Origin: an uncultured virus (IMG/VR IMGVR_UViG_3300005095_000031)
Lineage: Duplodnaviria; Heunggongvirae; Uroviricota; Caudoviricetes
DNA length: 64,000 nt
IMG/VR virus record: IMGVR_UViG_3300005095_000031
Direction: 5' to 3' (one strand)
In this document: positions 1 to 64,000 of the stretch, piece after piece
How positions within the stretch are numbered: the first letter of the stretch is position 1
Layout: each line of letters starts with the position of its first letter
The notes under the pieces: generated by a model
Databases searched by the model: none
Seen by the model: only the letters and a program-made list of their open reading frames with translations
Told to the model about the DNA's origin: nothing
Made by a program: the position numbers and the translations under genes

Positions 1-603
1 ATCATTAGTTATAATCTCTCTTATATTTGAATCAGAAAGCATAAAGATATTTTCTACAGAAAGCCTAGAATAATTATCTTCTGTCATGCTATACACGCAC
101 TCATCATAATCTTTATATATTTCAACTATATAATCAGGGGCATGTGCTGAATATATTGTAAATTCAAGATCTGTAAGTATTATGTTTCTATATATATTTC
201 CTCTAACAAGTCTATACCTATTTACATAATAGAAACCATAGTTTTCATATCCATAAAGTTTCAATATGCCATCATATATACTATCCCTTATAAGATATTC
301 AGGTTTGTATGTATCTATTGTTTGCGCACTTTTATCTACAAGGATATTGTATCCATATACACCAGGATATAATGTCTGCCTCAGACATGATTCATCTCCG
401 GAACAGTAGTCATATATGCTATAAAATTCCTGTTCATTGTTTGTCAGTTCAGAAAACTGCGACTTTATAGAATAATCTCTTCTGTCTGAAATCTTTACGG
501 TCTTAAAATCTGTCTCTATAAAAACGTATATGGAGTCAACAACATAGAACTGGTCATCTGATTCACTCAAGACAATCCTGAAATCATATATTGTCTGAGT
601 CAT
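1..603 (-). CDS. Hypothetical virion-module protein, partial (runs off left edge)
   Basis: ATG at 603 immediately after the stop of 605..2233; frame reads MTQTIYDFRIVLSESDDQFYVVDSIYVFIETDFK and was open over the part I translated. Confidence 0.7.
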   Translation of the reverse strand, partial: MTQTIYDFRIVLSESDDQFYVVDSIYVFIETDFKTVKISDRRDYSIKSQFSELTNNEQEFYSIYDYCSGDESCLRQTLYPGVYGYNILVDKSAQTIDTYKPEYLIRDSIYDGILKLYGYENYGFYYVNRYRLVRGNIYRNIILTDLEFTIYSAHAPDYIVEIYKDYDECVYSMTEDNYSRLSVENIFMLSDSNIREIITND

Positions 604-604
604 A

Positions 605-2233
605 TTATTCCAATTCTACAGATGGATTTCTTAGGATATTCATAAGATGAAGATCTTCTATTTGGTCTCTATTTAGCGATGGAACAAACAGTGCTATATC
701 TGTAAACCCACCATCAAAATAATACTCGTCATCAGCCATATCAAGCTCTGAATCCTGGCCAAAAACAAGTTTCTTAATTGTAGTCCTGTCGCTGTCTCCA
801 AAAATAAAATCAACAGGATCAGCTTTTGATGGCCTTGGCCTATTTAGATACAATTCATATACTGAATATAAGTTGTCAAGCGTAACAAATCCTGATTCGT
901 GTAATAGTTTTCTTGCACATGTGCTTTTTGCATCAAGACCTCCTGATACAGGATGTGGCGAAGGGAGGGTCATACATACTTCATTATATGTCCTATATGC
1001 CTCCATAGCTCTCCATATGTATATTTTCTCTGTTTTTGTATACATCCTTTCTTTCGGCCAAACTTGCTTCCCGTTTACATGGATAAATATTACGTATTCA
1101 TCCTTGTCATCTTCGTCATACTTTTGATTTTCAACAGTGACAGTGAAGATATTTTCCATATCTTTTTTGACTATATATCCAGTTTCTATCCATTCATCTG
1201 AATACTGACCATTATAGACAAGCATCCCGTTTGGTTTTACCCACAATGTTAAATGATGCGTCTGATATCCGCTATCAGTCAGCCCGTATCCAGCCTCAAA
1301 TAATACTGTTCCAGTACTTGCAAACTCTTTAATATATGCAATAAAATGAATACTAAAATCGCCAACCAGCATGTCAGCATATTGCGACATATCAATATAC
1401 CCGCTTTGTCCTACTTTCGCCATATTTGATATTCCAAAAATATTGCTCTCCGCTCCAATATCAACATTCGCCGGGATATATACGTCGTTCTTCTTCTCTT
1501 TTAATGAGTTTATTATTCCTGAATCGCTTCTCCCGTAATCGTCTCCACGCACATATGCAGACACAATATCATCAGACAGTTTGAATGCTCCTTCTACCTC
1601 CTCTTTCATCTCCCTCATTGTAGGAGAGAATATGTTAAGAGAATATCTTCTATGCATATATTCATTATATCTTGTATACATAGCTATTTTAAGTATCTTT
1701 AGCATATCATTTGATAATATTTTTCTTACTTTTGGTATCTGCTTATACCCCTTGAATCCTATCATCTCCTCTGTTACTTTTATTCTACCATTCCCGTAAA
1801 TATGCAAAATCTCACCATTTATCATTTCAATCTTATTCACTCCAAATGGCGAATATGCAATTTCAAGATACCCACCTCCCTTTGGTATAGGATTGTTTTC
1901 GTGATAGTTTGCAAACATGTCCATTTGACTAAGCTGCGGATAGTATTCCATTGTTTCAAAATCTGTCTCATATACATCGGCAACGTGAATTGTTTTTATT
2001 GATCTATAGTCTATATTCCCATAATCATTAACAACAGAAAGAAAAAAAGTATCATCACACTCTACATATTTCTGGTACTTTTTCCCATCCTCTTCTTCTA
2101 TCTCTATATTTGCAAGATAAAGCATATTGAAGTCTGATCTAAAAGTGTGCTCAGGCAGTGCATTTACTACAAACGCCTCCAGCCTTCTGGTTAATTCAAA
2201 ATCAAGATATGCATTAAGTTTTATATTTTCCAA
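605..2233 (-). CDS. Virion/tail-associated protein with LamG (ConA-like) domain
   Basis: 542 aa; FSIHF...LTLWV...IFIHVNGKQV...FDGGFTDIALFVPSLNRDQIEDLH resembles LamG_3 termini. Confidence 0.65.
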   Translation of the reverse strand: MENIKLNAYLDFELTRRLEAFVVNALPEHTFRSDFNMLYLANIEIEEEDGKKYQKYVECDDTFFLSVVNDYGNIDYRSIKTIHVADVYETDFETMEYYPQLSQMDMFANYHENNPIPKGGGYLEIAYSPFGVNKIEMINGEILHIYGNGRIKVTEEMIGFKGYKQIPKVRKILSNDMLKILKIAMYTRYNEYMHRRYSLNIFSPTMREMKEEVEGAFKLSDDIVSAYVRGDDYGRSDSGIINSLKEKKNDVYIPANVDIGAESNIFGISNMAKVGQSGYIDMSQYADMLVGDFSIHFIAYIKEFASTGTVLFEAGYGLTDSGYQTHHLTLWVKPNGMLVYNGQYSDEWIETGYIVKKDMENIFTVTVENQKYDEDDKDEYVIFIHVNGKQVWPKERMYTKTEKIYIWRAMEAYRTYNEVCMTLPSPHPVSGGLDAKSTCARKLLHESGFVTLDNLYSVYELYLNRPRPSKADPVDFIFGDSDRTTIKKLVFGQDSELDMADDEYYFDGGFTDIALFVPSLNRDQIEDLHLMNILRNPSVELE

Positions 2234-2243
2234 GTTTTATGCC

Positions 2244-3587
2244 TTAGTCTTGTGTTGTATATGGAATATATAGCGACATACTTCTAACGCCTTTTGTGGT
2301 CCCGCCAAGTTCATCTATTGATACCCCTGTCATCTGGTATCTTGCGATAATATCACTTTCGTCATTTACCATATAGTTCATAACTATTCCATTGCCGCAT
2401 AAGATATAACGCATTTTAACACAATCCAATCCTGACCCGCACTCACCGCATGATGCGATAGCCTTCTTCTCTTCGTCGTAGCATACCCTGATGTCAACAT
2501 CATCAGTTTTGTTATTATCTATTATTGCTGAAAATGTATGATTATCATCTCCACCCAAAATAACTATTTTTGAAAAACCTGAATATCTATAAAATACACC
2601 AGGTGGAGAGTATATTCTTTTATAGGAACTTTCAGAATACAGATCATAGTTAGGAACAAGAAACATATACCCTTCATATATATTGTCTGTCCCTGTGCAA
2701 GTTATACCATATATTGATTCTTCATCATAGTTTTCCCACACATCTGTTCTTTTGATAACTTTTATATTGCTTTCTGACATTCCAATAAGAAATATTGAAT
2801 TTTCAGTTTCAGCAGATATGATATCAACAACTTCCGAAAAAGATATCTGGCCGTCAGTCAAACTATTAAGATCAGATGACACAACTGAAAACAGTTCTTT
2901 CCTTGACCCTTCCTGATCTGATACAGCATCAGAAAGTTGCCTAACATCACTAAAACCATGAGCCTCATTGTATTCCTCATAGCTAGCCATCATATCTCCA
3001 GATGACGTGCCTTCTGTCACTCCATCTATATCTGATTTTTTTGTACCATCTTCATTGAAAGCATCTAAATAATTCTGTTTTGTCCTGTCTCCTATGGAAG
3101 AAAACTCTATAAGTGTCCTTGTTGATACAGCAAGTCCCCTAGTATTTACAGTTTTTGACGCAAAAAAAGTCCCACCATTGTACCTTGCACATGCTGCAAC
3201 ATATACCAAATCAAAATCAAGCTGAAGAGCGCAAAGAATAGTTGTCTCAGTCACTTCATCCTCATCATCAATGCTTATATTAAAAAAGTCTTCTATAGTT
3301 GAATCTACTATTGAAAACAAACTACCATTTATTATTATCCCGATACCTATAGATTCGTCAGTTGCGTAAAACGTGAAACCTGCACAATATTTCATATTCC
3401 CAAATGAAAGACTTTCTGAAGACCTGGCTGTTGCCACATGATCTACTGGAACAAACCCTGGATTGTTATCTATGAAAATAGCAGGAGGCTCAAGTTTTGG
3501 AAACTTCCACACTATCTTATTCGTATCATGCATAGAGTTGCATGGACACATTGGATTTGATAGCGACCCATCGGAACTAAACGACAT
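2244..3587 (-). CDS. Hypothetical structural protein
   Basis: 447-aa acidic ORF overlapping its upstream neighbour in the structural operon. Confidence 0.65.
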   Translation of the reverse strand: MSFSSDGSLSNPMCPCNSMHDTNKIVWKFPKLEPPAIFIDNNPGFVPVDHVATARSSESLSFGNMKYCAGFTFYATDESIGIGIIINGSLFSIVDSTIEDFFNISIDDEDEVTETTILCALQLDFDLVYVAACARYNGGTFFASKTVNTRGLAVSTRTLIEFSSIGDRTKQNYLDAFNEDGTKKSDIDGVTEGTSSGDMMASYEEYNEAHGFSDVRQLSDAVSDQEGSRKELFSVVSSDLNSLTDGQISFSEVVDIISAETENSIFLIGMSESNIKVIKRTDVWENYDEESIYGITCTGTDNIYEGYMFLVPNYDLYSESSYKRIYSPPGVFYRYSGFSKIVILGGDDNHTFSAIIDNNKTDDVDIRVCYDEEKKAIASCGECGSGLDCVKMRYILCGNGIVMNYMVNDESDIIARYQMTGVSIDELGGTTKGVRSMSLYIPYTTQD

Positions 3588-5880
3588 AATCGAAGTACCT
3601 CTCAGTCATATATGTATAGTCGCTTGTTGATACTCTCAACTTTAGAAACTCATCATTTTCAAACGAGCTTTTAAATTGAATACCAAGACTTATTCTCATA
3701 AAGTCAGATACTATTGTCTTTAACGCCCCACGTGTATATATTTCTGCAATATATTCATCTTTATCTAGCGCAAGATCCAGATCATTTCCATATATATAGT
3801 GTATCCTGCTTCCAGTTATCTCAAGGCTTCCATATTCATTTGCCTCAGCCTTATTTATAATTATTTTTATATAATGCTCCTCATCGACTTCACCATTGTT
3901 TTTTATCTTGTTCATTCTTGGCACCATAGGTATGTACACCCTTATTCCATCAAACGGGCACCTGTGATATATATCATAGAATTCGCAAAAATCTACAGGT
4001 CTTATTGTGCCATCTTCTATTAATGAGTTTTGTATACCAGCAGAAAATTTATCTATGAACTCGCTATATATGAACATGAAGTCGTCTATTGACCAACCTT
4101 GCTCTTCAAGAAAATCTGAAAACCTCATTCCATATCTATATTCATTACCAACTCCTCCATTGTATACCTTCCTGTCAAGAATTTTCCCACCAGAATTTAA
4201 AAGCGCATAAAATGCGTCATCTCCACTGACAGAAACATTTACAATATTTTCCAAGTTAGTAGATTCACTATCATATCCAGCCTGAGATACACAGGACATC
4301 AGCTCTCCAAACCCACTATCTTTTATTGCAACAAAACTATTTAATGGAAGCTCGCCTTCTTCTTCTATGTATGCTTCAGGAAGATCCCATAAATCACCTT
4401 CTGGCTCAGATGTTATTCCACCATATGCATATCTTAAGCAATTACCATCATCATCATACTGACAGCAGTATGGTGGCCCAAGCAAGTCTATAAGTACTGG
4501 CTCCCATTCAGCGAGATGAGCATATGTGTCTGTTTTTGCAAGCTCCGTAAAGTACCTTACTGTTTTCTCGTCTGCATCAAAATTGTACTTATCATACGAA
4601 GAATTCTTTCCCCAATAAAATTGAAAATCTGAAATCCTTGTTTTGCTACCTCCACCAGTCCCTGACCATGTAAACTTGTAATATTTATAACTGTTCCGAT
4701 TGTCTATATCAGCATAAGAATAAGTACCGTCACTTTTTACAAAATCGCCCCAATATATCCATATTTGTGTCCAGTCTTCAAGATTATTGCTTGCATATAG
4801 CTTTAGGTATTTCGGCCTGTCTGATGATGAATACTCATGAACACCCACTCTTATCCTAAACCTATTTATGCACACGTCATTTGGAAAGCCTATTGAGAAT
4901 TCACCTGATGACGAATCACATACGAACTCATTAATTCCTGGAGATTGCGATTGCGCACCGTCAAACATTGCATACCAAGTATAATCATACGCAGAAGACG
5001 ATGATGACCTATGCCAACTCCAGTCGTCGTTCGAGTATAGCTTTCTAACAATTCCGATATTGCCGCTAACACCTCCTCCACCATACCACCTTGTTAATAC
5101 ACTATATGTAAAAGTCCTCATCGCCTTTGATTCTATTGGGGTTATATCATACCCACCATAATTCCACCTAAAGTCAAGCATTTTTGTATCTTCTGGGTAT
5201 ATATTGTTCACAAAATTGTAAGACACATTTGCATAGCTGCCCTCTACACTCTTATTGAACCCGTCTTTTAAATATTTATGCAATTTCACAGAATACACAT
5301 CTGTTCTAGCCCATAACTGACTCCATATACTTGGCAATCCGTTATCTTCTGTATCTTTTTTGAAAAAGTCCTCAAGGAATGTGTATGGCTTGTATGCCGA
5401 AAATCCATATAGTGGTTCAAATAATATTTCAGCAGTAGGAGATTCGCAATCTACTTCAGTTATCCCATCTCTATCAACACACGTTTTGTATGCATACATA
5501 TCTGACTCTATGCCTAGGCTTATCAGTTCAAGAACTCTAAAGAATTCCATATTCATGCAGTTGAGCAAGACTGTTCTTGTGAAAGCGTACCTATCAAATT
5601 CAACATCAATATCTATACTATCTATAGAAGAATACGATCTTGTTGCAACTCCATTGTCATCATTTACTGAGTCTATCAAGAATGCCCTGAACTCCTCCCT
5701 TAGTGTAAAAATCTTCCCTGTTCTATTGAAAAAATCTGCACTATGCCTTATTGATAAAAAAAGATCTAACTTTCCAGACGATTCTATATTCACAAAAGAA
5801 TCTTGCTTCAATTCTATCTTGTTGTTTCTATCTAAATAAAAAAGAAGCCCCCTCTCATTTAAATACCCAGTTGTTGTCAT
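3577..5880 (-). CDS. Virion protein with discoidin/F5-8 type C-like domain
   Basis: 767 aa; AMFDG...RPKYLKLYASNNLEDWTQI...YKYYKFTW...RISDFQFY matches the discoidin-like pattern of phage tail proteins. Confidence 0.65.
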   Translation of the reverse strand: MTTTGYLNERGLLFYLDRNNKIELKQDSFVNIESSGKLDLFLSIRHSADFFNRTGKIFTLREEFRAFLIDSVNDDNGVATRSYSSIDSIDIDVEFDRYAFTRTVLLNCMNMEFFRVLELISLGIESDMYAYKTCVDRDGITEVDCESPTAEILFEPLYGFSAYKPYTFLEDFFKKDTEDNGLPSIWSQLWARTDVYSVKLHKYLKDGFNKSVEGSYANVSYNFVNNIYPEDTKMLDFRWNYGGYDITPIESKAMRTFTYSVLTRWYGGGGVSGNIGIVRKLYSNDDWSWHRSSSSSAYDYTWYAMFDGAQSQSPGINEFVCDSSSGEFSIGFPNDVCINRFRIRVGVHEYSSSDRPKYLKLYASNNLEDWTQIWIYWGDFVKSDGTYSYADIDNRNSYKYYKFTWSGTGGGSKTRISDFQFYWGKNSSYDKYNFDADEKTVRYFTELAKTDTYAHLAEWEPVLIDLLGPPYCCQYDDDGNCLRYAYGGITSEPEGDLWDLPEAYIEEEGELPLNSFVAIKDSGFGELMSCVSQAGYDSESTNLENIVNVSVSGDDAFYALLNSGGKILDRKVYNGGVGNEYRYGMRFSDFLEEQGWSIDDFMFIYSEFIDKFSAGIQNSLIEDGTIRPVDFCEFYDIYHRCPFDGIRVYIPMVPRMNKIKNNGEVDEEHYIKIIINKAEANEYGSLEITGSRIHYIYGNDLDLALDKDEYIAEIYTRGALKTIVSDFMRISLGIQFKSSFENDEFLKLRVSTSDYTYMTERYFDYVV

Positions 5881-7622
5881 CGCCTAACTCTGAAAATTTC
5901 TGTCTCATAATATTGATATGATACATTGTCACAATAATTGTCATAAATAGTAAAAGTATTTTCTCCTCTATAGTCTCTATAAAGTCTTACTGAATTGAAA
6001 TTTTCATCAAAAATCATACTAACATATCCATAATATGGATACATAACTTTTGATTTAATATATCCTCCATCAGTGCATTTTGTATAATGCATATCATCAT
6101 AATACGGAACATAGCTTTTTATATATTGCATCCTGTTGTCTTCAGCAATATATTCTGCTTCATTATCCATCCTTGTTTTTTCTACTGATATTTTCACTGA
6201 AGGCAAAGTAAATATCATTGGAAATACACTAATGCCAGATGAAATACTATCTGAAATCTTTATATCTATCCGTACCATACCGCTAGGAACAAGCGCCTGT
6301 GTCCATAATGCGTTCCCTTTTGAATATGCATAATTATTGTAGCTACCTACTTCATAATCAATTGAAACGCTATTTACGTTATTGGTATTTAAATTTAATA
6401 TAGACCCTGTTACCCCTTGTGAGTATTTCAACCCATACATAAAATCGTTATCGCTTACTATATCTATCCCATCAAATCTAGTCTGAACTCCAAGCTGAAT
6501 TGCTGGGTGCTCCTTGGATTTATCAATAAACATTGGAACAATATTTTTTGATCCATGATCTAGAACAATTTCAAAATTATCCATCAAAGACTCATCATAC
6601 ATCATATATTCAGGATATGTTCCAGCATTGCAATAGTTGCAATGATACGCATAATATGTCTCAAACGTATAAAATGTATCAACTTCTATCGATTCAAACG
6701 CATCATGATTTAACTGAAGCCTATAGACTCCACCAATGTCAATATTAGGGTAATGAGTCTCTACTAAAATTCCATCAATATAGAATTTTGCGACTCCATC
6801 CTCATATAAAAAGGTAAAATCATACCAGTGATGTATTTTTGTATCTGTTGCCTGAATGCTTATTCTCTCAATATTACCAATAAATGGGAATAGTTCTATT
6901 TCATATGATAAATTCGCTGCATCAAACCTTATGCCTCCTATTTCTTCTGCGCTAAATAGCACAAAATCCTTCATTTCCTCAATATAATATCTGAAATTCA
7001 AAGTAAAATTTGATTTGAATTTAGTAGAACTTACAAGAATCCTATCTCCGAGTCTATCAAGTATTGTTGAGTTTTCAGTCTTTCCTGAACCTATATCCAA
7101 AACTCTATTTTTTATTGACGAAACTTCATCATCAAAACTGTTTACAACCATATTTGATTCATCAAAATCAAAATGCAAAAATAATCCATCCTCTTTTGCT
7201 TCATCTACAGACGAATACATATAGCTTTCATCATCACCGATCATTCTTGGAGTATTAGTGCTATAGTTTAGAATTTCTGCATCATCAAGCCCTCTCTCCC
7301 ACATACTAAAAGATTCAACTTTTCCAATAAGAGTATCGTTTACGGAATCGTCTGTTCCAAATAAAAATATATTATTGTATACATCATTTTTTTCGTAGAA
7401 TCCAAAGAAGAAGAAAGGGAATTCCTTTGATGCAATAATGGTATTTCCATAAAACTCACCATCTTCCTCCTGTCTTGGCGGGCATCTATAATAGAGAGAA
7501 AATTCTTCTCCTGGAGTAAGATTTAATACCTCATCCTTCTGAAGCGGATATTTCCCTTGTACATCATAATAGAAGCCCCACCCAAGAGACTCAAATGACA
7601 TCAATTTTTTATTGGCAGACAT
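5877..7622 (-). CDS. Virion protein with LamG-like domain
   Basis: 581 aa; GKVESFSMWERGLDDAEI, LHFDFDE, WYDFTFLYEDGVAKFYIDGILV. Confidence 0.65.
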   Translation of the reverse strand: MSANKKLMSFESLGWGFYYDVQGKYPLQKDEVLNLTPGEEFSLYYRCPPRQEEDGEFYGNTIIASKEFPFFFFGFYEKNDVYNNIFLFGTDDSVNDTLIGKVESFSMWERGLDDAEILNYSTNTPRMIGDDESYMYSSVDEAKEDGLFLHFDFDESNMVVNSFDDEVSSIKNRVLDIGSGKTENSTILDRLGDRILVSSTKFKSNFTLNFRYYIEEMKDFVLFSAEEIGGIRFDAANLSYEIELFPFIGNIERISIQATDTKIHHWYDFTFLYEDGVAKFYIDGILVETHYPNIDIGGVYRLQLNHDAFESIEVDTFYTFETYYAYHCNYCNAGTYPEYMMYDESLMDNFEIVLDHGSKNIVPMFIDKSKEHPAIQLGVQTRFDGIDIVSDNDFMYGLKYSQGVTGSILNLNTNNVNSVSIDYEVGSYNNYAYSKGNALWTQALVPSGMVRIDIKISDSISSGISVFPMIFTLPSVKISVEKTRMDNEAEYIAEDNRMQYIKSYVPYYDDMHYTKCTDGGYIKSKVMYPYYGYVSMIFDENFNSVRLYRDYRGENTFTIYDNYCDNVSYQYYETEIFRVRR

Positions 7623-7640
7623 TACTCTCTCCGAAATTTT

Positions 7641-8318
7641 TTATGTTAATTTTGTTTCAGTGATTTGCGCAATTGTATCAGACATTGTAAAAAGATTTAT
7701 TCCTCTTTGATCATCAGTAAAATCGTATGCCAAGTCAAATGTAATTATAATTTTTATTGCGTTTTCTCTACCAGAAGACAATGACTTTAAGAACTGATCT
7801 GTACCAACAACAGAACATATATATTCATTCTGATTCAGGACAACGCTTGTTGTATTGTAGGCTGATACAGTTCTGTCAGCGCCATCGACTTTCTTGATCT
7901 GATACTGAGCATTTTCATCATAGCATAGCACTGCCGCAGTACGAACAAGAGTCCCGTCATTTGTCATTGCATGATCTGGGTCATAATAATCTGAAATTTT
8001 TTCAGGATCTGTAATGCAATTCTGGTCATAACTACCAAACTCTCCTGTTCTCTCCCACTCAATATTTATTACTCCGTCCCACTTCCTGGCACCATACTTA
8101 TCTACAGGTTCAATGAATAAAATAGGAGGTCCGCTTACAAACTCTATCTTTTTTCTAACCCTGTCACCATCCTTAAGATAATCTCTCATTCCCATATACA
8201 TCACAACCTGTCCAGTTGTAGGGTCTACTCTAACTGAGTTGTCAGGGGTTATTTCATAGTGCAAATCCGGATCATGGTAAAATCTGATTCCTTCTTCGTA
8301 CAAACTTACTGTAGTCAT
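7641..8318 (-). CDS. Structural protein of the FxxDPDL / SGxxNA paralog family
   Basis: GIRFYHDPDLHYEI at N-terminus, LSSGRENAIKIIITF near C-terminus. Confidence 0.65.
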   Translation of the reverse strand: MTTVSLYEEGIRFYHDPDLHYEITPDNSVRVDPTTGQVVMYMGMRDYLKDGDRVRKKIEFVSGPPILFIEPVDKYGARKWDGVINIEWERTGEFGSYDQNCITDPEKISDYYDPDHAMTNDGTLVRTAAVLCYDENAQYQIKKVDGADRTVSAYNTTSVVLNQNEYICSVVGTDQFLKSLSSGRENAIKIIITFDLAYDFTDDQRGINLFTMSDTIAQITETKLT

Positions 8319-8322
8319 ACAC

Positions 8323-8523
8323 TTATCCTTTTAAAAGTTTTTCTTTTTTATCTAAAAACATGTCTATAACCTTTGCATGCCTCTTTGCCGATTCCATATC
8401 TCCACGCTTTTCTGCATCTATCATCTTGATCTTTGCTTTATTTGCACCATTTTTATATCTCAGTAGTAGCTCATGGGGCTTAGGAAGCCTCCTTGACATT
8501 CTCTCAATATCTCCAAGTGTCAT
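8323..8523 (-). CDS. Small basic hypothetical protein
   Basis: 66 aa, fills the gap between co-directional genes. Confidence 0.55.
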   Translation of the reverse strand: MTLGDIERMSRRLPKPHELLLRYKNGANKAKIKMIDAEKRGDMESAKRHAKVIDMFLDKKEKLLKG

Positions 8524-8527
8524 GATA

Positions 8528-9370
8528 TTACAGCTCTATCTTTTCTACGAGTACATTTTTGAGCCCAAAGACCTTCAGCATAAAGTTAAAGTCCTGATTG
8601 GCACCTGTGTATCCGTCAGGGATTCTGAATGTAATATCCATTCTTACGGCATTAGGAACTCCAGACTGTAGTGTTCTCATCCTCGGAATGATGTCGTTTG
8701 CCATAACGTCATCTGTTTCATCATCAGGATATGTATAGGCCCAGAAATCTTTCACATACCAGCTGTCTGTAGGAAGTTCGTCACCGTGATCGAAAGTTGT
8801 AAACCTATCCGGATGTGAGACACCTGATCCGTATCTCATTTCTCGTGTCATAATAATTTCATTATCTGGATCATTGGGATCTCTTTTGGCTAGCCTAAAG
8901 CCTCCAGCCTCAACATTTGATGATGTTGACCACCCGTACTTAAACTCACCAATATTGAAATTACAATATAGAATATTATTATCAGAGTCAGTAACTACAT
9001 TGTCCGAGTCAGAGTTATAATAGAAATTTGCAATTGGGTTGTTTGGATACAGCTCAATCACATTGTCTTCATCAGGTGATGTTACTGACACATCGGACAC
9101 AAACTCTACTGCTTGCTCCTCTACTGTGCCGCCCTCTCCATCATCAACAAGCCTAACAAGCGTCCATAGAAATGTATCATTTTCACCAAGTGTAATTTTT
9201 GTTCTTGTGAACTTTTTTGTTGCAGGGTCGTATTCGTCCCATGCGCCGAAATAAACAGTTACAGACTGCTCCTGCTGAGAAATGCTGTTCAAGGCTATCT
9301 TTAAGTCGCCAGCAACAAGTTCATAGTTAAGATCAGGATCTTTGAAAAGCTTAAATCCTAAAGATGTCAT
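8528..9370 (-). CDS. Structural protein of the FxxDPDL / SGxxNA paralog family
   Basis: LGFKLFKDPDLNYEL, VYFG, LQSGVPNAVRMDITF; AAGGGA RBS upstream. Confidence 0.7.
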   Translation of the reverse strand: MTSLGFKLFKDPDLNYELVAGDLKIALNSISQQEQSVTVYFGAWDEYDPATKKFTRTKITLGENDTFLWTLVRLVDDGEGGTVEEQAVEFVSDVSVTSPDEDNVIELYPNNPIANFYYNSDSDNVVTDSDNNILYCNFNIGEFKYGWSTSSNVEAGGFRLAKRDPNDPDNEIIMTREMRYGSGVSHPDRFTTFDHGDELPTDSWYVKDFWAYTYPDDETDDVMANDIIPRMRTLQSGVPNAVRMDITFRIPDGYTGANQDFNFMLKVFGLKNVLVEKIEL

Positions 9371-9405
9371 TTAAGTTCCCTTTAAAAAGTTTTAGCGTTA
9401 GATGA

Positions 9406-9414
9406 ATTATATCA
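9406..9414 (-). promoter_or_regulatory. Extended -10 promoter TGATATAAT
   Basis: Exact TGnTATAAT 36 nt upstream of the 9370 start. Confidence 0.55.
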
Positions 9415-11031
9415 CATTTGAGTGATTGTTTCTGTTTTTAATTTTTCATAACTATAACGCAACATCTTCCCAACTGGACGCAATACAAGCCGCATTATAT
9501 ATGTATTTTTCTTATCCCACCATTCTGGAATTTTAAACTTCATATATATTTTCAATGGTATATGTGTATCTGATGTGAATTTTGTAAGCGCAGGAATCCT
9601 TTCTCCTATCACAAAGTCAACACCATATTCTAAATTATTAGTTGTAACACCATCAACTTTGAAGCCGTCTTCTATATAAAAGCTCCTTTCGTCTTTAGCT
9701 ATCATCCCATTTTCTGTGCTTAATACTTCAACGTCATTATTCTCATTTACGACATATATATTCTGAATATCTCCACCAAAAAAATTAGAAATAAATATTC
9801 TTGTCGGCTTATTGTAAGTAAGATCATATGATAAAACAGCAGGAACATTATTGAAAACAGTCTCTTCTGCGCCACCCCTATCAATCAGCGGCATATCCTC
9901 AATCATATACATATCTATTTTTTCATCACTCATCTTTTCATAGAAAATTGCCAAATCTTCTATGTCTCCAGTTGATACATTTCTGTCAAGCATTGTGTCT
10001 CTTGATAAATACGGTACATCTTCTGGCATAAATAATATTCCAAGCATATTATCGTGCCTTTTTGACGATATAAATGTTCCATCAACACTCAGAGAGATAT
10101 CATCACCTTTTCTATCAATAAGAATCTTGTGAGGAAATGAAAAGTCAAACTCATATGGAAACTCTGATATTCTCAAGTTACCATCATTCGTATATACAAT
10201 AACGGACGACGGATTCACTTCTACCCTGAACCCACTATTTATTCCATCATAGTTATTTGTTGTTCCTATATCAATTACAACACCTGGCCTAAAATCTTTC
10301 ATTGTTGTAAAAAACAATTGAAAAGAAGTCTCCTCAAGAATATCCTTAACATACATTGGGAGAATGCAGTATGCATATCGTGTATACACAACTTGACCAT
10401 AAAGGCCTGGAGTCTGCTGTATTGCGCCTGGTGCAATTGTGTCGAATTCCACATCATGGATTCTGTCAATAAGTCTAGACTCACCGTCTTCTATTCCCAT
10501 AGTGCAATAAAAACCGCACCCATCTTCCTGCATTTCAGCATATGAGCTATATGCTGTTATGTCAAGTATTCCTTTTGAGACAGTATTAAAATCATCAGAA
10601 TTAAGCTTTCTTAGATCAGTTGACGCAGTCTGAAGACCGACATACCCATCAAAAGTTCCATACATGTTTTCAATTATTGATGTTATGTAGGTGTAAGCAT
10701 TCACCATTCCGACATGCTGATCAACGACATTTCTTCCAAGAAAATCATATTCCTCCGGGAAGGAAACAGAAAAACTTCCCTCTTCTACAAATTCAAACCC
10801 AGGCCTCTGAAGAAAATCAGGATAAACTACAAAACCTGATGGGCTCATTATCGCCTCATGAAGCAACTTGCCTTCTCCATATAGATATATTGGATTTGCG
10901 CCAAAATAACATGTTAATTCAGGCGGGTTTACAACATACCCATTTGGCCTCTGCTCTATTGTTATATCAATGTAGTCTGGTATTTTATCGATGAGCCACT
11001 CATCATAGTAGAAATCCCAATCCAGGGTCAT
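9412..11031 (-). CDS. Virion protein with LamG-like domain (same paralog family)
   Basis: 539 aa; WDFYYDEWL, CYFG, HKILIDRKGDDISLSVDG...GDIEDLAIFYEKMSDEKI. Confidence 0.65.
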   Translation of the reverse strand: MTLDWDFYYDEWLIDKIPDYIDITIEQRPNGYVVNPPELTCYFGANPIYLYGEGKLLHEAIMSPSGFVVYPDFLQRPGFEFVEEGSFSVSFPEEYDFLGRNVVDQHVGMVNAYTYITSIIENMYGTFDGYVGLQTASTDLRKLNSDDFNTVSKGILDITAYSSYAEMQEDGCGFYCTMGIEDGESRLIDRIHDVEFDTIAPGAIQQTPGLYGQVVYTRYAYCILPMYVKDILEETSFQLFFTTMKDFRPGVVIDIGTTNNYDGINSGFRVEVNPSSVIVYTNDGNLRISEFPYEFDFSFPHKILIDRKGDDISLSVDGTFISSKRHDNMLGILFMPEDVPYLSRDTMLDRNVSTGDIEDLAIFYEKMSDEKIDMYMIEDMPLIDRGGAEETVFNNVPAVLSYDLTYNKPTRIFISNFFGGDIQNIYVVNENNDVEVLSTENGMIAKDERSFYIEDGFKVDGVTTNNLEYGVDFVIGERIPALTKFTSDTHIPLKIYMKFKIPEWWDKKNTYIMRLVLRPVGKMLRYSYEKLKTETITQM

Positions 11032-11033
11032 GG

Positions 11034-11219
11034 CTATTTCTTATTTTTGCTTCGTGCAGCAGCTATTGCGTGCGCTCTCCTGAGAAGCTTTTGGAATTTT
11101 GCATATTCTTTTTCCGTCATAATATGCGATGACTGCTTGCCCATTTTTCTTTTTCTGTTTATGTAATAAAATACACCCTTGTGCTTATCGTTTGATTCTT
11201 TAAGCAACTTCAGAGACAT
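11034..11219 (-). CDS. Small highly basic protein
   Basis: 61 aa Lys/Arg-rich, overlaps upstream gene. Confidence 0.55.
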   Translation of the reverse strand: MSLKLLKESNDKHKGVFYYINRKRKMGKQSSHIMTEKEYAKFQKLLRRAHAIAAARSKNKK

Positions 11220-11985
11220 CTTTTCTATCCTGGCCGTTTAATATCTTTATTCCATTTTCTACAAGATTATTTATACATCTTCTGTATCCAGCATATGTGC
11301 TTGTATAGTTCTTTACATAAAACTCAGGCTCAAGATCCAATTTCTCAATATATACCTGTGCCCTTCTTGTGGGAAGAAGAACGCCAACAGTATCAAAAGA
11401 AACAACACACATATCAGATATAACTAAAAATGGTTTTCGTCCATCATTTATCAAATAGTCAAGTTCGTACAGCTCAAACCTAACAGTATCAAGAGAATCT
11501 CCGAAAATAGAGCATATATCTTTAAAGGTGTCTTCTATCTTCTCCCCGATATTCATTTCCACAATATTTTCTATTATGCTTACAATTGGAAGGTGAACTT
11601 CTTTCCATATTTCAACAAACTTTCTATCGAATACATCACCGTTCTCCTCGACAACCGCCCTCATATATCCTATTTGATCAAGTAAAATTTTATTTATAGA
11701 ATCCGCCATCTCTCTTGTCAAAACAGGGCTCCCCTCCCTAATAAACATCATTTCAATACTATATAAAATTCTAAAAGCAGAATCTGAATAAAGTAACGCT
11801 ATCTCTTTTGCGACTCTTGAAAAACTGTATGAACCGAATTCTATCTCTGTTAAAACAAAATTTTGCACCTCCTTGAAAACCCTAAGAGCGTCAGAAGATG
11901 CAATTCTGAATACTATATTATTCAGGCGGTAGTTCTTTGGATCACTACTCATCTTCATGGTCAATCCTTCTTCTTCCAGATACAC
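11200..11985 (-). CDS. Hypothetical protein (true start may be the internal Met near 11958)
   Basis: 261-aa ORF co-directional with the operon. Confidence 0.65.
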   Translation of the reverse strand: MYLEEEGLTMKMSSDPKNYRLNNIVFRIASSDALRVFKEVQNFVLTEIEFGSYSFSRVAKEIALLYSDSAFRILYSIEMMFIREGSPVLTREMADSINKILLDQIGYMRAVVEENGDVFDRKFVEIWKEVHLPIVSIIENIVEMNIGEKIEDTFKDICSIFGDSLDTVRFELYELDYLINDGRKPFLVISDMCVVSFDTVGVLLPTRRAQVYIEKLDLEPEFYVKNYTSTYAGYRRCINNLVENGIKILNGQDRKDVSEVA

Positions 11986-12358
11986 CGAAAGTTGTCCTTG
12001 TATAGATTATACCATTAAGTTCGGCAATCTTGTCTCTTATAGATCCAATTCCTTCCTCAACCCTACCTATATTCTCCTGTATTATGTCATGAGCATGCTT
12101 ATCTATAAAGTGAAGATCCCGAACTATTTTCTCCAGCTCGCCGACAACGTTGCTGACTTCTTCTGAAGAATTGGTGACTTTTTTTATTTTTTCACACGTT
12201 AGTCCACGGCATGAAAACCTATAGTATAAAAATGTTCCAACAACATAAGTAGCGAAAACCACAAGCAGTAAAATTATAAAGCCACCATATTCGTCAGGCG
12301 TAATCCCAAGCTCCGCCAGGACTTTTTCGGTAGCCTCTTCAAGATAATTTAAATCCAT
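11945..12358 (-). CDS. Single-pass membrane protein with coiled-coil tail
   Basis: TM segment GGFIILLLVVFATYVVGTFLYY. Confidence 0.65.
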   Translation of the reverse strand: MDLNYLEEATEKVLAELGITPDEYGGFIILLLVVFATYVVGTFLYYRFSCRGLTCEKIKKVTNSSEEVSNVVGELEKIVRDLHFIDKHAHDIIQENIGRVEEGIGSIRDKIAELNGIIYTRTTFGVSGRRRIDHEDE

Positions 12359-12383
12359 CGGAGCTCTTTTCTTTTTTGCTTTA

Positions 12384-12391
12384 ATTATACA
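12384..12391 (-). promoter_or_regulatory. -10 promoter element (TGTATAAT)
   Basis: TATAAT about 26 nt upstream of the 12358 start in an intergenic gap. Confidence 0.45.
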
Positions 12392-12415
12392 GTATTAATC
12401 TAATCAAACAAAAAA

Positions 12416-12667
12416 CTATTTATTGAGCTTCTCTACCGATGAATTGAACTTCTTTTTTGCTTTAAGAAATGCCTCTATTTTTGCAACATCATCCCATGAA
12501 ATGGATGCGTGAGTAGAGTTCAACTCATTGACATATATACTTAATTTTGCATTGAATCTTGGGCATTTTGTCTTGACATATACACGCTTTTCCCTAACAA
12601 CTGTAGTTTGCGTAGTTGCACACCCTCCAAAGATAATCATAATAGATAAAGCTATAGTTTTTATCAT
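12416..12667 (-). CDS. Lipoprotein, putative outer-membrane spanin
   Basis: Signal with lipobox IIFGG-C; located downstream of the endolysin. Confidence 0.6.
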   Translation of the reverse strand: MIKTIALSIMIIFGGCATTQTTVVREKRVYVKTKCPRFNAKLSIYVNELNSTHASISWDDVAKIEAFLKAKKKFNSSVEKLNK

Positions 12668-12927
12668 CCGGATATTCTCCTGCTATGCTTTGGAACTTCA
12701 TCAATTATGTTATCTATTTCCGACTCATACTCTATTCTCATAGACTCTATTTTCGCCTCATACTCAAGTCTGCATTTGTCAAGCTGTTCTCTAAGAGATC
12801 TATTTTCCTCGGCAAGAGAATCACGCTCTATTTGCTGATCACGTATAGACTTTTCCTTGAAATAGCTTGATAGATAGTCAACAAAATTCATTATCTTGTT
12901 GACTATGTCTACTATGCTGGTAATCAT
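12664..12927 (-). CDS. Coiled-coil protein, possible inner-membrane spanin partner
   Basis: Coiled coil, 4-nt overlap with the lipoprotein gene; N-terminal anchor only weakly hydrophobic. Confidence 0.4.
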   Translation of the reverse strand: MITSIVDIVNKIMNFVDYLSSYFKEKSIRDQQIERDSLAEENRSLREQLDKCRLEYEAKIESMRIEYESEIDNIIDEVPKHSRRISG

Positions 12928-13169
12928 TATGCTTTACTTTGCTTTTCTTTCAACAAGAAAACAGCAGCCTCAATTCCAAGGTTAATTAGAAAAGTTGCTG
13001 TATCGTATCCAAGCATCTTTAGCTGTTTTAGAGCCTGCTCACGCTTAACATCTCCAGGAACATCCATATTCGATAGGCTTGACACAATATCTTTTATTTG
13101 GTTAAACATTGATCCGCCAAGTACCCATGCAACAACTTTATCTAAAACGTATGTTTTTAGTGCTTCCAT
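12927..13169 (-). CDS. Small lysis-cassette protein (possible holin-like)
   Basis: 80 aa amphipathic, directly downstream of the endolysin. Confidence 0.45.
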   Translation of the reverse strand: MEALKTYVLDKVVAWVLGGSMFNQIKDIVSSLSNMDVPGDVKREQALKQLKMLGYDTATFLINLGIEAAVFLLKEKQSKA

Positions 13170-13189
13170 TTTTTTATCCTTATGTTTTA

Positions 13190-13612
13190 TTATCCAGGGA
13201 ATCTATCCGGGTCTATTTTTCTTATATCGTAATATGATCTCATTCCAGTCATTTGCCAATGCGGACGGTCCCACCCCCAAAGGTCATAGCCGTTGTCTAT
13301 ATTCAGGTTATATTTTTTGATTACTTTTTTCATTGCCTTGTTTATTTTTCTGAACGCATCTTCGCTGTCCCATCTATAATTTCCATCAATATACGGAACA
13401 AGATCAACTGCAAGACCATATAGATGATACGAGCGATACGTTTTACTTCTGCCTTGCTTCACTAGCTTTCTTTGCCTCTTCATACTTCTGACACCCTCAA
13501 GAACCCCAAAGTCAACATCGGTAATCTTGATAGCCTCATGAACTGCGAATGCAAGCTGAGGATGGACCCCAACAAGATTCCTTAGAGACCTTTTTCCTAA
13601 TTTGTATGCCAT
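13190..13612 (-). CDS. Endolysin, peptidase M15 (L-Ala-D-Glu peptidase type)
   Basis: SLRNLVGVHPQL, EGVRS..RQ..LVKQGRS, SYHLYGLAVDL, WDRPHWQ Zn-peptidase motifs. Confidence 0.9.
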   Translation of the reverse strand: MAYKLGKRSLRNLVGVHPQLAFAVHEAIKITDVDFGVLEGVRSMKRQRKLVKQGRSKTYRSYHLYGLAVDLVPYIDGNYRWDSEDAFRKINKAMKKVIKKYNLNIDNGYDLWGWDRPHWQMTGMRSYYDIRKIDPDRFPG

Positions 13613-13623
13613 TAAAAATCCTT

Positions 13624-14790
13624 TTATTTAGATGATAGTGCAGCTAAACCGCCACCAGCTGCAAGCCCTGCGCCAATTTTTGAATATGTCTTTATTTTAT
13701 CCATATCAATTGGACCTCCACCCATTATCTTATCTGCAAGATTCTTTTCTTTCCTTGTGCTTTTAGCAGCCCTTGCAGTAGTCTTTAAAATAGACTGATA
13801 AGGAGCAGCATTCTTCTCGATATCTGTTTCTTTGTACAGCATTTTTTTTGCCTTGTTTTGTGTCATGATATTTTCCTTTACTTCTTTTTTGCATTTACTG
13901 CTGTTTTCTTTTGCAATTTTCTCAATAATATCAGCTGGGCCAAAATTGTCAAGCTCTGGACGTGAATCACCATTTACATATGAAAGATCATCAAAATGCT
14001 CAAGCTCATCAGACATGAGTTCCTTAAAAAATCTTGCAGCCTCAATATCGCCATGCCTCATTGAGCATTTTACCATCATTTTATATTCTCTTGCAGCATC
14101 AAGCTCCATTTTCTGAATTTTTGATACAACAGTTTTTGTATCATATGATATGAAATAATCAACAACTTCATCATCTAAACATATCTTTAGATCAGAAGCG
14201 AATCCACGTGCTGAAGCAAACTTCATAAGCTCCATATAGTGCTCAAACTCTTCTTTTGCATGCTCAATCAGCTCCTCTGACACCTCTTTTGAGCCAAGTC
14301 CTGTAATTAGATTTGATGCTTTTATATACATTGCTGCAGCACTAAGCTCATCGACAATTGATTTCTGAATAAAGCATTTTAGTTTTTCGTTAAACCCTAA
14401 AAGCTCTCCGGCGGTCTTATTTAACTCGATTTTTTTCATTCCATATTCCCTTGTATATTTTATTCTGGATAAACCTTTCTTTTGCATCATCCATCGATGC
14501 ACCTGATTCCCGCTGTTATCAACCCATTCAAGGTTATCAACAGAGAAGTTGCTTCTATCTGAGTCCTTATGATTAACAATTGGCTTTTTATCCGGGTTTG
14601 GAAGAAAGTGCTCAGCTACCAACTTATGAATTCTTCTTTCATGCTTTCTTCCGTCTCTCATTAGTGTTACTTTTGGATATCCAAACCAAGTCCTTCCCTT
14701 AAGTGGAGAATCCTTATTTTTCCTTCTTATTCCATTTTTTGGATGAATTTCATACTCTGGAAATCCATTTACTTCTACCCATTCTGTCAT
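13624..14790 (-). CDS. NUMOD4/HNH endonuclease fused to ferritin-like domain with C-terminal Gly-rich helix
   Basis: IHKLVAEHF.PNP....VNHKDSDRSN...NLEWV; DELSAAAMY, EEFEH, ELDAAREY, DELEH di-iron-type motifs. Confidence 0.8.
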   Translation of the reverse strand: MTEWVEVNGFPEYEIHPKNGIRRKNKDSPLKGRTWFGYPKVTLMRDGRKHERRIHKLVAEHFLPNPDKKPIVNHKDSDRSNFSVDNLEWVDNSGNQVHRWMMQKKGLSRIKYTREYGMKKIELNKTAGELLGFNEKLKCFIQKSIVDELSAAAMYIKASNLITGLGSKEVSEELIEHAKEEFEHYMELMKFASARGFASDLKICLDDEVVDYFISYDTKTVVSKIQKMELDAAREYKMMVKCSMRHGDIEAARFFKELMSDELEHFDDLSYVNGDSRPELDNFGPADIIEKIAKENSSKCKKEVKENIMTQNKAKKMLYKETDIEKNAAPYQSILKTTARAAKSTRKEKNLADKIMGGGPIDMDKIKTYSKIGAGLAAGGGLAALSSK

Positions 14791-14797
14791 ATTTCAC

Positions 14798-15184
14798 CTA
14801 CGCATAAGCTAAATTTATATTTTCGCCAGAAGAAAACAATTTTTTCGCCCTATCTAATATTGTTGGATTTTTTTTCCCATAAATATTCTTGTTTTCTTCC
14901 CATATTTTTCTTTTAGTGTATTTTTCAGCAGAAGAAAGAGTCTTTCTCCTCGCTTCTTCAAATTTGCTCTTTGCTTTCATATATCTTTTTTTATCAGAAT
15001 ATGTCATCTCATCAAAAGTACTAGCTAAACCTGATTTTGTTTTTCTATATGGATCTTTTGATATTCTTGAGAATCCTCCTTCTGCAGACTCCATTATTCC
15101 TCTTGCAATATTTTCCCTTCCAAGTCTTTCTGTAAAAACCTTTTTTGCAAGTCTTGCTGATATTGACTTTTTTTCAAGCATCAT
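14798..15184 (-). CDS. Basic hypothetical protein
   Basis: 128 aa, Lys/Arg-rich. Confidence 0.6.
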   Translation of the reverse strand: MMLEKKSISARLAKKVFTERLGRENIARGIMESAEGGFSRISKDPYRKTKSGLASTFDEMTYSDKKRYMKAKSKFEEARRKTLSSAEKYTKRKIWEENKNIYGKKNPTILDRAKKLFSSGENINLAYA

Positions 15185-15449
15185 TTTCTCTTATTACTAT
15201 TTTATCTTCATCTAGGTCTTTTTCTTTTTCTTTAAGCAGTATGTTTTTATCGCTACTGCTTTTCGAGCTTCCAAAATAATAGTTAACAACAGTTCCACTC
15301 AATCCAAGTATCATACCGAGTGCAACATTTACTATGTCACGATTCTCTTCAGGGACTACTTTTGTGAGAAGACCATGACCTAAAATAAATGTAGCGGTAA
15401 TAATAACAAGAGCGAGTATTGCCATATAAAATTTCTCATAATCACGCAT
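15174..15449 (-). CDS. Two-TM membrane protein, holin-like
   Basis: Two hydrophobic helices followed by VVNYYFGSSKSS..K, a pattern common in phage holin-like proteins. Confidence 0.6.
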   Translation of the reverse strand: MRDYEKFYMAILALVIITATFILGHGLLTKVVPEENRDIVNVALGMILGLSGTVVNYYFGSSKSSSDKNILLKEKEKDLDEDKIVIRENDA

Positions 15450-15466
15450 GATAATCCTTTGTAAAA

Positions 15467-18385
15467 TTATACCAAGTTATACTCATCTGAAAGTTCTTTG
15501 ATCTTATCTGCGTCAAGAGGTGTGCCTATTAACCTCACATGGTCAACTTTTCCATTTAGATAATGTGTTCCAGTGGATGAATCGTGACTCACTCCAATAA
15601 GGAAATCCGTTACACTATCTTGTATATCCCCTAGGCCATCTACTTCAAATACAAGATTTCCATCGACATATATATGTATTTCTCCCGAAGTATTAACTAC
15701 TGCTATGTGATACCATTTTTCATCATCCAGAGTAAATCCCGTATCGTATTTTCTTACACTTCCATCATATGTTCTGTAGTACAGCCTTCCAGATTCTCTT
15801 TCAAGCTCACCAATATAATTGTTATCATCTGCACTTCTGATATCATTTATTCCTGAATCTCCAGACCCACTATTGAAATAAACATACATAGACACAGTGC
15901 TTTCTTTTACAAAGTCACCGTATATTACATCTGATATCCTTATATAGCTATTGCCATCAAATGTTGCAGCCTGCCCTATCACTCCATCATCATAAGATTC
16001 TGTTCCGCTCCAAGAAGATGAAAATACTCCAAGTTTATCATTCGGGTTTCCATCAAGTCCTATAAGTGCAATACCAGAATTGTCCATAAATGGATCTGTA
16101 TTTTCAATAAATTGAATATCAGGCTTTTCATAATACAGGGTCTGTATCTCTTCAAAAGACAATGCCTTATTAAATATCCTCAGTTGATCAATCTTCCCAT
16201 CTATCCCCTGGTTATCTTGTGATTGATAGGCTATTTGTATATTCATGCTTCCAAGTATATTATTGGATGTCTGATACTCTGCGTATTGACTTCCGCCATC
16301 CAAATAAAACATATATTTTGATCCATCAAACACCACAACCAAATGAGCCCATCTTCCCTCTAGTGATGAGGTATCTATTCCATCTAAAAGGTTATCTCCA
16401 CCGTCATATATGTTTATCCTTTTATCACCTCTATGTGATACTCTTATGGATTCTATTGGATTGCTTGTTTTTGCAAACAGTCCAGGATAGTCGCTATTGG
16501 CAGCGTTGTCAAGATTTAGCCATACAGATAGAGAGTAGCTAGATAAATCCTTATTGGCAGAAATTTCAAATCCATTCTGGCCTCCCTCAAACTCAGCAGC
16601 AACTGAATTCTTCCCTATAGCATAAGATACTGACCCAACAAGACTGCCGTTATTTTCCTCATATGAATCAAGAAGATTTTTCTCAAACTCATAGAACGCT
16701 ATTTCCGATCCGTCTTTAAATGGGTCTTTTTCTGTGGCATATAGTGGATATATCTCTTTTGATAATTTCAATATCTCTTCTTCTGTTAAGCTCCTATTAA
16801 ATATTCTAAGGTTGTCCGTCTTAGATGGCCCGTAGCCACGATCATCGCTAGTAAGATATCTTACGCCAAGAGACAATAGCGCACTGTCGCTATCGCTTTC
16901 ACTGTATTCAAAATCACTAATAACCAACTCTCCATCCATATATACTTGGAATGTATTGCTTGATATCTTTTGAAATACAAAATGGTGCCACTCATCGTAA
17001 TTTACAGTAATTGAGCTTTTGGCGTTTGGCCCCCTGTCCTCACCGTAGTACCAATTTAGTGTCTGTATATATCCAGTATCACTATCTATAGTAAGCTGCG
17101 GGTTAAAGTCTCCTGTTGAATCTGCAGTTGATCCAAATATGATTACATCTCTTGAAAATAATGATATTGCATACGTATCTCCAGAAGAGTGGTCTATGTA
17201 TATACCCGTATCGACTCTGTCTTTATTATCTGGTGTACATATACATTTAGACATCCTTCCGCTGGAATAGTATATTCCATCTCCTATCACATCTGCATTG
17301 TAGTTTCCACCTACATCATGTGGGTCGCCATCAAATGGATATGATGCCACGCATGACCCATCACCAAATATATCAAGAATATGAATTGTTGCCACATCTT
17401 TCTCTACAATAACCATTGCAGGGTCGCTCCAAGGAGACTCATTTCCATCAGTATCCTCATATGATACACGAACATAATAAAGTGAATAATCCTCAGAAAA
17501 CCAATTGATGTCTAATGGGATTTCTTGTGTAAATTCAAATTGCTCTTCATAAAACGGCTCAGTCCAGCTATCCATGTCTGATGTTATTATCTGCATGTTT
17601 GTGTATGCTGGAGTTCCAACCCCATGAAAAGGACTTATTCTTATCTTTGATTGTGTTTCGTATGTCCATTCCTCCGGATATAGTATTGCTGGTCTTTCAA
17701 CTAAAACCTCAGCAGAAGAAACCTCGCACTTATTTACACTTATCCCAAGCTTCTCAGTATAATCGTTATAATTCTCCTTCTTCAGAGTTGCAGACAGTAT
17801 TATGTCTTCCCCATCTTCTCCGGCAGTAACATAAGAAATAAAATTGCTTGAACTGCTTACTTCCACAGTTGCGCTTCCTGATACTTCCCATTCGATAGAA
17901 TCAGGATCTACATCAGATACCAATTCATACATTACAGGATTTGGGTCATCTATTATGGTAGGTCCTATTATTTTTACTCCACCAAAATTTCCATAGGCAT
18001 ATGATATTGTTATTGTATCTGTTGAAATTACACCATCTATAGATGCCGATACAGACACGGAAACATCTGCTGGTTCTTCGCATAATATTTTCACACTCTG
18101 TTCAGTGTTTGATCCTATTATTTGTGCATTGTCGCTAACCGTCCATAAATATGAATCAAATTGAACTGCAGACGTAGCGACAAGATATATTTCAGTTCCA
18201 ACAACTGGTGCCATACTGGCAGTAGATATTTTTACCCCGTCGGCTTCCACCTGAGATTTTATTGTTGTAAACACTACGGAAGAATCAGATTCGCTTATAA
18301 CAAGGCCTTCTATTTTTGTTGTCCCTACTACTACATCCCCACCTTCAGCATTTAAAAGTGATCTAAGTACGTCAGTAAGTCTCAC
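15467..18385 (-). CDS. Large adhesin/tail-fibre-like protein with Ig/PKD-like and three LamG domains
   Basis: 972 aa; three repeats starting D(I/P)FxDxS and ending D(N/Q/H)(L/V)R(I/L); WHHFV, WAHLV, WYHIAV. Confidence 0.8.
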   Translation of the reverse strand: MRLTDVLRSLLNAEGGDVVVGTTKIEGLVISESDSSVVFTTIKSQVEADGVKISTASMAPVVGTEIYLVATSAVQFDSYLWTVSDNAQIIGSNTEQSVKILCEEPADVSVSVSASIDGVISTDTITISYAYGNFGGVKIIGPTIIDDPNPVMYELVSDVDPDSIEWEVSGSATVEVSSSSNFISYVTAGEDGEDIILSATLKKENYNDYTEKLGISVNKCEVSSAEVLVERPAILYPEEWTYETQSKIRISPFHGVGTPAYTNMQIITSDMDSWTEPFYEEQFEFTQEIPLDINWFSEDYSLYYVRVSYEDTDGNESPWSDPAMVIVEKDVATIHILDIFGDGSCVASYPFDGDPHDVGGNYNADVIGDGIYYSSGRMSKCICTPDNKDRVDTGIYIDHSSGDTYAISLFSRDVIIFGSTADSTGDFNPQLTIDSDTGYIQTLNWYYGEDRGPNAKSSITVNYDEWHHFVFQKISSNTFQVYMDGELVISDFEYSESDSDSALLSLGVRYLTSDDRGYGPSKTDNLRIFNRSLTEEEILKLSKEIYPLYATEKDPFKDGSEIAFYEFEKNLLDSYEENNGSLVGSVSYAIGKNSVAAEFEGGQNGFEISANKDLSSYSLSVWLNLDNAANSDYPGLFAKTSNPIESIRVSHRGDKRINIYDGGDNLLDGIDTSSLEGRWAHLVVVFDGSKYMFYLDGGSQYAEYQTSNNILGSMNIQIAYQSQDNQGIDGKIDQLRIFNKALSFEEIQTLYYEKPDIQFIENTDPFMDNSGIALIGLDGNPNDKLGVFSSSWSGTESYDDGVIGQAATFDGNSYIRISDVIYGDFVKESTVSMYVYFNSGSGDSGINDIRSADDNNYIGELERESGRLYYRTYDGSVRKYDTGFTLDDEKWYHIAVVNTSGEIHIYVDGNLVFEVDGLGDIQDSVTDFLIGVSHDSSTGTHYLNGKVDHVRLIGTPLDADKIKELSDEYNLV

Positions 18386-19650
18386 TGCAGAAACTCCGTA
18401 ACTTGTATGTTCGTATAAAACATTCCTGTGTCTCCATACGCCCCCTCAAGTTGATGATCTTCATTTATGTGTAGTGTTCCATCATATGATCTATGCATAA
18501 ACTTAAAACATACATTAAAATCATGCAATGGTGTATTTATAAAAGTATATTGGCCGTTCATGCTTGTTATAAGATCTCCTCCATTTACCATAGGCCCATC
18601 ATGCCCAGAGTGCCCTGCAAACATCCATGACTCTGTTCTCTCAACGTATTGCTCATTTCCAATCCATGAACCATTGTGCCTATCCATCTCGTCATACGGA
18701 GTTGAAATTAACATATATTTTGAAATCAATGACGGATTGTTCAGCGGCTCTGTTCCTGGATCATTGTTTAAAAATAATTTTTTAACATCATCTTCATCTA
18801 GGGCCGAAGAATACAGCTCTATTTTTGCAATTTCTCCTTTAAACAAATCGTCTGCATCATACTCACTTTTTCCAATAAAACAGTCCTCTCTATTTTCAGC
18901 TGATGATGGATCCGCATCTTCTACAGTTACCCTATGCTCTATCCCATTTATCCACATTCTGTATACACCATTGTCTCTTGTGATGCATACCTCGTACCAC
19001 CTTCCTTCTACAACGTTGTATTCCGTCTCTGCAGATATTACATTCTTTCTCCCGCCATCTCCAACAAGCGGCCCATTAACAAAAGACAGTTTTCCAGTAT
19101 TGTCCCACAATCTCAATGCAGCGCATCCGGCAATGTTAACTATTCTTGGCCAAGTAACATACTCATCTATCTTAAATACCGCATATATAGTAAAAGATGG
19201 GTTTTGATCCATATCAAAATATTGAGCAAGAGTCCCGCTGTCTTCAAGCTGGATATACGATGACCCATCAAACTTTGCAACATTCCTTGGCTTCCCATAA
19301 TCGAAGCAGTAGTCAATCCAGATATATCCTCCTCCCCATCCGCTTGCATCGTTTCTCATTGGGACACGCCATCTTAAATCAACATATGACCCAGCGTTTA
19401 TTGCAATAGGATCCCACAGTTTTCCATCTGCCCATGTTGACCCAAATTCTCTTCCTTCTGAATCTACCTGGTGAGACAGTTTCCCCATTCCACCTTTTGC
19501 AGGAGCAAACGGGTCAAACCACCCCTTGTATGTTCCAAGCTCACCAGTATCTGTTGCATATACTATTTCTCTTTCGCCTATTTCATTGCCTGGCTCAAGG
19601 AATGTCTCCTTTTCGCCTCCCCTTAGATATATTCCTGGTTTAGTTGCCAT
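18382..19650 (-). CDS. Tail-fibre-like protein with LamG domain
   Basis: N-terminal GEREIVYATDTGEL fibre-like motif; WYEVCIT...FKGEIAKIELYSSALDEDDVKKLF. Confidence 0.7.
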   Translation of the reverse strand: MATKPGIYLRGGEKETFLEPGNEIGEREIVYATDTGELGTYKGWFDPFAPAKGGMGKLSHQVDSEGREFGSTWADGKLWDPIAINAGSYVDLRWRVPMRNDASGWGGGYIWIDYCFDYGKPRNVAKFDGSSYIQLEDSGTLAQYFDMDQNPSFTIYAVFKIDEYVTWPRIVNIAGCAALRLWDNTGKLSFVNGPLVGDGGRKNVISAETEYNVVEGRWYEVCITRDNGVYRMWINGIEHRVTVEDADPSSAENREDCFIGKSEYDADDLFKGEIAKIELYSSALDEDDVKKLFLNNDPGTEPLNNPSLISKYMLISTPYDEMDRHNGSWIGNEQYVERTESWMFAGHSGHDGPMVNGGDLITSMNGQYTFINTPLHDFNVCFKFMHRSYDGTLHINEDHQLEGAYGDTGMFYTNIQVTEFLQ

Positions 19651-19661
19651 ATATTGTCCTT

Positions 19662-21854
19662 CTATCTTACTGCAAGCATTTTAACATATCTTCGGCAATA
19701 TGGAACACCGTCATCGCCACGCATTTTTATAAGAAGATTGTTAACCCCGTCATTGTCTCCATAGTATCTTACATCATATGCGACAAGATCTGTTTTGTCA
19801 TCGCTGACAATATACTCACCGTCTACAATTAATGATTGCCCTATTTCACCACTACTATCAGAATCCACAAAAGAAATTATATTTCCACTTGCGCCAGTAA
19901 AGCATTCAAGATACCCTGTTCCAAACTCAGGGTCATTGTAGTTACCTGAGACTTTCATTTTAACAGAATTGAAAGGCATGTTATAGAATTGCAAAGATCT
20001 AAAAACACCATCTGATTTCCCCCACCCTATTCCACGCAACTGATCATAATACATCGTATCTTCTATTTCTGTAGTGTTTGTGAATTGCCCAATGTAACTC
20101 AAGTCTGATCCTGATACTACCATATACATCCACCCAGCCTTATCATACTCTACTATCTTTTCTTCTATGTCTATGTTTAAAATTCTTGACCCATCGCTAT
20201 TTGATATAAATCTAACTTTCCCACCTCCATCAACATCAACAACCTCGTGTATTACCCCGGTAAATGAAGACACCATAACTCCATTCGAATCATATATATA
20301 CACAAAATCTTTTCCTTCCTCGGCTTCCCCGTTTATTACAACACGCATATCAAATGAGTATTCTTTTTCAAAATCAATGTTGTTTTCATACTCATCTGAC
20401 ATAAATGTATCTCTTTTGTAGTATTTTTCTACTTTTTCCTCCTCCATCTCGCAAAAAACGTCACACTCTCTTCCTCCAATCATTATTTTATATAATCCGC
20501 TGCCTATCTCCCCAGCATACCTATAATCACTTCCTTCATCTGGATACCTGTAGCCTATTGCGCTGTCAGGAATGTGGCCATTTTCAAACATCCTTACTCC
20601 ATCGACCATTATGATATTTATTTCAGGAGTTGTTTCTATGTCAGTGTTTTCCCCTCCGTTTGCAATAACCAAATTTCCATCCACAACATCAATGTTTCCA
20701 TCAAAAATTTGAACAGAGTTATCAAGCTCATCAAACTCACCGACAAGACCTCCAAGATACTCATCTAACTTAAAGAAACCCTTATAATATTTAGTAGTTA
20801 ATACAACTCTTCTAAGTATATCAACCACCTCGCTTGGCACATCTTCTCTTACATTCTCATGTACCCATTCTACAAATTTTGGCAATACTACTTTTGTGAA
20901 ACCTATCATTTCTACAGATTCACCATTTAGATATAAATCTATATCTCTTGCTAGTCTTATAAAGTTGTATTCGTCGGCTTTTAATACAGTATTGCTTACA
21001 TCCATAAACGAGTCATACAATTTTTCTGCATCACTTAATTCTGCTTTTGTTGGCTGATACGCTTGTATCCCGTGATACAGCAGATACCTATTGTATTCAT
21101 CCATAAAACGTGTATTGTGTGTATCCCACAATATATCACGCTCATTTTCAGGATATACTAAAAGCTTTGACTTGTCATTTGTCTGCGTAAATATTCTAAG
21201 TCTTCTTATTACATCTGGATTTTCAGATAGAAAGTCGAGATCAACTTTCAACTTGAACATTATTGCGTTATCTTTGCCACTTTTTACCTTTTTCATTACG
21301 GCAAGTTGGTTCATATACTCTATTTTTGGTCTATATCCAACAATATAGTCCCCTTCCTCAAGCACAACATTCTCATTCATTGGAACTATTTTTGCATTTG
21401 CCTCGTCAGGCCATCCCCCAGGAGAAACATTTCTGTTTAATACTATAAGATTATATCTGTAATATTCATCACGAAAAAGATTAGTATAAAACCACAAATT
21501 TGAACATATTGTTCTTGGTATTGGGTATTCATTTGGAAAGACCTCTTCTGGATTTACTGGTATGATATCGCCAGTATGCGGCTCCATATTTGGGTTGTAT
21601 ACTACAAGCATCTCCTCAAAGCCATCTTTTGTCTGATTTCCATACTGATCTACTATATCCCAAAAAAAAGTCTGCTCACATGTTAAATATACATTAAACT
21701 CTCCGAATCCAGGCAAAAAAATAGTCTTCCCACCAAACCAAACACTTACCCATCCGTCGGCATCTATCTGGTCATATAGGTTCCCATCGTCTATTCTTTG
21801 CGTCAAATCAGGATCTCTAAAAAATCCGAAATGACCTACCTGAAGACCGTCCAT
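19662..21854 (-). CDS. Virion protein: FxxDPDL-family domain plus fibrinogen-like motif with CUB-like insert
   Basis: GFFRDPDLTQRI, VWFG, KSGKDNA; SGLYKI...VFCEM ... AGW. Confidence 0.65.
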   Translation of the reverse strand: MDGLQVGHFGFFRDPDLTQRIDDGNLYDQIDADGWVSVWFGGKTIFLPGFGEFNVYLTCEQTFFWDIVDQYGNQTKDGFEEMLVVYNPNMEPHTGDIIPVNPEEVFPNEYPIPRTICSNLWFYTNLFRDEYYRYNLIVLNRNVSPGGWPDEANAKIVPMNENVVLEEGDYIVGYRPKIEYMNQLAVMKKVKSGKDNAIMFKLKVDLDFLSENPDVIRRLRIFTQTNDKSKLLVYPENERDILWDTHNTRFMDEYNRYLLYHGIQAYQPTKAELSDAEKLYDSFMDVSNTVLKADEYNFIRLARDIDLYLNGESVEMIGFTKVVLPKFVEWVHENVREDVPSEVVDILRRVVLTTKYYKGFFKLDEYLGGLVGEFDELDNSVQIFDGNIDVVDGNLVIANGGENTDIETTPEINIIMVDGVRMFENGHIPDSAIGYRYPDEGSDYRYAGEIGSGLYKIMIGGRECDVFCEMEEEKVEKYYKRDTFMSDEYENNIDFEKEYSFDMRVVINGEAEEGKDFVYIYDSNGVMVSSFTGVIHEVVDVDGGGKVRFISNSDGSRILNIDIEEKIVEYDKAGWMYMVVSGSDLSYIGQFTNTTEIEDTMYYDQLRGIGWGKSDGVFRSLQFYNMPFNSVKMKVSGNYNDPEFGTGYLECFTGASGNIISFVDSDSSGEIGQSLIVDGEYIVSDDKTDLVAYDVRYYGDNDGVNNLLIKMRGDDGVPYCRRYVKMLAVR

Positions 21855-21857
21855 CTA

Positions 21858-22178
21858 TTAATAATCGCCTTTTAGCGATTCCTTCTGTTTCTTGTTCCTA
21901 TACGCCGCAACGCCAGTCATAACAAACGGTGAAGCAAGCAATATTGCGTCACCTTCTCTTTTCAGCTTTGTCAGCGTATGCTTTCTTTTTGCCATTGATA
22001 TAGCTTTATTTAGTCTGTTTTCACGTCTTTTTGCTTTTCCAGGATCAACAGAAGATAAACCGTCAATTGCTGATTTCCCTGTATCTTCGTAATGCTTTCT
22101 CAGCTTTTCCTCAAGCCTTCTTAGCCTTTCTTTTGACGCTCTTGTTTCTGCGCCAAGTACACTTTTTAATATTCCCAT
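21858..22178 (-). CDS. Basic protein with C-terminal hydrophobic helix
   Basis: 106 aa; AAGGA RBS. Confidence 0.6.
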   Translation of the reverse strand: MGILKSVLGAETRASKERLRRLEEKLRKHYEDTGKSAIDGLSSVDPGKAKRRENRLNKAISMAKRKHTLTKLKREGDAILLASPFVMTGVAAYRNKKQKESLKGDY

Positions 22179-22196
22179 GTTTATCCTTTGGTGATA

Positions 22197-24053
22197 TTAT
22201 AGCCTGTCTGCAGTTTTTATTTGATATCCACTGTATCCAGCAATCCAATCAAACTGTTTACCGTCATTCCCCCAAGCCCTATCCCATTCAATATCCCCAT
22301 CATCCAAGTCATACCTTCCCCAATCGGAATCAAGTGTACCATCCATATAGCAATGCCCATCACCGACATTTCCTGTGACCTCGTTTATGTTTGCATACAT
22401 CATTGCAGATCCAGAACTAATAATTGTCTCCATTTCATCGCCTATCTTAACAGTTGATTCAACATAATCTATGTCTCCAACATCTCTCAGATAATAGTCT
22501 CTTATTATCCATACGCCGTCCCCTTTTGATACCGCCATAGGTGCAGTTGATGCTGGAACAAAACTTCTTGGTGTTTCTATCGCTCCAACATCAGATACAA
22601 CACCGTCATTGCTCATGAACGTTGCAGAAATTTTTGAGTTGTAGCCATATAGTGTTTTCCATATAATTACTCCATTAGCCCTTGTTTCTACACCGCACAC
22701 TCCATCATATAAAAATGGGTCGTATTCACTAAATAATTTCCTTCCACTAATACATTGTGAATACGGGAAGCTGAAATACGTCATTGCATTCTTGCTATAT
22801 TTCTCAGGCGTAGTTCCTTCCTTTCCTACGATTATCCATTTCATAGACGCAGCGGACGAGCTATCATAGTCAGGTGCAATCCCTGCCCCCTGCAGCATAG
22901 GGACAAAGTCTCTAAGCATATCTACTCCAAACAGCAATGAATATGCGCTCTGAGTACTATCAAGAGTCGTCAACTTGTCCTGATTTGCATTAAACCAAAC
23001 AGGAGCCCACCATGTCGTATCACGAAAAAGTCTTTCTGTAAAATCATTATCTCCGAGATAAGGGCCTATCGCATACAAAAATTCTCCAATTTCTCCAACA
23101 AGCTCCCTAGATTTTGATACCAGGTAAACTATGTCGTTATTTCCATCCAATAATTTTGATATATACTCGTCCTTCATTTCTACGGCACCAGTAGAGTAGT
23201 GTGCATGGTTCATTAGGTTTTTATACATTGTTGATGGGCAGTACCTGGAAATTTTAGATCCGACCTCTCCGACATCTTCTGGAGATACCTTTATCTGATT
23301 GAAAACCGCAGTATATTGATCCATTGCCTTTGCGCACTTATCAACATCCAATCGTGGCCTAGTCAACCTCTCGCCATATCCACTTCTGGTGTATGAAAGC
23401 GTATCAGTCTGATATCCTGGCATTTCCGTAGCATCTCTACTATATGACTCCTCCCTGCAAGAAAAATCTCTTTTTGCATATTTCTTCTTTGTTTCACATG
23501 GTAGGCAGTCATCAGGGCTTGCTTTTGAAAACAATATATGATGCCATCCCTCTATATCTCTTATTGATGTAAGCCATGCGGTTGAATTAACCCTTGTATT
23601 AGAGATATTAAAAGAAGGATTATGATATATTCCTGCAAGGTCTATTCCAAATGGAGCATAAAACTGGTGTTCGAGATTTAGATACATATATCCTGCTATG
23701 ACTTCATTTTCATTTATTACTGTCATAGAGAAATATTTAGGAAGCACACTGTTTGTCATCAGTATCATTGCCCCTCTTAATTCATATATTCTTGCCCCAT
23801 CTGGTGTTATAACCTTCAGCCATGAACTTATTCCTCCCCCCTGCAGCACATAAACATTGTCCTTGTATGTCTCCACGGCAAGTATGGTTGTTGTGCCTGA
23901 TGTAACCATGCCAACAGCGCCATCCATCGGCCCTTCCCATACGTCAGCAAGTCCATACATGCTGGTGTATTCCATTGGGCCAGTGGCATTCCAAAACTCA
24001 TTAAATGTATTCTGAATATCTTCAAACTGAGGAAAGCTCACTCTTTCTCCCAC
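22197..24053 (-). CDS. Hypothetical structural protein
   Basis: 618-aa ORF near the start of the structural operon. Confidence 0.65.
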   Translation of the reverse strand: MGERVSFPQFEDIQNTFNEFWNATGPMEYTSMYGLADVWEGPMDGAVGMVTSGTTTILAVETYKDNVYVLQGGGISSWLKVITPDGARIYELRGAMILMTNSVLPKYFSMTVINENEVIAGYMYLNLEHQFYAPFGIDLAGIYHNPSFNISNTRVNSTAWLTSIRDIEGWHHILFSKASPDDCLPCETKKKYAKRDFSCREESYSRDATEMPGYQTDTLSYTRSGYGERLTRPRLDVDKCAKAMDQYTAVFNQIKVSPEDVGEVGSKISRYCPSTMYKNLMNHAHYSTGAVEMKDEYISKLLDGNNDIVYLVSKSRELVGEIGEFLYAIGPYLGDNDFTERLFRDTTWWAPVWFNANQDKLTTLDSTQSAYSLLFGVDMLRDFVPMLQGAGIAPDYDSSSAASMKWIIVGKEGTTPEKYSKNAMTYFSFPYSQCISGRKLFSEYDPFLYDGVCGVETRANGVIIWKTLYGYNSKISATFMSNDGVVSDVGAIETPRSFVPASTAPMAVSKGDGVWIIRDYYLRDVGDIDYVESTVKIGDEMETIISSGSAMMYANINEVTGNVGDGHCYMDGTLDSDWGRYDLDDGDIEWDRAWGNDGKQFDWIAGYSGYQIKTADRL

Positions 24054-24333
24054 ATACGTTTTTTATAAGAGTCATAAAGTTTTCAAAATCGTATTCTGTA
24101 GCTTTTACCCTATAGCTTCTTTTAAAGTTTGTATGAAAGTCGGTATGGCACTTGCTGCATAAGCAAACGCCATTGTCAACATTGAACCTTTCTTCAGGAA
24201 AGTATATTGCGCTATTTTTATGATGAGCATGCCTGTTTTTAATTGACCCACACGCAACACACCTTACATCTCTTCTTATTACTAAGGCTCTCCATATTCT
24301 ATATTCTCTGCTATTTCGCCAATTTGTAGCCAT
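24022..24333 (-). CDS. HNH endonuclease
   Basis: RDVRCVACG...HAHH...NGVCLCSKCHTDFH. Confidence 0.85.
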   Translation of the reverse strand: MATNWRNSREYRIWRALVIRRDVRCVACGSIKNRHAHHKNSAIYFPEERFNVDNGVCLCSKCHTDFHTNFKRSYRVKATEYDFENFMTLIKNVCGRKSELSSV

Positions 24334-24499
24334 TTTAAACCTTATTTTATTTGTATTATAAAATTGTAGCGAAAAACAGAACTTTCCAAACGGATAAATA
24401 AGCTAAAAAAGTTGACGATAAAACCAAGTGAAAAATGTAGGCTAAAATTGATGCGCCAGCCGCCATCAACTATATTTACCATCTTTTAAAAAGCTTTGT

Positions 24500-24703
24500 T
24501 CATCCAATAATGCTTTCACCAATCTTGTGAAGCGTATAGTCTTGATCAAAATCAATTTTCCTGATGGCTTTTTTTATTGAGTCTATTCCAACGAATATTA
24601 CTCCATCATGCTCCTCGCCGCCATCGACTATGACTATCTTCTCTACGATCCTAACAAAGTCGCCAGTAAGCTTATTTTTATAGATGTCTTCTGTGAATTC
24701 CAT
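24500..24703 (-). CDS. Small hypothetical protein
   Basis: 67 aa; TGATATAT element just upstream of ATG. Confidence 0.55.
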   Translation of the reverse strand: MEFTEDIYKNKLTGDFVRIVEKIVIVDGGEEHDGVIFVGIDSIKKAIRKIDFDQDYTLHKIGESIIG

Positions 24704-24739
24704 ATACGAAATATATCAAAAAAACCTTCAGCTTAAAAG

Positions 24740-24748
24740 TGGTATATA
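24740..24748 (+). promoter_or_regulatory. TGGTATATA phage promoter motif
   Basis: One of 8 exact intergenic copies, oriented toward the downstream operon. Confidence 0.65.
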
Positions 24749-24778
24749 TGTATGACAAAAAACACTAAAGGATTTTTC

Positions 24779-25267
24779 ATGGAAACCAATGCGACGATGG
24801 AAGTACTAAACTGCCTAAACGACAATGAGCAAAAAGAACTTGATGATCTTATGAAAAAGGCAGGGCTTACAAAGGTAGATAGCGAAAGTGAAAATACAAC
24901 AAAATACTCAGGCAAGATCAGATATGGATATAACCATGAAGTAGAAGAATGGCTAAAAAATAACGGAGTTCCATTTAAAAGATGGTCTGGAGGGTATGAC
25001 GATTTCTCACCTATTATGGTTATTTTCGACGGGATAAGAGAGCATGATACTCCCGCAGACGGAAGCGGAAATGCCCTTGTTGACATGAGAGCAATTGAAG
25101 CAATAAAGGAAATGCTGGAAGATGATCAGGAAATCAGAGCTCTTGTATATGCTAATCAACATTGGATCAATAATGATATTTCCTCAATGTGGAGATGGGG
25201 GATGGAAGAAACAATCAAGGTTGGAAACACAAGCATCGAAGACGCTGAAATTATCGAAAAGGAGTAG
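24779..25267 (+). CDS. Hypothetical protein
   Basis: ORF 24752..25267; AAGGA RBS favours ATG at 24779. Confidence 0.65.
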   Translation: METNATMEVLNCLNDNEQKELDDLMKKAGLTKVDSESENTTKYSGKIRYGYNHEVEEWLKNNGVPFKRWSGGYDDFSPIMVIFDGIREHDTPADGSGNALVDMRAIEAIKEMLEDDQEIRALVYANQHWINNDISSMWRWGMEETIKVGNTSIEDAEIIEKE

Positions 25268-25269
25268 CT

Positions 25270-25947
25270 TTGCATTTTATGTGTGTAGCAATCGGAGAAG
25301 CCGGGTTGCGAAGGATTGGAACGTATCAAGATTCTGAGCCATTGCTCATAGAGAATATAATAAAAGAAGAAAAAAATAAAACAAGAGTTCTGAAAAGCAT
25401 GTATGAAAAATTCAAAAAAGACAAAGTTTCATACATGCTTGATTGCGAGCTGGACAACACGAGTGATCACATAAAAAAGCTTGCCTCATTAAACGATGAA
25501 TATTTTTCAAGCCTTAAACTAAGAAGTGATGATGAAATTATTGATGATTTCATCAAAACACACGATATCACAGTTGAGGGAATTGGTGATGAAGAAATCT
25601 TCATTGAGGAGAACTATAACCCGCTAGGGTTTTACGACTGGCTTACAATGGGAGGAAGATTTCATGGAGCCATAAAATTGAAGCCAGGGTGCACAGGAGG
25701 CCTTGGTACTGCCGGATTGTTTGACAAAGATAGAACAAGAGACGGATATGACTCTGCAGTAATTTCAGACATAGACTGGGATCATCCTGAAATGAAAGAT
25801 TTTAAAACATACTCTTTTGTTGATCATATCGGGTATGTTGATATGGATATGTTTCATAGCAAAAAGCATTTCTATGAAGAATTTTATAAAGTTCTGAAAA
25901 ACACACCAAGCAACGTCACAATATATGTACTAGACATACACTCATAG
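25270..25947 (+). CDS. Conserved phage hypothetical protein
   Basis: HF.C.AIG start, YNP..FYDW...GGRF, C-terminal VLDIHS pattern familiar from phage proteins. Confidence 0.65.
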   Translation: MHFMCVAIGEAGLRRIGTYQDSEPLLIENIIKEEKNKTRVLKSMYEKFKKDKVSYMLDCELDNTSDHIKKLASLNDEYFSSLKLRSDDEIIDDFIKTHDITVEGIGDEEIFIEENYNPLGFYDWLTMGGRFHGAIKLKPGCTGGLGTAGLFDKDRTRDGYDSAVISDIDWDHPEMKDFKTYSFVDHIGYVDMDMFHSKKHFYEEFYKVLKNTPSNVTIYVLDIHS

Positions 25948-25955
25948 GAGACAAC

Positions 25956-26183
25956 TTGAGAAAAACAACAAAAGGCCTAACGTCAAGACAGAGGAAGATA
26001 TTTCAAAAAAAGCTTGAATCATTAACAGAGTCTGACATTGCTAGCATATGGAAAATATGGTTCAAGAAAAAAATGACCCCTGAGGAACTTGAACAGTTTG
26101 AAATGCTTAGAAGAGAATATAAGCAGCGCACTGGTAAAATACTCCCGCAGGCAGAAAACAAAACAACAAGGAGTAAACAATGA
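25956..26183 (+). CDS. Small basic hypothetical protein
   Basis: AGGAG RBS, TTG start, overlaps groES start. Confidence 0.55.
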
Positions 26184-26446
26184 GATTTAGACCACTTGGA
26201 GACAAGGTTCTCATCAAAAGAATCGAAGAGGTTACAACCAAAACAGGAATCATTATTCCTACTACTTCAAAAGACAAACCGCTTGAAGGCGAAATTGTTG
26301 CAATCAGTGACGAAATTGAAAAAAATATCTCTGTAGGCGACAAGGTGCTTTATGGAAAATATGCAGGAGCAGAAGTTACTATCGATGGAGAAGACTATCT
26401 ACTGATGTCTGTGGATGATATTAACGGAGTTCTTGAAGACGAATAG
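26180..26446 (+). CDS. groES: Co-chaperonin GroES
   Basis: [47 protein letters not shown]. Confidence 0.95.
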
Positions 26447-26463
26447 CGGGAAGTCCCGCTATT
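26442..26463. terminator. Hairpin between convergent genes
   Basis: AATAGCGGG-AAGT-CCCGCTATT perfect inverted repeat. Confidence 0.7.
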
Positions 26464-26466
26464 TAA

Positions 26467-27468
26467 TTACTTCTGATCTTTTTTAGATCCGAATAATTTT
26501 GAAGCACCATACCCGGCACCACCAACAAGAGCTACAGTACCAGCAGCTTTTCCTGCACCTACAGCAGCAGCTTTATTCCTCTGCTTGGCAAGATTTGCAA
26601 ACGAAGCAGTCTCTTTGCCTGCGTCAGTAAACTCTTTCATACTTTTGGTCTTCTTAATCGCCTCTCTGATGTCATCATATCCAGAATACTTTTTAGCGCC
26701 ACCAGCTACACTTTTTGCAGCGGAAGCAACACCATCTTTTGCAGACTTTAGGCCCTCAAGAATTTTTTCACCAGCTTTTGCGGCCTGCTCCTTCACTCCA
26801 GCTTCTTTTTCAAGCTCTTCGCCATAAGCAGCAGCAATAACAGAATCAACATCATTCAGATCAAGACCAAGCTCACTAGCAACTTCTGCAGCCTCCTCTT
26901 GGGATAATGCACCACTCATATATGCATCGGCAACTCCTGCGCACTTCTCAAGATATGTACCTTCGCTTGCTACCTTCTGAAGAAATCCGATAGCCTCTTC
27001 AGCGGCAGCAGTCTTTTCCATATCTCCGGGCTCACCGTATGCAGCCATAAAGACACTTGCTACATCTTCAGGAGAAACACCAATCTCTTCAGCAAGAGTA
27101 TCACCCTCTTCGGCAGAGATTGCACCTGCAGCATATGCATCGGCAACAGCAGCGCACTTCTCAAGATATGTTGAGTTCTCATCAGAAGCAACTTTTACCA
27201 GGAAGTCTGCAGCCTCAGAAGCTACCTTTTCCAGATCACCTTCTACCTCGGTGTTTTCAGAGGCGGTCTTCTCCATACCTTCTTCAGGCTGTCCATAGAT
27301 GGCATTATGCAAAGCAAGCAGATCTTTGGCCGCAATTCCAGCCTCAGAAGCGATTGCGTCAGCCTCTTCACCAGTTACTTCGCCAGCCGCATAAGCATCA
27401 ACAATAGCGGCGACTTTTTCCAGATAAGTCTTTTCAGTATCTTGAGCGATTTTCTGTAGATCAGTCAT
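26467..27468 (-). CDS. Acidic Ala-rich protein with three internal repeats, multiple xxKxA motifs and C-terminal Gly-rich helix (probable virion protein)
   Basis: 3x TYLEK(V/C)AxxxDAYxxG; own TGATATAAT promoter and AAGGA RBS. Confidence 0.75.
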   Translation of the reverse strand: MTDLQKIAQDTEKTYLEKVAAIVDAYAAGEVTGEEADAIASEAGIAAKDLLALHNAIYGQPEEGMEKTASENTEVEGDLEKVASEAADFLVKVASDENSTYLEKCAAVADAYAAGAISAEEGDTLAEEIGVSPEDVASVFMAAYGEPGDMEKTAAAEEAIGFLQKVASEGTYLEKCAGVADAYMSGALSQEEAAEVASELGLDLNDVDSVIAAAYGEELEKEAGVKEQAAKAGEKILEGLKSAKDGVASAAKSVAGGAKKYSGYDDIREAIKKTKSMKEFTDAGKETASFANLAKQRNKAAAVGAGKAAGTVALVGGAGYGASKLFGSKKDQK

Positions 27469-27522
27469 CGTTTATTTCCTTTTTTCTTTTTTTGATTTTA
27501 AATTGGAAACTCCAATGGAACA

Positions 27523-27531
27523 ATTATATCA
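27523..27531 (-). promoter_or_regulatory. Extended -10 promoter TGATATAAT
   Basis: Exact TGnTATAAT upstream of the 27468 start. Confidence 0.6.
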
Positions 27532-27562
27532 CAGTTTTTCAGTAATACAAACTAAAAAAAAG

Positions 27563-27832
27563 TTATAAATTTTCCAATCCATCTTTTGCCATAGACGATA
27601 TTGTTTCCCATAAAGCAACTTCTTGCTTATGTGCTTCAGTGTCTTTGGCCCTATTATCGGCAAAGCTCTTTATATATTCAAGTGCGCTTTTTTTACTTTC
27701 ATCATCCATAGATTCAAAAAAAACATCATACTTATATAATCTTCTTATGAACTCACTATCCCCAGAAACCGTTGTGCTCTTAATGGCCTCAAACATAATG
27801 TCTTCAAAGATATTATTCTTCGAACTCTTCAT
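27563..27832 (-). CDS. Hypothetical protein
   Basis: Last gene of an overlapping 4-gene minus operon. Confidence 0.6.
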   Translation of the reverse strand: MKSSKNNIFEDIMFEAIKSTTVSGDSEFIRRLYKYDVFFESMDDESKKSALEYIKSFADNRAKDTEAHKQEVALWETISSMAKDGLENL

Positions 27833-28115
27833 GTTTAACCCTTATTAAATCAATGTCTTTTTTAATTTCTCTAAGATTTATCATAATTACCTTTTCGCCA
27901 TTTATGGTTTCAAGGTAAACGCCTTTATCTATCCCTGGCCTAAGAGGAGTTAATGATTCTTCCTCACCAAGATTGTAAGCTTCTATATATTTAACAGCTT
28001 CTTCTGGCGGCTCTATTCCAAGCCTTTTACAATCATCAACAACTTCAAGCATGTCTTCATACCTGTTCCTGTCTGCGCTGGATAGTCCTTCGCATGCACA
28101 CCTACTTACCTTCAC
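27813..28115 (-). CDS. Hypothetical protein
   Basis: Overlapping operon gene. Confidence 0.6.
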   Translation of the reverse strand: MKVSRCACEGLSSADRNRYEDMLEVVDDCKRLGIEPPEEAVKYIEAYNLGEEESLTPLRPGIDKGVYLETINGEKVIMINLREIKKDIDLIRVKHEEFEE

Positions 28116-28296
28116 TTAATTCCTTTTCTGCTTCTTCGACTAAAATAATGGCATCCATTACTGCCTCGACAAATGTCAAGGCCAGCATTGTGTATTCATT
28201 AGATACATCAGAATTTAATGCAACTGACTTTAGTTTGTCTATCGAGTCTTTTACTTCATCCTTGGATTTCGAAAGACTCACCTCTACATCATTCAT
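28102..28296 (-). CDS. Hypothetical protein
   Basis: ATGA overlap with upstream gene. Confidence 0.6.
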   Translation of the reverse strand: MNDVEVSLSKSKDEVKDSIDKLKSVALNSDVSNEYTMLALTFVEAVMDAIILVEEAEKELSEGK

Positions 28297-28511
28297 TGAT
28301 GTTTCCTTTTTTTCTTGTATTCGGTCCTTCTGATTACTTTCATTATCCTGTGAAGAAATGGGGATGTTACTTTCATCTCTACTCCATGACTTCCATATTC
28401 CACAATCCTGTAATCAGATGCCGTGAACCCAAGTTTATCAAGTGTATCCTTAAGGATTGCAATATCGGAATCACTAAGAGTGTTGAGATTGATTGTTTTT
28501 AAGTATGCCAT
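28293..28511 (-). CDS. Hypothetical protein
   Basis: AAGGA RBS downstream of the TGGTATATA motif. Confidence 0.6.
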   Translation of the reverse strand: MAYLKTINLNTLSDSDIAILKDTLDKLGFTASDYRIVEYGSHGVEMKVTSPFLHRIMKVIRRTEYKKKRKHQ

Positions 28512-28551
28512 GCTTGTCCTTTTAAAAGTTTTTTAATGCCTTCCGCATCTA

Positions 28552-28584
28552 TATATACCATTTGATGAAGCTTAATGGTATATA
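28552..28584. promoter_or_regulatory. Back-to-back divergent TGGTATATA promoters
   Basis: TATATACCATT-11 nt-AATGGTATATA inverted pair between divergent operons. Confidence 0.7.
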
Positions 28585-28625
28585 CAAATGTGGAGCTTCT
28601 CCAAAACAAAATAAAAGGATTTTCT

Positions 28626-28919
28626 ATGGAAGAAATTGATCATGCTATTGTCGAATTCGACAAAAGACTTGAAAAGGAAGAGATGAATTCTGAGATAATC
28701 GATGAAGCAATAAGATCAAGAGAAGATGACTTTGTAGAGTTGTCAGACATGGTGTTGAAAGTGATTCAAAAGGCCGAACAGCTTGCAACAGAAGTATCAG
28801 TAGAACTGCATGACTTCGGAATAGAAATTGATGATGAAGAGATATTCGACAGAGCAAGCGATATCATAAAAGGTGCAGGAGATGTGTGGCTAGCCTATAG
28901 GATAATGGAGGAATCTTGA
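28626..28919 (+). CDS. Acidic hypothetical protein
   Basis: AAGGA RBS before ATG 28626 (the ORF-track start 28575 lies inside the promoter motif). Confidence 0.65.
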   Translation: MEEIDHAIVEFDKRLEKEEMNSEIIDEAIRSREDDFVELSDMVLKVIQKAEQLATEVSVELHDFGIEIDDEEIFDRASDIIKGAGDVWLAYRIMEES

Positions 28920-29266
28920 TGGGTACAAACTATTATTTTAAAAAAGGAGATGAGTTGCTTCATATAGGAAAAAGCTCTTCTGGGTGGAGCTTTTCTTTTC
29001 GTGGGTACAGGGGCCTCGGAATAAAGAGCGAAAAAGATTGGGAGAATATGTTTTCGAAAAATCCAGATGGAAAAATAATCGATGAATATGGAAGGGAGGT
29101 CACAAAAAAAAATTTCTGGAATCTTGTAGAATCTAAAAGAGACGGAAAGAACCATGCAGCAGAATGCCTGAGAGAAGACAATGAGCTCAATAGAAATAAT
29201 GCAATTTCACATTGTTGGTTTGACGACGAAACCGGATCAAGCTTCTGTGATATTGATTTCTCATGA
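28916..29266 (+). CDS. Conserved phage hypothetical protein
   Basis: MGTNYY...LHIGKSS.GW.F.F...IIDEYG...DFS pattern. Confidence 0.7.
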   Translation: MMGTNYYFKKGDELLHIGKSSSGWSFSFRGYRGLGIKSEKDWENMFSKNPDGKIIDEYGREVTKKNFWNLVESKRDGKNHAAECLREDNELNRNNAISHCWFDDETGSSFCDIDFS

Positions 29267-29275
29267 AAGGAACGC

Positions 29276-29554
29276 ATGCTTATTATAGATATAACAATCA
29301 ACAGAATAAAGCTTGTGTCATCCATTGGTGCCACAAGAATACATCCTGACGAAGTAGATGAAAACACAATATGCACGTACAGTGTAGGAAGAGTTTTCGA
29401 TGGAAGAATATTCAGGGAGATGGCAAAGGTGAAACATAGATACGGTGACGGGGCAGAAGAACTTGCACGCAAAATGCTTAACGTTGCAACAGAGGATAGC
29501 ATAGATCACCATACAGATGAGGCCGCATACATACTATCAAAGATGGCGTACTAA
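29276..29554 (+). CDS. Hypothetical protein
   Basis: AAGGA RBS, 92 aa. Confidence 0.6.
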   Translation: MLIIDITINRIKLVSSIGATRIHPDEVDENTICTYSVGRVFDGRIFREMAKVKHRYGDGAEELARKMLNVATEDSIDHHTDEAAYILSKMAY

Positions 29555-29567
29555 TTCAAAAGTCAAA

Positions 29568-29576
29568 TGGTATATA
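29568..29576 (+). promoter_or_regulatory. TGGTATATA promoter motif of the peptide/E1/E2/JAB operon
   Basis: Exact motif followed by a hairpin-rich leader and AAGGAG RBS. Confidence 0.65.
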
Positions 29577-29672
29577 GAAATGCGAGGGAGATATACTGTA
29601 AAGTTATCTAAGCCACCCTCGCAAAGAGACGCTTGCAAGCGGCTCTCCTAAAAAAAACACAAAGGAGACACA

Positions 29673-29945
29673 ATGGCTGAAAAAACTTTCGAAGAGCTCG
29701 TAGCCGAGGCTGTGCAGAAAGCACTGTGCGATCAAGCAGTAGGCACAAGCGAGCCTACTGTGACTGAGACTACATCTTCCTCAATCGAGGGCAAAGCTGC
29801 ATCCGGAGGCGAGTTTGAGGAGCTCGTAGCGGAAGCTGTAAGAAAAGCACTCTGCGATGATGGAGGGTCTGCTGCTGAACCCACTGTGACGGAGACAAGT
29901 TCCGCATCCATCGAGGGCAAAGCTGCATCCGGATACGCCGCCTAA
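29673..29945 (+). CDS. Tandem-repeat peptide, putative polyubiquitin-like modifier precursor
   Basis: Two units with 42-aa period, each ending IEGKAASG; AAGGAG RBS; first gene of the E1/E2/JAB operon. Confidence 0.75.
   Translation: MAEKTFEELVAEAVQKALCDQAVGTSEPTVTETTSSSIEGKAASGGEFEELVAEAVRKALCDDGGSAAEPTVTETSSASIEGKAASGYAA
29688..29933 (+). repeat. 126-nt-period tandem duplication (29688-29807 and 29814-29933)
   Basis: 31 of 40 aa identical; ATCGAGGGCAAAGCTGCATCCGGA identical in both copies. Confidence 0.95.
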
Positions 29946-29958
29946 TACGGTACCGACA

Positions 29959-29993
29959 GCAGCCTTCGGGCTGCATACTTAACTTTTTTTTAG
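29959..29993 (+). terminator. Intra-operon hairpin plus T-tract (attenuator or stabiliser)
   Basis: GCAGCC-TTCG-GGCTGC followed by AACTTTTTTTTAG. Confidence 0.65.
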
Positions 29994-30006
29994 GAGACTA
30001 GACGAA

Positions 30007-30960
30007 ATGGATATCAACATAAGAAAACAAATCAGTGATGGAATCGAACATCGATTCCTCACCAAAATCGCAATGGATCCAAATGATTTCGACAACACTA
30101 TTGTCGATGTTGCGATTCCCACCTATTTGGCGGACTGGAATAAGTTCTCGAATTTCCGAGCTTATACCATTTCGCCTACTCTCGCAGGGATGGCAGATAC
30201 GTCTGCTCTTCCGTTCAACAAGCTCATCCAGATTTCTGGAATCGACATGAAGAAACTGCAGGACAATATGAGGAAAGTGAAGAAAAGGAAAATCACGTTG
30301 ACTTCAATCGGCTATGGCGGCCTCAGCATCAACGTCTTTCACTTCCTCAGTCTTCTGTCGTATCGTGTTGGGGTCGATGAAGTATTTCACGAGCTCAACA
30401 TTTTCGACGATGACTACCTAAGCTTTACAAACGCAATACGGTTCTACAAGAACCTGTTCAAAGGAAAAGTCGGCCTGGGAGACCGGGTAAAAAAAATCTT
30501 CCTGTTTGATGAGCACAACTTGGCTGAGACTATTGTGCACCACTCAAACAGGTTCGATGAAGGATCTGTGGAGGCGATGAAAAAACGAAAAAACAATGTC
30601 TTCTTTGGAGCGCCTGATTTTGAAACAAGGCAGCTCCTTGAAAGAGAGCAATTCCTCTTCGCAGGACACCAAGGGGATGGAACGATTCTAATCAAATCCC
30701 CGGTGGTTGACACAGTAGCCACATCTGAGACGTATGGAACAATCAACCTTACGTCTTTCTTTGTGAACATGCTGGTCAACGCATATGGCATGATGGACGT
30801 TCTTGCCAACGGTTTTCTCGAAGAAGAGCACGACAAGATTTTGTTCCAGCATAACTCAAAAGAGCACATCAAGAGCAAATATGAGCTGCTGAGAACAATA
30901 GACACAAGCAGGGATATCGCCGTATACAAGGTGGAAGAATCCCTGAATATTATGGTGTAG
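30007..30960 (+). CDS. ThiF/E1-like adenylating enzyme
   Basis: IGYGGLS nucleotide-binding loop, DDDYLSFTNAIR (DxDxxxxxNxxR), GAPDFETR; no cysteine. Confidence 0.8.
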   Translation: MDINIRKQISDGIEHRFLTKIAMDPNDFDNTIVDVAIPTYLADWNKFSNFRAYTISPTLAGMADTSALPFNKLIQISGIDMKKLQDNMRKVKKRKITLTSIGYGGLSINVFHFLSLLSYRVGVDEVFHELNIFDDDYLSFTNAIRFYKNLFKGKVGLGDRVKKIFLFDEHNLAETIVHHSNRFDEGSVEAMKKRKNNVFFGAPDFETRQLLEREQFLFAGHQGDGTILIKSPVVDTVATSETYGTINLTSFFVNMLVNAYGMMDVLANGFLEEEHDKILFQHNSKEHIKSKYELLRTIDTSRDIAVYKVEESLNIMV

Positions 30961-30969
30961 GAGGCACGG

Positions 30970-32001
30970 ATGGAAGTACTAAATTTAATGCATGCTGCTT
31001 TTAATCAGGAGATCCATGACATCAGAAGCGGCATGAGCTATGCAAATGCAGCGTCTGGGAAAATCACATACGAAGATGGATCTGTCGCAATCCCAACAAG
31101 TGGAGAGAATCGTCTTGATGCTATAGTAAACCCGATACTTGACAACGGGACTGTCTTGTCGAATCAACTCAACGGAGATGATTTCGACGATGCGATTACC
31201 AGATTTCACACTAGCTTGACCAGTGCGAACGACTTAGTCAGATGCGCAACACAAAAGCTCCAAAGAGTAGACAATGCAAGCATGGAAACCATCATGACAA
31301 TTGCAGAATCTCTCATGAATGGAGCACAAGAGCAGTTCTATGGCATTGTCATAAGCGATGGAAGCAAAAAAGTAAACATCCTCCACCCGATCATGGCTAC
31401 GCTTATCGCCACTGGCCAAATTGAAATAGGAAGCAACATTTCTGCCATGATCTACTCAAACGCATGTGATGGGGAAATAAACTATGATCACGTGAGTGCA
31501 TATGAAGAACAACTCAAGAGGTCTGTTGCAGAAGTTATGGGGCACATAAAGATTCCACAGATTAGTCTTCAGGCTAGAGGGAATTACATTGATGATGTAC
31601 TGAATTTTCTCAGAGATCAACAAGGTGCCGCAATTAGTACCAGGGAAAGAAGCAGCAACACTGAAAATGTCTTTATCCCGGTACAGCTGGCATCAAACGG
31701 GCTGATCATTCCTTACTATGGAATGATACATAGCAGCTGGAGAGATGGAACGTACAGATCAGAAAACATCTACCCAATGCTGTCTGGAAATGTTGGCAAT
31801 ACAATATTCACTGGATTTGGGTCAACATGCACAGGTGATCTCAATAGCTCAATGTTCACGTCTCTGCATGTGCTGAGCAACATGAATATCAACAGTATGT
31901 ACTTCGGGAGTACAGTACCGAATGGATACAAAAGCTTTGTTACGGCATGCCAGAGGGTTAGCATGAGGCTCTTGAAATCAAAATACGAAAAGGAGGCATA
32001 A
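30970..32001 (+). CDS. Putative prokaryotic E2-like conjugating protein
   Basis: C-terminal YPMLSGNV...GFGSTCTGDL resembles the PxxNV...GxxCxG signature of prokaryotic E2 families; lies between E1 and JAB. Confidence 0.55.
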   Translation: MEVLNLMHAAFNQEIHDIRSGMSYANAASGKITYEDGSVAIPTSGENRLDAIVNPILDNGTVLSNQLNGDDFDDAITRFHTSLTSANDLVRCATQKLQRVDNASMETIMTIAESLMNGAQEQFYGIVISDGSKKVNILHPIMATLIATGQIEIGSNISAMIYSNACDGEINYDHVSAYEEQLKRSVAEVMGHIKIPQISLQARGNYIDDVLNFLRDQQGAAISTRERSSNTENVFIPVQLASNGLIIPYYGMIHSSWRDGTYRSENIYPMLSGNVGNTIFTGFGSTCTGDLNSSMFTSLHVLSNMNINSMYFGSTVPNGYKSFVTACQRVSMRLLKSKYEKEA

Positions 32002-32003
32002 AC

Positions 32004-33182
32004 ATGGGAAAATGGAACAAGAAAAAAAGCACATACTGGCCTACGGCAAGACCGACGAAAACAACACCTACTGACAAGTACGACAACACAAAGGCAGCAA
32101 TCGTCTTCTTCGATCAATCCAACCTCAATGAGATGAGGGATGAGTGCATCGATGCAGCAAAGACAAGCGAATGGCAAATCCACCACTGGGACCTGAGAGT
32201 GCAACTCTCACGTGACGGTATCACCGTATCACTCTTCTTCCCTATGGCGTTCTACAACTTCGATCAAGAAGTCGGGCCATCAAGCGTGGAGTGGGAAACG
32301 GCAGATTCTGACAAAGAATCAGAGGCGACAAGAGAGGCTGCGCTGGCAAACAGAACAAAACTTTTCCAAAGTATGCCGATCTTTGTGGCGCTCAAAGAAT
32401 CGGGATATGATGTGGAGTTTGACTTCGGAGACTTTGGGTCAATTCATAGGCACCCCGGATCTTTCGGGTTCAGCTCCATAGATACAAGAAAAGACCCGGA
32501 CAACCCTGGGGTGATATACCGCAGGAAAGAAGCTGACAACCTCTGGCAGATAGATTCCGTCATGACAATGAGCCAAGACAAAGACTCAGATGTAAAGATA
32601 TACACTACAGAGTGTAGAATTCTTGACATCAACCCCTCTGAAGACGGAGGAGTAGAAGGAACGTATACCGAGATCCCAACCGTAACCGTAATCAGGAACA
32701 AGGAAATCGACCTGTCAGACTCAAATGATGGGTTCGAGAACGTGTTTGGGAAAGTCGAGAAAAACACTCTCGACAGATACAAAGTCATTGGGCAACTCAA
32801 GCCATATCCTCTCCTTGTGACAATTCTCGATATGTTTTTTGATGCCGAATACGAGTGCGATACAAGCAACGTGAAGGCAGAGCGCATCACGCAAAAAACA
32901 TACGGATCTTATGGAACATACGGTGGTAAAAGCCTGTATGGATCTAACTGGTGGGATGACGAGTATGGATACGGATACGGGTACAGCGGGAAAACAACAA
33001 AAACGTTCGAAACAAGAAGTGATCTCGAAAGTAGACTCATGGACTCATTCCCAATGCATCTTCACGAAACAGAAAAAGAATTCGTGAGGACATCCCTTGG
33101 ACGAATAGGGTATGGTGAGTTCAAAAAACTCGTGGAAGAAAGTGAGCAAATGTATGAAGAGGAGCTTGGGCTCTACGCATAG
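32004..33182 (+). CDS. JAB/JAMM-family metalloprotease
   Basis: GSIHRHPGSFGFSSID (HxH...SxxD) with an upstream candidate Glu (SEWQ); Tyr/Gly-rich C-terminal linker. Confidence 0.75.
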   Translation: MGKWNKKKSTYWPTARPTKTTPTDKYDNTKAAIVFFDQSNLNEMRDECIDAAKTSEWQIHHWDLRVQLSRDGITVSLFFPMAFYNFDQEVGPSSVEWETADSDKESEATREAALANRTKLFQSMPIFVALKESGYDVEFDFGDFGSIHRHPGSFGFSSIDTRKDPDNPGVIYRRKEADNLWQIDSVMTMSQDKDSDVKIYTTECRILDINPSEDGGVEGTYTEIPTVTVIRNKEIDLSDSNDGFENVFGKVEKNTLDRYKVIGQLKPYPLLVTILDMFFDAEYECDTSNVKAERITQKTYGSYGTYGGKSLYGSNWWDDEYGYGYGYSGKTTKTFETRSDLESRLMDSFPMHLHETEKEFVRTSLGRIGYGEFKKLVEESEQMYEEELGLYA

Positions 33183-33223
33183 CGGAGTTCACTCCGCTTG
33201 CGTAACATAGGAACTTTTTTTAG
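33181..33223 (+). terminator. Operon-end hairpin plus T-tract
   Basis: AGCGGAG-TTCA-CTCCGCT then AACTTTTTTTAG. Confidence 0.7.
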
Positions 33224-33412
33224 CTTCAACTGTTCTAATTCTACCGTCTAAAATCCTTTTTAGATCTTTCATTTTGTCAATTCCCTGCTTCTCAAGATAG
33301 TCAACAATTTCAAGTGTGGTCATACTGCAAATAGGTTTATCAATTTTCATATTGTCTCTCCTTTAGGTTTATTAAAGTATACTAACACTAAATACCTTTA
33401 AGGGCATTTAAA

Positions 33413-33655
33413 ATGACGATAGAAATACTTGAAACGATAGTTGCCAGACATAAAAACAGGCTCGCTCAAATGATAGACGACTATGATCTCATATTTCGAG
33501 CAAGAGAATTGATGGGGGAACTTGGATATGATACAGACGGGATGACAAGACTTCTAAGTGAAATAAGAATTGACATAGATGATGAAAAAGAAGATATATC
33601 AAGAAAAGAAAAAGCATTAGAAAAAATGAGAAAGGATTTTCATGAAAAAATTTGA
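33413..33655 (+). CDS. Coiled-coil hypothetical protein
   Basis: 80 aa, overlaps next gene. Confidence 0.6.
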   Translation: MTIEILETIVARHKNRLAQMIDDYDLIFRARELMGELGYDTDGMTRLLSEIRIDIDDEKEDISRKEKALEKMRKDFHEKI

Positions 33656-34241
33656 CGCAATCACAAAACTGGTAAATGGAGAATGCGATATCATTAAAAA
33701 CGACTACGACGCATTTCATCTGGACGAGAACAAATCGATAGTCAATAAAAACGGATACATGATGGCCACGACAAATATGGAGGAGGAAGGATGGGAGTGT
33801 ATTGTTCTCGATAAATGGTACGAAAAACTAAAAGACGGCCCAATTCTATGCAAGAGAGCAGACGGTGCCGTTGCAGTAATTTACAGCATCTCAACAAAAG
33901 GGAACTTTCTTGATTACTCAGGAACAGTTTTTGGGAAGCTTGACTCAGGTGATGTAGAGCCAGTCCAAAAAGAAGAAGCCGAACAGTATGTATATTTCGA
34001 TACTCAAAAGGACGAAATCGAATGTGATATCGTGTCCTTTGACGGAACTCCACCAACAGTAGAAAAAGCAAAAAAAAGATTTATTGATCTTGGGCTACCT
34101 GAAGAGGAATGGGAAGTTTTTTGGAAGAAAAACAATTTCGATGCGATTCTTATCGAAGAAGTCCTGAAGCTTGACGACACATACTGCAAGATGCTAATCA
34201 AAGAACATGTGGAAGGCCATGAAAAAGAAATTCCATTCTAA
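33642..34241 (+). CDS. Hypothetical protein ending EIPF
   Basis: 199 aa, AAGGA RBS. Confidence 0.65.
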   Translation: MKKFDAITKLVNGECDIIKNDYDAFHLDENKSIVNKNGYMMATTNMEEEGWECIVLDKWYEKLKDGPILCKRADGAVAVIYSISTKGNFLDYSGTVFGKLDSGDVEPVQKEEAEQYVYFDTQKDEIECDIVSFDGTPPTVEKAKKRFIDLGLPEEEWEVFWKKNNFDAILIEEVLKLDDTYCKMLIKEHVEGHEKEIPF

Positions 34242-34777
34242 GAAAACATCTTTGCAAACCTGGAAGCAGAATCTATCATGTCGTATTCAGTCATTATAAG
34301 TCTGCTTCCATACTCGTTCGAATTTGTCTTTCCGTCATCAAATATATAATCACCCTTCTTGAAGCATTTTATTATTTCACCGCTAAATCCACACCACTCA
34401 TTTTTACCTATCTTTTTTGCGACTCTGGCAACACCGTCAGTTCTTGTTGTATCGAAATTCATAAAGTTTTCATATCCAACCATCCGATATGCATCAAGCG
34501 GTGTTCCTACAAAAAACTTTCCTCTATTATTTTCTGCGTAAACAACCTCTCTGTATAATTGGAGATGTTCTTCTTCTATAAACATCTCATGATGTTTTTT
34601 TATTGCATCATAAATAAAAGACCTGTATATTCTTTTTGAGACAATGAATGTCTTTATCGCAATCGGAATGCCAAACACAACAAAAACTTTATTTATTTTT
34701 GATCTATTTGTTTCCCTCATATTCTCGATGCCAATAGAGACATACGGTATGCCTCTATAGACTATCATCTTTAGCAT
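34238..34777 (-). CDS. Hypothetical protein, paralog of 42294..42968 C-terminus
   Basis: FVGTP...WCGFS...CF..GD.IF...SASRFA shared. Confidence 0.65.
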   Translation of the reverse strand: MLKMIVYRGIPYVSIGIENMRETNRSKINKVFVVFGIPIAIKTFIVSKRIYRSFIYDAIKKHHEMFIEEEHLQLYREVVYAENNRGKFFVGTPLDAYRMVGYENFMNFDTTRTDGVARVAKKIGKNEWCGFSGEIIKCFKKGDYIFDDGKTNSNEYGSRLIMTEYDMIDSASRFAKMFS

Positions 34778-34982
34778 TATTAGCCTTTTTTAGTAGCTCC
34801 ATATACTTAAGTCTCTCCTCAGCAATCTTCTTCTCGGAATCTTTAGATGTTGTACTTTTCTTGGCTTTTAGCTTCGCCTCAGTAATCTTCTCCAAAACAA
34901 CTCTTTCCGCCTCTTTTATTTTTGAATCTGCCAACTTCAATATTGAATCAATCATGCCTGTTGTATCTGGGAAAACTCTCAA
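34755..34982 (-). CDS. Small basic hypothetical protein
   Basis: 75 aa, overlaps downstream gene. Confidence 0.5.
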   Translation of the reverse strand: MRVFPDTTGMIDSILKLADSKIKEAERVVLEKITEAKLKAKKSTTSKDSEKKIAEERLKYMELLKKANNAKDDSL

Positions 34983-35162
34983 GTTAGAACCTTTTTATTT
35001 TTTCACTATTCAATATCAGCCTCTATAAACGTCTCAATCTTTACCTCAACGTCTCCGCCATTCATTAGATGGTCAGAGAGATATGATGCTAACTCTTCGG
35101 AAATTCTTACGCATAGAATTTTCTCACGACCAGAGCAGTTGTCTATTGCTCTTATGTCATTC

Positions 35163-35609
35163 TTATTTAGTATTTCCTGCATTTATCTCCTCCATATCAA
35201 ACAAAGAAGCTTCTGGTTTAAAATCTCCAAAGAGAATCCTGTCTATCTCTTCTTCATTCCCCTTGATTCCATCATCTATCAGCAACCTAAAAGCGGCCTC
35301 CCTTCTCTTTGGGTCTTTGCACATAGCAAACTTATTAATGGTTTCTATGCCTGCCTTTTTCCTGTAGATTAGCGCCTTTATTACATCGCATGAATTGTTT
35401 CCGATAAATTCAAGCATTTTTTCATAACCGTCAATATTTGTAATCCCTCTCTCCAGAAGAAGAATAACAAACATGCCTTTATGCTCATCATCAACATTTA
35501 GACTGTCTATCATTCTGAATGCAGCCTCCATTTTATCACGCTGTCTTTTCTTTTCATTATTGAATGTTGTTGGGGTTATCAACTCAAGAAGCCAGTTTCC
35601 TAATCCCAT
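35163..35609 (-). CDS. Hypothetical protein
   Basis: 148 aa, AAGGA RBS. Confidence 0.65.
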   Translation of the reverse strand: MGLGNWLLELITPTTFNNEKKRQRDKMEAAFRMIDSLNVDDEHKGMFVILLLERGITNIDGYEKMLEFIGNNSCDVIKALIYRKKAGIETINKFAMCKDPKRREAAFRLLIDDGIKGNEEEIDRILFGDFKPEASLFDMEEINAGNTK

Positions 35610-35835
35610 TTTAAATCCTTTAGTTGATCTTTACTGCATTGTCCTCATCTGCAAATATTGATATCTCGTCTGTCGCTATTGCTACAGCCTTTCTCGCTGC
35701 CTCGTCAATGCTTTGAGCGAACACTTTGATATATACGCACATAGACTCTTCATCAAGCTCTATATTTACAGGAACCTCATATAGTGAATTCAATTCTTAT
35801 TCCTTTATAGTTTTTGAAAATATAGCTAAAAAAAA

Positions 35836-36132
35836 TTATATTCTCAAAACCTCACTGCCTTCGACCTTATGACCGCAACACTTGCAAACTATATAATCTG
35901 TATACGATCCGTCAAACTCGACTTTAAATCTTTGGCATCCGCATTTCTTGCACTTTAAATCTGAACTGCGAAAACCAAAGAAGTCGAGAATCTTATTCAA
36001 AATCCTCATAACAACTCCTTTGGTGCATTCTACACTATTAACACTTAAGCAACCTGCAGTCTGTATTTCTGAATCTAGAAAACAGATCCCTGTGTCTCTC
36101 CATGAACTCCTTGGCCTCTTCAACTGTATCAC
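35836..36132 (-). CDS. Small Zn-ribbon-like protein (likely internal start at MRILNK)
   Basis: CKKC...CKCC; AAGGAG before the internal Met. Confidence 0.55.
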   Translation of the reverse strand: MIQLKRPRSSWRDTGICFLDSEIQTAGCLSVNSVECTKGVVMRILNKILDFFGFRSSDLKCKKCGCQRFKVEFDGSYTDYIVCKCCGHKVEGSEVLRI

Positions 36133-36376
36133 CTATTCCAACTATGCATATTTTTTCTTTTGCATACAGTCTTGTATATCGCATGAAGCCGTTTCCCTTA
36201 TCCATCATAAACCACGCATCCCCAAGCATTATTTCCTGAATGCAGTTGTTGCCAGGAATATAAAAGAACATCTTTTTGAAGTTAAGCTCATAATTCAGCA
36301 TTACAAAGCTTAAATACTGCCAACTATTCCCGTATATCTTTTTCACATAATTTGTCGGCGAGATGTATAACATCAC
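36038..36376 (-). CDS. Hypothetical protein
   Basis: 112 aa, overlap-coupled. Confidence 0.55.
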   Translation of the reverse strand: MMLYISPTNYVKKIYGNSWQYLSFVMLNYELNFKKMFFYIPGNNCIQEIMLGDAWFMMDKGNGFMRYTRLYAKEKICIVGIGDTVEEAKEFMERHRDLFSRFRNTDCRLLKC

Positions 36377-36603
36377 CTCACCTCATACGGATTGAACCCT
36401 GTTGCAATATAAAACGATACGCACGAATATCTCTCTACCCACCTTGTCCCGCAATCGTTGCATTGGTGAACACGCTTTACCACGGCTCCGTCGAATTCTT
36501 CCCCGTTTATGTCTTTCTCTATATCAAGAGATCCACAGCAGGGGCACTCATCAAAAACGTCGCACTCATCAAACTCTTGAAACATGGAATACTCCTTAAT
36601 CAC
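36373..36603 (-). CDS. Small Zn-ribbon-like protein
   Basis: CPCCGS...CNDCG. Confidence 0.6.
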   Translation of the reverse strand: MIKEYSMFQEFDECDVFDECPCCGSLDIEKDINGEEFDGAVVKRVHQCNDCGTRWVERYSCVSFYIATGFNPYEVR

Positions 36604-36649
36604 ACTTGCGCAAATGTGTTTTATTTGCGGGGAATACTCCCCACATTGA

Positions 36650-36658
36650 TATATACCA
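36650..36658 (-). promoter_or_regulatory. TGGTATATA promoter motif
   Basis: Exact motif, intergenic, followed by hairpins and RBS. Confidence 0.65.
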
Positions 36659-36746
36659 TTTTATTTGATTAGTTTATTTCTATAGGATGGAAAACTTTAA
36701 GATTTAGAAGCTTAGATAGTCTATTGCTGGGTAGAGCCCCAGCTGT

Positions 36747-37166
36747 TTATTTTCTGCTTTTTTCTCCAGGCCCAGCAAGCCTTCCTATACCATATGAGGC
36801 TGCACCACCCAGCGCCCCAGCAGCGGTGCCGATAACACCATGCTCAAGCGCCCCCCTAAGTGCCTTTCTTTTTCCTCCGGCAATTCCATATTCTAAAGCC
36901 CCGATAGCAGACCCCAAGGCACCTCCAGCCAATGCTGACCCTGCCGTTGTGCTGCCAAGAGTTGATTTTCCAGTTTTTACACTCCTTGCACCTTCTGCAA
37001 CTGGCGCACCAAATATTAATCCAAGAATTGGTCTATCCACTTTCTTTCCTTCTTTATATCCTCTTACATTTGCATATATAGGCACTCTTGATGATACTCC
37101 AGAAATAAATGCCCTATCCCTGTCTTTCTTTTTAGCTGATGCAAACTTTTGAATTGCTTTTAACAT
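36747..37166 (-). CDS. Basic glycine-zipper protein
   Basis: GxxxG-rich helices AGGALGSAIGA and GTAAGALGGAASYG; N-terminal IQKFA; AAGGA RBS. Confidence 0.7.
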   Translation of the reverse strand: MLKAIQKFASAKKKDRDRAFISGVSSRVPIYANVRGYKEGKKVDRPILGLIFGAPVAEGARSVKTGKSTLGSTTAGSALAGGALGSAIGALEYGIAGGKRKALRGALEHGVIGTAAGALGGAASYGIGRLAGPGEKSRK

Positions 37167-37561
37167 GATGTATCCTTTTTCTTTTTTTAAATTTTACTAA
37201 AAAAAAAGAAAGACACAAATAAAAGTCAAATATCTCCAAAAGCCAAATCTCTATATGCAATTTACAACACTTAAATGCTATATTAGGAAAGCTTGTATCT
37301 TATGTAGCGATTCCGTCAGATGAGACTGACGTTACCGCTCTATTTCTTCACTTCGGATGAGCTGCTGAAGGGCATAGCTTTCGCCTTTTCCATGCCTCCT
37401 CCACTAATCAAAGTATTCCTGTCTTGCCTCTTGAATTGTCACATCGTACAACTCAATACTGTCGTTTTCCATAAACGGACTATTGAATATGATCCTGATA
37501 TTCTTCCTCTCGTTCATATCTTTACTCATTTTTTAACTCCTTGATTTTGAAAGACAAATGA

Positions 37562-37864
37562 CTACGCACTTTCCAGCTCAAGATCTTCAAGTCTATACAC
37601 CTTATCAACACTGATGGATGTATCTGCGCTTCCGACAAAGTGCACAACAGCCACATTGTCATCTTTCACCATAACCACACACTTTTTACCGATGTACTTC
37701 TGCTTATTCCATATGCACGCCCATTTAGGGACATACATACGAGTAAGATCCCACTCGGCATCGTCATTAGAGAAGAGCTCCTCAAAGTCCTTCATTGCAC
37801 ATCTTACACTTTGAATGATATTTCTTGCAAGATTTTCATCCATTCTGTAGTTGTACTGAAACAT
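37562..37864 (-). CDS. Hypothetical protein
   Basis: 100 aa. Confidence 0.6.
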   Translation of the reverse strand: MFQYNYRMDENLARNIIQSVRCAMKDFEELFSNDDAEWDLTRMYVPKWACIWNKQKYIGKKCVVMVKDDNVAVVHFVGSADTSISVDKVYRLEDLELESA

Positions 37865-38052
37865 GTTATACCTTTCTTGTATTTTTTGTCGCTATTGCTG
37901 CACAAGTTTTTTCTCGTGATACCCAATGAGGTACTCAGCATGGCTTGTGAAAACCAAGCCTCCCTCGAAGACAAACGAGAACTTCCCTTCGTTTTTGGCT
38001 TTTCTGTATGCCTCTTTGAACCGTTCCAGCATTTCTTTCGAAACCTTCTTTC

Positions 38053-38463
38053 TCATTGCATTCCTCCGTTTTTGATGACTGAATCTATAGTTCTTCCGTA
38101 AAAACCGCCATCAGGCTTTCTGTTGCTTCTGTAGGTATGAAAATTCATAAGGTTAAAGACTTTCTTTGCGAACTCATAGTCCGTACTGTCAGGATAAGCG
38201 CTCAAAGACGGAAGATACCTTTCGATATCATCCGTCTCCCTTCCGATGTTCTCTACGTACAGTGTCTTGCCGTTAGGCTTGTAGTTTACGTAGATCATAT
38301 CTCCGTTTTTGTTGAGATAAAGATGTGTTTCGGTCCTGTTTTTCTCAAACCCAAGGCAGAGAGTCCTAGGGGTCTTGTCTTTGAGCATATTTACAGAAAA
38401 ACTGTTTGCGGACCTAAACAGACTTGAAAACTCTTCCAGTGTCATACTTCTCTCCTTTTCCAT
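38053..38463 (-). CDS. Hypothetical protein
   Basis: 136 aa. Confidence 0.6.
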   Translation of the reverse strand: MEKERSMTLEEFSSLFRSANSFSVNMLKDKTPRTLCLGFEKNRTETHLYLNKNGDMIYVNYKPNGKTLYVENIGRETDDIERYLPSLSAYPDSTDYEFAKKVFNLMNFHTYRSNRKPDGGFYGRTIDSVIKNGGMQ

Positions 38464-38496
38464 TCATTTAGTGCACGGCAAAAGCCTAAGCTGTAA

Positions 38497-38970
38497 TCAA
38501 ATACATATTTCTTCACGGACCCTTCGTCCTTCTGGCCTCCATGATCTCCTTGCGTATTCGAGCCCATCATTGTGAGCGAACCTCAAAGAATACAACCCGC
38601 CTCCTTTATCAGAAGCCTCCCTGATCAAGTTTCGATTCCTGACAAATGCCATTACTGGAAGCTGGAATCCAGCACGCACCATAGCCAAAAATAACATCTG
38701 AGAGCTGCTATCAAGACTCAAAAGCTGTTCTATTTCATAGATAGAAAAATCAACCCTATCGTAAAATAGATGAGACACGTCTTCGTCATTGAATCTCACG
38801 CTATACCTTCCAGGAGTACTGGGTGTCTTGTACTTCCGGATAAGCTCCATATTTCTCTTGTTGACCTCTAGCTCGCTTGGATAGACCACTGAGAGCTCGG
38901 TGCTTGGAGCCCCTGGTAGATCAACATGTACGCTGTAGTGCATAAACACATCAATGCCTTGCCTGCTCAT
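38497..38970 (-). CDS. Hypothetical protein
   Basis: 157 aa, overlap-coupled. Confidence 0.6.
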   Translation of the reverse strand: MSRQGIDVFMHYSVHVDLPGAPSTELSVVYPSELEVNKRNMELIRKYKTPSTPGRYSVRFNDEDVSHLFYDRVDFSIYEIEQLLSLDSSSQMLFLAMVRAGFQLPVMAFVRNRNLIREASDKGGGLYSLRFAHNDGLEYARRSWRPEGRRVREEICI

Positions 38971-39172
38971 AGATATCCTTTCTTACTGCAGAAATAATAT
39001 CTATAACAGCCTCCTCCAGTCTTTCCGCCATCAGTATTGCCTCTTGAATATTGAGTTCTCTCTTTCCGAACTTCACTCTACCAAACCCTACTCTTGCGAT
39101 ATCTCCAAGACCTGCGACGCTAAGCAGGCTGTAGATTTCATCAGCAGGGCTCTCTTTTTCTACATAATGCAT
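38951..39172 (-). CDS. Hypothetical protein, paralog of the C-terminal half of 44635..45057
   Basis: AGLGDIARVGFG..KFGKR shared. Confidence 0.7.
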   Translation of the reverse strand: MHYVEKESPADEIYSLLSVAGLGDIARVGFGRVKFGKRELNIQEAILMAERLEEAVIDIISAVRKDIYEQARH

Positions 39173-39293
39173 ACATCACCTCCAAAGCGCTTTGAATACA
39201 ATTGCCGCTACAGATACCTCGATAAAGGCAGTAAGTGCGGCAGCCAAAATGCTTACGTCATATCCATTCACGATTACATCCATTTTTTCCTCC

Positions 39294-39512
39294 TCAATCA
39301 ATTTTAATGGCATGCTTTGCCATATCGTTTACACTGCGAATCGGTCCATCCACATAGGATATCCGGATCATTTCGCCTTTTGTGCCATCAGGGAGAGTGG
39401 TATTATCAAAAACTTCTGTGACAATACCAACTTTCCCAACATATGCCTTTCCCTGGTAATGCTTTGGCGATTTGATGAACTTCGCCCTATCTCCAATAGC
39501 AAAACGTGCCAT
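39294..39512 (-). CDS. Small beta-rich (SH3/KOW-like) protein
   Basis: FAIGDRAKF...GKVGIVTEV. Confidence 0.55.
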   Translation of the reverse strand: MARFAIGDRAKFIKSPKHYQGKAYVGKVGIVTEVFDNTTLPDGTKGEMIRISYVDGPIRSVNDMAKHAIKID

Positions 39513-39515
39513 CCC

Positions 39516-39791
39516 TTACTCCTCTTGCCTTTTCTTGATAAATCTATCAAAAACCGGATCATTGACATCTATTGCAATATAATCTATGTCATCATAGAAA
39601 GATACTATAAAGACAATATTGATCCGATCACCCTCCACATCGATAAAAGCATCATAGTTATAATCAGTTCCGTACTTTCTACATGAATTCTCATTTATTG
39701 CTTTTAGGATATCATCTCTAGGATTGGTGCAGTCAAGTTCACGATTCAACCCTTTTAAAATCCCAATCGCTTCTTCACATGTTCTTACCAT
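39516..39791 (-). CDS. Hypothetical protein
   Basis: 91 aa. Confidence 0.55.
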   Translation of the reverse strand: MVRTCEEAIGILKGLNRELDCTNPRDDILKAINENSCRKYGTDYNYDAFIDVEGDRINIVFIVSFYDDIDYIAIDVNDPVFDRFIKKRQEE

Positions 39792-40150
39792 ACCAATCTC
39801 CCTTTCCTTTTCCCGAATTTATTTACAGCCTTATGATCCATATACATATACAGATCAACCCTGCGATGCCATCGCTTATTCATTTTGTCGAGCACAATGA
39901 CGTTGTACGTCTTTCCTCCAACAATAAGCTTTGCTTTGGTGCCACGCTTAAGGCCTCTCTTAAGAAGGTCACGTGATACAGCAATCGCCCTATATTTGTG
40001 ATGAGGCTTGAGTTTGTCTCCCCACGCAGCGACAAAAGGAGACGAATCAGTTTGACCCCTTGTGCTTGAATATGCCGTTACCGTAACATTGACAACCCTT
40101 GCTTGAGCAAGGACCGCTACCAACATTACAGGTATAATTGTTTTTGTCAT
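39785..40150 (-). CDS. Secreted 3D-domain protein (peptidoglycan-associated)
   Basis: Signal peptide MTKTIIPVMLVAVLAQA; TAYSS...QTD..PF, IAVSRDLL, VLDKM...RVDLY. Confidence 0.8.
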   Translation of the reverse strand: MTKTIIPVMLVAVLAQARVVNVTVTAYSSTRGQTDSSPFVAAWGDKLKPHHKYRAIAVSRDLLKRGLKRGTKAKLIVGGKTYNVIVLDKMNKRWHRRVDLYMYMDHKAVNKFGKRKGRLVW

Positions 40151-40185
40151 TTTGTTCCTTTCCTGCCTAATCTTTTTGCGATAAA

Positions 40186-40437
40186 TCAATCATCTATAAA
40201 TCCAGAAATCATATCTTTCGTTATTAGAAAATCTCTAGTTTGAGTTGTCCACACATAAGCATCTTCCAAGAAGCTATGCTCCCTAACATCTATAATTCTA
40301 TCAGTAGGCATTAGCTTCTCCATAATTTCTGTAAAATGCCTACTGACAGGTATATACTTAAGCCCGTCAGGGCTCTCCTTTTCCCCATATTCCCTAAGCA
40401 TGTCGTTCCACATTCGTATTTTTACTTTCATGATCAA
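40186..40437 (-). CDS. Hypothetical protein, paralog of the N-terminal half of 44635..45057
   Basis: MK.KI..W..M..EYG...FT...EK..P.DR shared. Confidence 0.65.
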   Translation of the reverse strand: MIMKVKIRMWNDMLREYGEKESPDGLKYIPVSRHFTEIMEKLMPTDRIIDVREHSFLEDAYVWTTQTRDFLITKDMISGFIDD

Positions 40438-40661
40438 TCCTCCTCGTTAAAGCAATCATATGCATTGCTAAATGCTGCCATGAACGCCAAAATCATAAAC
40501 AAAATTATTGTCACCACCCACTGTGGAGCCCACCATACATTTTGTACGCCAGGCTCACAACATGCGAGAACCCTAACTCCAAGGACATGCGGCACAATGG
40601 CCCCAATCCAAAAAATCACAAGTGCTGTTACAAACAGCGCAAAAGCCTTAACGCATTTCAT
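40434..40661 (-). CDS. Two-TM membrane protein
   Basis: Two hydrophobic stretches. Confidence 0.6.
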   Translation of the reverse strand: MKCVKAFALFVTALVIFWIGAIVPHVLGVRVLACCEPGVQNVWWAPQWVVTIILFMILAFMAAFSNAYDCFNEED

Positions 40662-40836
40662 CTACCACCCCTTTCGTGCTTTTGATTTACCAAAGCCAGC
40701 ATTACGAAATCTTGTTTCATTGTACTAGCTGTCATTTGTGCCTCCTTGTGTTTTTTTTGACAGTATTTTGAAGTACGCAAAAAATAAGCTGTTAGCCTTC
40801 AAAGATAGTTACCACTAAAAAAAAGAAAAGTTCGCT

Positions 40837-41082
40837 CTACACTAAAAACAGTCTTCCTTCGTTCATCGCATCAAAAAAACCGAATATCTCCCCATCCATA
40901 ATGCATTCAAATGTGCACTTTTCAGCTACTCCAGAGAATAAGCTCTTGACAATGAACTCGCCACTCTTTTTGCTTGGAGATATCTTGTACTTGTCAATAT
41001 CGCCAAGCTTTGTCTTTATTGCGACAACGGCTCCTTGCCGTATCGCATCGAAGAATTCGTCCTCGTCACGAATTGCCTTCAT
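40837..41082 (-). CDS. Hypothetical protein
   Basis: ATGA overlap. Confidence 0.55.
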   Translation of the reverse strand: MKAIRDEDEFFDAIRQGAVVAIKTKLGDIDKYKISPSKKSGEFIVKSLFSGVAEKCTFECIMDGEIFGFFDAMNEGRLFLV

Positions 41083-41360
41083 GATGGAATTTTTTCCACA
41101 ACAACATGATACTTTTCGCCTGCAACTCTCACGATATGCATAGAAGATAGTGAAATTGTGAATTCCACTCCAGATTGGCTTCTATCTTGTGTAATGCTTG
41201 TAATCTTTGCATTATCCGGAATGTCTTTATACGTAGGATCTCCCAGCGTACTTGCATCATGGAAATCGTCACCAAGAATGTATCTTGCTCCATCGACTAT
41301 TACAGCCTTAACCACATATCTTGTCATTTCTACACCTCCTTTGCGATAATGTATGGGCAA
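41079..41360 (-). CDS. Hypothetical protein (likely start at internal MTRY)
   Basis: AGGAGG RBS before the internal Met. Confidence 0.55.
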   Translation of the reverse strand: MPIHYRKGGVEMTRYVVKAVIVDGARYILGDDFHDASTLGDPTYKDIPDNAKITSITQDRSQSGVEFTISLSSMHIVRVAGEKYHVVVEKIPS

Positions 41361-41569
41361 TTATCTGAATGTTCGATAATTCCCAGAATATACTCATCGT
41401 CCACATTTGGATCGTGAATATCATCCCCATCTATATTTCCGCCGCACATTGAGCACTCATATGAAATAAATTCACCACAATCATGCTCTCTGAACTCAAT
41501 ATGGACCGATTCAAGAACAGCCTCTACAAGCATATTGCACTTGCTTATGTCATTATGAAGCTCGTCCAT
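41330..41569 (-). CDS. CxxC...HxxxC zinc-binding family protein
   Basis: CSMC...EHSDNCP. Confidence 0.6.
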   Translation of the reverse strand: MDELHNDISKCNMLVEAVLESVHIEFREHDCGEFISYECSMCGGNIDGDDIHDPNVDDEYILGIIEHSDNCPYIIAKEV

Positions 41570-41805
41570 TCTTGTCCTCTCCAGTCGTACTCGATTGCCT
41601 CTGCGAGATTTCTGGTGTAAACCAGAACCGTTTTGCTTTCATCAACGCATATATATCCTCCAGGAATTGTGTCATAAAGAAACACGGTTCCATCTTTTGC
41701 TTTTTCTGAGTTTGAAAAACTCAATCTATAGGGAATTTCGCTGTATCTGTTCATCATGTCTCCTTTTAGTCTGTTATGATTATCTTTTTGCCGCACACAG
41801 TACAT
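41545..41805 (-). CDS. Hypothetical protein (likely start at internal MMNR)
   Basis: AAGGAG RBS before the internal Met. Confidence 0.5.
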   Translation of the reverse strand: MYCVRQKDNHNRLKGDMMNRYSEIPYRLSFSNSEKAKDGTVFLYDTIPGGYICVDESKTVLVYTRNLAEAIEYDWRGQEWTSFIMT

Positions 41806-41948
41806 TTTCTGTATCTGTATACAACCGCTTTTTTGCCAAGCTTTTTAAGCGCCTCCTTGTTGTTCTCTACAGATTCGGAATATCTATACTTCGAAGGACT
41901 ATGAATTCCGAACGTACAAAACAATGCCCTTCTTATAGCATTTATCAT
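41766..41948 (-). CDS. Small Cys/His protein
   Basis: FCTFGIH...CTVCGK. Confidence 0.55.
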   Translation of the reverse strand: MINAIRRALFCTFGIHSPSKYRYSESVENNKEALKKLGKKAVVYRYRKCTVCGKKIIITD

Positions 41949-42283
41949 TACACCATCTTCTCCTCTGTTATTGTTTTACCTGGAACCCATCTTGTTTCCT
42001 TGAAATCATGGGTTATCGCCAATGGGAAATCATCAATCCAGATATCTATATCTGCGATATCCATTTTTGCCTTTGTTCCACAAAAGATAATACCATCAAC
42101 AAGAGGCTCAAATTCCTTCGATACATCACAATGGTATCCGTGATGCCTCGCCGTAACTATATACACCTCATGACCATAACCTCTGATTATTGAAATGAGC
42201 TCTTTGAATAACTCAGGATCTTTCGTGATGGTATCATCAAGGTCGATCCCGAAAATTATTCTTTTAAAATTTCCACTGTACAT
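41948..42283 (-). CDS. Minimal HAD-superfamily hydrolase
   Basis: GIDLDDTI (motif I), IVTAR (motif II), K, WIDD (motif IV). Confidence 0.8.
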   Translation of the reverse strand: MYSGNFKRIIFGIDLDDTITKDPELFKELISIIRGYGHEVYIVTARHHGYHCDVSKEFEPLVDGIIFCGTKAKMDIADIDIWIDDFPLAITHDFKETRWVPGKTITEEKMV

Positions 42284-42293
42284 GTAAAGCCTT

Positions 42294-42968
42294 TTAGTCT
42301 ATATACTCAGCAAACCTTTTTGCTGAAATATACGCATCGTGCATATCTTTTATATCTTCCCTTCCATGCCTGTTAAAAGGAACCATACCAGGATTTTCTT
42401 CAATATCCGAAATGTCTTCTTCGAAAATCTTGTCACCGACACCAAAACATGCCATTGCCCTATGCGACCATCCACACCATTTCCTTTCTTTTCTATCGAA
42501 CCCCATATTCACAACACGGCCATTTGTTGAATCAAATTGTGAAAACCTCAAAAGATTCATCTTATGAACATCTTCAGGCGTTCCTACAAAAAGCCAATCG
42601 TTTAGGTTGTCACACTCGCACTCTTTCGGAGTAAGCACAACAAATCCATAAGGCCTATCCTTTGGATACGGAGAAAGAATATGATATCTATCTCCAACAG
42701 AAAGCATATCATCATCTATATCATAAAATTCCCTGAAGACACTAAGTTTTCTATGACTGTCTATTTCCGCAAGAAACTCTTTTTTGTACGGCTCTTTCGG
42801 ATTATTAAGCTTGCACTTTATTCCGAAGTGTACACCTGGGATATAGTCATACAGCTTTGATGAATAACATGGAAATCTTTTGCTATACAAAATTTTGTAT
42901 AGCCCATTCTCCCATTGATGCTTCAAGCCTACATATGGATAATAAATACCATCATATATAAATTTCAT
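42294..42968 (-). CDS. Hypothetical phage protein
   Basis: GF....KWCGWSHRA...FGVGD; paralog of 34238..34777. Confidence 0.65.
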   Translation of the reverse strand: MKFIYDGIYYPYVGLKHQWENGLYKILYSKRFPCYSSKLYDYIPGVHFGIKCKLNNPKEPYKKEFLAEIDSHRKLSVFREFYDIDDDMLSVGDRYHILSPYPKDRPYGFVVLTPKECECDNLNDWLFVGTPEDVHKMNLLRFSQFDSTNGRVVNMGFDRKERKWCGWSHRAMACFGVGDKIFEEDISDIEENPGMVPFNRHGREDIKDMHDAYISAKRFAEYID

Positions 42969-43004
42969 TTATTTTTCCTTTGTTGTCTCCTGTGCTGACT
43001 ATGG

Positions 43005-43673
43005 CTATGAACGCATTTCTGCAAAAAGCCTATTTAATGAGTAGCCATCTACCCATTTTATATTTTCGTATTTTTCAAGCTCTTCAATATCAACCTCTCT
43101 GAACCTAGAAATCAAATCAGATCTAACATCGACATACCATCTTTCATCGGGGAAGGATGTTAATTGTCTCCCATCTTCCAGTAGCGCAATATCCGATAAT
43201 GCTATTTCGCCTTTTTCGAATTTGACAACTTTCGCAATAACGATTTCATCTCTCTCGGATCCATCTTCGTAGATAACGAATTTGTTCGTTTTAAACATCA
43301 CAAATGGATCATACTTGTCACTTTCTACTGCCCATAACCACACGCAGTCTTCGAAATGCTCTATATTTGGCATTATTTCATTGTTTTTAATTTTATAGTC
43401 CTCTATTTCTGACTTACAAAAGGGGCACATATACAGATCAGGACCACAACTTACTGGTATGTGTATAGCTTCAGAATACTCAAGTATTGATTTTTTCAAT
43501 AGATCGAGCTGTGTTGTATAATTTAATCGACTTATGCTCACTTTTATACTCCTTTGAATGTTATTTTTGCTTTCACTTGTGATATATTTTAACCTCTCTG
43601 CATGAGTGCGACAAGGGTCGATATCACGTGTCAGATTGCTTAGGGTGATGATGCGGTTATACGTTTTCGCCAC
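43005..43673 (-). CDS. Protein containing CPFC...HxxxCxW module
   Basis: Module shared with 44066..44296. Confidence 0.65.
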   Translation of the reverse strand: MAKTYNRIITLSNLTRDIDPCRTHAERLKYITSESKNNIQRSIKVSISRLNYTTQLDLLKKSILEYSEAIHIPVSCGPDLYMCPFCKSEIEDYKIKNNEIMPNIEHFEDCVWLWAVESDKYDPFVMFKTNKFVIYEDGSERDEIVIAKVVKFEKGEIALSDIALLEDGRQLTSFPDERWYVDVRSDLISRFREVDIEELEKYENIKWVDGYSLNRLFAEMRS

Positions 43674-44079
43674 TTAATAGTTCCGGATTTTCGTAGATGT
43701 TTCCGACAACTTCCACGAGAGCCATGTCCTCATCAGTGCACACAAAGCCACCGTGCTGGTGGTTGTAATTTGGTTTCAACCTAAATGCTCCATTTTTGTA
43801 AATCACTCTATATGATTCTCCAGAATTGATACCGAATGTATCCCGGTCATCCGGTATCATGATGATATCACCATCAAAAATCTCATCATTATTTTTGTCA
43901 TTGGATCCTATTGATTGCATCAGCACAGCATCTTGAAAACTAATCTCTGAGTATCGTGCCTTTTTGTCCTTCTCGTGCCATCTAACAGTAACTGTTCTTA
44001 GATCATAGTCAATTTGTGAGATATCACGGTATAGCACTTTATTTTTCTTGTCAAATACCCTAAGTTTACATCTTGTCAT
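43657..44079 (-). CDS. YopX-family protein
   Basis: KLRVFDK, LMQSIG..DKN..EIFDGDII, VEVVGNIYENPELL. Confidence 0.9.
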   Translation of the reverse strand: MTRCKLRVFDKKNKVLYRDISQIDYDLRTVTVRWHEKDKKARYSEISFQDAVLMQSIGSNDKNNDEIFDGDIIMIPDDRDTFGINSGESYRVIYKNGAFRLKPNYNHQHGGFVCTDEDMALVEVVGNIYENPELLSGENV

Positions 44080-44296
44080 TTTTTATCCTTTCTACTGCCC
44101 ACAGCCACGGACAATCATCGTGATGCTTTATCCTCTCCATTATTTTATTTCCATCTTTGACTTTCCAGGCTTCTATTTCTGCTCTACAGAAAGGGCACAT
44201 AAGCAGATCAGGGCCACAAGTATTTGGAATATATATAGGTTCACTATATCCCAATATTGATCTTTTCCCGGCTTCAAGTTGTTCTTCGCAATTCAT
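44066..44296 (-). CDS. CPFC...HxxxCxW zinc-binding family protein
   Basis: CGPDLLMCPFC...HHDDCPWLWAVE. Confidence 0.7.
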   Translation of the reverse strand: MNCEEQLEAGKRSILGYSEPIYIPNTCGPDLLMCPFCRAEIEAWKVKDGNKIMERIKHHDDCPWLWAVERIKNDKM

Positions 44297-44332
44297 TTTT
44301 ATTATCCTTTGAATTTGTAATTTTCTTTATTT

Positions 44333-44638
44333 TTATTTTCCGCATCCCATCACTTCCTTTTCACTTGGTGTTTTTTTATATTCCCACCATTCCTCTCCGT
44401 CATATTCACTTCGTTCCAGCCATGTTCCATCTTTAAACACCACATAACCAAAAAGTTTTTGTTCTCCATATCCATTATCATATGTAATGTTTAAATCTTT
44501 TATCGGCATATCATGTGTCCATATCATCATTGAATCGTCATTTGAGCTTTGCTCTATGCAAATTTTTGCATAAGCTATGTAATCAAAGCTTTTCTCAATT
44601 TCTTCGAACTTGTTTTTTAGTTCAGTTAATGCATTCAT
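44333..44638 (-). CDS. Conserved phage hypothetical protein
   Basis: YDNGYG.Q.LFG.VVFKDGTWLER.EYDG.EWW. Confidence 0.75.
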   Translation of the reverse strand: MNALTELKNKFEEIEKSFDYIAYAKICIEQSSNDDSMMIWTHDMPIKDLNITYDNGYGEQKLFGYVVFKDGTWLERSEYDGEEWWEYKKTPSEKEVMGCGK

Positions 44639-45057
44639 TGTGTATTCTCCTCATCTTTTCGTATTGCGGATAATAAATCCATCATTGCTTCTGATAGCCT
44701 CTCTGCCATAAAAATAGCTTCTTTTTTAGTTAGGATTCTTTTTCCGAACTTTATCTTTCCAAACCCTACTCTTGCAATATCTCCAAGTCCGGCTTCTGCT
44801 AGCAGATCATATATTTCATTTTCATGATCTTCGTATATGATTTCCTCAATCACTTCACGGCTTACTGGAAAAGTAAATCCTGGTATCTTTGCCAAAACAA
44901 AACCATTCTTATCAATTTTGTCTATTTCGACAACCCTATCTTTTGGTATGTATTTCTCTATATCTTTTGTAAAGCCATATGGCACATCAATATAGCCGAT
45001 GTCCGTTAAACCATATTCTTCCTCCATCTTGCTCCATGTTTTGATTTTCGCTTTCAT
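44635..45057 (-). CDS. Two-module fusion protein
   Basis: Halves match 40186..40437 and 38951..39172. Confidence 0.7.
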   Translation of the reverse strand: MKAKIKTWSKMEEEYGLTDIGYIDVPYGFTKDIEKYIPKDRVVEIDKIDKNGFVLAKIPGFTFPVSREVIEEIIYEDHENEIYDLLAEAGLGDIARVGFGKIKFGKRILTKKEAIFMAERLSEAMMDLLSAIRKDEENTQ

Positions 45058-45285
45058 TTTAATTCACTTCCTCCAGCTTTACAATAGCAGTATGTTCGAT
45101 TATTTACATTCTTTCACTTTCTTTAGTAGCTTCTCAAGTTTTACTTTCCTTCCTACTTTTATACCGCTGAAATCTGCGGCAGAAGAAAGATCCTGCTCTA
45201 TTCGCTTAATAGATTCCGCTAAAGCGCAAACTAGCATTTCATGTTCATGTTTATTCACTACAAGTTTCATTGATGTATCCTTTCT

Positions 45286-45396
45286 TCATGCATCAGAACA
45301 AAACTGAAGATCATACTTATCACTTCCAATTGCCCATAACCACACGCAACTTTTATGATGTTCTATGCTTTGCATTATAGTTTCATCGCTAGTCAT
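45286..45396 (-). pseudogene. Truncated copy of the HxxxCxWLWA module
   Basis: MTSDETIMQSIEHHKSCVWLWAIGSDKYD matches part of 43005..43673 but lacks the CPFC half. Confidence 0.55.
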
Positions 45397-45637
45397 AGCA
45401 AACTGTCAGATCAGTATTCATTTATCACCATCCTCTACTTCTAATACTTCTTCAATTGTGCTAACAACATCTTCGAGTACGCAATCAAGCATACTGCAAA
45501 TTTTAGAGTTGCACCTCATATCAGCAACCAACTCCCTCTGAATCTTCGCCTTGGTAACAAGCTCAATTAGCTTATCTCTAGCCTTTGTCTTCATTTCGAT
45601 ACCTTCTTGTTTTTACACAACACTCGCTAATGTTTAA

Positions 45638-46027
45638 TCACCACCATGCCATGAATTCATAATGAATCTTAGACTTATCTTCCACGGAATCGTAAAAGCG
45701 CAACTCCTTTTCGAGACTGTCTTTTATATAGCCTAGAGTCTCCCAAACATAATCGTCACATCCCAATACTGAAACTGGATACTCGTCAAAAATAGGAAAA
45801 TTTCTACTGATAGCTTTATCTGTGCCTTGCCTCTGTGTAATGCTTATAGTATTGATTAGCCTATCAATAACAGACACATCAAGCTCAATAGTTTCGCAAT
45901 TCCCAATTTCGCAAATGTTATCTTCGAGCCACTGCAATATTCTAAATTCTTTTCTTAGATAAAGAATTTCGTTTCTGTATTCCTCCTCTCCATCCGTCAC
46001 CCTATAGAAATACATATCTAAACCCAT
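45638..46027 (-). CDS. Conserved phage hypothetical protein
   Basis: MGLDMY...YLRK...W...NC pattern, ends YEFMAWW; GGAGG RBS. Confidence 0.75.
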   Translation of the reverse strand: MGLDMYFYRVTDGEEEYRNEILYLRKEFRILQWLEDNICEIGNCETIELDVSVIDRLINTISITQRQGTDKAISRNFPIFDEYPVSVLGCDDYVWETLGYIKDSLEKELRFYDSVEDKSKIHYEFMAWW

Positions 46028-46040
46028 ATTTTATTACCTC

Positions 46041-46331
46041 CTAGCAATAGGCTTTTGTAGAAAAAACAACCTCCTTCTTTGGAGTTTTCCGATATGCCCA
46101 AAAGCTAGTAGAGATACCCCTCTCAAGCCATGACCCGTCTTTAAACACAACGACACCAGAGATGTTTTCCTTCATATTTATGCCATCCATAGACTGCATA
46201 TCCTCTCCACTTCTCCATACCTCTGTAGTAGTTCCACCGCTCCTGACGCATATCCTGCCATAATCGATATCATCAATTGTTTTGCCTGATGCCCTTATCG
46301 CTGATGTCAGCTCCTTCTTTAGTGAAATCAT
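46041..46331 (-). CDS. Paralog of 44333..44638
   Basis: VVFKDGSWLER...W.Y.KTP..EV. Confidence 0.7.
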   Translation of the reverse strand: MISLKKELTSAIRASGKTIDDIDYGRICVRSGGTTTEVWRSGEDMQSMDGINMKENISGVVVFKDGSWLERGISTSFWAYRKTPKKEVVFSTKAYC

Positions 46332-46591
46332 TTTGCACTCCCAAGCTTGTTAATTGCACTATGTATAGCATATTTGGCATCCCTGATTTTATCAGTGAGC
46401 TCATTGTAGGCAAGCCCTCTTTCATCAACATAAATAGAAAAGTCAACTCCGCCATCTTTTCTGTACCCAAGCACAGATATTCCTGTGCCGTCAAGAAAAT
46501 CATCAAGCTTATCGATGGCGTTCTCTCCGATTTTGTCTACATATTTTTCGTCTACGACAAAAAACACTTCCATTCCATCAAAATCTACCAT
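46328..46591 (-). CDS. Hypothetical protein
   Basis: AAGGA RBS before ATG 46591, downstream of the promoter motif. Confidence 0.6.
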   Translation of the reverse strand: MVDFDGMEVFFVVDEKYVDKIGENAIDKLDDFLDGTGISVLGYRKDGGVDFSIYVDERGLAYNELTDKIRDAKYAIHSAINKLGSAK

Positions 46592-46683
46592 TGTAAATCC
46601 TTTGTAATTTTGCAAAAAATGCGCAAATATACGCAAACAGCATTTTGAAAATAGTAGACGACTCTGCAGTTGTCGTCTATTTG

Positions 46684-46692
46684 TATATACCA
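46684..46692 (-). promoter_or_regulatory. TGGTATATA promoter motif
   Basis: Exact motif. Confidence 0.65.
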
Positions 46693-46699
46693 TTTTATT

Positions 46700-46930
46700 T
46701 GGAGGTTTGAATCCCCCGCCTGCGGCGGAGGTAGTTCGAAAGGAGATTATGCTCACAGCATTCGTTCTGGAGGTGTGTGGGTTGCCGCCGGGTCCGTTCT
46801 ACTACGCCAGTTGCAGCAGGGCACTAAAATGGACCTCACTGATTATCTATTCATCAAAACCAATATTGAGCGGGCAAAACAAACTCAACCGTTCGGCACT
46901 TTTGTCCAGGTGTCCCAATATCCCTGGACG
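46700..46930 (-). ncRNA. Candidate structured non-coding RNA
   Basis: GC-rich intergenic stretch with several stems, preceded by TGATATACT (46936-46944). Confidence 0.5.
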
Positions 46931-47004
46931 ATTAAAGTATATCAAGAAAAAACTTACGTAAAAATTAAATGTAAAAAAAAGCGCCGATTTCTCAGCGCAT
47001 CAAA

Positions 47005-47232
47005 CTACGACAGCTTATAGAACTCATCAAGCCACGCCTTGAGCTCCGTTAGTCCGGGAACAAACTCCTCATATCTTTTTGCCATGAACCCATAGTATGA
47101 TATGATGAATCCATTCTCTATCGGTCTGATTTCTATCTTGCCATCATTGTCCGCATTTCTAGTTATATATTTTCCCCCTTTGTCCATCATCTCCTCCTGA
47201 GTTCGGAATACCCACGCAGAAGACGAAGGCAC
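47005..47232 (-). CDS. Hypothetical protein (likely start MMDK)
   Basis: AGGAGGAG RBS before the internal Met. Confidence 0.55.
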   Translation of the reverse strand: MPSSSAWVFRTQEEMMDKGGKYITRNADNDGKIEIRPIENGFIISYYGFMAKRYEEFVPGLTELKAWLDEFYKLS

Positions 47233-47639
47233 TCATTGTGAAACCTAGAGAGGTTATTCCACTCTTCGTTGAGCTCCTCCCTATTGAGGCTGTCTTCATA
47301 GATAAAGTCCATTCTCTCCTTTACCTTTCTGGTTAGTTCATTCACTGCACTCTCTATCGAAGACACTTGCTCTATTGCGGAGAAATCGATATATATATCG
47401 AAAAGCTCAGGAATCCCTGAGCGCCTCAGTCTTTCATCCATCTCGTAGACGTTTCCGCCATCGTAGCCAATCTGTGATTTCCTGCAGATAAGCTTTGCAC
47501 CGTCAGGCAGCTGCTCAAAGATTTCTTTTTCCATACTCTTCCCCTTAAATTGTAATTGATGTGGTAATGATGAGATTGTCGTTTTTCTTGCCTTCATCAA
47601 CCGACATACAAATATCTGCATCCGGATATTTAAAAGCAA
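47187..47639 (-). CDS. Hypothetical protein (likely start MEKE)
   Basis: AGGGGA RBS before the internal Met. Confidence 0.55.
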   Translation of the reverse strand: MLLNIRMQIFVCRLMKARKTTISSLPHQLQFKGKSMEKEIFEQLPDGAKLICRKSQIGYDGGNVYEMDERLRRSGIPELFDIYIDFSAIEQVSSIESAVNELTRKVKERMDFIYEDSLNREELNEEWNNLSRFHNECLRLLRGYSELRRR

Positions 47640-47856
47640 GCCTTACAATCTCATGCTCAACTTCCTCGATTGGCCTGTCAAGATCAAATACTGCTGTCAC
47701 TTCGTTTCTGCCGTATACCGGATTGACATGAAGGGCTTTTAGCGCAGCCTCTACCTTATCCGCAGAAAATGGCTTGGCTATTTTTATACCGTGCATCTTC
47801 TCGAACTCTTCTCTCGACAAAGAAAGCGGTATTTCTGTCTTAGTAGGCACCGTCAT
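47545..47856 (-). CDS. Hypothetical protein
   Basis: AGGAG RBS. Confidence 0.6.
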   Translation of the reverse strand: MTVPTKTEIPLSLSREEFEKMHGIKIAKPFSADKVEAALKALHVNPVYGRNEVTAVFDLDRPIEEVEHEIVRLAFKYPDADICMSVDEGKKNDNLIITTSITI

Positions 47857-48388
47857 CTCCTAGTAGCTCTTTTATGTCGATATTGCCATGCATATACTCT
47901 ATGATTTTATTTCTAAAATCAGAGATACCGGCAAATCTCACGGAAAACCCATCGTACCCCCTGACCAATGATGTTATTTTTCCCATCGCCGCATCTGCAA
48001 CAAGATAGTCCATATCGTCATCGTTCCTTGGAAGCCTTTTCCAATTGGCGTATATGAATGGAGTCTCAACATCATTCTCGTCCAGACCACATTCAATGCG
48101 CATTGTTATTCGCCCAACATCCCACAAATATTCCAGCTCTCTCCATTTATACAAAAATTCACTGATATCCTGACCTGCATCAATAAGCTTTTCACACAGC
48201 CTTTTTTCCATGTGCTCAGATATCATACACTCAGGATATGGGATGTCGCTCTTTGACACCTTGATTACTTTTTTGTTGAGTTTAACTTTTTCCTCAACAT
48301 CATCCCTGACTGATTTCAGGACTTCGTCTATCGCCTTTTTAATATCAATCATGCTGCCTCCTTTGCCTTGCTTGTCATTCTCCATCAT
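47840..48388 (-). CDS. Hypothetical protein
   Basis: 182-aa ORF. Confidence 0.6.
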   Translation of the reverse strand: MMENDKQGKGGSMIDIKKAIDEVLKSVRDDVEEKVKLNKKVIKVSKSDIPYPECMISEHMEKRLCEKLIDAGQDISEFLYKWRELEYLWDVGRITMRIECGLDENDVETPFIYANWKRLPRNDDDMDYLVADAAMGKITSLVRGYDGFSVRFAGISDFRNKIIEYMHGNIDIKELLGDDGAY

Positions 48389-48584
48389 ATGAAAGCTCCT
48401 TATACACCTTCATCATTGTATCGCTCTCACCAACACATCTATAGAGACAAATACCGTTTCCTGCAATTGCCTCTAGAGATGCGACCTCTCCCTTACGTTG
48501 ATATCTTATTGACGGATTTTTCATTGTTGATACAATTTCTTTAAATCTGTCAATATTAGATATCGTCCTTGTAATTTTTGTCAC
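48375..48584 (-). CDS. Hypothetical protein
   Basis: 69 aa, overlap-coupled. Confidence 0.5.
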   Translation of the reverse strand: MTKITRTISNIDRFKEIVSTMKNPSIRYQRKGEVASLEAIAGNGICLYRCVGESDTMMKVYKELSYDGE

Positions 48585-48789
48585 TAAAAGCCTCCCCGCT
48601 ACTTGATCTGAACCTAAGNNNNNNNNNNNNNNNNATAGGGTTTGATTCTATGCATTTTTCGGAGTCGAAAAAGTCAACCTCATTCACATTCAACGGAATG
48701 TAGTTGCCTATGTAACGCATACACCCACGTCTATGAATGCATCGATTCTCTTCGGCACCTATACATAGTCCAAACCTGTCAGTATCCAT
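48556..48789 (-). CDS. Cys-rich small protein spanning an assembly gap
   Basis: AGGAG RBS; N-run near 48619-48634 makes the C-terminus uncertain. Confidence 0.45.
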   Translation of the reverse strand: MDTDRFGLCIGAEENRCIHRRGCMRYIGNYIPLNVNEVDFFDSEKCIESNPXXXXXXLRFRSSSGEAFSDKNYKDDI

Positions 48790-48792
48790 GTT

Positions 48793-49242
48793 TTACTCCT
48801 GCACTCTTAAATACAATTTCGATACAGCCTTTGCCAGGCTTAAATCACTTTCGCTTGTGTCGCCATATATAGCTACCACATATTTTCTTGGTTTGTTCGC
48901 AAGTACAGTGATGTATATATTGTGCCCAAGATCTGCAATTTTTTCTACCACAACCCTGGCAAAATCATTTTCGCTCATATGGGTTTCGATAGGAGCCCCA
49001 TCTTCACGAAACCAAACCTTGCCATCATTGACGTATGCGTCATTGGATAGTTTGTATCCAAAAACATCTTCGAGAACCTTGTTCATTAATACTCCTAGTT
49101 TAATCCGTGGCGGATTACTCCGCATGCATACCATGCATAAAACACAATCAGAATTCCAACCATATGGTGAATCATCTGATCTATTCCTGGATAAATCCAG
49201 AATGAAGGTGTCTCTGGACCAACGCCACGTGTAGCCTTCCAT
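48793..49242 (-). CDS. Hypothetical protein (likely start MNKV near 49086)
   Basis: AGGAG RBS before the internal Met. Confidence 0.55.
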   Translation of the reverse strand: MEGYTWRWSRDTFILDLSRNRSDDSPYGWNSDCVLCMVCMRSNPPRIKLGVLMNKVLEDVFGYKLSNDAYVNDGKVWFREDGAPIETHMSENDFARVVVEKIADLGHNIYITVLANKPRKYVVAIYGDTSESDLSLAKAVSKLYLRVQE

Positions 49243-49523
49243 CTGTCTGTCACAAAATGGGTAACGACATCAAACAATGATGCATAGATAATCACAAGAG
49301 CTCCATATTTTGTCATACTGTCATTGCCGCACATCAGATCAAAATACACAGCCAATATAGCTACAGTTAGAGCCCCATGAACAGAAGCATGAGAAAGCAA
49401 CGGAAGGAACCATCTTTTTTTGCTCCCTTTGCCCATGTGCATATACATAGTCTGCATCGGATAGTCCGCAACGAAATGCTTCAGCTGAAATGCAAGTAGC
49501 AAAATTAAAACATCAATTGTCAT
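49095..49523 (-). CDS. DUF3307-like His-rich membrane protein
   Basis: KHFVADYPMQT, HASVHG, HFVTD.WK, G.DQMIH. Confidence 0.8.
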   Translation of the reverse strand: MTIDVLILLLAFQLKHFVADYPMQTMYMHMGKGSKKRWFLPLLSHASVHGALTVAILAVYFDLMCGNDSMTKYGALVIIYASLFDVVTHFVTDRWKATRGVGPETPSFWIYPGIDQMIHHMVGILIVFYAWYACGVIRHGLN

Positions 49524-49756
49524 TGTAAAACCTTTTCACTTTTCATGGCCTTAAATGTCTCCTCGATAAACCCATCATCATAATTCAATGAAAACGACAA
49601 CGGACACCTCTTGAATATTTCCCATTTCTCTCTTGCGTATCCTTCCGTTACGCTATGATTCAGTGCTTTCTCTATAAGTCTTTTGAACTTCTCGAAAAAC
49701 ACCCTGCTTGCCATATACCGCTCAAGAGCTTTCAGCTCCTTTAGACTCATCTTCAT
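49520..49756 (-). CDS. Hypothetical protein
   Basis: 78 aa. Confidence 0.55.
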   Translation of the reverse strand: MKMSLKELKALERYMASRVFFEKFKRLIEKALNHSVTEGYAREKWEIFKRCPLSFSLNYDDGFIEETFKAMKSEKVLQ

Positions 49757-50093
49757 TGTTATGTTCCTCTTCTATCTCTGGCACCGTTACGATTGCAAGT
49801 TTTCTGACAAGCTCTATAAACTCGTCATCTTTTGTTACGGCCCTCTCAAGATATGTTGCCAAATCAAGGGGGGTGTTAAATTCAAGGCCTGTTATAGCCT
49901 CCAAGATTGTTGCGAGTCTAAACTTTTCACTATCAGGAAGTTTAGACATAATACCCATTAGTGTAACATATGCAATCTTTCTTGCCTCTTCCTCTGTTGG
50001 GTCAGCGCCTTCAAGAAAGATTTCCTTCACCCTGTCATCGCTAAGCCCTACGCCTTCATGCGGTGTAGGAGCGCTCTTGTCAAGCATTATCAT
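49722..50093 (-). CDS. Hypothetical protein
   Basis: 123 aa, AAGGA RBS. Confidence 0.6.
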   Translation of the reverse strand: MIMLDKSAPTPHEGVGLSDDRVKEIFLEGADPTEEEARKIAYVTLMGIMSKLPDSEKFRLATILEAITGLEFNTPLDLATYLERAVTKDDEFIELVRKLAIVTVPEIEEEHNNEDESKGAESS

Positions 50094-50095
50094 TT

Positions 50096-50338
50096 TTATC
50101 CTTTCCTGTGTTTTGCTAATGCATCTTTATATTCATTGTGTATTTTTTGCCAAAGATCTACTTCATGAATAGGCCACCCGAAAGCACCAATTATAGCTCT
50201 TTGTCCTAGATAAAATTCCTTCTCTTTCACCCTTTTTAATGAACGCTCAATATAACTATCAAGCACTCTGTATTTACTCAATAGGTTTTCCAGAATATTG
50301 TTTTTTGATACTATCTCACGCAACTCAAGTTCTTCCAT
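50096..50338 (-). CDS. WxxxxxGxx(F/Y)W paralog family, divergent member
   Basis: NNILENLL...AFGW.....LW. Confidence 0.6.
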   Translation of the reverse strand: MEELELREIVSKNNILENLLSKYRVLDSYIERSLKRVKEKEFYLGQRAIIGAFGWPIHEVDLWQKIHNEYKDALAKHRKG

Positions 50339-50352
50339 TTACAACCTCGCTT

Positions 50353-50697
50353 TTATGTGTAACACCACATGAACTCAATATCTCTTCTTTTCCTTGATTC
50401 ATATTCTCTATGCACACCTCTCCACAAGGAAGCATCGCTTGACGTGATCCACAAAAATGAAAGCACCAATGGACTACCATCAGAAATTGATACAACATCT
50501 CTACCTCTTCTTAGAGCAGAATCAGCTCTCCAAAGATTATTCTCAAAAAACTAAAGAACGAGCCCCTTTTTTACAAGTATGTTCATTAATAGATTATCAT
50601 TTATAGATAAAAACGAATGAACAAGCCTTCTCTCGAAATTGTCAGCACCAGTATCGATCATGATCCCAAGCCTGTTTTCAAGATATTTTCGCATCAT
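50353..50697 (-). pseudogene. Paralog family member interrupted by in-frame TAG at 50551-50553
   Basis: NDNLLMNILVKKGLVL*FFENNLW...SFLW...LW continues in frame to TAA. Confidence 0.7.
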
Positions 50698-50734
50698 TGA
50701 AGCCTGATCTTACGATACTCCGTTTTCAAGATAA

Positions 50735-51091
50735 TCACATCAGTGAAAATTTTCCATAGCGCACCTCCATTAGCTTTATATATGAAGGCGAGGAAAAATG
50801 CCTGTAATTATTATGAAGCCTATACCAAAAACTATAACCATCTTTTGTACTTTTCCAGTCAAAAGCGTTAAGCATTGGGGAAGTGTCATACAACATGTTT
50901 AGAACATGCTCTCCTTCAAGAATTTCTCTAAAGAAATCGAACGTGGCATCATGAAGATTAAGTATCTTAATAAGCAGATTATCATTAGCACATAAATACG
51001 CATACTCCAACCGATCTTCTGCTCTGCTATCATTATTAAGCCCAAAATGAAATCCTGTAACTTTACATATAAAGTCTAGCTTCCCGTCCAT
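50735..51091 (-). CDS. WxxxxxGxx(F/Y)W paralog family
   Basis: NDNLLIKIL...AFDWKSTKDGYSFW. Confidence 0.7.
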   Translation of the reverse strand: MDGKLDFICKVTGFHFGLNNDSRAEDRLEYAYLCANDNLLIKILNLHDATFDFFREILEGEHVLNMLYDTSPMLNAFDWKSTKDGYSFWYRLHNNYRHFSSPSYIKLMEVRYGKFSLM

Positions 51092-51438
51092 ATAGGCTCC
51101 CTTGCGTTTATTTCAAATGAACCTTCTACAATATTCATTATCTTCCCCCAGAAAGTCTCCCCTTCAGGTGTCATGTCCCATGCAAACGCACACGAAACAA
51201 TATCAAACCTATCCCATCCTTCTGCAGGAAATGAATCATCTTCGCAGTAGAATACATTTCTATAGAAAGGCTCAAGTGCCTTTTCTTTTTCAAGTATATT
51301 GTTCAAAAGATTATTCCCTAATGCTTCATATGCAAGAATAATCTTTTCTCTGTAATTTAACGATAAATCTGATGGCTCTACGCAAAACCTGCGCATATGG
51401 CCAATGACATACTCCTCTATTTCTTCAAAAGATTCCAT
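51076..51438 (-). CDS. WxxxxxGxx(F/Y)W paralog family
   Basis: NNLLNNIL...AFAWDMTPEGETFW. Confidence 0.75.
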   Translation of the reverse strand: MESFEEIEEYVIGHMRRFCVEPSDLSLNYREKIILAYEALGNNLLNNILEKEKALEPFYRNVFYCEDDSFPAEGWDRFDIVSCAFAWDMTPEGETFWGKIMNIVEGSFEINAREPIWTGS

Positions 51439-51497
51439 TGTTTGCCTCCTTTCATCTTTATTTTTTATACCTAATCTTCAAAATATGACAAAGTGTC

Positions 51498-51722
51498 TTA
51501 TTCACTAAGACTCAACATGTCCATAAGAGGCATATCACTTGCATCTTTTCTAAGGAGAAGCCTAAAATATCTTTCCACAAGACCAAGCTTATTCAATGCA
51601 TGCATAGCTGAGTTATCTTGAAGAACCTTGATAGCAAATACGGCCCTTGCTCTTATCATGGCATCTTCCGACTCAAGTGCCTGCATTATGTCCATTCTTA
51701 TATCGTCCGTCAGCATCCCCAA
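51498..51722 (-). CDS. Truncated paralog family member
   Basis: DNSAMHALNKLGLVERYFR, lacks the Trp motif. Confidence 0.5.
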   Translation of the reverse strand: MGMLTDDIRMDIMQALESEDAMIRARAVFAIKVLQDNSAMHALNKLGLVERYFRLLLRKDASDMPLMDMLSLSE

Positions 51723-52063
51723 ACTCCAGCAAGTTTAGCAATATTAGAATTGAACCTTCCTACATACTCATTTTTCACTCTCTCCCAGAAGTAATCTCCT
51801 TCAATGCTTCCTCTCCATGTAAAGGCGGTACCGACTGGGTCGCAATGATCATATGGAGCAGGAAATTTACAATACACTACGTTCCTTATGTAACTCTCAA
51901 ATACATAGCGTTTATGAAGAATATTCATAAGAAGATTATTTTTCAAGGAACTATTTATAGTGCTAAGCACAACATCTTCCGCATGAGGATGTCTTTCTAT
52001 ATACTCAAAGCCAAACATGTTAGAAATGTCTTCTATTGATGGATTTTGATACTGTTGCATCAC
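51710..52063 (-). CDS. WxxxxxGxx(F/Y)W paralog family
   Basis: NNLLMNIL...AFTWRGSIEGDYFW. Confidence 0.75.
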   Translation of the reverse strand: MMQQYQNPSIEDISNMFGFEYIERHPHAEDVVLSTINSSLKNNLLMNILHKRYVFESYIRNVVYCKFPAPYDHCDPVGTAFTWRGSIEGDYFWERVKNEYVGRFNSNIAKLAGVWGC

Positions 52064-52434
52064 TACCTCCCAATGAACATTGAGCAGTAAAATCTTTCAC
52101 CTTCTTTTAGCCCTGACCTGTATGCAGCATCAAGGATATCGCAATAATTTTCTTTTGAGCAAAGGCTGCAGTCTTTATCGTTCACTATAACGATTGCGTT
52201 AAGCAGCAGCTTGTCAGTAACCTCCATCACCGTTCCTCCTGACCCAGGGTGGTATGCAAATGCTCTCCCCTCCTCATCCGGCTTCTCTTTTACCCATATA
52301 ATTGTGTCACTCCCATAAAGTGCACAAGGTATGTCCTTTGCCTGCTCTATTGTCGGAATACTCCAACATTCTCTTCGGCAAACCTCTTCAAGCTCATTCC
52401 TTGTGAATTTCCTCACCAGTGGCTTCATTCTCAT
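52063..52434 (-). CDS. Hypothetical protein with C-terminal Cys cluster
   Basis: CSLC....YC...YC. Confidence 0.6.
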   Translation of the reverse strand: MRMKPLVRKFTRNELEEVCRRECWSIPTIEQAKDIPCALYGSDTIIWVKEKPDEEGRAFAYHPGSGGTVMEVTDKLLLNAIVIVNDKDCSLCSKENYCDILDAAYRSGLKEGERFYCSMFIGR

Positions 52435-52672
52435 CTTCGTCCTTTATAAAATTGTCGCAGATACCAGTACTGGACACCTGCGTTTCAATCAATGTGCACA
52501 TATCGTCTTTAAAGTGCTTACAATATACGCACGCCTCTCCGGTAGCCAATATTTTTTCGTTGAGCGCATCAATTGTGATCTTGTACGCTTCTATCTTATG
52601 AGAGATTGCCTCCGCCTCCTCTATCAGGGCCAGCAGCTCAACCTCAAAGTTGTGTTTTACACTACGAATCAT
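52394..52672 (-). CDS. Coiled-coil protein with Cys cluster
   Basis: CVYCKHF...C...C. Confidence 0.6.
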   Translation of the reverse strand: MIRSVKHNFEVELLALIEEAEAISHKIEAYKITIDALNEKILATGEACVYCKHFKDDMCTLIETQVSSTGICDNFIKDEDENEATGEEIHKE

Positions 52673-53126
52673 CTTTTTTCCTTAGTGAGGGATTGTTTCT
52701 TAGGATAGCCTCCATGCTTTTGTCTATCCCGCTCCTGTTCGACTTTTCAATGTCTCCTTTGATATCGGATCCAAAGAATGAGTATGGATCATAGCTTCTT
52801 GTGAACAACTGCGTTCCATCGGGAGCCAAAATTGCCAGCACCTCACTAAGAGGAATATGACCTACATTTTCTTCACCGCCAAAAGCAGTCCTTATATAGA
52901 ATTCTTCCTTGCTATCGTCATAAAACGAAACCTCTCTTGTCCACTTTGATATTGAAATCAGCATAGGCTTCCCTGAGTTGATAACACTGTCAGGAATAGG
53001 ATTCTCCCAAAAGAAATTATTTGGCCTTATCACTATCCCATAGTCCCCAATGTCATCTACCATGCTTGCCAGAAAAGACAGAGCGTCTTCAGCTGCATCA
53101 ATGTACCTTATAGTATCGCTTTTCAT
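52662..53126 (-). CDS. SspB-like (ClpXP adaptor fold) protein
   Basis: PIP....PMLISI...FYIRTAFGG.....IPLSEVLAI resembles the SspB core; start re-placed at MKSD (TGATG overlap). Confidence 0.5.
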   Translation of the reverse strand: MKSDTIRYIDAAEDALSFLASMVDDIGDYGIVIRPNNFFWENPIPDSVINSGKPMLISISKWTREVSFYDDSKEEFYIRTAFGGEENVGHIPLSEVLAILAPDGTQLFTRSYDPYSFFGSDIKGDIEKSNRSGIDKSMEAILRNNPSLRKKDDS

Positions 53127-53494
53127 CAATATCCCCGGAAGACTTCTATGTGGTAAATGTACTCCCTGCATAACCCCCAATAGAAACGTCCTCCTCTTGA
53201 TGAATAATCCCATACAACAAGATAGTCAATATAGTTGACTTTTTCTGTTACATGTGATTTCTCTATCCTTTCAAAAAGCGCAAGAGCCTCTAGTATATGT
53301 TCTTGTCTTTCATGCATTGTTGCATATGAATCACGAAAGAATTCCTCAATGAAATCCTCGCCTCTTTTTTTCATAAATGAAGCGAATGAATTATCATAAA
53401 GGGCTCTATATAGCCCAAGAGCATCTTCGTTTTTGATATCGCTATTCATGTATGCGCTCTGCAAGCCTCTTTTGGCAGCTTCAACTATCCCCAT
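53126..53494 (-). CDS. Divergent WxxxxxG..YW paralog family member
   Basis: DNSFASFM...VWDYSSRGGRFYW; AAGGAG RBS before 53494. Confidence 0.6.
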   Translation of the reverse strand: MGIVEAAKRGLQSAYMNSDIKNEDALGLYRALYDNSFASFMKKRGEDFIEEFFRDSYATMHERQEHILEALALFERIEKSHVTEKVNYIDYLVVWDYSSRGGRFYWGLCREYIYHIEVFRGY

Positions 53495-53599
53495 ATCCAA
53501 CTCCTTAAAAAATAAGTATATACGATACACCTCTTTGCCAAAATAAGACAACTTGCGCATTGTTGTCTTTATCCATGCTAGACCTACGGTCTGCATATC

Positions 53600-53608
53600 T
53601 ATATACCA
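53600..53608 (-). promoter_or_regulatory. TGGTATATA promoter motif
   Basis: Exact motif. Confidence 0.65.
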
Positions 53609-53866
53609 TTTTTTATTAAAATCCTGGGATGCTTTTGGGAAGACCTGAAGACTGAAATTCTTCTACGGATTTTATTGGGGGAAATTTTGACATATCTATT
53701 TTGTATTTATCTTTTACTTTTTCGGCTGCACTAAAATCTATCTTCGGCTTTTCTGATAAGAAGTTGTTTGTTTTATTTAGGAAATTATTCATATCAAAAT
53801 TCTATCTAAAAAAATGACACAGGAATCAAGCATCCAATACTTTTGTGGATACTTAACTACTGTGCT

Positions 53867-54118
53867 TCAAGCGAAAATAGCCTTTGCCTGCATGCTTGCC
53901 CAGAAATCAATACCCTCAGCACTATCATTCCAACAGAAAGAAACAAGTATTTTTTCAGAAGCAGACCTTTTCTTGTTGGCATATTTTTTCTCTCCTGACA
54001 ACCTCAGAATATTATCAAAGAATCTGTTCTCAGCATTATTTTCTCTTAAAACCTTCATGAGAACATCATCTTTTAAACAGTCTGCGATAAATTCCTTTGC
54101 CGTTATCTCGTAGCTCAT
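53867..54118 (-). CDS. WxxxxxGxx(F/Y)W paralog family
   Basis: ENRFFDNIL...SFCWNDSAEGIDFW. Confidence 0.75.
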   Translation of the reverse strand: MSYEITAKEFIADCLKDDVLMKVLRENNAENRFFDNILRLSGEKKYANKKRSASEKILVSFCWNDSAEGIDFWASMQAKAIFA

Positions 54119-54143
54119 TGATGCTCCTTTGAATCAAAAATAA

Positions 54144-54416
54144 TCATAGCTCCCATTCAAGTTCTTGCATTCTTTCCGCAACGCTCTTATTCACACTATA
54201 CCAATAATCATACCCCTCGTCAGTTCTTCCCCATATCAAAAAGATATCTACTGCGTGGTGCAAAGTCAGTGGCCTTCTATCGGCATTTCTACCATATTTC
54301 ATTATGGCATTATAGAAGTTGTTCTGAGCACGAACTTCATCCAATGCAATGTTGAACTCCTTGTCTGACAACAAATACTCAATGAGGTCCTTTTTCCCTG
54401 CTGGTATCATTGGCAC
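54144..54416 (-). CDS. WxxxxxGxx(F/Y)W paralog family
   Basis: QNNFYNAIM...LIWGRTDEGYDYW. Confidence 0.7.
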   Translation of the reverse strand: MPMIPAGKKDLIEYLLSDKEFNIALDEVRAQNNFYNAIMKYGRNADRRPLTLHHAVDIFLIWGRTDEGYDYWYSVNKSVAERMQELEWEL

Positions 54417-54418
54417 TC

Positions 54419-54625
54419 CTATATATTTCCGTCAAAATCGTCACATACTGTCGCCTTCTCAAATCCCTCTATTGCAAACACAGCACCCCAAAACCCAAGC
54501 GTAAATTGACACAACTCATCATTTGACAGATAGGTTGAAAATCCAAGCGCTACAGCAATCATAAGCATCACGTATCCTACGTTTCGCACACTTTTTACAT
54601 TTTCCATTTTTTTAAACCTCCTCAA
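54419..54625 (-). CDS. Small two-TM protein
   Basis: Two hydrophobic stretches. Confidence 0.55.
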   Translation of the reverse strand: MRRFKKMENVKSVRNVGYVMLMIAVALGFSTYLSNDELCQFTLGFWGAVFAIEGFEKATVCDDFDGNI

Positions 54626-54887
54626 GTTTTCTGATAAATCTTTCTCTCGCCTTCCTGATGAACTTTTTATCTACATCGCATATCCTGCATGTGTCAAGTT
54701 CAAACCTATCCCCATGTCTGAAGATGATATTGAACTGCTCATCAACAAGCATAACCTCAACCCTGTATCCATCTTTGTCTTTAATGCGAATCTTCATCTT
54801 AGACTCACGACCATCTGCAAACTCCGCAGACATAAGCATATGTTCATATGCACCAACTGCCTTCATGATATTTTTTACCATTCCCAT
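54612..54887 (-). CDS. Hypothetical protein
   Basis: AAGGA RBS. Confidence 0.6.
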   Translation of the reverse strand: MGMVKNIMKAVGAYEHMLMSAEFADGRESKMKIRIKDKDGYRVEVMLVDEQFNIIFRHGDRFELDTCRICDVDKKFIRKARERFIRKLEEV

Positions 54888-54897
54888 ATCAATTCCT

Positions 54898-55146
54898 TTA
54901 CAGATACATTAAACTTGATTTCTCAAACAGCTCACGCCAATAAGCATCGCCTTCAATTGTTTGATCCCATGAAAATGCTTGAGAAATAAGAGATGGAACT
55001 TCATTTGTAGACGGATACCTGTCGTATGGAGCTTTAATAATATTATGGAAAAACGAGTTTTCACATTTATTATCCCTCAAAAACTCCAACAAGTCATCAT
55101 TCTCCATACAGATCTTTATGAACTCATCTTTTGTTACACGCATCAT
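54898..55146 (-). CDS. WxxxxxGxx(F/Y)W paralog family
   Basis: CENSFFHNII...AFSWDQTIEGDAYW. Confidence 0.75.
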   Translation of the reverse strand: MMRVTKDEFIKICMENDDLLEFLRDNKCENSFFHNIIKAPYDRYPSTNEVPSLISQAFSWDQTIEGDAYWRELFEKSSLMYL

Positions 55147-55152
55147 ATGTCC

Positions 55153-55422
55153 TTAAAATGGAATATCAAATTGAGTTTTTCCAAAAACCAACATCAGCCT
55201 GCTATCAACGTGAGCCCAGAAGTCAATTCCTTCAGGAGTTGCACCCCAGGGAAATGCAACTCTTATAATATCCTCTGGAGCAAAGCTATCTGGATAGCTC
55301 GTCCGCTCAACCTTCATAATGTTGCGAAAAAACTGATTCTCGCACTTCATTTCCTGAAGAACCTCCATGAGGCCCATGTTATTGCTGCACCTTTTCACAA
55401 ATTCCGCTTTTGAAATGTTCAT
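55153..55422 (-). CDS. WxxxxxGxx(F/Y)W paralog family
   Basis: CENQFFRNIM...AFPWGATPEGIDFW. Confidence 0.75.
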   Translation of the reverse strand: MNISKAEFVKRCSNNMGLMEVLQEMKCENQFFRNIMKVERTSYPDSFAPEDIIRVAFPWGATPEGIDFWAHVDSRLMLVFGKTQFDIPF

Positions 55423-55682
55423 GATGATCCCTCAAGCGAAATGCGTATAGTCAAATCAGATGAAACACTAGACCAGAAGGATAATCCTTCGGGAGAGCCT
55501 ATCCATGAAAACGAAATCCTAACCGTATCATCCATATCATAGTCTTCAATATATGAATCTGGCCCCATTTTAATAATATTGTGAAAAAACCTGTTTCCGC
55601 AATTGTTCTTTTGCAGTACATCAATTAACACCTTGTCTGCAGCGCACCTCCTTACGAACTCATTCTTTGATATGTATCCCAT
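55419..55682 (-). CDS. WxxxxxGxx(F/Y)W paralog family
   Basis: CGNRFFHNII...SFSWIGSPEGLSFW. Confidence 0.75.
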   Translation of the reverse strand: MGYISKNEFVRRCAADKVLIDVLQKNNCGNRFFHNIIKMGPDSYIEDYDMDDTVRISFSWIGSPEGLSFWSSVSSDLTIRISLEGSS

Positions 55683-55748
55683 TATTGCCTCCTGTGCAAA
55701 AATACTAAAAGAAAAGCCCGAAAGCTCCTCTGTTAGTACTTACCACAT

Positions 55749-56141
55749 TTAGTGTGGCAAGTACACCTTAAACGGACACTTGAATCTTCTGGTGGCAATG
55801 CTTGCCATCCTGTCCTGAATCTCGCCTTCTGTATCAATATGCACAATGACATATTCATGAAGACTTTTGTCGATAAGATTCCCCATCTTCTCAAGAAGCT
55901 CGACGGCAAGCAGGCCCATAGTAGAGATTTCGTCAAAAGCGCTTCCATTTCTGTCACCTTCCGCAACCAGTCCGAATGTAAGCTGAACACTTATGTTTTC
56001 TCCATTCGGGATGATGGAAGCGGTCAGCTCGTAGAAATTTCCTGACATCGATACACTACTGTCGTAAAACTCTCCAACTGGGAGCTTTATCACATCTGCT
56101 CCAGGAATCTCTTCGTCGTCATATACGAAAATTTTTCTCAC
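55749..56141 (-). CDS. Hypothetical protein
   Basis: 130 aa, GTGA overlap. Confidence 0.6.
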   Translation of the reverse strand: MRKIFVYDDEEIPGADVIKLPVGEFYDSSVSMSGNFYELTASIIPNGENISVQLTFGLVAEGDRNGSAFDEISTMGLLAVELLEKMGNLIDKSLHEYVIVHIDTEGEIQDRMASIATRRFKCPFKVYLPH

Positions 56142-56416
56142 CTGAACCCTCCATCGTTCTTATTGTCAGTGAAGCCTTTTTTCTTGAAAATCCTGTCTGT
56201 CAGAGACATAAGATAATCAAATAAGGCAAACCACGCCAGACTAAACAGTATTGCTACCGGGACAACAAGCCCACACCAGCTACAGAGTACGAGGATTGCG
56301 GACCAAGGCATTGCAAGTTTAAACTCACCAGCACCAATCTCATCAGAAATCCATCCATTCCAAAGGCGCACAAGAATGAACATCACCAGTACTCCAGAAA
56401 TGTAAAACCACATCAT
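56138..56416 (-). CDS. Membrane protein
   Basis: Hydrophobic helices. Confidence 0.6.
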   Translation of the reverse strand: MMWFYISGVLVMFILVRLWNGWISDEIGAGEFKLAMPWSAILVLCSWCGLVVPVAILFSLAWFALFDYLMSLTDRIFKKKGFTDNKNDGGFR

Positions 56417-57159
56417 GTGCTCCTTTGGAAGTCGATAAACCCTTTGATGTCGTCAATGGGCATATTCATGTACACCTCTTCCGGCCCGACGTGAACGACT
56501 CTTTCTGAAATAGCTTCAGCAAGCTTTTTTACCTTCCTTCTTTTGCTCCACGTCAGCTCTGAGTAGCCTTCGATATTTCTGAGAGATTCGCACTTCTTCA
56601 GGATTCTATATCCTTCAGGCGTATTTGCTCTAGCCTCAATGATATCTGTTTTCACAAGAGGATTACTTCTACCTGTAACCCCAAGCCTACACAGTTCGCT
56701 AGACACATCATTGAGATTAATTCTTCCTGAGTGCCCTCCGATGATTTTCATCAGTCGGCTAATATCAACGTCCTGCATATCTATGTACTCCCCAAACTCA
56801 TCAATGATCATATCTCTGAGTTTAGAGTACCCGGAACCAACAGAGAGGCGTGCAATTTCTGACGCACTGTACACTTTCCCCATGTAAAGTCCGTTTACTT
56901 TCCCGGAGTCCTTGAACATGGTTTTCAGCAGCTTGAGCGGAATTCCGTACTTGAAGGCAATCACACTATTTGGAAGATGGTTTACCTTCATATCAGTAAC
57001 GATATAAGGCTCCATTTCCTTTATGGCATCGTCTGTTTTGTAGTTGTATCTTTTTTCGATGCATGGTGTGACTTTACCAGCAATAAGCTCAGCATTTTCA
57101 CGATCCTCCTGCCGAAGCAGGAAGGCATTCCCTTTATTGATCTTCATGATACATCCCAT
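56413..57159 (-). CDS. Hypothetical protein
   Basis: 248 aa. Confidence 0.65.
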   Translation of the reverse strand: MGCIMKINKGNAFLLRQEDRENAELIAGKVTPCIEKRYNYKTDDAIKEMEPYIVTDMKVNHLPNSVIAFKYGIPLKLLKTMFKDSGKVNGLYMGKVYSASEIARLSVGSGYSKLRDMIIDEFGEYIDMQDVDISRLMKIIGGHSGRINLNDVSSELCRLGVTGRSNPLVKTDIIEARANTPEGYRILKKCESLRNIEGYSELTWSKRRKVKKLAEAISERVVHVGPEEVYMNMPIDDIKGFIDFQRST

Positions 57160-57787
57160 ATCTAGGCGACAGAACGCCTTGGAATGTTTTTACTATTTTA
57201 GGAATATCGTCTTCGATCATGGCATGGAGCTTCTTGCTCGTCCTGAATGCCTCATCGAAGTACCACTCCACCATCACGTTCCCGAAGTCCGCCTTCTGCT
57301 TCTTGAACTCTTGCCATACCTCGAACTGTTCGGGGCTATTTGCTTCCCAGTAGTCCGTAGCAACGCCAACATCATAGCTTGCGTTCATTGCGTTCACGGC
57401 ACGCTTTACTGCTGAGTCCGTTCTATAGAACACATGATGAGGGTAGTTTGCATAGACGATATTTCCATTTACATGGTTAAGATGTCCATACCCCCACTTT
57501 TTTGCTTTCCTTGTTTTGTCTGCCGGATATCCGAACATTCGAAGATGGGCCACAAACTCATCCCCAAGTTTCTTCGCCAGATCGAAATACTGCAGAAAGA
57601 GTCTACCGTCATGCTTTACAGCATCTTCGGTAATGCCCTTCTCTCTCATAACATCGAACGTGTCGATAACGTCTCCGTACCCTACAGGGTTTGCCTCAAG
57701 ATATCCTTTTGCCCAATCGAAAAGAGAAATCTCTTCCTCGCCACTTTTGTCATCAAAGATGACCGATCTTTCTGAGACTACTCTCAT
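57134..57787 (-). CDS. Hypothetical protein
   Basis: 217 aa, AAGGA RBS. Confidence 0.65.
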   Translation of the reverse strand: MRVVSERSVIFDDKSGEEEISLFDWAKGYLEANPVGYGDVIDTFDVMREKGITEDAVKHDGRLFLQYFDLAKKLGDEFVAHLRMFGYPADKTRKAKKWGYGHLNHVNGNIVYANYPHHVFYRTDSAVKRAVNAMNASYDVGVATDYWEANSPEQFEVWQEFKKQKADFGNVMVEWYFDEAFRTSKKLHAMIEDDIPKIVKTFQGVLSPRYGMYHEDQ

Positions 57788-57807
57788 GTTTCTTTCCTTT
57801 CAGCAGC

Positions 57808-58137
57808 CTACGCCGCCATCACTTTTCTCCTGAAGGCACGAATAACGCAATCCTCATTCTCCTTGATCCTCTTGATGATCTTCTTGAAGAACTTGGATAT
57901 CTTTTGATTTTCGTGCCACCTCACAACCCTACCATTCACGATTGCAACCCTTTCTCCCAGATCAATCTCTACGCAATCGAATCTGCTTCTGAGCATATCG
58001 GCAAAGTCTCCGTAGTCAACCTCGGCAACAACGCCATAGTCATCAACAAGCTCTACTGAGTATCCTCCTACAAACTCGATAGCGTACTTAGGGCTTCCGC
58101 AGACAACATCTGCAAATACCATCTCTACAGAGTTCAC
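57808..58137 (-). CDS. Hypothetical protein
   Basis: 109 aa, GTGA overlap with the ligase gene. Confidence 0.6.
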   Translation of the reverse strand: MNSVEMVFADVVCGSPKYAIEFVGGYSVELVDDYGVVAEVDYGDFADMLRSRFDCVEIDLGERVAIVNGRVVRWHENQKISKFFKKIIKRIKENEDCVIRAFRRKVMAA

Positions 58138-58802
58138 TTGAAGTCCTTGTATTTGATTTTTGTGATAATCCTATTCCCCATCCTGTCGAGGAGTCCGCCA
58201 GCAGGAGTTCCAACGATTCCTTCTGCCTTGAAGTCTCCAAAAGCCGAAATCATCTCGTCTCCGGCTTCAGATTCAAGGCGGATGGCATCAACCGCATCGC
58301 TCAGAGACATGCGCTTCACGACCGGAACACACCTCATGTTGAGCTTTTTTGCGATTTGCTCTACGCTTTCGTGCTTCAGCCATACGCCGTTGACGATGGC
58401 ATCAAACAGAATCACCTCATAGTCATCGAAACCATGCTTTCCTTTCTGAATCTTCTCTCCAACGCCTTCTCCGTACAGAACAACGGATTCGGCTTTTTCA
58501 AACATATCCAGAAGGGTGTCGATGTTTTCGTACTCCCAGTTGTTGTACCAGTCTTGAAGAGGCTTCGGAATCTCAGCATTGTCGCTCTTGCCCTTGAAAT
58601 CAACCTCCCAGGTATCAGGATTAACGATAATCCTAACGTTCATACCGTCAACTTTTTCCTTCCACTCCCACTCCACATCAGCAAGAGCCTTGAAGTTGGG
58701 ATCGGCCCATTTTCCGACGATAAAATCGCCCTTCTTGTGTTCTCCGTCACTCTTTTCGTAACGCTTGAACACGCCATTGATTTTGTGATATTTCATATAC
58801 AC
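58134..58802 (-). CDS. ATP-dependent RNA ligase (Rnl2-like nucleotidyltransferase)
   Basis: YHKI, KEKVDGMN (KxDG motif I), LYGEG.G..IQ, LFD, AEGIV, TKIK. Confidence 0.85.
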   Translation of the reverse strand: MYMKYHKINGVFKRYEKSDGEHKKGDFIVGKWADPNFKALADVEWEWKEKVDGMNVRIIVNPDTWEVDFKGKSDNAEIPKPLQDWYNNWEYENIDTLLDMFEKAESVVLYGEGVGEKIQKGKHGFDDYEVILFDAIVNGVWLKHESVEQIAKKLNMRCVPVVKRMSLSDAVDAIRLESEAGDEMISAFGDFKAEGIVGTPAGGLLDRMGNRIITKIKYKDFK

Positions 58803-58978
58803 TCCTTTTGTCCTATACAGGACTTAATTTTTGCGCTAGGCTCGCTATACCCCGCAAAATACCGCCAGTGAACGCAAAGATTTATTGCACAAAAACAAAC
58901 ACCGTATACAGTTGATATATCCAATGTTGTTTCTATGAAAAAACCTTTATCTAGATAGGGGCAAAACCGCACTTTAGG

Positions 58979-59473
58979 CTATACAGCCTTATTTATTTTC
59001 CTTGATATTACCCCATTTGATTTTGAAACAAGTCCGCTGTTGCCATAGGACGAGTTTTCCTGCAGCCACCTGATGCACTCTTCTTCGATGTTATACATAC
59101 TTACTCCTGTAAGTTTCCTTTTTATCCTTTTGAATATGCAAGTTCTTATACTCAGGCTAGATACCACAAACCCAAACCCAATAGCGAGTATTGCTGCATA
59201 CAATATCATATCATCAGATATTGCTATTGAGTTTCTTTTGCAATAATTCCTTGCTTTACGGATCAGGAAATTCTTAGAGCTTGAATAATCGATAGAGATA
59301 CCTTCTTCTTCGAAGACTCTCTTTACTTCCTCTAGTGGGCACATTAAGGCCTCCTCCTTACCTAGGTTCGCACTTGTACACCTGATGCGACTGTCCATAC
59401 TTGATAGGCATAAGAATGTAGTCATTGTAGTAAAGCAAGACCTTGTCGTTGTTGCGAACGCAATCCACGACAT
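58979..59473 (-). CDS. Membrane protein (likely start MCPL near 59344)
   Basis: AGGAGG RBS before the internal Met; one TM helix. Confidence 0.5.
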   Translation of the reverse strand: MSWIAFATTTRSCFTTMTTFLCLSSMDSRIRCTSANLGKEEALMCPLEEVKRVFEEEGISIDYSSSKNFLIRKARNYCKRNSIAISDDMILYAAILAIGFGFVVSSLSIRTCIFKRIKRKLTGVSMYNIEEECIRWLQENSSYGNSGLVSKSNGVISRKINKAV

Positions 59474-59711
59474 CCTTGCTTGTTGCAGTAAACTTCCATT
59501 TCTCTACTCCACCTTCAGGAGCAATCCCCACAGGGAACCACCCTTCCCATGTTTTCCAGATGATACCTTTATTCGATATCTTCACGTTCTTTGCGTGAAT
59601 CGTTCCTTCACTGAGTTTGTATATAGGCCCAGGACCAAAAAGCATCCAGCCCCAAAGAATAATATTTCCCAAAACAAACCCAATGATTACGGGAATAGCG
59701 TTTTTAGTCAT
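59358..59711 (-). CDS. Membrane-anchored phage protein
   Basis: N-terminal TM; SEG.....KISNKGIIWKTWEG motif familiar from phage membrane proteins. Confidence 0.7.
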   Translation of the reverse strand: MTKNAIPVIIGFVLGNIILWGWMLFGPGPIYKLSEGTIHAKNVKISNKGIIWKTWEGWFPVGIAPEGGVEKWKFTATSKDVVDCVRNNDKVLLYYNDYILMPIKYGQSHQVYKCEPR

Positions 59712-60117
59712 TGAATTCCTCCTCGTTGACTTCTTTAGGCATCAAGATACCTTTATTTTTGAAGACAAACCTCAACGGTTCACGTTCGCCATCGGAATTG
59801 AAAACATCAGGATATACAGGAAGCAAGACCTCATTGTAGTACTCTGACCACTTGTCAGAAATCTCTGACCAGTACTCGATTCCTTCATCTGAAGCAGACC
59901 AAGAAGACATCGCAATGATAAACTGATCCTTGAATTTGATTACGACATCTGAAGTGTCATCTGCTCCAATATCCACGAGGGTCCTGGAAAACATCTCTGC
60001 AAATCTTCTTGGATCAATATTCTCTTTTTTCACGAATGACTCGATATGCTTTCTCAGTTCTTCCCTATAGTCCTTCTCTCCAGCTCTTGTGTAGAGCTTT
60101 GCATACGGCTCAACCAT
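59704..60117 (-). CDS. WxxxxxGxx(F/Y)W paralog family, distal member
   Basis: SSWSASDEGIEYWSEISDKW. Confidence 0.7.
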   Translation of the reverse strand: MVEPYAKLYTRAGEKDYREELRKHIESFVKKENIDPRRFAEMFSRTLVDIGADDTSDVVIKFKDQFIIAMSSWSASDEGIEYWSEISDKWSEYYNEVLLPVYPDVFNSDGEREPLRFVFKNKGILMPKEVNEEEFND

Positions 60118-60553
60118 GAATCACCACCTGCGCTTCCCTTTCTCCAAACTCTTCATAAAGAGAGTCAACATTGTCCATTTCTTCAAGGACCTTCCTATAG
60201 TCATCGATGTCTCTCTGGATGACTGTTTTTCCAGTGACGGTCTTCTTCAGTACGCCTTCGAGATGATCGATCCGTGCCTGCACAATCTTTCTCATCCAGG
60301 CGGTGAAAGGCTTGTCAACCCACTGATTTTCACATGCATGGACATCGATAACGTCGAGTTCGCCCTTTTGATCCATCTCTTCGGACTCGATAACATACCT
60401 AACGTCGTCGGGCGACAACGGAAGAAACTCGTTCGTATCAACGATAAATGTCCCATTGTCATTGACTTCGATGACGGTGTGCTTTTCTCCGAATCCAGAT
60501 CCGATAAGGTTGTCTGCGTAGGAATGAAGTACTACCATGTCTCCTGGTTTCAT
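60110..60553 (-). CDS. Hypothetical protein
   Basis: AAGGAG RBS, first gene after the promoter motif. Confidence 0.65.
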   Translation of the reverse strand: MKPGDMVVLHSYADNLIGSGFGEKHTVIEVNDNGTFIVDTNEFLPLSPDDVRYVIESEEMDQKGELDVIDVHACENQWVDKPFTAWMRKIVQARIDHLEGVLKKTVTGKTVIQRDIDDYRKVLEEMDNVDSLYEEFGEREAQVVIHG

Positions 60554-60689
60554 AAAAATCTCCTTTTGGGGTTCAGTCCCAATTTTTCTTCAAAGTAATA
60601 GTAGATCTACATCCACTATAAGGCCTCTAAACCGACTATGCGTTCTATAGCTACGCACAGATACCGTGACAGAAATCACCTGTCAAATA

Positions 60690-60698
60690 TATATACCA
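60690..60698 (-). promoter_or_regulatory. TGGTATATA promoter motif
   Basis: Exact motif. Confidence 0.65.
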
Positions 60699-60717
60699 GA
60701 AGGATTTTATAAAGTTT

Positions 60718-60870
60718 GGAGGAAAGCAGGCAGCCGCACTCGGCAGCTGCCAACGGATCGGAGGAGAGTTTTAATGCGTACCACGACAAAGCGAATTTAT
60801 CTAACTACGGACATTCGTCCAAAGCTGGGGATGTGGCGTGCATCCTGGATAAGTACTTACCCAGGTGCAT
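60718..60870 (-). ncRNA. Candidate small structured RNA
   Basis: TGATATAAT at 60875-60883, then three hairpins ending GGCAGCTGC-CGAGT-GCGGCTGCC. Confidence 0.55.
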
Positions 60871-60903
60871 TGTTATTATATCAAAGAAATATAAAAATAC
60901 AAA

Positions 60904-62268
60904 TTACGGCTCCTGCCCGTATTCAACCATCCACTCTGTATAGAATGCTGCATCAAATATTTCAGGCAATGCGCTATTTAGAAGTGGAGTGGGATCAAAT
61001 TCATATCCATCTTCGTTTGCATGAAGCGCTACTTGCGCCTTGTGGTATCCATTAATTGCTCTCAAGATATTTGTTACTGCCCCAAATGCATTTATAGAAG
61101 AGCCGCCAGTCATATCTCTAACATTTCCAATTGCAACCATTGCCTTATATGCAGTCATTCCTAGCGTAGAGTTTGTTAATTCATTCTTAATCCACTCAAC
61201 TAATTCTGGAGCATTCCATATACCATCATCACTAAGACTTAAAGATGCAGCTAGAACTCCTATAGCATTGAATCCCTCAGTATCTCCATCAACTACACTG
61301 ATTGTATATGGTGAAAACTTTTCATTAAGTTTTGTTAAAATTTCTGGCCTACTTGAAGATTTAAATTTATTCGCATAATAGAACATAGGGTTATATCCCA
61401 TGTCTTTCTCGTGAGATATCTCTCCTTGGTATATTCCCAAATCAAATGTTACTGACGTAGAAGAAAGGCCGTCTGCCTTAGTTACAGCTGCAGCGTTTGC
61501 TGAAATACCAATTGATGAACCGTCAACAAGACCGATAAGATCATCTATTACTCTCTCTATGGTGTCATTCGCTGACAGGATGACAAATTTGGAGATTTCA
61601 TTAGTAAGAATACCGTCTGAAGATACAGTATTGTTTGGACCAAGAATTTCATTGTATTTAGTAAGATTTACTTTTGTCCTTATAGTTTCAAATACTGTCC
61701 TTCTATCTACATCGCCATTAGAATCAGAATATCTCTTAAGAGAATACAGAAATGATCCAAGGTATGCCGGAGCATCAGGTCCGACTTGCGCCTTGAATGT
61801 ATCCTCCCCAAATTCAGAAAGGGCTTTTACAAGCTTATACTCGACCATCATATGAGCTGGTGTAGCTGTAGATGATCCTGCGCTCTGGACTACACACCCA
61901 CGCACGTAATCCATGAAGTCGTCTCCTACTGCAACCCCGACATCTGAAAAGCAAAATTCACTATCGTTTCTACCGTCATATACCATCATCTCTGCGATGG
62001 AATATCCGGTTGAAGATTTAACCTCGTAGTTTTTAACACCATCTTTTTCTATGTTGCCGATAAACCCTACCATTTCCTTTACGGACTCTGTAGCAGTTCC
62101 TTTTCTAAGCATATCTCTATATACTGCTGCTACATATCCGAATTTGGTAAAGTCTGCAGTACTGGAATCAGTTCCATACAGGTCTTCTTCTGTACCTGGA
62201 CCATCAAGGTATGCCTGAATAATTTCCGGGCGAATCTTGTCAGTAATAAAATTTACAAAATCAGTCAT
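60904..62268 (-). CDS. Hypothetical structural protein
   Basis: 454 aa, AAGGAG RBS. Confidence 0.7.
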   Translation of the reverse strand: MTDFVNFITDKIRPEIIQAYLDGPGTEEDLYGTDSSTADFTKFGYVAAVYRDMLRKGTATESVKEMVGFIGNIEKDGVKNYEVKSSTGYSIAEMMVYDGRNDSEFCFSDVGVAVGDDFMDYVRGCVVQSAGSSTATPAHMMVEYKLVKALSEFGEDTFKAQVGPDAPAYLGSFLYSLKRYSDSNGDVDRRTVFETIRTKVNLTKYNEILGPNNTVSSDGILTNEISKFVILSANDTIERVIDDLIGLVDGSSIGISANAAAVTKADGLSSTSVTFDLGIYQGEISHEKDMGYNPMFYYANKFKSSSRPEILTKLNEKFSPYTISVVDGDTEGFNAIGVLAASLSLSDDGIWNAPELVEWIKNELTNSTLGMTAYKAMVAIGNVRDMTGGSSINAFGAVTNILRAINGYHKAQVALHANEDGYEFDPTPLLNSALPEIFDAAFYTEWMVEYGQEP

Positions 62269-62284
62269 AAAAAAATCTCCTTAT

Positions 62285-64000
62285 TTATATAATATCCCAC
62301 TGGTATTTAACGTCTCTATTCTGAGATAGCGGTGCCTTCATGTCCTTCAGTAAGAATGTAATACTTTTCTTGTTTATAATCATACCCCAGTTTCCTTGAC
62401 CGAGTGTTGAATCACCGCTAAATTTATCAGTCGCACTAAAAGTAACTACAGGGATAGGACCAAGTCCGCTTGAAATAATATGGCTACCAGTCACCATCTC
62501 TGTGGCCTCTGATCCTCCATATGTTTGAACTATTGGCCAAAATGGATCTGTACCAGAATGCTTTAGTGCAAATAGAGCACCTGGCGTTCCAATACTATGC
62601 ACAACAACCTTGCCCTGCTTTGCAAGCTCATCAACAGAGTCTCCGTCCCTCGCAATCACAACATCTTGCGCACCGAGGAATTGTCCTGTGCCGCCTTCTA
62701 CATACTGAGCTTTGGATACAGCCTTAACGATATCTACATCAAATACGCTAGTGTCGCCATCCCTTGAATAATCAGTAATGCCGACAAAGCTTGAGTCTGG
62801 ACCTATATATATCACTTCTGTTGAACATTCAGGAATGTTGTCTTTTGTTTTCTTTTGGGCAAGAATATCCCCATTGGAATCTTGGCATCCGTCTATAGCC
62901 CCAAGAACAGCACAGATATTAAGTATTCCTGTCTCAAGAACGCCTTCTTCTGTCAACTTAGAAATTCCGGCACGCAAAGATAAAGTTGCTGCGCCAGGAA
63001 CCTCTCCATACTCCTGCTTTCCTGTATCAGGATCAATAGAATACAAGTCTGATATATTTCCAAATTCACTTGGAGAGATTCCACTTTTTACAGATGGGTT
63101 TCCAGTACATCCAACCTTTCCTATTTCTCCATCAAAGCTAAGAACAACACCTTTCCTTTCAACAATATCCACTTCTCCTGGAAGGACGGGAGCTGGTGTA
63201 GAGAATCCAACAACTTGTCCTTGAGCAGGCGTATCGTTTTTAGCGCATGGTCCATAGAATGTAAACATAAATTGTGCACTTATTGGCTGTCCGGTTGATC
63301 TGGCATGATATCTAGCTATTCCACTATCATCTGTAGTAACAACTATCTTGCCATCCATATTTGGAGATCCGCTATCTTCATCAAAATACCATTCTCCACT
63401 AACTTTATCAGGAGAATATCTTGCTGAGCTATACTCCTCTAGATACTCTATCAGGTATTCAACGCCAGGTTTTGGAGGAGTAAGTATGACTTTTCCTTCT
63501 TGTGGCTGCATATCCTGATCCAGTGGCGGAGGAGGAACAAGGATTGCAACACATGGAATATCTACCTCAGTTTTCAGTATTCCTATCTGCAATTCTTTCA
63601 ATGTGTCGCTAGACCCAGCGAACTCACATCCTCCAGTATCAATGGAGACCTTGAAGTATTCTATATCACTGTTTTCATCATTATTCTGCAAAGTTGGTAT
63701 CTTTATTGTAAGCAAAGATTCAGAATTGACATATATTGCTTCTCCAAAAGAAAACTGAATCTCTTCGCCGTTTATTACTACCGTACTATCAATATCATTG
63801 TCATCTGTAGGGGTTTCTGTAGAGACATCATGATCTATCATAATTGATACTTGCTTGCTATCATCTGTTGTAAAACTAACAGATACATCAGCATCCTCAC
63901 CACGCTCCACGATTGGAACGTAGTTTACTGTTGCCATACAATCAGATGTCTTGTCAATTATTATTGATGACAGTGTAGCGCTACCATCTCCGCTACCATT
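62285..64000 (-). CDS. Large Ig/Calx-beta-like virion protein, partial (start beyond right edge)
   Basis: Frame stays open upstream of the 63937 Met to the window end; IPTLQNNDENSDIEYFKVSI is Calx-beta-like. Confidence 0.65.
   Translation of the reverse strand, partial: NGSGDGSATLSSIIIDKTSDCMATVNYVPIVERGEDADVSVSFTTDDSKQVSIMIDHDVSTETPTDDNDIDSTVVINGEEIQFSFGEAIYVNSESLLTIKIPTLQNNDENSDIEYFKVSIDTGGCEFAGSSDTLKELQIGILKTEVDIPCVAILVPPPPLDQDMQPQEGKVILTPPKPGVEYLIEYLEEYSSARYSPDKVSGEWYFDEDSGSPNMDGKIVVTTDDSGIARYHARSTGQPISAQFMFTFYGPCAKNDTPAQGQVVGFSTPAPVLPGEVDIVERKGVVLSFDGEIGKVGCTGNPSVKSGISPSEFGNISDLYSIDPDTGKQEYGEVPGAATLSLRAGISKLTEEGVLETGILNICAVLGAIDGCQDSNGDILAQKKTKDNIPECSTEVIYIGPDSSFVGITDYSRDGDTSVFDVDIVKAVSKAQYVEGGTGQFLGAQDVVIARDGDSVDELAKQGKVVVHSIGTPGALFALKHSGTDPFWPIVQTYGGSEATEMVTGSHIISSGLGPIPVVTFSATDKFSGDSTLGQGNWGMIINKKSITFLLKDMKAPLSQNRDVKYQWDII

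What the first reader, a model, noticed from the sequence alone, without database searches (positions are those of the whole stretch)
29673..29945. Polyubiquitin-style precursor made of two 42-aa units ending GKAASG
Seen: two units with 31/40 identical residues and many synonymous codon differences. The middle is variable but the C-terminal SIEGKAASG is invariant, followed by GE in unit 1 and a YAA cap in unit 2. This mirrors polyubiquitin genes: head-to-tail units with a capped last Gly that must be exposed by a protease. At 42 aa (one acidic helix with a Cys plus a Ser/Thr-rich tail) a unit is too short for a beta-grasp fold. Inference: a new class of small modifier released by the JAB cutting after ASG.
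Basis: partly seen in the sequence, partly recalled or inferred. Interest (0 to 1): 0.85.

Follow-up and report, generated by a model that had tools for sequence, protein, structure and literature searches.

The report
Phage tandem peptide with capped glycine tails
An uncultured phage encodes a small protein made of two near-identical 42-residue units, each ending in a capped glycine, next to enzymes of the kinds that process and activate ubiquitin, so it is probably a new, very small protein tag.

Summary

A profile of the unit finds 17 proteins among 1.84 billion. They carry one, two or three units, every unit ends A-x-S-G, and every protein has 1-14 residues after the last Gly.

In 8 of 8 loci where context is visible, the peptide gene sits just upstream of the same three genes:
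- A diverged E1-like adenylating enzyme (hhalign to ThiF: 92.9 %).
- A protein with an invariant Cys, only faintly E2-like.

No Pfam, NCBIfam or PADLOC model sees any of the three, and four literature searches found no description.

Best reading (about 0.55): a polyubiquitin-style precursor of a non-β-grasp peptide modifier. The JAB cuts it after Ser-Gly, the E1-like enzyme adenylates it, and the Cys protein passes it on. Cleavage, adenylation, conjugation and the target are all inferred. A RiPP-like or carrier role remains open.

The parts
29566..29576 (+). Promoter-like motif AATGGTATATA (extended -10 type), 97 nt upstream of the peptide ATG
   Evidence: The window holds 6 exact copies, and 9 with up to 1 mismatch, against 2.3 expected; 0 of 100 shuffles reach 9. 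All copies have an ATG-like start 3-4 nt downstream. The same motif lies upstream of the L007 peptide gene. Its function as a promoter is inferred.
29673..29945 (+). Tandem-unit peptide precursor gene (90 aa, P0001), stop codon included
29673..29807 (+). Unit 1 (residues 1-45): helix-prone FEELVAEAVQKAL, a variable linker, and the tail PTVTETTSSSIEGKAASG
   Evidence: alignment A4.
29808..29933 (+). Unit 2 (residues 46-87), ending SIEGKAASG
29934..29942 (+). C-terminal cap Tyr-Ala-Ala after the last Gly
29959..29991 (+). GC-rich hairpin (GCAGCC-UUCG-GGCUGC) followed, after 9 nt, by a run of eight U, between the peptide gene and the E1-like gene
   Evidence: The fold gives -15.9 kcal/mol, z -3.1. 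Comparable hairpins lie at the same place in L007, L012 and L032 (z -3.0 to -3.9) but not in L001 or L010. The consensus terminator scan did not flag it. A terminator or attenuator role is inferred.
30007..30960 (+). E1-like (ThiF-type) adenylation enzyme, 317 aa, with no conserved Cys and an N-terminal extension of about 95 aa
   Evidence: hhalign of a 42-sequence alignment against 24 ThiF domains gives Prob 92.9 %, E 3.8e-7, over 165 columns, with the nucleotide-binding motifs in register. Invariant residues are listed.
30970..32001 (+). Middle protein, 343 aa, with invariant Asn136, His139, Asn274 and Cys287; proposed acyl acceptor/transferase (E2-equivalent)
   Evidence: Alignment A3. AF2 model: pLDDT 72, pTM 0.75. 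The resemblance to E2 is weak only. One uncharacterised viral relative in BFVD.
32004..33182 (+). JAB/MPN+ metalloprotease-like protein, 392 aa (P0002): Glu56, His148-x-His150, Ser157/158, Asp160; a Tyr/Gly-rich disordered stretch at 301-335; a helical C-terminus
29276..29554 (+). 92-aa ORF just upstream (phrog_3491, function unknown); possibly an accessory gene
   Evidence: A homologue with 55 % identity sits at the same place in L007 only. PHROG hit. Whether it belongs to the cassette is uncertain.

Best explanation
The ORF is a head-to-tail precursor of a very small peptide modifier that does not have the beta-grasp fold. It is encoded by an uncultured phage together with its own processing and activating enzymes.

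Each unit has three parts: a helix-prone N-terminal handle, a variable acidic or Ser/Thr-rich linker, and a conserved 17-residue extended tail ending Ala-x-Ser-Gly.

Proposed steps, all inferred:
1. The gene is transcribed from its own phage promoter. A hairpin after the stop codon keeps peptide mRNA in excess over enzyme mRNA.
2. The JAB/MPN+ protease (32004-33182) cuts after each Ser-Gly, that is after Gly45 and Gly87. This frees two units and removes the YAA cap.
3. The E1-like enzyme (30007-30960) adenylates the exposed Gly carboxylate. Its N-terminal extension may hold the helix handle.
4. Invariant Cys287 of the middle protein (30970-32001) takes the acyl group as a thioester and passes it to an amine on an unknown phage or host protein.

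Shown here: the repeat architecture, its conservation and purifying selection, the invariant capped Gly, the gene linkage, the E1-like profile match and the JAB fold.
For: Peptide family
- A profile of 10 units finds 17 proteins at E <= 1e-3 among 1.84 billion.
- Of these, 8 have one unit, 7 have two, 1 has one unit plus a tail-only unit of 17 aa, and 1 has three units.
- Every unit ends [K/N/A/V]-A-[S/K/A/G]-S-G. Ala, Ser and Gly are the only invariant columns.
- 17 of 17 proteins have residues after the last Gly. The residue after the cut site varies (G, A, S, T, Y, K, N, C, R, H), so the conserved information lies before the cut.
- Selection acts on the protein: 12 synonymous against 11 non-synonymous codon differences between the window's units, and 11 against 0 in the tails of L007 units 2 and 3.

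Gene linkage
- In 8 of 8 loci where a peptide gene and its surroundings are visible, it lies on the same strand directly upstream of E1-like, middle and JAB genes, with at most one inserted gene between. The loci are the window, L007, L001, L010, L012, L031, L032, and L030/G070 across the contig ends.
- The two-unit peptide P0073 comes from a contig of the same length (8,266 bp) as the closest E1 (P0038) and JAB (P0003) relatives.
- The three enzyme genes abut or overlap: gaps of 9 and 2 nt in the window and overlaps in L001.

Enzymes
- E1-like: hhalign to ThiF gives 92.9 %, with IGYGG aligned to GxGGxG, ExDxLSxTNxxR to DxDxVxxSNLxR, Lys163, and GAPDFETR to DxxDNxxxR. The control alignments of the other two proteins score 0.2 %.
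- JAB: the fold is confirmed by two methods, and Glu56, His148, His150, Ser157/158 and Asp160 are each conserved in at least 90 % of 30 sequences.
- Among its structural neighbours are enzymes reported to cut right after the C-terminal Gly of a Ubl precursor: the Caldiarchaeum Rpn11 homologue (abstract of PMC6043591, seen in the listing) and BubCD (passages of PMC11601596).
- The middle protein has an invariant Cys287 preceded by invariant Asn274.

Against: - No biochemical step was observed. There is no expression data (no sequencing run was listed) and no target.
- The E1-like family has no conserved Cys.
- None of the three enzymes is recognised by Pfam, NCBIfam or PADLOC.
- The profile-profile comparison of the JAB-like family with Prok-JAB was not significant. 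Only the metal-binding motif aligned.
- Seven more distant E1/middle/JAB cassettes, from the jumbo-phage clade, have no such peptide nearby. In 3 jumbo-phage records, two of them (near-)complete genomes, the profile finds none; the positive control found 4 of 4. The enzymes can therefore work on something else.
- Some phages carry the JAB-like gene alone.
- I could not fold the unit or the E1-like protein, or co-fold peptide and enzymes.
Confidence: 0.55

Rival explanations
1. RiPP-like or carrier chemistry rather than protein tagging. The units are precursors whose exposed C-terminal Gly is adenylated by the E1-like enzyme for a non-conjugative fate. Candidates are a thiocarboxylate (a sulfur carrier, as in ThiS/MoaD/QbsE, where a JAB removes a C-terminal cap), an AMP-capped or cyclised peptide (as with MccB/microcin C), or another modified peptide product. 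The middle Cys/His protein would then be a tailoring enzyme.
For: - The gene layout (small precursor, hairpin, enzymes) and a helix 'leader' followed by a conserved 'core' fit RiPP precursors.
- The E1-like enzyme has no catalytic Cys and has an N-terminal extension of about 95 aa before the Rossmann fold. That extension could be a peptide-binding domain like the one in MccB-type enzymes (recalled knowledge, not tested).
- The middle protein is not convincingly E2.
- E1 plus JAB plus a capped small carrier is a known sulfur-transfer arrangement (Iyer et al. 2006, PMC1779556, passages; the QbsCDE details are recalled).
Against: - A catalytic carrier needs neither tandem copies nor a high-dosage gene layout.
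- No sulfurtransferase, rhodanese, transporter or immunity gene was recognised in the cassette.
- The modified residues of a RiPP core are usually the conserved ones. Here the best-conserved positions are the terminal A-x-S-G, as in Ubl tails.
- Known E1-dependent RiPP precursors end at the activated residue without a cap (recalled).
Confidence: 0.22
2. Counter-defence device. The cassette exists to interfere with host ubiquitin-like defence systems (type II CBASS Cap2/Cap3, Bil, Bub). The Gly-tailed peptides would act as decoy substrates or be conjugated onto host defence proteins. The JAB would double as a deconjugase of host conjugates.
For: - It is encoded by phages only. All relatives are on viral or metagenome contigs, and complete genomes of 65-67 kb with terminal repeats carry it.
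- Structural neighbours of the JAB include Cap3, a Bil deubiquitinase and BubCD.
- Some phages keep only the JAB-like gene.
- Bacterial E1/E2/JAB systems act in phage defence (abstracts of PMC10097602 and PMC10557695 in the listing).
Against: - PADLOC models of defence proteins do not match any of the three enzymes.
- There is no sequence likeness to known anti-defence proteins.
- This is a statement about biological role. It is compatible with the best explanation's mechanism and is not a distinct chemistry.
- No host is known.
Confidence: 0.12
3. The small ORF is an unrelated neighbour, for example a small structural, scaffolding or regulatory protein whose repeats arose by duplication, and it is not a substrate of the three enzymes.
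For: - No direct evidence links peptide and enzymes.
- A Pfam hit to an antitoxin N-terminal helix (PF23124, E 1.5e-8).
- The distant enzyme cassettes lack the peptide.
Against: - The peptide is linked to the cassette in 8 of 8 visible loci, although the flanking genes are otherwise different.
- The invariant capped Gly matches exactly what JAB and E1 enzymes act on.
- PF23124 matches only 2 of 19 family members, so it reflects one helix and is not a family trait.
Confidence: 0.06

Closest known systems
Polyubiquitin, and archaeal or bacterial Ubl precursors processed by JAB/MPN+ peptidases (Caldiarchaeum Ub/Rpn11; Bub BubAB cut by the JAB domain of BubCD; bacterial operons with 2-3 tandem Ubl domains described by Iyer et al. 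2006)
   Same: Head-to-tail units or a capped precursor. A C-terminal Gly must be exposed. A JAB peptidase and an E1-like enzyme are encoded alongside. The E1 lacks a catalytic Cys, as in Bub (PMC11601596 passages; PMC1779556 passages). The JAB model superposes on these peptidases.
   Different: The unit is 38-53 aa (one is 17 aa) and is not a beta-grasp domain. The tail is A-x-S-G, not G-G. The system is phage-encoded. All three enzymes are too diverged for any Pfam, NCBIfam or PADLOC model. The E2-equivalent is unproven.
Type II CBASS Cap2 (E2-E1) and Cap3 (JAB) acting on the C-terminus of the CD-NTase
   Different: In CBASS the activated protein is an enzyme of about 400 aa, present once, in a bacterial defence operon. 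Here it is a dedicated tandem mini-peptide in a phage, and E1 and the putative E2 are separate proteins.
Pup (prokaryotic ubiquitin-like protein)
   Same: A small, largely disordered modifier without a beta-grasp fold, with a helix-forming handle and a reactive C-terminus (recalled knowledge).
   Different: Pup is ligated through a C-terminal Glu side chain by glutamine-synthetase-like PafA/Dop, not by E1. No such ligase is in the cassette. Pup is not made as tandem units.
Sulfur-carrier systems with a capped carrier (QbsE/QbsD/QbsC; CysO/Mec+; ThiS/ThiF)
   Same: A JAB removes residues after a C-terminal Gly and an E1-like enzyme adenylates it (the gene neighbourhoods in PMC1779556 come from passages; the Qbs details are recalled).
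   Different: The carriers are beta-grasp proteins, are single-copy and are used catalytically. No sulfur-transfer domain was recognised here.
E1-like enzymes of RiPP pathways (MccB for microcin C, PaaA for pantocin)
   Same: A ThiF-type adenylation domain with an extra N-terminal domain acts on the C-terminus of a short ribosomal peptide (recalled knowledge).
   Different: Those precursors are single, uncapped and need no JAB. Here there is no export or immunity gene.

Membership tests
Ubiquitin-like modifiers (beta-grasp Ubl: ubiquitin, ThiS/MoaD, SAMP, BilA, BubA) | Beta-grasp fold of about 60-80 residues | tested here: not met
   Units are 38-53 aa, and one is 17 aa. No Ubl or ThiS Pfam family matches any of 19 family members.
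Ubiquitin-like modifiers (beta-grasp Ubl: ubiquitin, ThiS/MoaD, SAMP, BilA, BubA) | Conserved C-terminal Gly, often capped and exposed by a peptidase | tested here: met
   Gly is invariant at the end of every unit, and 17 of 17 proteins are capped. Cleavage itself was not tested.
Ubiquitin-like modifiers (beta-grasp Ubl: ubiquitin, ThiS/MoaD, SAMP, BilA, BubA) | Covalent attachment to targets through the C-terminal carboxylate | not testable with these tools
   This needs biochemistry.
Polyubiquitin-type precursor | Head-to-tail identical units without spacers, the last one capped, with the number of units varying between relatives | tested here: met
   Relatives have 1, 1+tail, 2 or 3 units. 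Each unit boundary lies directly after Ser-Gly.
E1-like / ThiF-MoeB adenylation domain (PF00899) - protein 30007-30960 | Rossmann-type nucleotide-binding domain with GxGxxG, the conserved Asn/Arg and Lys, and the DxxxR Mg/ATP motif | tested here: met
   hhalign of A5 against 24 ThiF domains: Prob 92.9 %, E 3.8e-7, 165 columns, motifs in register; controls score 0.2 %. Invariant residues G102, G104, G105, N142, R145, K163 and R208 are listed; D204 (in GAPDFETR) is conserved in the family consensus but is not among the invariant or nearly invariant columns.
E1-like / ThiF-MoeB adenylation domain (PF00899) - protein 30007-30960 | Match to the curated family HMM | tested here: not met
   No Pfam hit for 12 of 12 members at E <= 1. 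No PDB sequence hit. One member hits PRTRC_ThiF at E 0.063.
E1-like / ThiF-MoeB adenylation domain (PF00899) - protein 30007-30960 | Catalytic Cys in the crossover loop (canonical E1 only) | tested here: not met
   No invariant or nearly invariant Cys in 42 sequences. An invariant Tyr243 lies just before the Gly that aligns with the GVLG motif.
JAB/MPN+ (JAMM) metallopeptidase - protein 32004-33182 | MPN fold | tested here: met
JAB/MPN+ (JAMM) metallopeptidase - protein 32004-33182 | Catalytic motif Glu ... His-x-His-x(7)-Ser-x-x-Asp | tested here: met
   E56, H148, H150, S157/S158 and D160 are each conserved in at least 90 % of 30 sequences. The spacing is one residue shorter than the textbook motif (motif recalled). 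In hhalign this is the only stretch that aligns with Prok-JAB.
JAB/MPN+ (JAMM) metallopeptidase - protein 32004-33182 | Match to family profiles (PF14464/PF01398) | tested here: inconclusive
   No Pfam hit in 30 of 30 members. hhalign against 20-21 Prok-JAB domains: Prob 0.3-2.5 %, E 0.019-0.18.
E2 / UBC fold - protein 30970-32001 | UBC fold | tested here: inconclusive
E2 / UBC fold - protein 30970-32001 | Catalytic Cys preceded by a conserved Asn (HPN...C) | tested here: inconclusive
   Invariant N274 and C287 lie 13 residues apart in a loop after a beta-meander. Whether they superpose on E2 active-site residues could not be read from the tools.
Pup / PafA system | Glutamine-synthetase-like ligase and a C-terminal GGQ/GGE | tested here: not met
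   No such family in the cassette. The tail is A-x-S-G plus a cap.
Antitoxin Xre/MbcA/ParS-like N-terminal domain (PF23124) | Family-wide match to the HMM | tested here: not met
   Only P0001 (above cut-off) and P0073 (below cut-off) match, of 19 members.

The most novel reading that the evidence does not exclude
Tailed phages encode a previously unrecognised class of ribosomally made 'mini-modifiers'. These are 40-50-residue peptides without a ubiquitin fold. They are made as polyubiquitin-like tandem precursors, trimmed by a dedicated JAB protease, and attached through their C-terminal Gly by a private E1/E2-like pair to phage or host proteins during infection. If so, E1-type conjugation does not need a beta-grasp modifier: a helix handle plus an extended A-x-S-G tail is enough.
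Probability: 0.4. Interest if true: 0.92.

Novelty: new variant of a known kind. Interest (0 to 1): 0.84.

Why it matters
All known E1-activated protein modifiers are beta-grasp proteins. The one exception is CBASS, where the activated protein is an enzyme.

A dedicated tandem-encoded peptide of about 45 residues used by an E1/JAB system would:
- show what the minimal modifier for this chemistry is;
- add a phage-side conjugation system to a field that so far knows mostly bacterial defence versions;
- offer a very small, genetically encodable tag with its own ligase and protease.

The family is clean and testable. It comprises 17 peptides with 1-3 units and three co-inherited enzymes, and the predicted cleavage sites, Gly45 and Gly87, can be checked by intact-mass measurement.

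Tried and rejected
Peptide searches
- The word-indexed homologue search with P0001 found only itself. The exhaustive profile search was needed.
- Peptide-based locus scans in IMG/VR found nothing.

Searches with the enzymes
- tblastn against 50,697 deposited phage genomes gave no match for the window's E1-like, middle and JAB-like proteins, the L005 JAB or the L032 E1.
- Single-protein locus scans of IMG/VR with the window's E1 and JAB returned no locus.
- Pfam, PHROGs, NCBIfam and PADLOC gave no informative hit on the enzymes.
- PDB sequence profiles gave nothing for E1 or JAB.
- ESM Atlas gave no feature hits, and its own models had pLDDT 0.31-0.38, so the structural rows are meaningless.

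Folding and structure tools
- Complex prediction (peptide with E1 dimer) was not available.
It later ran for the middle and JAB proteins only.

Expression: no sequencing run was listed for 29400-33200, and no RNA holder was listed.

Ideas considered and dropped
- PF23124 antitoxin helix: 2 of 19 members only.
- Double-glycine bacteriocin leader: rejected by reasoning. The hydrophobic positions before the cut do not fit the recalled consensus, and there is no peptidase-transporter gene.
- Amphipathic-helix test: the hydrophobic moment beats 95 % of shuffles in only 7 of 23 units. The 'helix handle' is therefore a weak inference.
- The consensus terminator scan did not flag the post-gene hairpin.

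Distant cassettes
- The SG-peptide profile found none in 3 jumbo-phage records (272 kb at 97 %, 137 kb at 49 %, 281 kb at 100 % complete), while the positive control found 4 of 4.
- A search for an E1-like gene elsewhere in two JAB-only records (23-41 % complete) found none. This shows little.

P0089 (445 aa), listed in the cluster of peptide P0082, is unrelated.
Full report
**Observation**

ORF 29673-29945 on the + strand encodes MAEKTFEELVAEAVQKALCDQAVGTSEPTVTETTSSSIEGKAASG | GEFEELVAEAVRKALCDDGGSAAEPTVTETSSASIEGKAASG | YAA.
- The best self-offset is 42 residues.
- Of 42 codon pairs, 19 are identical, 12 differ synonymously and 11 non-synonymously. Six of the 11 non-synonymous changes fall in the linker, residues 21-26.
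- A Shine-Dalgarno-like AAAGGAGA precedes the ATG.

**Setting**

The window is a fragment of an uncultured tailed phage.
- It carries a GroES homologue, HNH endonucleases, virion structural protein families and an RNA ligase. Most genes have no family.
- There are no tRNAs and no host genome is held.
- The ORF opens a + strand block at about 28.5-34.2 kb inside a mainly - strand genome.
- Three tightly packed genes follow it: 30007-30960 (317 aa), 30970-32001 (343 aa) and 32004-33182 (392 aa). They are separated by 9 and 2 nt.

**The peptide is a family with a variable number of units**

The word-indexed search found only the query. The context came from the enzymes instead.
- The 392-aa protein has 29 relatives. 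Locus scans with its alignment and with the E1-like alignment gave 35 loci.
- In L007, the closest locus (E1 44 %, JAB 42 % identity), the syntenic ORF has three units. Each ends SLKTKASSG, and the cap is SL.
- L001 has one unit (…TGKAKSG + TV).
- L010 has one unit (…ETNASSG + YQG).
- L012 has a 17-residue tail-only unit plus a full unit (…RVKAKSG | …LKTAAKSG + K).
- L031 and L032 have one unit (…LKVAAGSG + N or K).
- In L030/G070 the gene runs across the ends of a terminally repeated genome.

An HMM of 10 units (A4) was read against 1.84 billion representative proteins. It found 17 at E <= 1e-3 (sequences).
- Unit counts: 8 proteins have one unit, 7 have two, 1 has one unit plus a tail, and 1 has three.
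- The only invariant columns are the Ala, Ser and Gly of the terminal A-x-S-G.
- The 17 residues before the end follow x-V-x-[S/T/E]-[V/T]-x-[S/T]-x-[S/T]-[L/I]-x-x-x-A-x-S-G. This alternating pattern is what an extended strand would show (inference).
- All 17 proteins continue past the last Gly by 1-14 residues. The first residue after each Ser-Gly is not conserved.
- In L007, the last 20 codons of units 2 and 3 differ at 11 codons without changing the protein.

**Linkage**

- In 8 of 8 loci where a peptide gene and its surroundings are visible, it lies on the same strand just upstream of the E1-like gene. Two loci have a single inserted gene: an HNH-like ORF in L001 and a DUF2958 ORF in L010.
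- The other flanking genes are not shared. The exception is a 92-aa ORF found in the window and L007.
- P0073 is the two-unit peptide most like the window's. It comes from a contig of the same length (8,266 bp) as the closest E1 and JAB relatives.
- A stable hairpin follows the stop codon in the window, L007, L012 and L032 (z -3.0 to -3.9), but not where a gene is inserted.
- The motif AATGGTATATA lies 97 nt upstream of the ATG. It has 6 exact copies in the window, or 9 with up to 1 mismatch against 2.3 expected, each followed by ATG after 3-4 nt, and it recurs before the L007 peptide gene.
- I read this as the peptide gene having its own promoter and a partial terminator, giving more peptide message than enzyme message. 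That reading is inferred.

**The enzymes**

None of the three families is seen by Pfam, PHROGs (named families), NCBIfam, PADLOC or PDB sequence profiles.

*E1-like protein (30007-30960)*
- I compared a 42-sequence alignment (A5) by hhalign with 24 ThiF domains. These were taken from 24 of the 41 PF00899 matches.
- The result was Prob 92.9 %, E 3.8e-7, over 165 columns.
- The motifs align: IGYGG on GxGGxG, ExDxLSxTNxxR on DxDxVxxSNLxR, Lys163, and GAPDFETR on DxxDNxxxR.
- The alignments of the other two proteins scored 0.2 % against the same target.
- No Cys is conserved. An invariant Tyr243 sits just before the Gly that aligns with the GVLG motif.
- In Bub systems an E1 without Cys uses a crossover-loop Tyr (PMC11601596, passages). 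For this family that is a lead, not a finding.

*JAB-like protein (32004-33182)*
- Glu56, His148, His150, Ser157/158 and Asp160 are each conserved in at least 90 % of 30 sequences.
- hhalign against Prok-JAB domains was not significant and aligned only this motif.
- The AF2 model (pLDDT 83.9) settles the fold.
  - Foldseek gives 38 PDB hits at E <= 1e-3. All of those hits shown in the table (its rows with E <= 1e-3) are JAB/MPN-domain chains or chains of complexes that contain them: BRCC36, the Caldiarchaeum Rpn11 homologue with ubiquitin, Rpn11, AMSH, CSN5, Prp8, Npl4 and BubCD.
- Residues 301-335 (Tyr/Gly-rich) are disordered and 335-392 are helical.

*Middle protein (30970-32001)*
- Fourteen sequences share invariant Asn136, His139, Pro248-Tyr249, Gly251, Asn274, Cys287, Gly289, Asn306 and Ser309.
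- The model (pLDDT 72, pTM 0.75) has an N-terminal helix, an inserted alpha/beta region, a beta-meander, a loop bearing Asn274 and Cys287, and a long C-terminal helix.
- Foldseek finds nothing at E <= 1e-3, yet its weak list is mostly E2 enzymes.
- I therefore call it a conserved Cys/His protein, possibly a much-altered E2.
- One uncharacterised viral protein in BFVD is a clear relative (E 1.8e-14).

**Interpretation**

JAB/MPN+ peptidases that work with Ubls cut directly after the C-terminal Gly. E1-like enzymes adenylate that Gly. A capped Gly at the end of every unit is what both enzymes would need, and the peptide is always encoded with them.
- Tandem units, single-unit relatives and a tail-only unit indicate that the unit, and within it the tail, is the functional element.
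- Tandem copies and a separate promoter and hairpin fit a substance consumed in stoichiometric amounts.
- The most likely reading (0.55) is therefore a polyubiquitin-style precursor of a peptide modifier. The JAB trims it, the E1-like enzyme activates it, and Cys287 of the middle protein hands it on.
- The unit is not a member of the Ubl (beta-grasp) family. It works like one.

*What weakens this reading*
- No reaction was seen.
- The E2 assignment is weak.
- Seven distant cassettes in jumbo phages lack the peptide. The profile finds none in 3 jumbo-phage records, two of them (near-)complete genomes, and the control found 4 of 4.
- Some phages carry the JAB-like gene alone, beside topoisomerase and SbcD-like genes.

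*Rivals*
- RiPP-like or carrier chemistry (0.22).
- A counter-defence role, which is compatible with the same mechanism (0.12).
- A mere neighbour (0.06).

**Novelty**

- Bacterial E1/E2/JAB operons with two or three tandem beta-grasp Ubl domains were described in 2006 (PMC1779556, passages).
- JAB-mediated exposure of a Ubl Gly is shown for Bub (PMC11601596, passages). [quoted passage not shown]
- Four full-text searches returned no paper on a phage-encoded cassette of this type or on a peptide modifier without a beta-grasp fold used by an E1. Subscription journals and supplements were not covered.
- No deposited phage genome matches any of the three enzymes.
- I rate it a new variant of a known kind (E1/JAB conjugation-type systems). 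The modifier itself is possibly of a new class.

**Limits**

- The unit and the E1-like protein were not folded.
- No co-fold was possible.
- No expression data were found.
- The helix handle is supported only weakly: 7 of 23 units beat 95 % of shuffles in hydrophobic moment.

Noticed in passing
window 9554, 18962, 24738, 28552, 28574, 29566, 36650, 46684, 53600: The motif AATGGTATATA (an extended -10-like TGGTATATA) recurs, usually followed by n-a-n-ATG 3-4 nt later. It has 6 exact copies, or 9 with up to 1 mismatch, against 2.3 expected. It is probably this phage's own promoter class. Two copies face each other at 28552/28574. The ATG of the listed ORFs 28575 and 24752 lies within or right after the motif, so those starts may be miscalled.
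   Followed up: partly
L030:2539-4248, L031:5970-7679, L032:6060-7781: In three related phages the JAB-like gene is split inside the metal-binding motif. A 132-aa ORF ends …HKHP and a 261-aa ORF contains …GQSFSGTD…. A 180-184-aa ORF of no known family lies between them on the same strand. It looks like a gene split by an inserted element.
   Followed up: partly
L004:~3700-3760, L021:~690-740, L005:3628-3723, L024:~2480-2546, L022:263-355: Jumbo-phage versions of the E1/middle/JAB cassette lack the SG peptide. Instead they have tiny acidic ORFs just upstream of the E1-like gene: MEVIVGGGDNDFDLM, …GTYVYDGSDDEDTGIITFI and …HDYIYGDDDNDYDIFI. These may be a different, even smaller substrate with Gly followed by an acidic cap. 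This is unverified.
   Followed up: no
L003:5761-7872, L006:5755-7851 (also L015-L017, L019, L026): Long forms of the JAB-like protein (about 700 aa, with a Lys-rich N-terminus and a long C-terminal extension) stand alone between a topoisomerase II-like gene and an SbcD/Mre11-like nuclease gene, with no E1-like or middle gene nearby.
   Followed up: partly
window 32904-33008 (residues 301-335 of the JAB-like protein): A Tyr/Gly/Trp-rich low-complexity stretch (…YGSYGTYGGKSLYGSNWWDDEYGYGYGYSG…) is kept in kind, though not in sequence, across the 30 relatives. It is disordered in the model. Its purpose is unknown.
   Followed up: no
window 26467-27468 (-): A 333-aa Ala/Glu-rich protein with what look by eye like three internal repeats (…TYLEK[V/C]A…ADAYA.G….EEA…AAYG…EKTA) and a Gly/Ala/Lys-rich C-terminus. 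It has no family and lies next to a GroES homologue (26180-26446, Cpn10 E 7e-25).
   Followed up: no
L010:612-929 and L001:3181-3843: Single genes are inserted between the peptide gene and the E1-like gene: a DUF2958 protein (E 5.6e-16) in L010 and a 220-aa ORF with no significant Pfam match, HNH/AP2-like only by eye, in L001. Where they are inserted, the post-peptide hairpin is missing.
   Followed up: partly
L035:1720-4044: On a 4-kb contig binned into a Chlorobiota MAG, the JAB-like gene precedes the E1-like gene, so the order is reversed. It is probably a phage contig in the bin.
   Followed up: no
window 11200-11985 (-): A phage ORF matching an ABC-transporter ATPase PHROG (phrog_19088, E 5e-28), an auxiliary gene.
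   Followed up: no
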